Shown here: in pieces, positions 1-32,000 of the stretch
How the letters are laid out: every line of letters starts with the position of its first letter
Position numbering within the stretch: position 1 is the first letter of the stretch
NCBI RefSeq assembly: GCF_000020025.1
Contig: NC_010628.1
Coordinates: 3,360,001-3,392,000 of the forward strand
Length of the DNA stretch: 32,000 nt
From: Nostoc punctiforme PCC 73102
GTDB taxonomy: Bacteria; Cyanobacteriota; Cyanobacteriia; Cyanobacteriales; Nostocaceae
Direction: 5' to 3'
Position numbers and translations under genes: made by a program
Notes under the pieces: generated by a model
The model's input: the letters and a program-made list of their open reading frames with translations, nothing else
What the model was told of the DNA's origin: nothing
Databases searched by the model: none

Positions 1-515
1 ATGTGATTTTCTGTACTCACTTGTTCGTGAATATCCTTGTCTTCTAGGGCGATGTTGAAGTCACCGCACACACAAATTGCAGGTTCCGACAGCGCAAGCA
101 CTCGCAAATACTCGTGTAGCGCTGTTAACCAGCGCAGTTTGTATTCATATTTCTCAGTTCCTACTGCTGCACCATTGGGAACATATAAGTTAACAATCCG
201 AACACCATCAATTACACCTGTTATTACACGCTTTTGCTCATCCCATTCGTGATGTAAATCTGGCAAAATCGCCCTAAACCCGCTACTTACGTTTAAAAGT
301 GGCTGGCGGCTAATCAGGGCTACGCCATTATAAGATTTTTGTCCTGATATATAAAGGTTATAGCCCAACTGCTCAAAAGGCGATCGCGGAAACTCGGCAT
401 CCGCAACTTTGGTTTCTTGTAAGCAGAGAACATCAACGGGATTGTTAGTTAACCAATCAGTAACCTGTTCGAGGCGAGTGCGAATTGAGTTGACGTTCCA
501 AGTAGCGATTTTCAT
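1..515 (-). CDS. xth: Exodeoxyribonuclease III (ExoIII/AP endonuclease family), N-terminal ~171 codons; the 3' end runs off the left edge of the window
   Basis: Absent from the ORF track because it is open at the window edge. The reverse complement from ATG (513-515) reads MKIATWNVNSIRTRLEQVTDWLTNNPVDVLCLQETKV...SYNGVALISR...VCGDFNIA, the canonical ExoIII N-terminus (WNVNS, LQETK, NGVA, GDFN motifs). Confidence 0.85.
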   Translation of the reverse strand, partial: MKIATWNVNSIRTRLEQVTDWLTNNPVDVLCLQETKVADAEFPRSPFEQLGYNLYISGQKSYNGVALISRQPLLNVSSGFRAILPDLHHEWDEQKRVITGVIDGVRIVNLYVPNGAAVGTEKYEYKLRWLTALHEYLRVLALSEPAICVCGDFNIALEDKDIHEQVSTENH

Positions 516-971
516 TAGTTATCAGAATTTTTTGAAACTTAATAATTACAAATTGTGTAATTATTGTACAATTACTTAATATTTATAATTTCTTTTCCAT
601 TTCCCAATTACGTTTAAACAAACCTTTAATCATTTGATCCCATTGAATATTTTAGTATTGTCAGCTACCAAATATTCAATTTTGTAAGTTCTGCTACAAA
701 ATATTCTACTTCATTATGATCCTCAAGACAGATGCAACAACTAATTGATTAGTTATACGTTAGAAATGTAACTCAGGGCTGACTTTTGCCGAATAGTCCT
801 TTATATTTGTAGACAGAAAATTTGCGGGACGGTTAATCGGTATTGCACTTTTGGTAGCCTGTTAGGTTAATTTAAATGTCAAAATAGTAAGTACAAATGC
901 TCTGTTCTCATACAATAATGATGCAACTCATTATATTGAGGACAATTTCATAGACTGAACCAAAAAAACTT

Positions 972-2042
972 ATGAAAATCGCTCAAGTTGCCCCCTTATG
1001 GGAAAGGGTTCCACCTCCTACTTATGGAGGAATAGAACTGGTGGTGAGTCGCTTGACTGATGAACTTGTTCGTCGCGGTCATGAGGTAACATTATTTGCC
1101 TCTGGCGATTCTCAAACTTTGGCTAATTTAGAAGCAGTTTATCCACGTGCATTACGCTTAGACCCGAATGTTAAAGAGTATGCAGTGTACGAAATGCTAG
1201 AACTGAGCAAAGTTTACCAACGTGCTAAAGAATTCGATCTTATCCATTCTCATGTAGGGATTTCGGCATTACCTTTAGCGAGTTTCATAACAGCAACTTC
1301 TACAGTGCATACCCTGCACAATAATTTTACAAACGACACCCGTCACGCATTTAGCTACTACCAGAAGCAACCATACGTCAGCATTAGTAACTCGCAGCGT
1401 CAAGTCGATCTAAATTATGTTGGCACTGTTTATAACGGAATTGAGCTAGCAGATTATCCTTTCGTAGCCCAACCGTCAGAACCTCTATATTTAGCATTTT
1501 TAGGTCGTTTTTCGCCAGAAAAAGGGCCACACCATGCGATCGCTATTGCAAAGCAGAGTGGTTGGCGCTTGAAGATGGCAGGAAAGGTTGATGTCGGCGA
1601 CTCTAAGTTTTTTGAACAAGAGATTGCCCCCCACATTGATGGTCAGCAAATTGAATATCTCGGCGAAATTAACCACGCCGAAAAAACTGAACTTCTGGGC
1701 AATGCTGCCATAACTCTTTTTCCCATTAACTGGCAAGAACCTTTTGGTTTAGTGATGACTGAATCAATGGCAACTGGTACACCAGTAATTGCCATGAATT
1801 TCGGCTCAGTACCTGAAGTAATTGCCCACGGTAAAACAGGTTTTATCTGCAAAAGCTATGCAGAAATGACGGCAATGATTCCCCTAGCTTTGGAACTCAA
1901 TCGTCAAACCTGTCGAAAACATGTAGAAAGCAACTTTAGTGTTAACCAAATGGTTAACGGATATGAAGCTATTTACAGACAAATTATTAAAGACCGTATA
2001 GAATCGAATGGTCGCATTCATGCTACGAAAATACATTTTTGA
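972..2042 (+). CDS. Glycosyltransferase family 4 (GT-B fold)
   Basis: 356-aa ORF. N-terminus MKIAQVAPLWERVPPPTYGGIELVV..GHEVTLFASGDS is typical of GT4. The C-terminal EPFGLVMTESMATGTPVIA...GKTGF matches the E-X7-E region. Confidence 0.85.
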   Translation: MKIAQVAPLWERVPPPTYGGIELVVSRLTDELVRRGHEVTLFASGDSQTLANLEAVYPRALRLDPNVKEYAVYEMLELSKVYQRAKEFDLIHSHVGISALPLASFITATSTVHTLHNNFTNDTRHAFSYYQKQPYVSISNSQRQVDLNYVGTVYNGIELADYPFVAQPSEPLYLAFLGRFSPEKGPHHAIAIAKQSGWRLKMAGKVDVGDSKFFEQEIAPHIDGQQIEYLGEINHAEKTELLGNAAITLFPINWQEPFGLVMTESMATGTPVIAMNFGSVPEVIAHGKTGFICKSYAEMTAMIPLALELNRQTCRKHVESNFSVNQMVNGYEAIYRQIIKDRIESNGRIHATKIHF

Positions 2043-2099
2043 TCAACTGCTTTTTCTTGCTGAGTTTAAACAACAAATTTTTTTAAGGAGGACATTGGT

Positions 2100-2285
2100 A
2101 TGAGTACGAGAGCCAACACTTGCCCATGTTGCGGTGGTTCCCTCCTCCGTCATGCTCGTCATGGTGAACTATATTGGTTTTGCCTGTCGTGCCGACAAGA
2201 AGTACCGTTATTAACTGTTATTCGCTTACCTAATGTGGATACCCGGAACACCGGAGTTGTTCCTCAGCCAGTGGTAAATACCTAG
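2100..2285 (+). CDS. Small zinc-ribbon-like protein (CxxC ... CxxC), function unknown
   Basis: 61-aa ORF preceded by a strong SD (AAGGAGG ~9 nt upstream). Two Cys pairs (CPCC and CLSC) are spaced ~17 residues apart. Confidence 0.6.
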   Translation: MSTRANTCPCCGGSLLRHARHGELYWFCLSCRQEVPLLTVIRLPNVDTRNTGVVPQPVVNT

Positions 2286-2374
2286 TTCTTGCAAATTTTA
2301 AATAGATAAAACTTGACTAAAAATCAATACTGATTTGTTTAGACCTATAAATTAGCTTCAACTGATAAAATCGG

Positions 2375-3424
2375 ATGGAGCTAATTGATAGGTTTAAAGC
2401 TTTGTTAGCAGCGTTACTTTATGGGCAAGAAGATTTACGGTTAGAGCAAGTTGCTGACCCCACTCCGGCGGCTGGCGAAGTTGTAATTCAAGTAGGGGCA
2501 GCAACAACTTGTGGTACAGATTTGAAAGTTTGGCGGCGTGGTGGTCATGCCAAAATGCTGAAACCGCCGACGCTATTTGGTCACGAAGGCGCTGGGCGAA
2601 TTGTTGCCTTGGGTGCAGGCGTTACAAATTGGCAAGTAGGCGATCGCATTGTTGCTAATAATTCTGCTCCCTGTATGAAGTGCTTTTTTTGTCAACGCCA
2701 AGAGTATTCTTTATGTCCGAATCTGACCTGGAATAATGGTACCTTTGCGGAATACTTGAAAATTCCCGCACCGATAGTAGAGCATAACTTGTTGCAGATT
2801 CCTGATGAGTTGCCGTGGGAATTAGCAGCGATGACGGAACCCTTAGCTTGTGTTTTGCATGGTGTAGCCCGTTCTAATATTAAGCCCAAAGATCGAGTAG
2901 TCGTCTTAGGAGATGGGGCGATTGGGTTGATGTTTGTGGCGGCGTTGAGTGAGAAAGCTGAGGTTTTGTTGTGGGGAGGTAATAACCACAGGCTAGAAAT
3001 TGGTCAGAAATTGGGTGCAACCCAGACCTTTAATTATCATCAAATCCCGGATATTCCCAATTTGGTGAAAGAACTTACTCAAGGATGGGGCGCAGATGTA
3101 GCGATTGAAGCCACAGGTGTACCAAGTGTTTGGGAAACTGCGATCGCCTGCGCCCGTCCTGGTGCAACAGTTAACTTATTTGGTGGATGTCCACGAGATA
3201 CCAGCATTACCGTCAATACAGAACAGTTACACTACAGCGAACTGACAATCAAAGGCGTGTTTCACAATACACCAGAGTATGTGCGGGAGGCGTTGGCACT
3301 GATCGCTAGTCGCAAAATACCCTTTGAGTTACTTATTAGTGAACAGCGGCCATTAAAAGATTTAGAACAGGTGTTTTGTGAGATGAAAGCGCGACAAGTA
3401 ATTAAAGCAGCAATGATTCCTTAG
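2375..3424 (+). CDS. Zinc-dependent alcohol/polyol dehydrogenase (MDR superfamily)
   Basis: Catalytic Zn ligand region TTCGTDLKVW and FGHEGAG, a structural-Zn Cys cluster CMKCFFCQRQEYSLC, and a Rossmann motif VLGDGAIGL. The exact start is uncertain; the first ~10 codons may not be translated. Confidence 0.85.
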   Translation: MELIDRFKALLAALLYGQEDLRLEQVADPTPAAGEVVIQVGAATTCGTDLKVWRRGGHAKMLKPPTLFGHEGAGRIVALGAGVTNWQVGDRIVANNSAPCMKCFFCQRQEYSLCPNLTWNNGTFAEYLKIPAPIVEHNLLQIPDELPWELAAMTEPLACVLHGVARSNIKPKDRVVVLGDGAIGLMFVAALSEKAEVLLWGGNNHRLEIGQKLGATQTFNYHQIPDIPNLVKELTQGWGADVAIEATGVPSVWETAIACARPGATVNLFGGCPRDTSITVNTEQLHYSELTIKGVFHNTPEYVREALALIASRKIPFELLISEQRPLKDLEQVFCEMKARQVIKAAMIP

Positions 3425-3460
3425 CTCATGTTAATTACAGTGTGAGCAAGAATTTAATAC

Positions 3461-3570
3461 CCAATGCCCACTTGCCCTGAGCGTAAAGCCTACGGCATAG
3501 ATTCGCTTAACGCGCAGCGTCTCCATTAGGAGAAGTCGTTCGCGTAGCGTCCCGCACGGAAGGGATGCCC
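3461..3570. repeat. Short dispersed repeat carrying two CGCGYAGCGTC motifs
   Basis: CGCGCAGCGTCTCC (3511-3524) and CGCGTAGCGTCCCG (3541-3554). The same motif recurs at 7258, at 7282 and, reverse-complemented, at 11651-11667. Related versions occur near 5660, 10040 and 16977. Confidence 0.45.
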
Positions 3571-3580
3571 CATGCCCTAC

Positions 3581-5200
3581 TTACAGACGATTAATTTCTT
3601 TTGTAACTAACTTCCAGCCTTCAGCTTGGTCAATTAACTTCATCGAATCTAGTTGGAGATTGTTCAAAGCAGATGCATGAAGCAGGAAGTAGGGTTGCCC
3701 GTTGTAGTGCCAATAATATTCCAGTTCGCCAACAGAAGCGGGAATGATGGTGCGATCGCTATAATAATCCAACGAGGGGCGATGGTAAGCAAAAGATGTG
3801 TAAATCTTCCTCGTAGCCGGATTTGCCCGCACAATCATGGCTGCGACTGGTTTAACTGGATAGGCTTCAGATAATTCCCAAACCCAGTAGTTAGATTTCA
3901 TTAACAGCAGCAGCGAAAGATAACTTCCCCAAAACAAAATCTTCAGAAATTGCCCGTCGCCTCGTTCTGCCAAAATAGCTGCTAAGGTCATAGTTAAAGC
4001 GACTGCGGCAAAAATCAGTTGTAAATCTGTTTGTGATGTTGTACCCCAACTGAAATAAAGGCTACCAGCAGAAGCAACTACAGCAAGTATCGCCAAACCA
4101 GCAACCCAAGCGCGGGGATAGGATGAAAGTAAAGGCGAATTTTCTGTCTCTGATAACTGGATACCAAAAGCTAAAGCTAAACTGGGGTAAATCGGGAATA
4201 AATACCAGGGGACTTTGGTAATCATGAAAGAAATTACCAATAGATAAACACCACTCCACGCCATTACTAGCTTTGCCCAGCTAAGGTTGCGATTTTCCCA
4301 GGTTAAGCGGACAGTTTGCGGTAAAAATAATAACCACGGCCATGTGTACTTGAGAAGTTCAACCACATAGTACCAAGGTGGTTCAGAATTACCCTCTACA
4401 AATGAGCCAATTCGACCTAGTGATGGGTTTACAAGCCCAACTTGGGCGAAAGTGTAACCATAATGAATTAGTTGGGCGCTATACCAACCAGCTACAGGCA
4501 CAATACCAATGAAGATTGCTATCCACAGATAGTAGCAGGTGAGCAGCCGTGGCGTATCCCAAAACAGAAATACGATCGCGATCGCACCTAGCAATACACC
4601 TAGCAGTCCTTGAGTTAGGCAAATTAACCCAAAACTGACACCAACACCAAGGCAATAACGTAAATCCCGGCGCGATCGCAACACGCACAACATCATTACC
4701 ATCAAAAAACTTACCATCGCCCCATCCAACATTGCCAGCCGCCCATGACGCACCACAGGTAGCATTGTTAGATAAATTAAGGCGCTATAAATAGCAGCCC
4801 AACGTTGGCGAAATATCTCTCGAGCAATGCAATACAGTAAAGGTACAGATGTCGCTGTTAAAATTGCTCCAGGTAGACGAGTTGTGAACTCATTTTCGCC
4901 TCCTAGAGAATAAGCCCAGGCAATTAGCAAATGTATCAAAGGCGGCTTGTTATGATATGGTTCGCCTCCTAGCGTTGGGAAAAGCCAACGCATTGAACCT
5001 GCTGGAGCGTGCCAAATTTCACGAGCAACCTGTGCCACAGTCCCTTCATCCCAATCTCGCAGGGGCAATCCTCCCAGATTGATGCTAAACAGTAATACTG
5101 CTGCCAACAGCAATACTATTAGCCATACCCAATCAATCCATCTGCCAACCGTGCGATGCTGTTTTTCTAGATGACTCCAAATAAAGCTTCCTTCTTGCAT
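3581..5200 (-). CDS. GT39/ArnT-like membrane glycosyltransferase (PMT_2 family, polyprenyl-phosphate-sugar dependent)
   Basis: 539-aa polytopic membrane protein. The N-terminal loop RDWDEGTVAQVAREI and the following HNKPPL motif are characteristic of the ArnT/PMT family. Confidence 0.85.
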   Translation of the reverse strand: MQEGSFIWSHLEKQHRTVGRWIDWVWLIVLLLAAVLLFSINLGGLPLRDWDEGTVAQVAREIWHAPAGSMRWLFPTLGGEPYHNKPPLIHLLIAWAYSLGGENEFTTRLPGAILTATSVPLLYCIAREIFRQRWAAIYSALIYLTMLPVVRHGRLAMLDGAMVSFLMVMMLCVLRSRRDLRYCLGVGVSFGLICLTQGLLGVLLGAIAIVFLFWDTPRLLTCYYLWIAIFIGIVPVAGWYSAQLIHYGYTFAQVGLVNPSLGRIGSFVEGNSEPPWYYVVELLKYTWPWLLFLPQTVRLTWENRNLSWAKLVMAWSGVYLLVISFMITKVPWYLFPIYPSLALAFGIQLSETENSPLLSSYPRAWVAGLAILAVVASAGSLYFSWGTTSQTDLQLIFAAVALTMTLAAILAERGDGQFLKILFWGSYLSLLLLMKSNYWVWELSEAYPVKPVAAMIVRANPATRKIYTSFAYHRPSLDYYSDRTIIPASVGELEYYWHYNGQPYFLLHASALNNLQLDSMKLIDQAEGWKLVTKEINRL

Positions 5201-6071
5201 ATTCTATGTTAATCATTTTACTTGCTGGTTTGATTACATAGAGACCAAAGCGAATCTCCAATGTTGCCACCCAGTAGCAACGTATATTCTTAACAATTGC
5301 TAGTTTCCAAGATTAACTCAACTTTATCTAATTAGCGCTATTTTTTGAAAAATTTATCTTAACTATTGAAATAACATATAAATCGGAAAATGATAAAAAT
5401 AATACAGTCAAAAATTATTTGTCACCTGTTACTTAGTCCGTAAATTAACTTGTATTTATTTTGTTCTGAACATAACGCTTAGTTTAATTTTTATCTACTT
5501 AGTTTTTATCTAGCTAAATTCAGAAATATATTGAACATTTTTTGCAGTGTCTTAAGGACGTGCTGAATACTTAAATAAATTAGTTTTAATTTATTTGGAT
5601 AAAAATATGACTTACGCAAACAATAGCCAAAACCCTGATAATTCGCTAAGAGCAAGCTACTGCGACACGCGGCGCGAGCGTACAGAAGAGGCTTACCGCA
5701 GAGTATTACCCCTAGTGCATATACTTTTGGGTGAATCCTTAAGTAATTACCAACATTTTTTAAATCTTCCGGTTCGTTAGTATCTTGCCTTGGAATTTAT
5801 TCTAAGGCTAATAGCCTTGTTTCTAGCCATAGGCTTGAAATACTCATCATTGCCTCTGCCGAAAGTTAACAGACAGAGCCTTATTTTAGGCATTCACATC
5901 CGAAGACTGAGAACGAGATAACGAGACACACTAATGAGCAATAGAATTGAAGATTAGAACCGTTTTATTAATCACAATTAGGTAAATTTTAAAATTATTT
6001 TTTGGTTGGATAGTGGTATTTAACTATTGACATGGAGAGTATTTTATATTTTAGTATCTTTGATATTGGTA

Positions 6072-7412
6072 CTAAAAAATGAAAATAACTTGTAATTGTA
6101 ACTTTTTATTCTGAATAGTAATCTCAATTTTTCGGATAAATTCTCGAAAGTAAAATCGTCGCTCTGTTTCCGACAAATCTAACCAAAATTGGGGTATTGA
6201 AACAGCTTGAGCAACAGAACGCAAATTAACTGGGGGAAGAGTCGCCAACTTTGCTTCAAGTGCTGAAATTTCTGTGCGGAGTTTGTAAGCCCTTAGTTTT
6301 GCAGTTTCAACATCTAAAATTCCGGTTTCGATTAAAGCAGGTAACTGAGCAAGTATTTCTTGCTGACGAGCGATCGCTTGCCCTAAATTATTCTTGACTG
6401 CATCCAATTGGGGAAAATTCACGCCCGCGACAGCTAAGGGTAAGTCACGGCAAACCGTTTCAATTGTTTGTTCCAAAACTTCTTGGTAGGGAATAGCCTT
6501 ACACTTGGGGCGTTGAGGACAGCTAGTAGAACGTAAATAAAGATACTCCTTATCTTGGTTGCGTTGGGTGACACGAGTAACTGTCAAATGTGACTGACAC
6601 TCAGCACAGACAACCAATCCAGCTAAAGAACGCCTAGCACTAGCAGTTCGGGATGGTAAACGGCTATTACGGCGTAAAAGTCGGTCAACTTGGGCTGCTT
6701 CTTCTTTAGAAATTATCGGAATATGTGTATTAGAGATAATTTCACCATTTTGGTAAGCTGTATTGCCGCGATAAACTGGATTAGTCAACCAGCGTCGCCC
6801 AGTTGTGACAGAGATTTTTTTGCCGTATTTTTTCGCCAAGTAACGAACCGAACCCCGTAGGGAACCGTAGAGTAAAAAGTGTTCAAAAAAATCTTTGACT
6901 ACTGGTGAAGTGCTGCGATCGATAGTATATTTTCCCTTACCTCTGCGATAGCCGTAGGGAACTTTGCCGGGTGGCGGTGCAACCTCAAGCCGATTACGGG
7001 CGTGTCCTTGACGGATGCGACGACTACGTTGTTGACGTTGGATTGCATTTAGCAAATTCAGCAAGTCAGCACCCAGAGGGTAATTTTCGGAAGTATAGGG
7101 CTGTTCTGTAGCGATTATCGCTACTCCCATCGCTTCTAGTTTATGCAAGCGATCGCTAATTTCCTCTACAGTATCCCCTAATTCTTCCAGTCGCCGAATC
7201 AAGAGATAATCTGCTGGTTCAGTTTCGCAATCGGTAAATAATTGTTGTAATTGCGATCGCGTAGCGTATCCAGAAGACTCTCGCGTAGTCTGTCCAGAAG
7301 ACTCTGGCTTACCCAAATCTTCATAAACCCGATCCACCTCCCATCCCCAATCAGCTTGATCGGGAGAAGATTCTAATAGGGGATTGGTGTAAGAGTAAGC
7401 AATTATTTTCAT
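6072..7412 (-). CDS. Large serine recombinase-like protein (resolvase-like N-domain, recombinase domain, Zn-ribbon, coiled coil); catalytic residues appear substituted
   Basis: 446-aa ORF. Central YGYRRGKGKYTIDRSTSPVVKDFFEHFLLYGSLRGSVRYL... resembles the recombinase domain. CAECQSHLTV...CPQRPKC is a Zn-ribbon-like segment, and the C-terminus is coiled-coil-like. The N-terminus MKIIAYSYTNPLLE aligns with resolvase MRxxGYARVSTxxQ but lacks R and S (see findings). Confidence 0.8.
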   Translation of the reverse strand: MKIIAYSYTNPLLESSPDQADWGWEVDRVYEDLGKPESSGQTTRESSGYATRSQLQQLFTDCETEPADYLLIRRLEELGDTVEEISDRLHKLEAMGVAIIATEQPYTSENYPLGADLLNLLNAIQRQQRSRRIRQGHARNRLEVAPPPGKVPYGYRRGKGKYTIDRSTSPVVKDFFEHFLLYGSLRGSVRYLAKKYGKKISVTTGRRWLTNPVYRGNTAYQNGEIISNTHIPIISKEEAAQVDRLLRRNSRLPSRTASARRSLAGLVVCAECQSHLTVTRVTQRNQDKEYLYLRSTSCPQRPKCKAIPYQEVLEQTIETVCRDLPLAVAGVNFPQLDAVKNNLGQAIARQQEILAQLPALIETGILDVETAKLRAYKLRTEISALEAKLATLPPVNLRSVAQAVSIPQFWLDLSETERRFYFREFIRKIEITIQNKKLQLQVIFIF

Positions 7413-7496
7413 TTGTCATTTGTCAATAATCAATAAATAGTTCTTCTTCCCCTGCCTCCCCTACTCCCTGCCCCTCTGCCCACTCCCCACTTCCCC

Positions 7497-7856
7497 TCAC
7501 TGCTGACTCAATTCGATAATATTTCCATCAGGATCTTGAGTGAATAGGGCAGGGCGACCAGAAGCGCTGGGTTGAATGGGATAATTATGATTGAGAAATT
7601 GCTCTTTGGCAGCATCCAAGTCAGTTACTGAGAAAGCGACGTGGGGGTTGCGTCCCCATTTTTCGTTGGGGTTTTCGGTGGGGACAGTAGGTGCAACTAT
7701 TAGGTGAATCTGATAGTTACCGACTTGATACCATGCACCAGGGTATTTCAGCGAACGATCTATTTTGGATAATCCCAATACTTTGCCATAAAAGTGTTCA
7801 GAGCGTTCTAAATCAGTCACAAGAATTGCTGTATGGAGACTTTGGGTAATCTGCAT
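7497..7856 (-). CDS. VOC family protein (glyoxalase/bleomycin resistance/dioxygenase fold)
   Basis: 119-aa ORF. The pattern HTAILVTDLERSEHFYGKVLGL ... HVAFSV ... DPDGNIIEL is typical of the VOC fold. Confidence 0.85.
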   Translation of the reverse strand: MQITQSLHTAILVTDLERSEHFYGKVLGLSKIDRSLKYPGAWYQVGNYQIHLIVAPTVPTENPNEKWGRNPHVAFSVTDLDAAKEQFLNHNYPIQPSASGRPALFTQDPDGNIIELSQQ

Positions 7857-8153
7857 TGTCGGTAAGTGCGATCGCGTTTATCTAAATTTTGACGTACTTT
7901 GAACCCTTACGAAGTACTTATTCTCCACCCCTAGTAGAGGTTGTTATTACCAACATATTTTAAAGTCAGGTAAGGGTGTATTAGAGTCAGAGTATGCGGT
8001 TGAAAAATTTGACAGACCTAAATCCTTACAGCAGTTGACTAGTGGGAGACGCTGAATTAGAAGATAGTCATCGTGCAAATGAGCGATCGCATGGATTTTT
8101 TTGAAAATAACTCAGCTTGTTTCTAGACAAAAGCAAATAATCAGGTAACTAAA

Positions 8154-8618
8154 ATGGCGAAAGAAATAGAGCGGAAATTTTTAGTGAAAGGAGATAGCTG
8201 GAGAGGATTAGTTGAAGGTAGTGTATATCGTCAAGGATACATTGCCACAAAAGACAAAGCGGCTGTACGCATACGTATAGTAGGGGAAAAGAGTTATTTG
8301 ACTATTAAAGGCCCCAGTATAAAATATTCGAGATTAGAGTTTGAGTATCCTATTCCTGTTGAAGATGCTCAAGAAATGCTTGAGGCATTATGTGAACGTC
8401 CCTTTATAGAAAAAACCAGATATAAAATCCAATCGGGTGGTTTGATTTGGGAAATAGATGAGTTTGATGGTGTTAACAAAGGATTAATCTTGGCAGAAGT
8501 TGAACTGAATGATGAAAATCAACAAATTGAACTACCAAGTTGGATTGGACAAGAAGTTTCTGATGATTCCAGATATTTCAACAGCAATTTAGTAAAACAC
8601 CCTTTTTCGCAATGGTAA
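8154..8618 (+). CDS. CYTH domain protein (triphosphate tunnel metalloenzyme, CyaB/ThTPase-like)
   Basis: The N-terminal EIERKFLV matches the ExExK signature of CYTH domains. Length is 154 aa. Confidence 0.85.
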   Translation: MAKEIERKFLVKGDSWRGLVEGSVYRQGYIATKDKAAVRIRIVGEKSYLTIKGPSIKYSRLEFEYPIPVEDAQEMLEALCERPFIEKTRYKIQSGGLIWEIDEFDGVNKGLILAEVELNDENQQIELPSWIGQEVSDDSRYFNSNLVKHPFSQW

Positions 8619-8639
8619 GGGACTTGCGTAAAAATAAAG

Positions 8640-8945
8640 TACCAGTAAACCGAGTTTCGACTTACCTCGGCTCCGGTTCCATCGAGCGAAGTCGAGATGC
8701 TCGGCACGAGTCGCTCAACTCTCGATGGCTGAGGGTTGAGCGCAGCGATGTACTGAGCGCAGTCGAAGTGTCGAAACCCGTCTAGTTGGGATACTATTAA
8801 CCCGCAGATCCCTAATGGCGAAAAGGGACCATCCACTTTTGGAATAAACACCGGGCGATTGGAAATCGCGGACTCTCTAAAACCCGCGCAGGCGGACGAA
8901 AGTTTGTATAGCCCATCCCATAAAGCATTCGACGCAGAATCTGTT
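8640..8945. repeat. Composite of highly structured short dispersed repeats (MITE-like debris)
   Basis: Nested hairpins, for example CCATCGAGCGA...TCGCTCAACTCTCGATGG (8679-8727). GAGCGNAG..CGA units are repeated, and there is a GCGGACTCTCTAAAACCCGCGCAGGCGGAC...TGTATAGCC module of a type I recognise as widespread in Nostoc intergenic DNA. The 145-aa minus-strand ORF (8519-8956) is a translation of these repeats. Confidence 0.5.
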
Positions 8946-9349
8946 GTTTTAACCATTGAGGATAAAAATTATACTTGTTCTTTATTTTTTTGAGAAAGTT
9001 TTCGCCACAGACTTAACTCTCGGAATGAGTAACATTAATAATTTTTAACAAACTCTTGTTTTTTAGGGCAATCTATGCAATTCTCATAAGTGCATACTAC
9101 TTTAAGTTTATCGATTTACAGTATTTAAATCGATAAATTATCTGAATTAGCCAATAAACTCAAAATTTAGTGCCAAATAAACTTTTAGCCTCTATTAACT
9201 GACTTTTCACGTTATATGGAAAAGTCTACCAAAAACCTAACCTCCCTTCCCCAACGCGGGAAGGGGGGAAATTCAGGAGTGTTAATGAGTGAATTACCCC
9301 AAATTAGTTTTTTTGAGGTTGGGGTTTCCAATCTCAAAAAAGGTCTTTT

Positions 9350-9508
9350 ATGAATAAAACTGTCAAGGAACTCACAATCAATTTAGTGGCATTAAATATA
9401 GTTTTATTAAGCACACTCGGTCTTTTCTGGAAAATCTTAAATCGGCGAAGGAGTCCAATTAGGTCGAGAAAAGGAACCCAAAACTCAGAAGCTAAACAAG
9501 CTACTTAA
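9350..9508 (+). CDS. Possible small single-TM protein (52 aa)
   Basis: ATG at 9350. Sequence MNKTVKELTINLVALNIVLLSTLGLFWKILNRRRSPIRSRK... has a hydrophobic helix followed by a basic tail. It is below the ORF-track cutoff and has no clear SD. Confidence 0.3.
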   Translation: MNKTVKELTINLVALNIVLLSTLGLFWKILNRRRSPIRSRKGTQNSEAKQAT

Positions 9509-9638
9509 CTATCCACAAGTGAGAAATTTTATTAAAAAACAATATTAGTGGCAAATAGTAAGTGTATTTTAAATGCGAATGAAGGATGAGAATTTATTAC
9601 TTCTTCTTTCAGAAATTAGGACTTACTAAACTTAAGCT

Positions 9639-9869
9639 GTGACATTCATGGAGAGTAAACTTATGTTTTCTGGACAAATTGAAAGAGAATGTTTATATGG
9701 AGAAAATTGGACAATTTCGCAAAAAACTAAATTACCAGATCATCTACAGTTATTAGTGGATCGAGAAGAAGTAGGATGCGATATCTGGGAATTGCAGAGC
9801 CAGGAGTCTGGCGATCAGCCGATTTATCGAAATCTTAATGAGGCTTCTGCTGTGCCACGGCGTAAATAA
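9639..9869 (+). CDS. Hypothetical protein (76 aa from GTG; alternative ATG starts at 9648 and 9663)
   Basis: Only an ORF of normal-looking composition in an otherwise repeat-filled gap. No family recognised. Confidence 0.35.
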   Translation: MTFMESKLMFSGQIERECLYGENWTISQKTKLPDHLQLLVDREEVGCDIWELQSQESGDQPIYRNLNEASAVPRRK

Positions 9870-10419
9870 ACCACCAATTTTACATGAACGAAACGCCTCC
9901 GATATAGGAATTCCGCCTTCTTTGCGCGTCTCATAGATCGTTATTCAACAAGTACTTAACCGACTATTCCATATTTTGGTGCATCATAATGAGTTCTAAA
10001 GAGCATACTGTTCTGACCTGACGCAACCAAGTACCGTTTTAAATTTAGTGTAGACGCGATCGCGTTGGCGCAGCCTCTCGAAGAGAAGCAGCTTATCGTA
10101 AGATATTGCTTGTGGTTTAGCAGTGGCCAATGTCTACTACAATCAGCCACTACTGGCTGATATGGGACATATTAAATATCTCTGTCTAGCAGGTGGAATT
10201 TATGAGTCTTGTGCAACTTGTTCGTGAGTCGACTGTATTACGAGAAACAGTGTTGAACATTGCACTAGTATTTGCAGGCTTGAATGCTATCTGAGTTACT
10301 CTAGTTTTTCGACTGGAATCTCCTCCATATAATATCTCTAGCTATTTCATGCAAAATCGAGTTCATCCTGATAAATCTTCCCAATTTGTTTTACCTAGCA
10401 AGAGAAGGAATCAATATTA

Positions 10420-11487
10420 ATGGCACATCTGTTTGAACCATTCAAGATTCGTGAAGTTACCTTCCGTAACCGCATTGCTGTTTCACCCATGTGTCAATAT
10501 TCCAGTACAAATGGATATGCTAATGATTGGCACGTTATTCATTTAGCTTCTCGCGCAGTAGGCGGTGCGGGTATAGTGTTCACAGAAGCAGCAGCTATAG
10601 AACCGCGTGGGCGCATTAGCCCGCAAGATTTGGGAATCTGGTCAGATGCACATATAGAAACTTTAGCCAAAACTGTGGCATTGATTCATAACTTTGGCGC
10701 TGTTGCAGGGATTCAACTTGCTCATGCAGGTAGAAAGGCCAGCACTGCCAAACCCAGTAAGGGAGGGAAAACGCTGGATGAATCTCAGGAAGGTTGGCGG
10801 CCCTTAGTTTCGAGTAGTGCGATCGCCTTTAGCCAAGATAGTCCAGTTCCAGAAGCCCTAAGTCTTAAGGGAATTCAGGAAGTTATTGATGCCTTTGTCC
10901 AAGGTGCTAAACGTTCTCTGCAAGCTGGTTTTAAGCTAGTGGAAATCCATGCGGCTCACGGTTATCTACTCCACCAGTTTCTCTCACCCCTTGCTAACCA
11001 ACGGCAAGATGATTATGGTGGTAGCTTTGAAAATCGGACTCGTCTGCTCAGAGAAGTTGTTCAAGCAGTTCGAGAGGTTTGGCCCCAGACAAATCCGCTC
11101 TGGGTACGTATTTCTGCCACCGATTGGGTAGATGGGGGTTGGGACATTGAGCAAAGTATCGCTTTAAGTGACAAGCTTAAGTCTCTAGGAGTTGATCTCA
11201 TCGATACTTCATCAGGGGGAATTATACCGGGTGTCAAGATACCAATTCAACCTGGTTATCAGACTCAGTTTGCCGAACGCATCCGCCGCGAAGCCAATAT
11301 CCATACAGGAGCCGTTGGCTTAATTACAGCCCCTGAAGACGCTGACGAGATTATTCGCACAGAAGTAGCCGATATAGTGCTGTTAGGACGTGAACTACTC
11401 CGCAATCCTTATTGGCCGCATCTGGCAGCTAAACAGTTAGGACACGATAAACTCTGGCCTGTTCAATACGATCGAGCTTGGCTATGA
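10420..11487 (+). CDS. NADH:flavin oxidoreductase, Old Yellow Enzyme family (YqjM/NamA-like)
   Basis: FRNRIAVSPMCQYS, HLASRAVGGAG, EIHAAHGYLLHQFLSP and GRELLRNPYWP are hallmark OYE (YqjM subclass) motifs. Confidence 0.9.
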   Translation: MAHLFEPFKIREVTFRNRIAVSPMCQYSSTNGYANDWHVIHLASRAVGGAGIVFTEAAAIEPRGRISPQDLGIWSDAHIETLAKTVALIHNFGAVAGIQLAHAGRKASTAKPSKGGKTLDESQEGWRPLVSSSAIAFSQDSPVPEALSLKGIQEVIDAFVQGAKRSLQAGFKLVEIHAAHGYLLHQFLSPLANQRQDDYGGSFENRTRLLREVVQAVREVWPQTNPLWVRISATDWVDGGWDIEQSIALSDKLKSLGVDLIDTSSGGIIPGVKIPIQPGYQTQFAERIRREANIHTGAVGLITAPEDADEIIRTEVADIVLLGRELLRNPYWPHLAAKQLGHDKLWPVQYDRAWL

Positions 11488-11582
11488 TGTTGCCTGTACT
11501 TAATTTACTATTGGGCGTTAGGGGAAATTCATAAATTACCCCTATCTGAAAATCAGGGCTTGAGACATTGTTGGCGTAAGTC

Positions 11583-11735
11583 CTGGATAATTCAATACAG
11601 TTCAGTTAAGCATCTCTTTCTTCTCTCTGCGTTCTCTGCGCCTTCTCTACGAGACGCTACGCGAAGGCGGTTCGTAAAAAAAACGACTTTGGTAACAGAG
11701 TTTTAGCCTTAACTGAACCGTATTGCTGGATAATT
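11583..11735. mobile_element. MITE: 133-bp element (11593-11725) with 18-bp terminal inverted repeats, flanked by a perfect 10-bp target-site duplication
   Basis: TIR-L is CAATACAGTTCAGTTAAG (11593-11610). TIR-R is CTTAACTGAACCGTATTG (11708-11725), and 17/18 positions are complementary. CTGGATAATT occurs immediately outside both ends (11583-11592 and 11726-11735). The interior carries the CCTTCGCGTAGCGTCTC dispersed motif. Confidence 0.65.
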
Positions 11736-11845
11736 AAGCTAAAAATATTTTAATTTGCATCCTCAAAAAAATGAATCTCTTGTGGGGTGGGAATCTTGCC
11801 CGCCCTGGTTGTGCAAATTAAATACGCGACAGCTTAGAAATTAAT

Positions 11846-12667
11846 TTATAAGCCTTCTTTGGCAAGTTGGGCTTTTGCCTGTTGCCACAAATTTTCTAGC
11901 TCATCCAAACTGTAATCAGAAAGGGGGCGATCGCAAACTGCCTCCATTTTTTCTAACCTTTGAACAAATCGCTGATTTGTACCTTGCAAACCAGCACTAG
12001 GGTCAAGATTATGCCAACGGGCTAGCTGAATAACTGCAAAAAGTAAATCGCCTAATTCTGCTTGTTGTCGCGCTGGTGTTTCCTCAGCTAAAGCCTGTTG
12101 AAATTCACCCAATTCTTCATGAAACTTATCCCAAACGCCCTGAATATTTTCCCATTCAAACCCAATAGCAGCAGCCTTTTGAGAAATCTTCATCGCTGCT
12201 GTCAATGGGGGAAGGGTGCGCCCATAACGACCGAGTTTAGCACTAAGTTTTTGCGCGTCTGGGGATGGTTCGCCTTTTTCCTGCGCTTTGATTTGTTCCC
12301 AATTTTGCCGCACCTCATCCACACTGGCTACTGACACATCACCAAACACATGAGGATGACGGCGAATCAACTTTTGGGAAATCCCCTGAGTTATTTCTTT
12401 GAGAGAAAATTGTCCAGATTCGCTAGCGATTTGGGCTTGTAATACCACTTGTAATAATAAATCGCCTAATTCTTCTGCGATCGCCTTCTGATCTCCACTC
12501 TTAATTGCATCCACCACCTCATAAGCTTCTTCAATCACATAAGGCGTAAGCGTTTCGGCAGTTTGCGCCAAATCCCACGGACAACCACCATCAGGCGATC
12601 GCAATTTCGCCACCACCTCAATCAATTCCTGCAAAGCTGCCAAAGTCTCAACTTTGTCACTTGTCAT
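11846..12667 (-). CDS. mazG: Nucleoside triphosphate pyrophosphohydrolase MazG (tandem MazG domains)
   Basis: 273 aa. GGCPWDLAQT, EEAYEVVDAI, ELGDLLLQV, RRHPHVFG and a second ELGDLLFAV domain are canonical for MazG. Confidence 0.9.
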   Translation of the reverse strand: MTSDKVETLAALQELIEVVAKLRSPDGGCPWDLAQTAETLTPYVIEEAYEVVDAIKSGDQKAIAEELGDLLLQVVLQAQIASESGQFSLKEITQGISQKLIRRHPHVFGDVSVASVDEVRQNWEQIKAQEKGEPSPDAQKLSAKLGRYGRTLPPLTAAMKISQKAAAIGFEWENIQGVWDKFHEELGEFQQALAEETPARQQAELGDLLFAVIQLARWHNLDPSAGLQGTNQRFVQRLEKMEAVCDRPLSDYSLDELENLWQQAKAQLAKEGL

Positions 12668-12688
12668 TTGTCATTTGTCCTTTGTCGT
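12654..12688. repeat. Five tandem heptamers (TTGTCAY-like; ATGACAA on the minus strand) spanning the gene junction
   Basis: TTGTCAC TTGTCAT TTGTCAT TTGTCCT TTGTCGT. Related ATGACAA copies occur at 7414-7427 and 15538-15551. Confidence 0.7.
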
Positions 12689-13291
12689 TTTGCCGTTGCT
12701 CTTTCTGGTAACTGTAGCTCGACGAGTACCGCGACTTGTAACTTTCCGCTTCTTCATTTTGCCACTAGGAAGCAACCCTCGAACCCCTTGCTTTCGCACG
12801 CGCTTGTATGCCGAACCACTCCAATCGCTGAGAGAATGGCTCATTGCACCAAGTTCCAACCCTAAAAACAGGGCGATATATTCAGTATCATATTGCAGGA
12901 GCGATCGCCCCACAGTTTGTCCCAAATCTTGCCAAGTAAAACTCAGATTCCATAATTTTTCGGCAATTGCCAAAACTAAAATTGCCAAGATAGCTAGCAA
13001 ACACCCTAGATAAAGTATCCGCAGAATCGTGCCAATAATCGGCCCGTGGGATAAAAAAGAACGATGCCGCAGACTTTTTTGATAAGGTAGCCAAATCCAA
13101 CGCAAGAAACCCCAGCGTTGAAATTGCACAGAGTAAATATCCAAATCAGGGCCAAACATCAGCCCTCCAAATAGAAACCCGCCTGCAACCAACAAAGTCG
13201 CATTGCTACTGCGAGTCTGCCAGAAAGTAATGCCCGCCACCAACGGCAGAGCATACATAGTAATGCGATCGTGCGTCCGACCAGAGGGCAT
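12671..13291 (-). CDS. Membrane protein resembling the DUF2227 putative metal-binding family, with a Lys/Arg-rich C-terminal tail
   Basis: N-terminus MPSGRTHDRITMYALPLVAG, several TM helices and an HSLSDW motif. It lies 3 nt upstream of mazG on the same strand, which suggests an operon. Confidence 0.7.
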   Translation of the reverse strand: MPSGRTHDRITMYALPLVAGITFWQTRSSNATLLVAGGFLFGGLMFGPDLDIYSVQFQRWGFLRWIWLPYQKSLRHRSFLSHGPIIGTILRILYLGCLLAILAILVLAIAEKLWNLSFTWQDLGQTVGRSLLQYDTEYIALFLGLELGAMSHSLSDWSGSAYKRVRKQGVRGLLPSGKMKKRKVTSRGTRRATVTRKSNGKTTKDK

Positions 13292-13434
13292 CCTGAATCC
13301 TGTTAGCGATAGCGGGGCTTTTAGCCCGTGCTGAGTAACTTAATACTGAGCCAGTATAAGAGAAAAAAAGATTTTCCCAAAACTACTAGCGCAATGCAAA
13401 ATCTTCTGCTATATTAGTTAAGGATTGGTCAAAC

Positions 13435-13507
<73 letters not shown>

Positions 13508-13520
13508 TTAATTGAATTAA

Positions 13521-13558
13521 GGCTAGAGACAGCTTAGATGCAGTTTCTAGCCTTTTTT
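13521..13558 (+). terminator. Rho-independent terminator after tRNA-Val
   Basis: GGCTAGA(gacagcttagatgcagt)TCTAGCC followed by TTTTTT. Confidence 0.7.
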
Positions 13559-13582
13559 AAACGATTCACAATTCTTAATTAG

Positions 13583-13658
13583 CTAAGTAAGTGGGCGTAA
13601 ATAATTATTGTTGGGATAAGGCAATAAGCAATAGGCAATAAGTATAAGGGTTTTAGCC
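13583..13658. repeat. 76-bp dispersed repeat, copy A (contains GGCAATA-type heptamers); inverted partner at 28519-28594
   Basis: Hand alignment to the reverse complement of 28519-28594 gives about 66/76 identities. Confidence 0.65.
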
Positions 13659-13922
13659 TAGGTCATTTTTATTTAGATAGTTTGATTTTATTGTGCCAAT
13701 TTACTTACTATTAACCCATCTTGCATATCTTCAGAATAGAGAGTACTTGCTCTTGCAGATAGGGTTAGGTCTGTATTGGACTGATGGGACTTCCAGAAAA
13801 TAAATTATTCAGTAGTTACGGAGTTAAGCCTAATACGCCGCCTACAGATAACAGGTGCGTTACGCTGTCGCGCCAACACATCTGGAATGTCCCCATTCCC
13901 TAATCCCTAATTCCCAGTCAAA

Positions 13923-14555
13923 ATGCCTAATGAAATTTGGTTATCACAATTACAAAAACATCGTGCGATCGCAGTCATCCGCGCCCCTAAAATCGAAGTG
14001 GGAGAGGAAATGGCAATGGCTGTAGCATCTGGGGGAATGCAGCTGATTGAGATTACCTGGAATAGCGATCGCGCTGGAGAATTAATCAGTCAACTACGCT
14101 CAGAATTACCCGCTTGTACTATTGGCACTGGTACATTATTCAATGTGCAACAGCTACAAGAAGCGATCGCATCTGGGGCGCAATTTCTCTTCACACCCCA
14201 CGTTGACTCAGCAATGATTCAAGCAGCACAAGAAAAAGATATACCTATTATCCCAGGAGCTTTGACTCCTACAGAAATTGTTACCGCTTGGAGTCAGGGC
14301 GCTAGTTGTGTAAAAGTGTTCCCCGTACAAGCAGTGGGAGGAGCTGATTACATTAAAAGTTTGCAAGGGCCACTAAATCAGATTCCCTTAATTCCTACAG
14401 GCGGTGTCACTCTGGAAAATGCTAAAGAATTTTTGCAAGCCGGAGCGATCGCTGTCGGTTTGAGCGGTGAATTATTTCCCAAAAAGCTTGTCACAGAGGG
14501 AAATTGGCAAGCGATCGCATCTAGGGCAAAAAACCTTATACAACAGTTAGGTTAA
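13923..14555 (+). CDS. eda: 2-keto-3-deoxy-6-phosphogluconate / 4-hydroxy-2-oxoglutarate aldolase
   Basis: 210 aa. AIAVIR, IEITWNS, CVKVFPV (Schiff-base Lys context) and IPTGGV are typical of Eda/KHG aldolase. Confidence 0.85.
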   Translation: MPNEIWLSQLQKHRAIAVIRAPKIEVGEEMAMAVASGGMQLIEITWNSDRAGELISQLRSELPACTIGTGTLFNVQQLQEAIASGAQFLFTPHVDSAMIQAAQEKDIPIIPGALTPTEIVTAWSQGASCVKVFPVQAVGGADYIKSLQGPLNQIPLIPTGGVTLENAKEFLQAGAIAVGLSGELFPKKLVTEGNWQAIASRAKNLIQQLG

Positions 14556-14667
14556 ATTAGAATCAAATTATCAAATATTCACGTCTATTAAAGTAATAGA
14601 TAGGGAATAAAAGTGAAACCTAATAAGTTTCTCAAGACTTCATGATTTGAGTGTGAGTGTATCTAAA

Positions 14668-15183
14668 ATGAAAAAACTGATTTATCTTGACTGGGTGCAT
14701 CGCTTAAAAATACTCCTTACTGGTACAGCACTGTCTTTAAGTGTTTTTACTACTACTGGAACGAGTCAAGTTTGGGCAAATTCCAAAGATCAAGTAATTG
14801 CCCAAACAATCGAGACATTACAACAATCAGATCGGCGCTGGATTCAAATTGACCTTTCAAAGCAACGATTAATAGCTTGGGAAGGTGACAGAGTAGTTTA
14901 TGGAAGTGCTATTTCCTCTGGTAAAAAAGCTACTCCCACTCTTGTTGGTACTTTTAAGGTTCAATCTAAGTTCAAAACTACGCGAATGCAGGGAGAAAAC
15001 TATAATGTTCCCAACGTTCCTTATGCGATGTTTTATGAAGGGAATTATGCTATTCACGGAGCTTATTGGCATAAGAGATTTGGCACTCCAGTAAGCCACG
15101 GCTGTGTGAATATCGCACCCAAACATGCAAAATGGCTATTTCAGTGGGCATCAGTAGGGACACCGATAGTCATCCAGAAATAG
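14668..15183 (+). CDS. L,D-transpeptidase (YkuD domain) with signal peptide
   Basis: The catalytic motif HGCVN sits in ...GTPVSHGCVNI.... The start was chosen at ATG 14668 (MKKLIYLDW...); the ORF track begins at an upstream TTG (14647). Confidence 0.85.
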   Translation: MKKLIYLDWVHRLKILLTGTALSLSVFTTTGTSQVWANSKDQVIAQTIETLQQSDRRWIQIDLSKQRLIAWEGDRVVYGSAISSGKKATPTLVGTFKVQSKFKTTRMQGENYNVPNVPYAMFYEGNYAIHGAYWHKRFGTPVSHGCVNIAPKHAKWLFQWASVGTPIVIQK

Positions 15184-15249
15184 TAGGTGAAGCAGTCAGA
15201 AGGCAATTTAGGTAAAATCATAAATAACAAAAAATCAAGACAATTAAGT

Positions 15250-15279
15250 GATTCCCAGCATAAAATCTTGCTGGGAATC
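15250..15279 (+). terminator. Perfect 11-bp-stem hairpin downstream of the first L,D-transpeptidase gene
   Basis: GATTCCCAGCA (taaaatct) TGCTGGGAATC. The following T-tract is weak (TT), so terminator function is tentative. Confidence 0.45.
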
Positions 15280-15714
15280 TTCGGAGTCGGAATTACTGAA
15301 TTTGAAATAAAATATATAAGAGGGAATCCATACCAATTTTAGATTTTAGATTTGGTATTTAGGACTAAAAATCCTTTCCTAAATTTGGTATTATCCAGTT
15401 TGCCCCAAAGAAATAAGCGTAAATCCTGACAATTACTGTGTGAAACTACAAATGCAAATATTAATTCCGGGAAAATTTGCATTGACGCATTTAAATTACA
15501 GATTTTTTTTGTAAAAGTTGTTATTAGTCATTAATGAGTGACAAATGACCAATAACTAATTAGATGCGGATTAGTTTAGAACTGGTTTCGAAAAGCATTA
15601 GCGGATGAATTGCGTAAATCCTTCACAGCAAATTAGTAATGACCCTGGAAAATTGTAGTTTCCAGAAAATTACTTCACTTCATGATTTTTGCGTACTTTA
15701 GAAGGTGAGGCATA

Positions 15715-16254
15715 ATGCAATCCTGGATTCGTAGTGGTGGGATTCGTTCTTCCAAAACTTTTTGTACAGGTGTGGCGCTGATGGTGGTGGCTTTATTTTC
15801 TTGGTCAGCACCGTTAGCAGGCGATCGCCATTCTACTACAGCGATCGCTGCGTCAGTGGATGAAAATGGCATCACTGAGTCTGATATCAGCCAAACATCC
15901 CAACCTCGCTGGATTGAAATTGACTTGTCAGAACAACGGTTACGTGCATGGGAAGGCAAAAAACTTGTTTATTCATACCGTATTTCTGGAGGGAAGCGAT
16001 CAACTCCCACACCCATAGGTAGATTTCGGATTAATTCTAAGTATCGCACTCACCGGATGCGAGGCAGGGGCTACAATATTCCTGATGTTCCTTACACAAT
16101 GTATTTTTACAGAGGCTACGCCATCCACGGCGCTTACTGGCATAATCGTTTTGGCACTCCAGTCAGCCACGGTTGCGTAAATTTACCTGTTAAGCAAGCA
16201 CGCAATGTTTACAATTGGGCTAGCTATGGGACTTTAGTAGTGGTGCGGAAATAA
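15715..16254 (+). CDS. L,D-transpeptidase (YkuD domain), paralog of 14668-15183
   Basis: Collinear with the upstream paralog over the YkuD domain (WIEIDLSEQRLRAWEG ... YAIHGAYWHNRFGTPVSHGCVNL). It has an N-terminal hydrophobic signal-like segment. Confidence 0.85.
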   Translation: MQSWIRSGGIRSSKTFCTGVALMVVALFSWSAPLAGDRHSTTAIAASVDENGITESDISQTSQPRWIEIDLSEQRLRAWEGKKLVYSYRISGGKRSTPTPIGRFRINSKYRTHRMRGRGYNIPDVPYTMYFYRGYAIHGAYWHNRFGTPVSHGCVNLPVKQARNVYNWASYGTLVVVRK

Positions 16255-16386
16255 TTGTTAATTGGTAATTCGTAATTAAGAGTTGCAATTCTGCATTTGA
16301 TGTATGGATGGGTGCGTTCACGCAGTTAAGCACCTGTCTATACATATTGCTAAACTAAGAACACATCTCCGAAGTATTTAGGAGCT

Positions 16387-16950
16387 ATGAGCTACCCAAC
16401 TACTAAACTACTTACCCTGGATGAGTTTCTGAATCTCCCAGAAACAAAGCCTGCAAGTGAATATATTAACGGTGAGATTATTCCTAAGCCAATGCCGAAA
16501 GGGAAGCATAGTCGATTGCAGCTAAGACTCTGCAATACTATTAACGAAGTAGCAGAAAGCCAAAAAATTGCTTATGCATTTCCAGAGTTGCGTTGTAGCT
16601 TTGATATCCGCTCAATTGTCCCTGATGTAGCGGTTTTTAACTGGTCACGAATTCCATTTGATGTTGATGGGGAAGTTCCCAACGATTTTTTGTTGTGGCC
16701 AGATTGGACAATTGAAATACTCTCTCCAGAACAGAGTTCAAATCGAGTAATTGGCAACATTCTTTACTGCTTACAACATGGTTGCCGATTAGGGTGGTTA
16801 ATTGATCCAACAGATCGCTCAATTTTGGTTTTCTGTTCGGGCCAACAACCAGTATTACTCCAGGGAGAAGATTTTTTGCGTGTATTACCAGAAATTCAAC
16901 TTGCACTAACCGTCAATCAAGTTTTTGGATGGTTAAAGATGGATAGTTAG
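16387..16950 (+). CDS. Uma2 family endonuclease (DUF820, PD-(D/E)xK-like)
   Basis: LTLDEFLNLPETKPASEYINGEIIPKPMPKGKHSRLQ ... PDVAVF ... PDWTIEILSP is the typical Uma2 pattern, a family abundant in cyanobacteria. Confidence 0.85.
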   Translation: MSYPTTKLLTLDEFLNLPETKPASEYINGEIIPKPMPKGKHSRLQLRLCNTINEVAESQKIAYAFPELRCSFDIRSIVPDVAVFNWSRIPFDVDGEVPNDFLLWPDWTIEILSPEQSSNRVIGNILYCLQHGCRLGWLIDPTDRSILVFCSGQQPVLLQGEDFLRVLPEIQLALTVNQVFGWLKMDS

Positions 16951-17080
16951 AAATAACTCGCCTCGAATTAGAAGAAGCGTAGGCGTAGCTCGTCGTGGAC
17001 ATCGCTCTATAGCAAATACCAAATTATAGACATAAATCATGTCTATAATAGACACTATCCTGAATAAAAGAGGTAGGAGA

Positions 17081-17371
17081 ATGAACTGGAAAATTGCAGA
17101 AGCGAAACAGAGGTTCTCCGAACTAATTCATGCTGTAACTAAAGAACCGCAACTCATCTACAATCGCAATGAACTGGTGGCTGTTGTTGTTGAAGCTGGA
17201 ATGTTTGAGGAATTTTTGGCGTGGCGCAAGCAGGGCGAAAATATTTCTCTAGCTGATGTTTTCAAAGAACTACGCCAGATAGTTGTTGAAGAAGATTATA
17301 TCCTCGAAGTCCCCTCCCGCCAAGACCGTCTTAACCCTTTCGCTGATGCCATCGATGACTTTTCTCTGTGA
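17081..17371 (+). CDS. Type II antitoxin, Phd/YefM family
   Basis: MNWKIAEAKQRFSELIHAV... is the characteristic N-terminus. GGTAGGAGA lies directly upstream of ATG 17081, whereas the track start at 17039 lacks an SD. The gene overlaps the following PIN gene by 17 nt. Confidence 0.8.
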   Translation: MNWKIAEAKQRFSELIHAVTKEPQLIYNRNELVAVVVEAGMFEEFLAWRKQGENISLADVFKELRQIVVEEDYILEVPSRQDRLNPFADAIDDFSL

Positions 17372-17750
17372 CACTAACATTATCAGCGAATTAGTAAGAC
17401 TCCAACCTAACTCTGGTGTACAGAAATGGGCAGAAAGAGTTTCTTCTATAGTTTTGAGTGCGATCGCCGTTGAATAAATATTTTACGGATTGACATTCAA
17501 GCCCAACCCTATAATTCAAATATGCTTCGAGAGCTTTTTAGAAAATAACTGTCAAGTATTGCCTATCACGATTGAAATTGCCAAGCGCTCCGGTGAATTG
17601 CGAGGTCAACTAAGATTAAGTGGGAAAACACATACCCAAGCAGATATGATGATTGCTGCTACTGCTCAAATTCATCAATTGACTTTAGTAACGCGCAACA
17701 TCCGGGATTTTGATGGCTGCGGTATCCCACTTTTAAATCCTTTTAGTTAA
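17355..17750 (+). pseudogene. vapC: VapC (PIN domain) toxin interrupted by a single in-frame TAA at 17475-17477
   Basis: ORFs 17283-17477 and 17490-17750 are in the same frame. Joined from ATG 17355 they read MTFLCDTNIISELV...SAIAVE*IFYGL...ADMMIAATA...TRNIRDF, a complete PIN/VapC with its acidic residues and one stop codon. Confidence 0.8.
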
Positions 17751-17762
17751 ACGCGCAATAGT

Positions 17763-19361
17763 TTAACTCAACTGTGCCACAAGTTGATTTTCCAAAAGCG
17801 TGTCATTTGTTAACAAATCTTCAACGGTAATTCGTAAAAAGCGTTGCTCATCAACTAGAAAGAGAATTTTTATGCGATCGCTTCCAGGATATCCGGCTGG
17901 TGTCAGTTGGGCAATTGTTCTTGCACCTTCTTGGTCGTTGAGGGGTTTAACGCTGGTTTCATTATTATCCAGACGGCGAGTAATTAAGCGATCGCCATCA
18001 AAATAAACTTCGGTACTACCCGTATCTGCTCCCAATTCTCCCATAATCAATTCAATACTAGGTTGATTTTCCAAAGAAGCACCTAAGACTAATTCCACTG
18101 GCTGACTCATTGGATATGCCTGTCCAGCTTTAATCAGAGAATGCCATTTGTGACGCTGATTGCGGCGATCCCAGTAGCGGATACCATAGCTGTGATACAG
18201 AAAGTCTTTGATTTGTATCCCTTGTGCTAACTGTAATGCACCTTGAGCGATCGCTTCAAATGGACGTTCGCAACGGATTTTTTCTGGCTCAAAATACTGT
18301 TTTATCCATGTCTGCACTGCTGGTAATTGCACGGTTCCACCAACTAACAAAACGGCATTAATATCAGGAAGTTCTATCCCTTGCCGTCTTGCTTGCTGCA
18401 ACAGTGTCGTCATCGATTCATCCAATAACTCAAAAAATGCGTGTTCTTTGAGGATATTATCAAAAGTATCCCGGTTTAATTCCAATTCATAGCTTTCAAA
18501 TGTTTCATCATCAAAATAAACTTCACTAGCTTGGTTTTGAGTTGATAGCTGAATTTTTACCCGTTCTGCCAATCGTGTTGTCAAGGGACTTACCGCCAAC
18601 TCTTGAGTTTTGGCAAAGTAATCTACCAACCAATTATCAATATCAGTACCGCCTAAATTTTGCCCAGCTTTCGCCAGGACACGGGCAGTTTTAACTTTTT
18701 GTTTTGAATCTTCAGCCAGAGACTTATTCCCCCACTTGAGGAGAAATCCCAACGGCTTTGTAGTTGCTTGCACGCCTTGATCCAACCGGACAAGGGACAA
18801 ATCTAAAGTACCGCCGCCGAAGTCAATTACCAAGAGAATTTCTTGATCTGCTAAACCATAACCCAAGGCTGCGGCTGTGGGTTCATCCAGCATTCGCACC
18901 TGTTCGACGGGAAGGGATTGGCAAACGTTTCCCAACCAGTGACGATAAGCTTCAAAGCTGTCTACGGGTACGGTTAACACGAGAGAATCTAACCCACCTT
19001 GTAGGGGTGCTAGTTCTTCAATTACTTTGGTGAGGAACCATTGTCCTACTTGTTCAAAGGTGACAATTTGCCCATCTAATTCGGGTAAGAATCCTTGGAT
19101 ATCTGCACCAATACCGCGTTTGAAACTGCGGAAAAATCTAGTTTCGCCTTTGAGGTCAAGACCCTGATCGCGTACTTGTTGCCCGACTAAGACTTGATTC
19201 TGGCTTGCGTCTTCAACGTAAACCAAGCTGGGAATCAGTGGCGGATTGAGACTTTGTTTAATTGATAAACCTGGTAGAGTAAGGGTTTCTGGCTGTTGGG
19301 TTACGGGGTTCCAACGAGCAATGACTGTGTTGCTAGTACCAAAATCGATTGCGATCGCCAT
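17763..19361 (-). CDS. Hsp70 family protein, short non-canonical form (532 aa; NBD plus a beta-rich C-terminal region, no helical lid)
   Basis: IDFGTSNT (phosphate-1), DEPTAAALGYG, VIDFGGGTLDLS (phosphate-2) and LLVGGTVQLPAV (adenosine motif). Confidence 0.9.
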   Translation of the reverse strand: MAIAIDFGTSNTVIARWNPVTQQPETLTLPGLSIKQSLNPPLIPSLVYVEDASQNQVLVGQQVRDQGLDLKGETRFFRSFKRGIGADIQGFLPELDGQIVTFEQVGQWFLTKVIEELAPLQGGLDSLVLTVPVDSFEAYRHWLGNVCQSLPVEQVRMLDEPTAAALGYGLADQEILLVIDFGGGTLDLSLVRLDQGVQATTKPLGFLLKWGNKSLAEDSKQKVKTARVLAKAGQNLGGTDIDNWLVDYFAKTQELAVSPLTTRLAERVKIQLSTQNQASEVYFDDETFESYELELNRDTFDNILKEHAFFELLDESMTTLLQQARRQGIELPDINAVLLVGGTVQLPAVQTWIKQYFEPEKIRCERPFEAIAQGALQLAQGIQIKDFLYHSYGIRYWDRRNQRHKWHSLIKAGQAYPMSQPVELVLGASLENQPSIELIMGELGADTGSTEVYFDGDRLITRRLDNNETSVKPLNDQEGARTIAQLTPAGYPGSDRIKILFLVDEQRFLRITVEDLLTNDTLLENQLVAQLS

Positions 19362-19920
19362 ATTTTATATTTATTATCTCGCACGAAGAGGCTAAAGCTG
19401 CTTTCTTTGTGATTATTCTCTATAAGTTACCAAGAATGCAAATGCGTCCATAGGCTTGCTTTTTTGCATCCCAAGCCAGATATCGATTCAGTCCGTTGCA
19501 ACGAAGTGTTAGCACAGTTAGACAATTGGCTTGTCAGAAAGCCTTCTTTTGGACAGTCTACCGCGCTACAATCCCTATTACTCCATTGAAAAACGCGCCA
19601 CTTAAAAGTTATTACGAATAACTATCAATTAAGAAATACATCCATCTTGGCTCAATGCTAAATAGTTAGTCTGCGATGCCTGCGGTTTTCTCGTTGCGAT
19701 CGCGGTCATTGTCTAATCCGTTACTGAAAATTAACTGTATCTCTGACTGCGTTAGAACTTTGGCGCGCCCGTGCCAATTTATTTTCATAGGGTCTATAAA
19801 GACCCTATGATCCGCAGCCTACAACCATTTGACACCCAATTAGTAACAATTGCTGGACCTAGATTAGGGAAAAGTCGTCAAAATCTTATCATGCAGGTGG
19901 CGACATTCGGTGAGTTTAAG

Positions 19921-19960
19921 AGCGATCACTATTCTTTTCCAAGACGGGTGATCGCTTTTT
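19921..19960 (+). terminator. Rho-independent terminator with no convincing upstream gene
   Basis: AGCGATCAC (18-nt loop) GTGATCGCT, followed directly by a T-run (5 consecutive T, the first of which closes the stem). Confidence 0.55.
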
Positions 19961-20022
19961 AACTATCTATTGGGTACTCTAACCTCAGAGTTTTCTGTAA
20001 ATAAAATTAGAAGGAAAAAATC

Positions 20023-20976
20023 ATGAGTAGTTTTTCTCAAAATCAAGAAAGCTGGATAAGCTATGAAAAAGGTTATGAACCATATATAGGAATAATGACA
20101 GCAGATAAACTGGAAAAAGCTTTTGAAAGAACTGAAAAAACTTTTAATCAAGCTCTTATTGAAGAAGATTCTAAAAGATTACTGGATATTATGAACAGTT
20201 TGAAAAAACATAATAAATTTTTCAGATTACCTAGTATTGCATACGTAGAAATTGAAAGAGAAGAAGATAATGACGATGATAATCCTATACGAAACAATTA
20301 CATAATAGGAGGCAGGCATAGAGTAACTGCATTACTGAACTTAATGGAAAAATGGAATAAAGATAAATATCATTTTGAAGTTCAGGTAGAAATGAGAAGA
20401 GTCAATGATTTTTTGGATATTATTGAATTAATTATTGCAGATAACGAAGGAAGAAGTATGTCAAAAAGTGAAGAAATTTACTTACGGCAGCTTCAAGACA
20501 TTTTACCTTTAATTCAAGATCCTAATATAACTTTTTCTCAATTTATAAATCAAATTTTAAATAATAACGCAGTCAGCAAAAAAGGTAAAGAAAACATAAT
20601 ATCTGCTTATGCCGATTACCAAAAAAACAATCTAGGTTTTAATACAATTATCAAATTACACGGTACTAAAACATATACACAGTTAATAATTAAATCTCTG
20701 TTAAGTAATCTTTTAAATAAAAAACCTCAATTAGGAAAATGGGATGGGATAAAGCTAGAACGTTCAATAAAATGGTGTTGGGGAGGTTATAAAGAAAGCC
20801 CAATTACAAATATAATTAACAAATCAAATATTACTTGGCGTAGTAAAAATAAGCCATTTATAGCAACATTACGGGAAAGTCAGAAATTAAGTAATGGTGA
20901 CATTTATATAGGTAGATGCTACAAGGAGCTAGCAGATTATGCGGTAGAAGAATGGGAGTTTGCTAATAAGCCTTGA
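20023..20976 (+). CDS. ParB/Srx-superfamily (ParB N-terminal-domain-like, DGQHR-like) protein; low-GC orphan
   Basis: 317-aa ORF. NNYIIGGRHRVTALLNL resembles the ParB/DndB Gly-Arg box, and IIADNEGRSMSKSEEIY resembles the ParB ENxxRxxLxxxE segment. GC is about 28-30% by hand count of two 60-nt lines, against ~47% in one line of the adjacent hsp70 gene. Confidence 0.65.
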   Translation: MSSFSQNQESWISYEKGYEPYIGIMTADKLEKAFERTEKTFNQALIEEDSKRLLDIMNSLKKHNKFFRLPSIAYVEIEREEDNDDDNPIRNNYIIGGRHRVTALLNLMEKWNKDKYHFEVQVEMRRVNDFLDIIELIIADNEGRSMSKSEEIYLRQLQDILPLIQDPNITFSQFINQILNNNAVSKKGKENIISAYADYQKNNLGFNTIIKLHGTKTYTQLIIKSLLSNLLNKKPQLGKWDGIKLERSIKWCWGGYKESPITNIINKSNITWRSKNKPFIATLRESQKLSNGDIYIGRCYKELADYAVEEWEFANKP

Positions 20977-21135
20977 GGTAAATAAATATAGTTTTTGGAA
21001 ACGCTAGTCTTCATAATCTATCCCTGAACTCTAACCCCAGCATTACATAGATATCCCCCTCAATTGTTTAATCCATAACACATCCCTCCATACAATCTAA
21101 AAGATTTCAAAATGCGACACATCATTAAGCTCAAG

Positions 21136-21172
21136 ACCTACATCGCCTTCACACGCGGTTGTAGGTTTTTTT
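21136..21172 (+). terminator. Candidate rho-independent terminator downstream of the ParB-like gene
   Basis: ACCTACA (t CGC cttcacac GCG gt) TGTAGGT, followed directly by six more T (seven consecutive T counting the last stem base). Confidence 0.45.
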
Positions 21173-21368
21173 ATATGCCCCACCAGCTGACAAACCCCAC
21201 GCTACAGAATTGTGTGATCGCTTCAAGTCTAAATCCAACTGCCTCAGTCACACAGAAACCAACAGAGCGTTGAAAATTTTGAGATTACTAGCTAATGTCA
21301 ATAAAACAACGTAAGTGACCAAAAAGCTGATTATTTCGTTCACCAATCCAGGCGATTAACCCAGATTT

Positions 21369-21563
21369 ATGAATAAGACACATAGCAAAACTACTTACGT
21401 AGATTATATTGTTAAACTTCCTGAGCGATCGCTGGAGGAATTTTGTCGCTGGGTATACCGCTTCATGGGCAATGCTCAGTTCATCTATCCTCAACATCTA
21501 GCTGAACAACACCAAAAATTTGCTCATGCATTAATAGATTGGTATTCTTCCAAAGCCATATAA
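21369..21563 (+). CDS. Hypothetical protein (64 aa)
   Basis: Preferred over the overlapping antisense ORF 21288-21497 on composition only. No family recognised. Confidence 0.3.
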   Translation: MNKTHSKTTYVDYIVKLPERSLEEFCRWVYRFMGNAQFIYPQHLAEQHQKFAHALIDWYSSKAI

Positions 21564-21645
21564 ATTAAGATAATTGACCCACATGACTTTAATGCTGGGG
21601 GAAAGTAAAAGTAGAGGCACTGGCTAATTAGTACAAAAACCTAAT

Positions 21646-21667
21646 CTAACCCGGAGTTCCGGGTTAG
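21646..21667. terminator. Hairpin between convergent small ORFs (possible bidirectional terminator)
   Basis: CTAACCCGG (agtt) CCGGGTTAG, a 9-bp perfect stem. Flanking U-tracts are poor. Confidence 0.35.
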
Positions 21668-21680
21668 TAGTAGTTCACGC

Positions 21681-21920
21681 TCAATCTTCATGCCGTAACT
21701 GCCATGCTGCACCGCAAGCGGCCCCAGCCCCAGCTAACAATCCGGTACTCATTCCTTGGATAGTTTTTTGGATTGGGTCTTGAGTTAGACAGTCGCTTGT
21801 AACCTTACTGTCTTCTAAGCAGAGATTACTTTCTGCCCAAGCAGCAGTACCTCCCAAAATTACACCAGTTATACTACAGGAAATAACTAGCAGCAAAAGG
21901 CGTTGAGTTTTTCTAACCAT
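21681..21920 (-). CDS. Small exported/membrane protein (79 aa): signal peptide, four Cys, Gly/Ala-rich C-terminal hydrophobic segment
   Basis: MVRKTQRLLLLVISCSITGVILGGTAAWA looks like a signal peptide, and the C-terminal part contains GLLAGAGAACGAAW. Confidence 0.5.
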   Translation of the reverse strand: MVRKTQRLLLLVISCSITGVILGGTAAWAESNLCLEDSKVTSDCLTQDPIQKTIQGMSTGLLAGAGAACGAAWQLRHED

Positions 21921-22069
21921 AGATAGATGTGCTAAAGATTAGAGATAGTAATTTACTTTCAATTACTTTACACATTCTTGCTAGCAAATGTCAGCTGGTT
22001 TCAAAACTAAAATAGGTCAAAGTCGATTTTACCTGCATTTCAAAGATACAAATCACATAAATTATATTT

Positions 22070-23053
22070 TTACCTCTTCTGAGGCACTAATACTGGTATT
22101 TTATGGGCATCGGCTACGGATTTGGCATGTTGCCCAACAGTCACAACATTGAACTGACTGGATATAATTTCCAAACTTTTGTTCACTATTGCCAGCTTCT
22201 TGTAGGTGGGGAGACTCATTCCAGGGAAGAATGATAACTCTGGCACATCCTCTTGACTTACAAAGTCTGTAGGATGGAATAGCAAAGAAGGCTGGACATG
22301 TGTAAGTTTACACAGCCATAGGGCAATTCGCAGGTAGAGTAACGCAGCTTCCGAAGAAAATGTACTTATATACATTATGTAACTGAAGTGAATTGGCACC
22401 TTGAAAATTGGCATGGTGGTTACGGGAATTTCAGTCAATTTATCCTTACCCATCTTCCACTGGTAAGGTTTTAAAGGCTGCAAACCGTCTTTGAAACCGC
22501 CAAACAAGGCTTCGCGTTTCTTGCGTTCTTCCTTGCTCAGTTTACAGGTCATTAAATAATAAGCTCGTGCTATGGGCCCCAAAAATGTGGGAAAAGTTGA
22601 AGCATCATATTCGTATCCCCGTCGTGCTAAGACTTTCAATACCGCAGGCGAAAAACTGTATCCAGGCCCCCGAAAGCCGATAGGATGTTGATGGGTAACG
22701 CGCTTGATATGTTGTTCGGCTAACGCCACTTCTTGTTCAATTTCATCCTCTGAATATAGATGTAGCCAAGGATCATGGTAGAATGAATGATTACCTATTT
22801 CGTGACCAGCGTTAGCGATCGCTTGTAAAGCCTTAGTGTTCTTTTCCAAGGCGGCATCCTGACCCACAATGAAGACTGTGATTGTCACATTCCACTGCTG
22901 AAAAATATCTAAGAAACGAGGGACTGCAATATCTAAGTAAGAGGGAAAAGTCTCCCAACCAGGAGCGCCCTGATTTTTTAGAAAAGACCAAACATTATCC
23001 AAGTCTAAAGAAAGACTGGCTATTGGTTTGTTTCCTCGTAACTTCGTTTTCAT
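22070..23053 (-). CDS. Polysaccharide deacetylase family protein (NodB homology domain)
   Basis: LSLDLDN, TVFIVGQDA, GHEIGNHSFYHD and FRGPGYS are NodB-type motifs. Confidence 0.85.
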   Translation of the reverse strand: MKTKLRGNKPIASLSLDLDNVWSFLKNQGAPGWETFPSYLDIAVPRFLDIFQQWNVTITVFIVGQDAALEKNTKALQAIANAGHEIGNHSFYHDPWLHLYSEDEIEQEVALAEQHIKRVTHQHPIGFRGPGYSFSPAVLKVLARRGYEYDASTFPTFLGPIARAYYLMTCKLSKEERKKREALFGGFKDGLQPLKPYQWKMGKDKLTEIPVTTMPIFKVPIHFSYIMYISTFSSEAALLYLRIALWLCKLTHVQPSLLFHPTDFVSQEDVPELSFFPGMSLPTYKKLAIVNKSLEIISSQFNVVTVGQHAKSVADAHKIPVLVPQKR

Positions 23054-23275
23054 TATGAGTTTAAGTATTTGGATAATTTTAAGCGTAAATTAAGTTTTAG
23101 GAAGACAGATTTAATAACCTGCAACTTGATTCCTTAGAAGTTACTACGACCCGCTATTAGACATCGCACCAGCTACAAAGATTATAAATTAGATCGGCAT
23201 ATTTTCTAGATTATGATGCTCAATTTATATCATTAGTTTCAATAAAAAGCGATTATACAAAAAATTTTCAACATC

Positions 23276-24160
23276 CTAGATATTGATTTGCTGCTTCTGA
23301 GTCAAACACATTGCAATTCCCTTTTCGTAGTAAGCTGCCTCGTTAATAAAAATCGGCCAAACGGTAGATGCACCCTCATAAACAATTGTTTTATTATCAA
23401 AGGTTATAAACATTGGGTCTCCTGGGTTCAAGGCTTGGTAATCCTTGTCCTGAAGCTCTGGATGAATCATCGCAAAGATTTTGCCATCCTGTTGTTTTGG
23501 ATAGTCCACAACTGATAAATGGTCATAGAGAATCAACGTTTCATTAGTTGATGCAATTTTACCTTGATTAAACTGTTCTAGATAGTCGAGAACCGCATAA
23601 ACAAGTTCTTCTGTTTGTTGGAACAACGTCGCTTTTAAGATACCTTGGGCAATAGGGCCAACCTCGATCGCAAATCCTAATTCGCACAGGGAATTTACAA
23701 ATGGATTTTCTGTAATAGATTTAAAAGAGCAGCGATAAATCCTCACCAAAGGGCTAATCTGACTGAGATAAGCAGCCAATTGCAAATTTAATGGATGACT
23801 GTTTACCAAAATAATTGTCAGACCCATGTTAGCTGTGCTGCTGTGCAAGTCTAGGATAAAATCTGCTTGTTTATTTCTGTTTGATCCTAAAGTGTTTTGA
23901 ATTGATTTAGCTTGCAATTCTTCGTAACTGTTAAGAGTTGGATTTTGTAAATCTTGCTTGAGAAAACAGCGATTTAAATCCTTCTCTACATATCGCCTCC
24001 CTGCTGCAAAAGCGTTAGGATTTGCTAACAGAGTAACTGTCTCAAAACTTTGTCTAGTAATCAAGTCGGGAAATTGAGCAAATTTTTCGATTAAATAGGC
24101 CCCAGTAAACTCATTGCCATGAGTTCCACCAACAATTGCAACTCGATTAATTTGGTTCAC
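23276..24160 (-). CDS. Aspartoacylase (AstE/AspA succinylglutamate desuccinylase/aspartoacylase family)
   Basis: The N-terminal VAIVGGTHGNEFTGAYL and LDLHSSTANMG are characteristic zinc-site motifs of this family. Confidence 0.85.
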   Translation of the reverse strand: MNQINRVAIVGGTHGNEFTGAYLIEKFAQFPDLITRQSFETVTLLANPNAFAAGRRYVEKDLNRCFLKQDLQNPTLNSYEELQAKSIQNTLGSNRNKQADFILDLHSSTANMGLTIILVNSHPLNLQLAAYLSQISPLVRIYRCSFKSITENPFVNSLCELGFAIEVGPIAQGILKATLFQQTEELVYAVLDYLEQFNQGKIASTNETLILYDHLSVVDYPKQQDGKIFAMIHPELQDKDYQALNPGDPMFITFDNKTIVYEGASTVWPIFINEAAYYEKGIAMCLTQKQQINI

Positions 24161-24196
24161 AATTACACCAACTCCAGAATGCAGCCTCTCAATTAA

Positions 24197-24358
24197 GAGG
24201 TAGAGGGAAGGGAGCAGGGGGAGATGAGGGAGATGAGGGAGAAAAGAGAAATATTTAGTAATTTTTACTATTCAAATAGCTCGAAATACACTTGCTTGCT
24301 TGTTTCTTTCCCCCTGCTCCCCTGCTCCCTGCTCTCTTCCTCCGTCCTTCCCTGCCTC
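24197..24358. repeat. Purine-rich arm and pyrimidine-rich arm forming an imperfect long inverted repeat; includes tandem GAGATGAGG x2
   Basis: GGGAGCAGGGGGA (24209-24221) is perfectly complementary to TCCCCCTGCTCCC (24308-24320). Both arms are low-complexity GGGAG/CTCCC runs, and a similar C-rich run occurs at 7431-7500. Confidence 0.5.
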
Positions 24359-24372
24359 TTTTTCAATGTACA

Positions 24373-25473
24373 TTATGAAGCATTCAGCGTGCCGATGCGA
24401 TCGCGCCCAGATGGTTCATAAAGATAAGACATATCAGGCCCATCAGGAATAATCCCACCGGGGTTGAGTGGGAATAGGTTCCCGTAGTAGTCTCGTTTCA
24501 CACTCTCGACATCGCAGGTGTCAGCTACACCAGGAAGCTGATATAGATCCCTTAAGTAAGCTCCCAAGTTGTGATAGTCTCGAATTCGCTGCCTATTGCA
24601 CTTAAACAACCCGTAGTAGGCACTATCAAACCTAAACAACGTCGTGAATAAACGGACATCTGCAAGCGTGAGATTGTCTCCACACAAATATCGACTAGTT
24701 TGCAATGCAATGTCAATCTCATCGAGAGTCCCAAACAGTTCATTACAAGCTTGATTGTACGCTTCTTGGGTTTGGGCAAAACCGCAGCGATACACACCGT
24801 TATTTACTGCGTGATAAATTTTCTCATTCCACCAGTCAATTTTCTCTTTGAGTGCTTCTGGGTAAAGATTCAGTGTGGGATTGTTGGCGAACTCGTTAAA
24901 TTCCGAGTTCAGCATGACAATAATCTCTGAACTCTCATTATTAACAATAGTTTTTGTTTGGTTGTCCCATAAAATTGGAACTGTAGAGCGCCCACTGTAA
25001 CCAGGTTCTGCCAGTTGATAAAATTCAGCTAGTGTACGACAACCTTCTTCTTCTTCGTTGAATATCCAACCGCCTTCAATGGGAGAAGGAGAGACAATAC
25101 ATACTGATATTACCGCTTCGAGTTTTTTGAGCGATCGCACAACCAGGGTTCGATGCGCCCAAGGACAACCCAACCCAACATAGAGTCTATAGCGTCCTGC
25201 TGCTGGTGGGTGTGGATTTCCTTCTTCGGTACCAATGAACTTACGAAACTGGCTATTAGGACGAATATATGCTCCCGACTGATTGCTAGGAGCAAGCTTT
25301 GACATCATTATTTGCCACATAGTCGTCCAGACAAACTTTCCCAGCCAGATGATGAGCTTCGGAGGGAGTGTCCTCCCCTTTTTCTTGGGGAGATTTTTTT
25401 CGTCATCCATCGGAGTCGAGTTGCTCATGATGACAATCTTGCTTTGGGAATTCTTACAAGCTAATCGTATCAA
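24373..25473 (-). CDS. Glutathionyl-hydroquinone reductase (Xi-class GST, YqjG/ECM4-like)
   Basis: GRYRLYVGLGCPWAHRTLVVRSLKKLE contains the CPWA active site, and TVPILWDNQTKTIVNNESSEII follows. The start is uncertain: the homologous core begins near the Met pair at about 25306-25308, and the upstream ~55 codons include a hydrophobic stretch. Confidence 0.85.
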   Translation of the reverse strand: MIRLACKNSQSKIVIMSNSTPMDDEKNLPKKKGRTLPPKLIIWLGKFVWTTMWQIMMSKLAPSNQSGAYIRPNSQFRKFIGTEEGNPHPPAAGRYRLYVGLGCPWAHRTLVVRSLKKLEAVISVCIVSPSPIEGGWIFNEEEEGCRTLAEFYQLAEPGYSGRSTVPILWDNQTKTIVNNESSEIIVMLNSEFNEFANNPTLNLYPEALKEKIDWWNEKIYHAVNNGVYRCGFAQTQEAYNQACNELFGTLDEIDIALQTSRYLCGDNLTLADVRLFTTLFRFDSAYYGLFKCNRQRIRDYHNLGAYLRDLYQLPGVADTCDVESVKRDYYGNLFPLNPGGIIPDGPDMSYLYEPSGRDRIGTLNAS

Positions 25474-26026
25474 ACTTGCGATCGTTTTGCTACATCTATA
25501 ACCAAAGAGGTATTGCTTTTTTAAAAAGTTGCTTACTTTCCAGACTTTAATATCTGTATCTGCTGTAATAAATTGCCACTTAATTGACTAAAAGGCTTAA
25601 TGAGGATTTAGCGATATTTTGATTTTTTACCTAACGTGCCTTGTATCACATCAGACCATAAATTTCAAGTTTAGTGTTAAGAAGTAATAGTATTTAAAAC
25701 CTATTCATAAATTTATTTTAGAAACACAACTTTTAAGCCAGCGATATCTAGCGCCAAGCCCGGAAATGTTTATGTGATATAGATTACGATATCATACACC
25801 CTTTCTCCCATAACCCAGTACAGGGATTAATTTAATACTAAATGGCATAGATGATTTACAGCACAATTACTATTGACTAAATAAATTTTACTTTAGCTTA
25901 TTAATAATAATATCGGATCTTAATATCATTAATAAGTATAAAGAAGTCTTTCTATGGATATAAGTTTAGGAATAAATTACTTAAAGAGGAAAACATGAAA
26001 TTTACGTAGTAAGAATTGTAAATAAA

Positions 26027-27511
26027 GTGACTCAAACTAACAACAAAAATAACCTTCTAGAGGAACCAGATTTAGGGACTTTCATCGCTCAGACTACTGC
26101 TACAGATAAATGGCAAGTATTGTCGTACAAAGCCCCAATCCTACCCATACATGCCGCCCTTCTTCGTACTGGTAAGATATTCTTTTTCTGTGGTTCAGGT
26201 AACGATCCGGCTCGGTTAAATACTCCCTATGACAGTGTGGTTTGGGATGTAAACAAGGGAACCTTTACCCATCAAGCACCTCCATTAGATAGTAATAATC
26301 AACCTATTGACCTTTTTTGCGCTGGTCACTCCTTCCGCTCTGAGGGTCTGCTAATGGTTGCAGGTGGAACTCTGCGCTATGACCCATTTTATGGTTCACC
26401 CTCTGCTCTACTGTTTGATCCCATTACCGAGAAATGGGTCAAGATCCCATCAATGAATAATGGCCGCTGGTATCCTACTGTGTTAACACTAGGCAGCGGT
26501 CGGATCTTTGCACTGTCTGGACCGGATAAAGATGGCAAGCTAAACAGACAACCAGAAATTTATTCTGTTACATTTTCAAATGGCTGGAATGCTTTTCCAA
26601 TAACTAGCCCCTTTCCGGCATACGCGCAATTGTTTCTATTGAGTAGTGGGAAAATTTTTTATTCAGGCGCTCAGATGGGCAATTCTGGAGTAGCGCCAAC
26701 TATACTAACCCTGCCAGATACATTTACGCAAAGCATTGCAGAAAAAGTTGTGCCAGGACTACAAAACCCAGATTTCGGTAATCAAGGTGCCAGCGTGCTT
26801 TTACCACCTGCACAAGACCAAAAAGTTATGATTATCGGTGGGGGTAATAGTACTACAGCAACAAACAGGGTAAATATTGTAGATTTAAAAGCTACTAATC
26901 CAACTTACGTAGCAGCAAAGTCTCTAAATTATGCTCGGATGCATCACAGCGCTGTTTTATTGCCCGATCGCACAGTGTTTGTTTGTAATGGTAGCAAAAT
27001 GAGTGAGGACACAACACAATCAATGCTGCCAGCAGAAATCTACAATCCAGCCACAAATACCTGGACAGTAGTAGCTAAACAAAGTGTCCCCCGTGTATAT
27101 CACTCTGTGGCCTTGCTGCTGCCAGATGGTAGGGTAGTTGCAGCTGGGGGGAACCCTCAACGGACTGTCAATGAACTGCGATTAGAAATTTACAGTCCTG
27201 CGTATATGTCGCGTTCACGACCAATTATTCAGAGCGCTCCTCAAACATTGAGCTACGGACTGCAATTTACGATTCAGACACCCCAGGCTGGAAATATTAA
27301 ATGGGTTAGTTTGATTAGACCAATGGCAACCACTCATTCCTGCGATACAGAACAAAGGATAGTCGATGTGCCGATTAATTCTAGAAACTCTACTTCTCTG
27401 AATGTCACGGTAACAAACAATCGAAACATAGCGCCGCCAGGGTGGTACATGCTTTTTATTAGTGACAGCAATGGGACACCTTCAGTAGCAACCTGGACGC
27501 GAATATTTTAG
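26027..27511 (+). CDS. Copper radical oxidase (galactose oxidase / glyoxal oxidase-like; kelch beta-propeller plus C-terminal DUF1929/E-set domain)
   Basis: Motifs correspond to the radical-copper site: FCAGHS (crosslinked Cys), GRWYPT (crosslinked Tyr), RVYHSVALLLPDGRV (axial Tyr and His), TTHSCDTEQR (His). GTG start. No N-terminal signal peptide is visible. Confidence 0.8.
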   Translation: MTQTNNKNNLLEEPDLGTFIAQTTATDKWQVLSYKAPILPIHAALLRTGKIFFFCGSGNDPARLNTPYDSVVWDVNKGTFTHQAPPLDSNNQPIDLFCAGHSFRSEGLLMVAGGTLRYDPFYGSPSALLFDPITEKWVKIPSMNNGRWYPTVLTLGSGRIFALSGPDKDGKLNRQPEIYSVTFSNGWNAFPITSPFPAYAQLFLLSSGKIFYSGAQMGNSGVAPTILTLPDTFTQSIAEKVVPGLQNPDFGNQGASVLLPPAQDQKVMIIGGGNSTTATNRVNIVDLKATNPTYVAAKSLNYARMHHSAVLLPDRTVFVCNGSKMSEDTTQSMLPAEIYNPATNTWTVVAKQSVPRVYHSVALLLPDGRVVAAGGNPQRTVNELRLEIYSPAYMSRSRPIIQSAPQTLSYGLQFTIQTPQAGNIKWVSLIRPMATTHSCDTEQRIVDVPINSRNSTSLNVTVTNNRNIAPPGWYMLFISDSNGTPSVATWTRIF

Positions 27512-27559
27512 CCTTACCCATTTAACTTAATAAAAGTCATTAATTCTAGGAGGGGAAAT

Positions 27560-28510
27560 ATGAATTCCAAGCTCTCACGTCGGCAGTTTGGCCAGTTGGC
27601 AATTGCTGGAACTGTAGTATCTGGGCTTAGTTATTTAACCAACAAAGCCTTGGCGCAAACACCAAGTTTAAATCCAAGTTTAAATAATATTGTCGGTATA
27701 ACTTCTGGTTCTATCATCACCACAGACAAAGCGGTTATTCCAGAGGGAAACACCACTGAATTAGATAGCACTGCCTCAAACAATATATCCACAGATATTA
27801 AGCCTGTAGGACTTGTTTTGCAATCCTTAACTACAGGAAATAGTCAGGTACTTGCAAATAGTACGCCTTTAGCAGAGCCTGGTGAGATATTAAATATAAG
27901 TGGCTTCACTTCTTTAAGCGATGGCACACTTGTTGTAGCCACTACTCCTGTTACGATTAGCAAGAAACTGGCAACACCTACTCGGATTACATTTTTGGGT
28001 ACGCCTATAAAAACTTTGATAGTCTCAGGACTTAAACAGAATCAACAGCTTGGGAGTTTGCTAGGCACTAATGATGGGCGACTCATCGGTCTAGTAGGTA
28101 AAAAGAACGGTACACCACCAATTTTATTGGTAGATATTAACCTTCAAACAGGAGAAATAAGTTCTATTAATAAGATTAAATTCCCGAACGATGAGCGGGT
28201 TAGCAATCTAGCTGAGTGTCCAGATGGAAAACTCTATACTTCTTTAGTTGGATTTCATGGTGATACAACTTTGGTGCAGCTAGATTCAAATCAAAAAAAG
28301 CCAATCAGACTGGCACAATTGAAAGTTGATGGTAAAGAATGGAATAATGGCTTACAAAGCTTAGTTTGCTCTGCAACAGGTCAACTCCTTGCATTGGGAG
28401 CTATGAGGTATGAAACACCTAATGCTGTGTATAGCGTAGATAAGAACAGTGGAAACATGACTCGGCTACAAGACTTTGACGTTGCTCAGATTGCAATTGC
28501 TCGTAGGTAG
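27560..28510 (+). CDS. Tat-signal protein of unknown function, beta-rich with repeated DG.L blades
   Basis: MNSKLSRRQFGQLAIAGTVVSGLSYLTNKALAQ is a twin-arginine signal (SRRQFG, h-region, ALA cleavage site). The SD AGGAGGGG lies 6 nt upstream, and the gene starts 48 nt after the oxidase stop. Confidence 0.7.
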   Translation: MNSKLSRRQFGQLAIAGTVVSGLSYLTNKALAQTPSLNPSLNNIVGITSGSIITTDKAVIPEGNTTELDSTASNNISTDIKPVGLVLQSLTTGNSQVLANSTPLAEPGEILNISGFTSLSDGTLVVATTPVTISKKLATPTRITFLGTPIKTLIVSGLKQNQQLGSLLGTNDGRLIGLVGKKNGTPPILLVDINLQTGEISSINKIKFPNDERVSNLAECPDGKLYTSLVGFHGDTTLVQLDSNQKKPIRLAQLKVDGKEWNNGLQSLVCSATGQLLALGAMRYETPNAVYSVDKNSGNMTRLQDFDVAQIAIARR

Positions 28511-28518
28511 AAGGGATT

Positions 28519-28594
28519 GGCTAAAACCCTTATACCTATTGCCTGTTGCCTATTGCCTTATTTCAACGACAATTATTTACGCTTACTTACTTAA
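28519..28594. repeat. 76-bp dispersed repeat, copy B (inverted relative to 13583-13658)
   Basis: It fills the whole convergent intergenic gap between 28510 and 28591 and overlaps the rbsK stop codon. Confidence 0.65.
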
Positions 28595-29523
28595 TCTCTG
28601 ACAGATGCCTTTTCCCTAAGAAAGGCATCAAATGTAAACCTATCGGGTAGTGAAGTTTGTGCGCCTGATTTTGTCGTCGCTAAAGCACCTGCTGCTGCGC
28701 CCCAAACAACTGCTTGATGTAAAGAAAATCCTGCAAAAAGTGCCGCCGTTAAGCCACCATTAAAAGCATCGCCAGCTGCTACTGTGTCAACTGCATGAAC
28801 TGGAAAGACGGGGACAAAAAACTTTTCCTCAGCAGTGGCACAAAAAACACCTTTAGCACCAAGTTTAACAATCGCACATTTCACACCCCGTTGTAATAAA
28901 ACTTCAGCAGCCTTTGCCGCTTGTTCCTCTCCATCCACAGGAAAACCCACTAGCTGCGCGGCTTCAACTTCATTGGGTGTAATAATGTCCACTAATGGAT
29001 AAAGTTCATCTGGAAAATTAGATTGTGCGGGTGCTGGATCGAGAATTACCCTGATTTTGCTTTTTCTTGCTGCTGTAGCAGCTGCAATCACGGTAGTAAT
29101 TGGAATTTCTAATTGTAAAAGCAGTGCTGTCGCTTCTGGTAATAACTGCGACAATCGTTCTACATCTTCTTGATTGACACGCCCATTTGCACCAGGAATT
29201 ACAATAATTTGATTTTCCCCAGCATGATTTACGGCGATAATAGCAACTCCAGAACTAACAGTTTCATCCACAAAAATATTATCAATCTGCACACCAGATG
29301 ATTGCAAATTGTTGACAAGTTCCACACCAAAATCGTCTGCACCGACACGCCCCACCATTTGGGTAGGAATTCCCAGTTTTGCTAATGCTACAGCTTGATT
29401 CGCTCCTTTACCTCCCGAAACTTTAAAAAATTCTTCTCCTAGCAACGTTTCTCCTGGGACTGGCAATCGGGGTGTTGTTGCTACCAAGTCTATATTTATG
29501 CTGCCAAAGACGATAATGCTCAT
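28591..29523 (-). CDS. rbsK: Ribokinase (PfkB family)
   Basis: VFGSINIDLV, GGKGANQAVA and the C-terminal DTVAAGDAFNGG (PfkB signature 2) are present. Confidence 0.9.
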   Translation of the reverse strand: MSIIVFGSINIDLVATTPRLPVPGETLLGEEFFKVSGGKGANQAVALAKLGIPTQMVGRVGADDFGVELVNNLQSSGVQIDNIFVDETVSSGVAIIAVNHAGENQIIVIPGANGRVNQEDVERLSQLLPEATALLLQLEIPITTVIAAATAARKSKIRVILDPAPAQSNFPDELYPLVDIITPNEVEAAQLVGFPVDGEEQAAKAAEVLLQRGVKCAIVKLGAKGVFCATAEEKFFVPVFPVHAVDTVAAGDAFNGGLTAALFAGFSLHQAVVWGAAAGALATTKSGAQTSLPDRFTFDAFLREKASVRD

Positions 29524-29660
29524 TTTTGTTGATCTTTAAAGCCATTTAGCGTATAGTCCAAGCGATTGCTACGGTTTATAGGTCTAACTTTTTCCAATTG
29601 CAGCATGACATTGAATCGCTACACATCTGTTATTTCATCTTAACTGTTAGCTGATAACAA

Positions 29661-30983
29661 TCATCCCAAAATACTTTGTAATAGCAACCAAATATTTAAA
29701 CCTACGATAACAATAGCAACTAACCAGGCCAACGATTTCAACCACAAGGGATTTACAAACTCACCCATCAAGCGGCGATTACTCGTAAACATCACCAATG
29801 GAATCACTGCAAATGGTAACTGTAAACTGAGGATAACTTGGCTGAGAACTATCAGACTGCTTGTACTATTTTCACCAAAAATAATGATAGTAATTAACGC
29901 TGGAATGATTGCAATCAGACGGGTTATTAAACGGCGTAACCAAGATGGAAAGCGAAATTGTAAAAAGCCTTCCATAACAATTTGTCCTGCCAGAGTTGCA
30001 GTTAGCGTTGAACTTTGTCCAGAAGCAAGTAAAGCAATGCCAAAAATAGCACTGGCAGCACTAACTCCTAACAATGGTGAAAGTAATTTATAAGCGTCTT
30101 GAATTTCTGCCACATGCTGATTACCAGAAAAATGAAATGTTGCGGCAGACACAATTAAAATTGCTGAGTTGATAAATAGTGCTAAAGATAAAGCAAAAGT
30201 TGAATCAATTGTACCAAACTTAATTGCTTCCCATCTTTTTTCAGTATTAGGCTGCCAACTACGGGTTTGTACAATTGAGGAGTGTAAATATAAGTTGTGA
30301 GGCATCACTGTCGCCCCTAAAATACCAATAGCAATGTAGAGCATTTCTGGATTCTGTAAAATCTCTTTCTTGGGCAGATATCCCAATAAAATTCCCCCCA
30401 TATCAGGGCGAGAAAACAGAATTTCAGCTGTAAAACAGATGCCTACTGTTCCTACCAGCATTATTACTAGGGCTTCTGTATAGCGAAAGCCTTTATGTTG
30501 CAAAAATAACAATAGTAGGACATCCACTGCTGTGATGCAAACACCCCATACTAAGGGAATACCGAATAAAAGTTGCAGTGCGATCGCACTTCCTAGTAGT
30601 TCTGCTAAATCACAAGCTGCGATCGCAATTTCACACAGTACCCACAAGCAAAAACTAACCTTTGGACTGAAATAGTCTCGACAAGCCTGTGCTAGATCTC
30701 GCCCTGTAGCAACTCCCAAACGTACACAGAGTGATTGGAGTAATATTGCCATCAGGTTCGACAGCAGGATCACTGTTAATAGAGTGTACCCAAACCTTGA
30801 ACCCCCAGCGATATCTGTTGCCCAATTTCCAGGATCAATATATCCCACTGAAACCAGATACCCTGGCCCTGTATAAGCCATCATCTTGCGCCAAAAGCTG
30901 CTGCTGTTAGGAACTCCAATGCTACGGTGAACCTCTGGTAAGCTAGGTTTGTTTTCTGGGGGAGTCATTTGCTGTGCCGTCAA
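29661..30983 (-). CDS. mntH: NRAMP-family divalent metal (Mn2+/Fe2+):proton symporter MntH
   Basis: GPGYLVSVGYIDPGNWATDIAGG (DPGN motif), ATVMPHNLYLHSS and ~11 TM segments. The track start is TTG 30983; an ATG at 30968 is the more likely start. Confidence 0.9.
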   Translation of the reverse strand: MTAQQMTPPENKPSLPEVHRSIGVPNSSSFWRKMMAYTGPGYLVSVGYIDPGNWATDIAGGSRFGYTLLTVILLSNLMAILLQSLCVRLGVATGRDLAQACRDYFSPKVSFCLWVLCEIAIAACDLAELLGSAIALQLLFGIPLVWGVCITAVDVLLLLFLQHKGFRYTEALVIMLVGTVGICFTAEILFSRPDMGGILLGYLPKKEILQNPEMLYIAIGILGATVMPHNLYLHSSIVQTRSWQPNTEKRWEAIKFGTIDSTFALSLALFINSAILIVSAATFHFSGNQHVAEIQDAYKLLSPLLGVSAASAIFGIALLASGQSSTLTATLAGQIVMEGFLQFRFPSWLRRLITRLIAIIPALITIIIFGENSTSSLIVLSQVILSLQLPFAVIPLVMFTSNRRLMGEFVNPLWLKSLAWLVAIVIVGLNIWLLLQSILG

Positions 30984-30989
30984 ATCTTC

Positions 30990-31009
30990 TCATATTCTTT
31001 TCATATTCT
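30990..31009. promoter_or_regulatory. Two 9-bp direct repeats TCATATTCT with an 11-bp period, immediately upstream of mntH
   Basis: TCATATTCT (30990-30998), then TT, then TCATATTCT (31001-31009). The spacing is one helical turn. Confidence 0.3.
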
Positions 31010-31087
31010 CATAAAATATAGAATAAACATCAACCTTTAGGTAAGTATGGACAAATCACTTGGGTTAGCGAGATTTTGCCTGGGAAT

Positions 31088-31126
31088 ATACCCCCTAACT
31101 CACGGTTTTAATAAGTTAGGGGGTAT
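31088..31126. other. Perfect 13-bp-stem hairpin in the sulP-mntH intergenic region
   Basis: ATACCCCCTAACT (13-nt loop) AGTTAGGGGGTAT. There is no good U-tract on either strand, so terminator function is uncertain. Confidence 0.35.
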
Positions 31127-31220
31127 CTAGCTTTCAGGTTTTCAGTGCGTAAATCCTGAAGTATTAGGTTTTACTTGTCATTACAAACATCAATTTTGCT
31201 CTGTTAACAGCAAAATATTC

Positions 31221-32000
31221 TCAGTCATTTAATTCCTTCAAATCAGCCGCGACAGGTTGAGAACATCTTTGGATTTGAGGAGAGATAGAGCAAATTGCAT
31301 CTGTCGTTGTTTCAAAACAATTTGATAATCCAATTGTTTTTAACAATCCTGTTCGTTCTAATAGTTGTTTGACTTCGGGTTGTAAACCTGTGAGAATTAA
31401 GCGGCAATTGTGCCGTTCTAAGTCGTGGTAAATATCCTCTAAAGCTACTAATCCAGTTGTGTCCATATTTGGTACAAAGCGCAGCCGGAGAATTAAATAT
31501 TTCACTTCCGGTTCATCGCGGAGGAAGGTAGCAAAGCGTTCAGCAGCACCAAAAAATACGGGGCCATCTATGCGATAAACGGCAATTTCCTTACCTAATT
31601 CCAGAGGAGTACCAGGGGGAAATACTTCGGTTTCAGGTATTTTAACTAGACTTAAATCGCTCATCCGTTTGATGAACAATGCTCCGGCTGCAATCAATCC
31701 TACTTCTACAGCGAGAACTAAATCAAACAAGATTGTTACTAGCCAGGTGAGAATCATTACCGCAAAGTCAGAGTAGGTAGCACGCATCAATAAACCAATG
31801 GCTTCCCATTCAATCATCCGCACACTAACTACCATCAGAATGCCAGCAAGTGCTGCTAAAGGAATCTGTGCTGCTAGGGGTGCTAAAGTTAAAACAATAA
31901 TAGCTAAAGCAACACCGTGAATTACCCCAGATAGTCGAGTTTTGCCGCCCGAACGGACATTGACAGCAGTCCGAGCGATCGCACCTGTTGCCGGGATGCC
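31221..32000 (-). CDS. SulP family anion transporter, C-terminal part including the STAS domain; 5' end beyond the right edge
   Basis: The frame stays open from 31835 to 32000 when translated by hand (GIPATGAIARTAVNVRSGGKTRLSGVIHG...), which is the conserved SulP TM region. A STAS-like region follows (YLILRLRFVPNMDTTGLVALEDI). Confidence 0.9.
   Translation of the reverse strand, partial: GIPATGAIARTAVNVRSGGKTRLSGVIHGVALAIIVLTLAPLAAQIPLAALAGILMVVSVRMIEWEAIGLLMRATYSDFAVMILTWLVTILFDLVLAVEVGLIAAGALFIKRMSDLSLVKIPETEVFPPGTPLELGKEIAVYRIDGPVFFGAAERFATFLRDEPEVKYLILRLRFVPNMDTTGLVALEDIYHDLERHNCRLILTGLQPEVKQLLERTGLLKTIGLSNCFETTTDAICSISPQIQRCSQPVAADLKELND

Follow-up and report, generated by a model that had tools for sequence, protein, structure and literature searches.

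A selected, AT-rich Nostoc gene set in plasmid-type DNA encodes a putative ParB/Srx-like protein related to cyanophage early proteins

The 32,000-nt stretch of Nostoc punctiforme PCC 73102 DNA analysed here (the window) contains, at positions 20023-20976, a gene that is foreign in composition and that lies between two flanks of plasmid-type sequence. On balance, we favour the view that it is a functional mobile cargo gene, left behind when the plasmid-like or integrative element that had lodged in this hotspot decayed around it. The gene forms the core of a slightly larger conserved unit:

20023-20976, plus strand: open reading frame of 317 aa with an ATG start (GC 0.289, GC3 0.196, dN/dS about 0.1-0.3)
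19991-20987, plus strand: conserved unit composed of a 32-nt 5′ UTR with AAGGA, the open reading frame and ~11 nt past the stop

An earlier reading of this DNA, made from its sequence only, had called the open reading frame strikingly AT-rich, and we found it present as described. For the 22 window open reading frames with 150 aa or more, the means are 0.424 ± 0.041 for GC and 0.347 for GC3, and a windowed GC scan of the 32 kb placed its minimum in the 950-bp stretch that starts at 19951, at the gene, no other kilobase of the window being as rich in AT. The AAGGA (20011-20015) lies 7 nt 5′ of the open reading frame, and the unit is 87-97% conserved across all independent copies. Because pairwise dN/dS values range from 0.09 to 0.36 among eight copies, with the same picture in both halves of the open reading frame, we consider it a real gene under purifying selection. 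Two copies have decayed, one by acquiring a nonsense codon (L004) and the other by truncation at its 3′ end (L001); selection on the gene is therefore not universal.

The gene occupies an intergenic site of exceptional variability:

19445-21680, no strand: hypervariable intergenic hotspot between the hsp70-like gene and the 79-aa gene
17763-19361, minus strand: hsp70-like gene
21681-21920, minus strand: 79-aa gene

Horizontal acquisition and mobility, which had been proposed for the gene, are borne out by its distribution: among Nostoc genomes it was found in at least five different contexts, and a single locus of the 80 syntenic ones (L037) has it at this site. Anabaena/Nostoc sp. PCC 7120 does not have the gene. 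In three loci (L011, L023 and L028), which are minimal sites, an unrelated spacer of about 100-160 bp takes the place of the hotspot, and in L034 the same integrase stub as in the window is followed by another AT-rich cargo (260 aa and DUF488). Elsewhere, the gene lies in the chlL-chlN hotspot among toxin-antitoxin pairs (L001, L004 and L089), beside a 427-aa integrase (L005), or on a plasmid-like metagenomic contig (L003) together with ParA, RHH, an integrase and a DUF3854-D5_N primase, the ParA and RHH pair being a separate unit 3.5 kb from the gene. No conserved partner gene lies beside it across contexts and, in agreement with what had been said of the window, no ParA adjoins it there or in nine other contexts. 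That it was recently inserted is doubtful, since the element is as diverged from its counterpart in L037 (89% identity) as is the surrounding chromosome (91%).

Remnants of recombinase genes lie upstream of the gene, and a plasmid-derived segment lies downstream (the 13-mers listed here are taken up below):

19547-19695, minus strand: orphaned upstream/promoter region of the gene for a 200-aa FimB-like tyrosine recombinase of Nostoc plasmids
19788-19696, minus strand: 31-codon N-terminal integrase stub (MKINWHGRAKVLTQSEIQLIFSNGLDNDRDR) from the gene of a ~213-aa plasmid-type site-specific integrase
19696-19867, no strand: element U, the integrase stub with its 5′ region
19910-19989, plus strand: leader B, common to L003, L007/L008 and L037, with the 5′ 13-mer at its 3′ end
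21024-21216, plus strand: D segment, containing the 3′ 13-mer

The FimB-like recombinase gene itself is deleted at a recurrent breakpoint (19542/19543), at which L037, L034 and L021 retain a 33-codon stub of it. The integrase stub, of the tyrosine recombinase type, is located 235 nt 5′ of the open reading frame; its intact counterpart occurs on 119 cyanobacterial plasmid records and codes for a Phage_integrase member (E = 7e-25). The claim that no integrase accompanies the gene thus holds for intact ones but overlooked this stub. No functional recombinase or transposase was found inside the window element, which has the stub and the orphaned promoter region only, and intact integrases adjoin the gene copies in L003 and L005. 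Element U lies beside the gene in the window, L001, L004/L089, L005, L006 and L037, and 3′ of it in L090/L091; in 1.56 Mb of Nostocales DNA it otherwise occurs only at this same hotspot, in L034, L013 and L041. The idea that U is an integron-like slot, with an integrase and variable AT-rich cargo, fits the window, L034 and pNPM10 only and was dropped: five further plasmids mostly have a small divergent gene, once with ParA. Leader B includes a HIP1-type hairpin (arms 19913-19936 and 19941-19964) and, in the window, adjoins a ~270-bp deletion relative to L003. On the downstream side, positions 21036-21180 are 75% identical to plasmid pNsp_g, in which the D counterpart lies 529 bp from a copy of U, with the gene not between them; D is missing from all other gene copies and syntenic loci. 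A promoter scan of the region gave chance-level results, and in Rfam and tRNA scans nothing that could have served as an integration target, be it a tRNA or a known RNA, turned up close to the gene; a tRNA-Val at 13435 comes nearest.

We thus propose that a Nostoc plasmid-like or integrative element carrying the gene would have lodged in the hypervariable intergenic hotspot, and that this carrier would then have decayed around the gene, which stayed intact and selected. For the plasmid origin, the evidence is the flanking DNA together with a single metagenomic contig (L003). That the gene persisted as the recombinases decayed suggests that it benefits its host or is self-preserving. The sharp ends of the conserved unit, at −32 and +11, are a separate observation for which a plasmid-cargo origin does not account.

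Database searches support the view that the gene is an orphan apparently confined to Nostoc. Six close homologs came out of 5.8 billion proteins, and HMMER, run exhaustively against 1.84 billion, returned three matches. The sole remote relative was P0008 (E = 1.9e-4 against 1.84 billion proteins), and neither expansion from P0008 nor a permissive core-profile search added anything new. By tblastn of the protein, the gene was not found in 72,556 PLSDB plasmids, and no match emerged from INPHARED phages (tblastn) or from IMG/VR scans. P0008 in turn has matches among cyanophage early proteins (E = 2e-9), and when the window and phage families were aligned with hhalign, the result was 96.7% (E = 3.7e-10). 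These early proteins, of the Saffermanviridae, are Pf-WMP4 gp07 (YP_762637), Lbo240-yong1 UOL49099, Pbo-yong3 UVD33228, that of LPP-1 and Anabaena phage A-4L ORF09R (YP_009042779; also ORF09). They are themselves ‘hypothetical’ (PMC10140849), and one bears the depositor's label ‘DNA-sulfur modification-associated’. Their N-terminal ~110 residues are homologous to the Nostoc protein, with GGRHRxxA and DNxxR(S/T) invariant; their size is similar (323-366 aa compared to 317 aa in Nostoc), and both are encoded by solitary genes in phages of, or in, filamentous cyanobacteria. In contrast, their C-terminal half is unrelated to that of the Nostoc protein, and the phage gene, preceded by an annotated host promoter, is part of the early region. 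The Nostoc gene, for its part, is carried on chromosomes or plasmids.

The homology covers one of two distinguishable parts of the protein:

20161-20487, plus strand: N-terminal ParB/Srx-like domain (residues 47-155), homologous to the Saffermanviridae early protein
20308-20322, plus strand: GGRHR motif (residues 96-100), invariant in the Nostoc, P0008 and phage families
20440-20460, plus strand: DNEGRSM motif (residues 140-146), with D, N and R invariant
20503-20973, plus strand: C-terminal ~157 residues, predicted to be helical, K/N/I-rich and under purifying selection

At the superfamily level, the assignment of residues 47-155 to a putative, very divergent ParB/Srx-superfamily domain is supported, because several profile matches, each below threshold, agree with one another and with the invariant motifs. 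Both ParB-type peptides that had been pointed out earlier were found in the product, IIGGRHRVTALLNL at residues 94-107 and IIADNEGRSMSKSEEIY at residues 137-153. GGRHR is the counterpart of the arginine motif of ParB/Srx domains (GxxR, DGxHR or GCHR), which in those domains stands at the N-terminus of the core helix; DNEGRSM is the counterpart of the ParB ENxxR box. Across the Nostoc, P0008 and phage families, GGRHR..A and DN..R..E are invariant. All marginal profile matches fell within the ParB/Srx clan, namely to GmrSD_N/DUF262, ddrB-ParB and PHROG 1033. GmrSD_N matched the window protein at E = 0.0096 (16.5 bits, curated cut-off 33.2) and, in a member-by-member scan, three of the eight family members (best E = 1e-3). 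The ddrB-ParB match scored 15.2 bits against a curated cut-off of 27.6 (E = 0.025-0.14), and other family members matched ddrB-ParB and DUF6551 when scanned one by one. PHROG 1033, annotated as ‘ParB-like partition protein’, was matched by five of the eight relatives (best E = 2.1e-5). Finally, hhalign placed GGRHR on the DGQQR, GERRFRA and GGCHRYAA motifs, and aligned the family with sulfiredoxin at 77.7% over 59 columns, the template sequence being entered by hand.

With such a domain, the product may be an NTP-regulated DNA-acting protein, a function that we infer only, because no defence model matches it: PADLOC-DB v2, searched with the protein and with eight N-domain relatives, returned 0 families at E ≤ 10. 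On its own, the protein could act as a switch that binds or hydrolyses NTP and governs the binding or nicking of DNA, and might do so in conflicts between mobile element, phage and host (exclusion, defence or anti-defence) and not in partitioning. Such a conflict role is pure inference, as there is neither a PADLOC match nor a conserved partner gene. Stand-alone ParB/Srx domains found in phages and plasmids without ParA, among them solo DdrB-type versions in phages, have been interpreted as NTP-regulated DNases (PMC5512222). The DdrB-like ParB domain (PF18763), found in polyvalent proteins of phages and plasmids, resembles the Nostoc protein through its weak match over the arginine-motif region, but that match is sub-threshold, and ddrB-ParB genes are as a rule late or virion-associated, unlike the early genes that encode the phage relatives of the Nostoc protein.

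It is possible, although we do not expect it, that the Nostoc and cyanophage early proteins constitute a new ParB/Srx-fold family present on both sides of the conflict of phages with filamentous cyanobacteria, the chromosomal or plasmid-borne Nostoc version, which has a C-terminal domain of its own, being a self-sufficient single-gene exclusion or defence factor. The latter might be, for example, an NTP-gated DNA nickase sensing incoming phage or plasmid DNA, and the phage version either a counter-weapon or the ancestor of the Nostoc protein. Were the Nostoc protein indeed an NTP-gated DNA-acting exclusion factor, it would be a compact new member of the ParB/Srx conflict toolkit, in a host group with few characterised defences. 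In any case, a conserved, unannotated early gene of Saffermanviridae, including A-4L, is hereby linked by homology to the Nostoc gene and for the first time assigned a fold, if tentatively; a relative of this phage gene appears to circulate on Nostoc plasmid-like elements and to outlast its decayed carrier in chromosomal hotspots. The importance of the gene is modest. AT-rich ORFans in mobile-element debris are common in Nostoc genomes and, as it stands, this is one more.

The sequence-only reading had raised the possibility of a single-gene defence system, a proposal that obtained no direct support, PADLOC being without a match, and that stands as one possible function. In its most specific form, a stand-alone anti-phage or anti-plasmid defence of the GmrSD, BrxU or SspE kind would join a DUF262-like NTPase sensor to a new C-terminal effector; we regard this as unlikely. 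GmrSD_N (PF03235) is the best Pfam match of the N-domain, belongs to the ParB/Srx superfamily, has an xGxxR arginine motif and is encoded by single genes in variable regions, and the Nostoc gene is likewise solitary, AT-rich and patchy, sits in variable hotspots among toxin-antitoxin genes and was kept under selection while its carrier decayed. However, the GmrSD_N matches are sub-threshold, its motif reads DGQQR where the Nostoc protein has GGRHR, and the PADLOC models were matched neither by the full protein nor by its N-domain relatives. The C-terminal DUF1524/His-Me nuclease of GmrSD, BrxU and SspE was not found: the C-terminal 158 aa gave only noise in Pfam, with no DUF1524/HNH or other nuclease, and have one His. 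The C-terminal ~160 residues have no detectable relative outside the Nostoc family. Moreover, the closest real homologs are the phage early proteins, which is as much a hint of an offensive role as of a defensive one.

Alternatively, the gene could be a relic of plasmid maintenance, coding for a ParB/KorB/VirB-like NTP-dependent DNA clamp that came with plasmid DNA and has no role in the chromosome, an explanation that we consider improbable. Its motifs are GxxRxxA-like and (D/E)NxxR, as in ParB CTPases: GGRHRVTA compares with GERRxRA or FGGCHRYAA in ParB/Spo0J/KorB (ParBc, PF02195), Osa and sulfiredoxin, and DNEGR with ENLQR in the (D/E)NxxR box. The name of PHROG 1033, the plasmid-derived flanks and the position of the intact integrase, which adjoins partition genes on plasmids, all agree with such an origin. 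Yet no ParA adjoins the gene anywhere or shares one operon with it, L003 has its own distant ParA and RHH, and the 317-aa protein has no match to PF02195 or to any HTH family at E ≤ 10, so the canonical ParBc plus HTH architecture was not found, and no parS is known for it. The dN/dS of 0.1-0.3 in chromosomal contexts with recombinase stubs is unexpected of a useless relic, and the gene was not among the sequenced plasmids searched.

We also give little credence to the suggestion that the N-domain lacks a ParB/Srx fold, its motifs being convergent and the Nostoc and cyanophage proteins sharing an unrelated new fold. In favour of this idea, none of the ParB-clan models reached its curated cut-off for the protein or its eight relatives, PDB sequence-profile searches with three profiles found no ParB, and hhalign was insignificant both against real DUF262 sequences and against two ParB sequences entered by hand. 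PDB profile matches such as those to PYL receptors were spurious and arose through ‘IIGGxHR’. The fold search was uninformative: AlphaFold models were of low confidence (pLDDT 39.9 for the full length and 55.8 for the N-domain), and Foldseek searches of PDB with them gave no match below E = 0.6. On the other hand, independent libraries and family members agree on one superfamily and consistently on nothing else, the alignments place GGRHR on the catalytic arginine motif every time, and the strand-helix order predicted in the low-confidence N-domain model is compatible with ParB/Srx. At the superfamily level, the earlier claim of a ParB N-domain is borne out by concordant profiles and invariant motifs, the fold being putative.

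More doubtful still is a selfish, homing-endonuclease-like behaviour, in which the open reading frame unit would spread by nicking DNA and be copied in during repair. The shared unit is nearly just the open reading frame set in unrelated flanks, some copies have decayed as in a homing cycle, and ParB/Srx domains can be nickases (PMC5512222). In addition, the open reading frames of the window and L006 are 97% identical, against 78% for their U elements, and have different leaders, but this discordance is also expected from gene conversion limited to the sole homologous stretch. The association of stub U with the gene in six contexts indicates that a larger unit moved, at least originally, and the insertion sites have no common target sequence. 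We know of no ParB-type homing endonuclease.

Attention had been drawn to the gene by a pair of 13-mers around it, both of which we located where they had been placed:

19976-19988, plus strand: 5′ 13-mer ACTCTAACCTCAG, inside leader B and not at a junction
21028-21040, plus strand: 3′ 13-mer ACTCTAACCCCAG, unique to the window, outside the conserved gene unit and within the D segment

ACTCTAACCTCAG and ACTCTAACCCCAG were the only two matches in the window (0.04 expected by chance), and a 12/13 direct match between 150-nt flanks occurred in 6 of 400 shuffles (P about 0.015-0.02), which is suggestive but weak for a repeat chosen post hoc. With three matches in 1.53 Mb of related DNA, the 13-mer is no dispersed motif. 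However, the 5′ 13-mer ends 2 nt before the shared unit and the 3′ 13-mer lies 40 nt past it: homology among copies stops at about 20985-20988 (21008 in the same-site L037, 20 nt short of the 3′ 13-mer). The 5′ copy belongs to a leader that travels, its counterpart in the leader of plasmid-like L003 being ACTCTAACCTGAG, whereas the segment around the 3′ copy is plasmid-derived and unrelated to that leader, and the counterpart of this 13-mer in pNsp_g, read by eye, matches at 9/13 with one gap. No significant flanking repeat was found in eight other gene contexts, the 13-mer is missing from the 80 syntenic loci apart from the 5′ copy in L037, and none of these loci is an empty site with a single ACTCTAACCYCAG; the minimal sites L011, L023 and L028 have no common core. 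Candidate further copies of leader B came to nothing, a partial one 3′ of the gene in L003, seen by eye, being insignificant (P = 0.17) and similar matches in L089 and L001 representing generic HIP1-type terminator sequence. To judge by these alignments, the two plasmid-derived segments are unrelated and share the 12/13 repeat by coincidence, and the insertion scar that made the gene look special does not hold. Hence, although the gene is foreign and mobile and is bracketed by a non-dispersed repeat that is improbable in isolation, its arrival as a recent single-gene cassette through site-specific recombination or transposition, with the 13-mers as a target duplication or att remnant, is scarcely credible given where the shared DNA ends, where the two copies lie and how far the element has diverged from L037.

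The D segment also contains a putative transcription signal:

21136-21172, plus strand: terminator-like hairpin (ACCTACA...TGTAGGT) followed by a T run

This hairpin is likely to form the 3′ end of the gene's transcript here, and it is kept in pNsp_g with a compensatory change.

ORF 20023-20976 is a real gene and a near-orphan.

20023-20976, + strand: ORF of 317 aa; an AAGGA box precedes its ATG by 7 nt

It is as strikingly AT-rich as the sequence-only reading had held: its GC content is 0.289 and its GC3 0.196, compared to a mean GC of 0.424 ± 0.041 and a GC3 of 0.347 for the 22 window ORFs that are 150 aa or longer, and the 950-bp stretch of minimum GC in the whole 32 kb starts at 19951. A word-indexed search across 5.8 billion proteins found six clusters of close homologs (85-98% identity), all from Nostoc or Nostoc-containing samples, and an exhaustive HMMER scan against 1.84 billion representatives yielded no more than one further fragment and one remote match, P0008 (184 aa, E = 1.9e-4, aligned residues 80-155). 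Pairwise dN/dS values among eight copies ranged from 0.09 to 0.36 and were alike in the N- and C-terminal halves, indicating that the entire ORF is under purifying selection. The selected C-terminal ~160 residues are K/N/I-rich and predicted helical, and had no relative anywhere in the searches run. Two copies are damaged, one by a nonsense codon at position 190 (L004) and the other by loss of its 3′ end (L001); the copy in L089, which shares the genomic context of L004, is intact.

Both ParB-type peptide motifs previously read in the product are where they had been placed. Exactly these two regions are common to the protein and P0008, which tblastn related to proteins of T7-like cyanopodoviruses of filamentous cyanobacteria (E = 2e-9 to 1e-4).

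Phage relatives of P0008 (tblastn): Pf-WMP4 gp07, Lbo240-yong1, Pbo-yong3, LPP-1, Dor1, JingP1 and Anabaena phage A-4L ORF09R

These relatives of 323-366 aa are encoded in the early region of the phage genome, and in Pf-WMP4 an annotated host promoter precedes the gp07 gene. They are termed hypothetical in the literature (PMC10140849); one was labeled 'DNA-sulfur modification-associated' by its depositor. When profiles of the Nostoc and phage families were compared, the probability was 96.7% (E = 3.7e-10) over residues 47-155 of the window protein, whereas their C-terminal halves are unrelated. P0008 itself comes from a 3.2-kb contig (L095) of a 'Candidatus Thorarchaeota' MAG (GCA_011776415.1); its relatives are cyanophage proteins, and a viral origin or mis-binning of the contig is probable.

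When the eight members are aligned together, G-G-R-H-R-x-x-A and D-N-x-x-R...E are invariant, and the only families matched repeatedly in member-by-member scans belong to the ParB/Srx clan. PHROG 1033 'ParB-like partition protein' was matched by five of the eight members (best E = 2.1e-5) and Pfam GmrSD_N/DUF262 by three (best E = 1e-3); ddrB-ParB and DUF6551, likewise from Pfam, were also matched. Local hhalign paired GGRHR with DGQQR of real DUF262 proteins and with GERRFRA of ParB, not significantly and with thin templates, and scored 77.7% against sulfiredoxin, a value that is indicative only. A Foldseek search with AlphaFold models of low confidence (pLDDT 39.9 and 55.8) gave no match. 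The ParB/Srx identity proposed earlier thus draws on the clan matches and the invariant motifs, but the full-length protein had no significant match in Pfam, NCBIfam or PADLOC; residues ~47-155 probably belong to this superfamily, while the protein is placed in no specific family. Judged from its sequence, this ParB/Srx-type domain has intact arginine and (D/E)NxxR motifs and is shared with cyanophage early proteins.

We retrieved the surroundings of the hsp70-like ortholog from 80 Nostocales loci and compared them with the window. Homology runs through the hsp70 gene up to ~19444-19542 and returns at varied points from 21217 to 21680. The interval 19445-21680, between the hsp70-like gene and a 79-aa gene, is a turnover hotspot whose content differs from genome to genome in over 40 close Nostoc relatives (L009-L051), with recurrent breakpoints at 19542/3, 21217, 21296, 21382, 21592 and 21680. 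Loci L011, L023 and L028 have there mutually unrelated spacers of ~100-160 bp, and L034 has a different AT-rich pair, coding for a 260-aa protein and a DUF488 protein (GC 0.31). Besides the window, only L037 among the 80 loci carries the gene at this site; its hotspot contents include a PIN-like gene. The hsp70-like genes of L026 and L044, from MAGs labeled 'uncultured Acetobacteraceae' and 'Chroococcales cyanobacterium', are 95-96% identical to that of Nostoc, and both are probably mis-binned Nostoc contigs.

The DNA directly flanking the gene is plasmid-type. Segment 19547-19706 resembles the DNA that immediately precedes the gene for a FimB-like tyrosine recombinase of 200 aa in Nostoc plasmids and in L003, a plasmid-like contig with an intact copy of the ParB-like gene. 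The recombinase gene is deleted in the window (recurrent breakpoint 19542/3), and a 33-codon stub of it is kept in L037, L034, L021 and others. An integrase stub lies alongside.

19788-19696, - strand: integrase stub, translation MKINWHGRAKVLTQSEIQLIFSNGLDNDRDR, which is the N-terminal end of a 'site-specific integrase' of ~213 aa

The ~213-aa integrase occurs in 119 cyanobacterial plasmid records, 43 of them from Nostoc, and when intact matches Phage_integrase (E = 7e-25). Its stub is truncated in every chromosomal copy compared, after 15-34 codons. The stub and its 5′ region (element U, 19696-19867) were found, in 1.56 Mb of Nostocales DNA, solely beside copies of the gene and at the hotspot, which rules out a generic repeat. 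The claim that no integrase accompanies the gene therefore holds for intact enzymes in the window but overlooks this 31-codon stub and the FimB-like upstream region; near other copies, intact enzymes are present in L003 (FimB-like) and L005 (an adjoining 427-aa integrase). Truncation points differ among chromosomal stubs (L001, L005, L006, L034, L037, L089, L090/L091), and in L090/L091 the stub is downstream of the ParB-like gene and convergent with it rather than upstream. On plasmids (loci L092, which is pNPM10, 1141-2204, and L104, 1879-2882), the intact 213-aa integrase is usually adjoined by a small divergent gene, followed on pGLO7428.02 by ParA and a CBASS operon; on the linear, protelomerase-bearing pNPM10, the divergent genes are AT-rich, with a GC content of 0.31-0.35 compared to 0.455 for the integrase.

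Downstream, 21036-21180 resembles plasmid pNsp_g of Nostoc sp. ATCC 53789, on which a U copy lies 529 bp off with no gene between. A terminator-like hairpin (21136-21172) with a compensatory change in the plasmid closes the segment; the stem preceding the T-run is ACCTACA/TGTAGGT in the window and CCCTAC/GTAGGG in the plasmid segment (L094, 3001-3147). The conserved ~150-nt segment had no match in Rfam and could be a small RNA gene, or merely a terminator. Elsewhere, L003 carries the intact recombinase together with ParA, an RHH protein and a DUF3854-D5_N primase, and the copies in L001, L004 and L089 lie downstream of chlL-chlN amid toxin-antitoxin-like pairs. The foreign origin suggested earlier is supported. 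Just downstream of the L003 copy is a convergent six-gene operon of unknown proteins (8267-13473, - strand), one of which is 484 aa long and contains a GQGSGKS P-loop; Pfam gave no match for any of the six.

Recent insertion, as first proposed, is not borne out. Between the window and L037 the element is 89% identical and the chromosomal flanks 91%, hence the insertion is older than their split. The window ORF is throughout nearest to that of L006 (93-100% per 100 nt, dS 0.08), whose U is 78% identical to the window's and whose leader is different. The ORF unit is the sole stretch over which copies are homologous, so allele replacement through gene conversion by incoming DNA explains the closeness of L006 and, in part, the sharp edges of the unit.

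The 12/13 direct repeat at 19976-19988 and 21028-21040 is present as described, its pattern occurs nowhere else in the window, and it is not a common dispersed motif. A 12/13 direct match between 150-nt flanks arose in 6 of 400 shuffles, and the repeat, picked after reading, is suggestive but weak. As a target duplication or att remnant, it fails every positive prediction. Independent copies have 19991-20987 in common (a 32-nt leader portion, the ORF and ~11 nt), and homology with the same-site copy L037 stops at 21008, followed by an unrelated 840-bp insert; the 3′ 13-mer is outside the common DNA in all comparisons, within the pNsp_g-related segment, where the plasmid has ACTATTTCCCAG (9/13 with one gap, read by eye). 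Leader B (19910-19989) ends in the 5′ 13-mer. It is found ahead of the gene in L007/L008 and L037 too, is located another 270 bp upstream on L003, as ACTCTAACCTGAG, and in the window adjoins the junction of a deletion relative to L003. No significant flanking repeat was present in any of eight other contexts, and none of the 80 syntenic loci was an empty site carrying a lone 13-mer. Partial leader B matches in L089 and L001 were rejected as repeats, being HIP1-type terminator sequence.

The gene is solitary, selected and compositionally foreign, and sits at a turnover hotspot within the decayed DNA of a plasmid or integrative element. It is probably a new member of a known superfamily, and its genomic surroundings are of an ordinary kind. 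That it is a pure partition relic is argued against by its retention while both recombinase genes decayed. Phage and plasmid ParB/Srx domains that have no ParA, such as Osa, GmrS, ParB-methylase and DdrB-like ParB, are NTPases and/or non-specific nickases (PMC5512222). By analogy, we propose NTP-regulated DNA binding or nicking as the most likely activity of the protein, which would act in conflicts among elements, phages and host.

Other loci in the window deserve mention. A 64-aa ORF at 21369-21563 (+), conserved in L034 (7097-7291), matches the WCX domain below threshold (E = 5e-4, 20.8 versus 23.9 bits) and may be what is left of a WYL-type regulator's C-terminal end. The + strand of 17039-17750 encodes a Phd/YefM antitoxin of 110 aa and, after it, a PIN-domain toxin split between two ORFs (17283-17477 and 17490-17750), which looks like a disrupted VapC. 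Tandem paralogous ORFs of 178 and 179 aa at 14647-15183 and 15715-16254 (+) have in common the region YAIHGAYWHxRFGTPVSHGCVN, which we take to be a putative YkuD-type L,D-transpeptidase catalytic motif.
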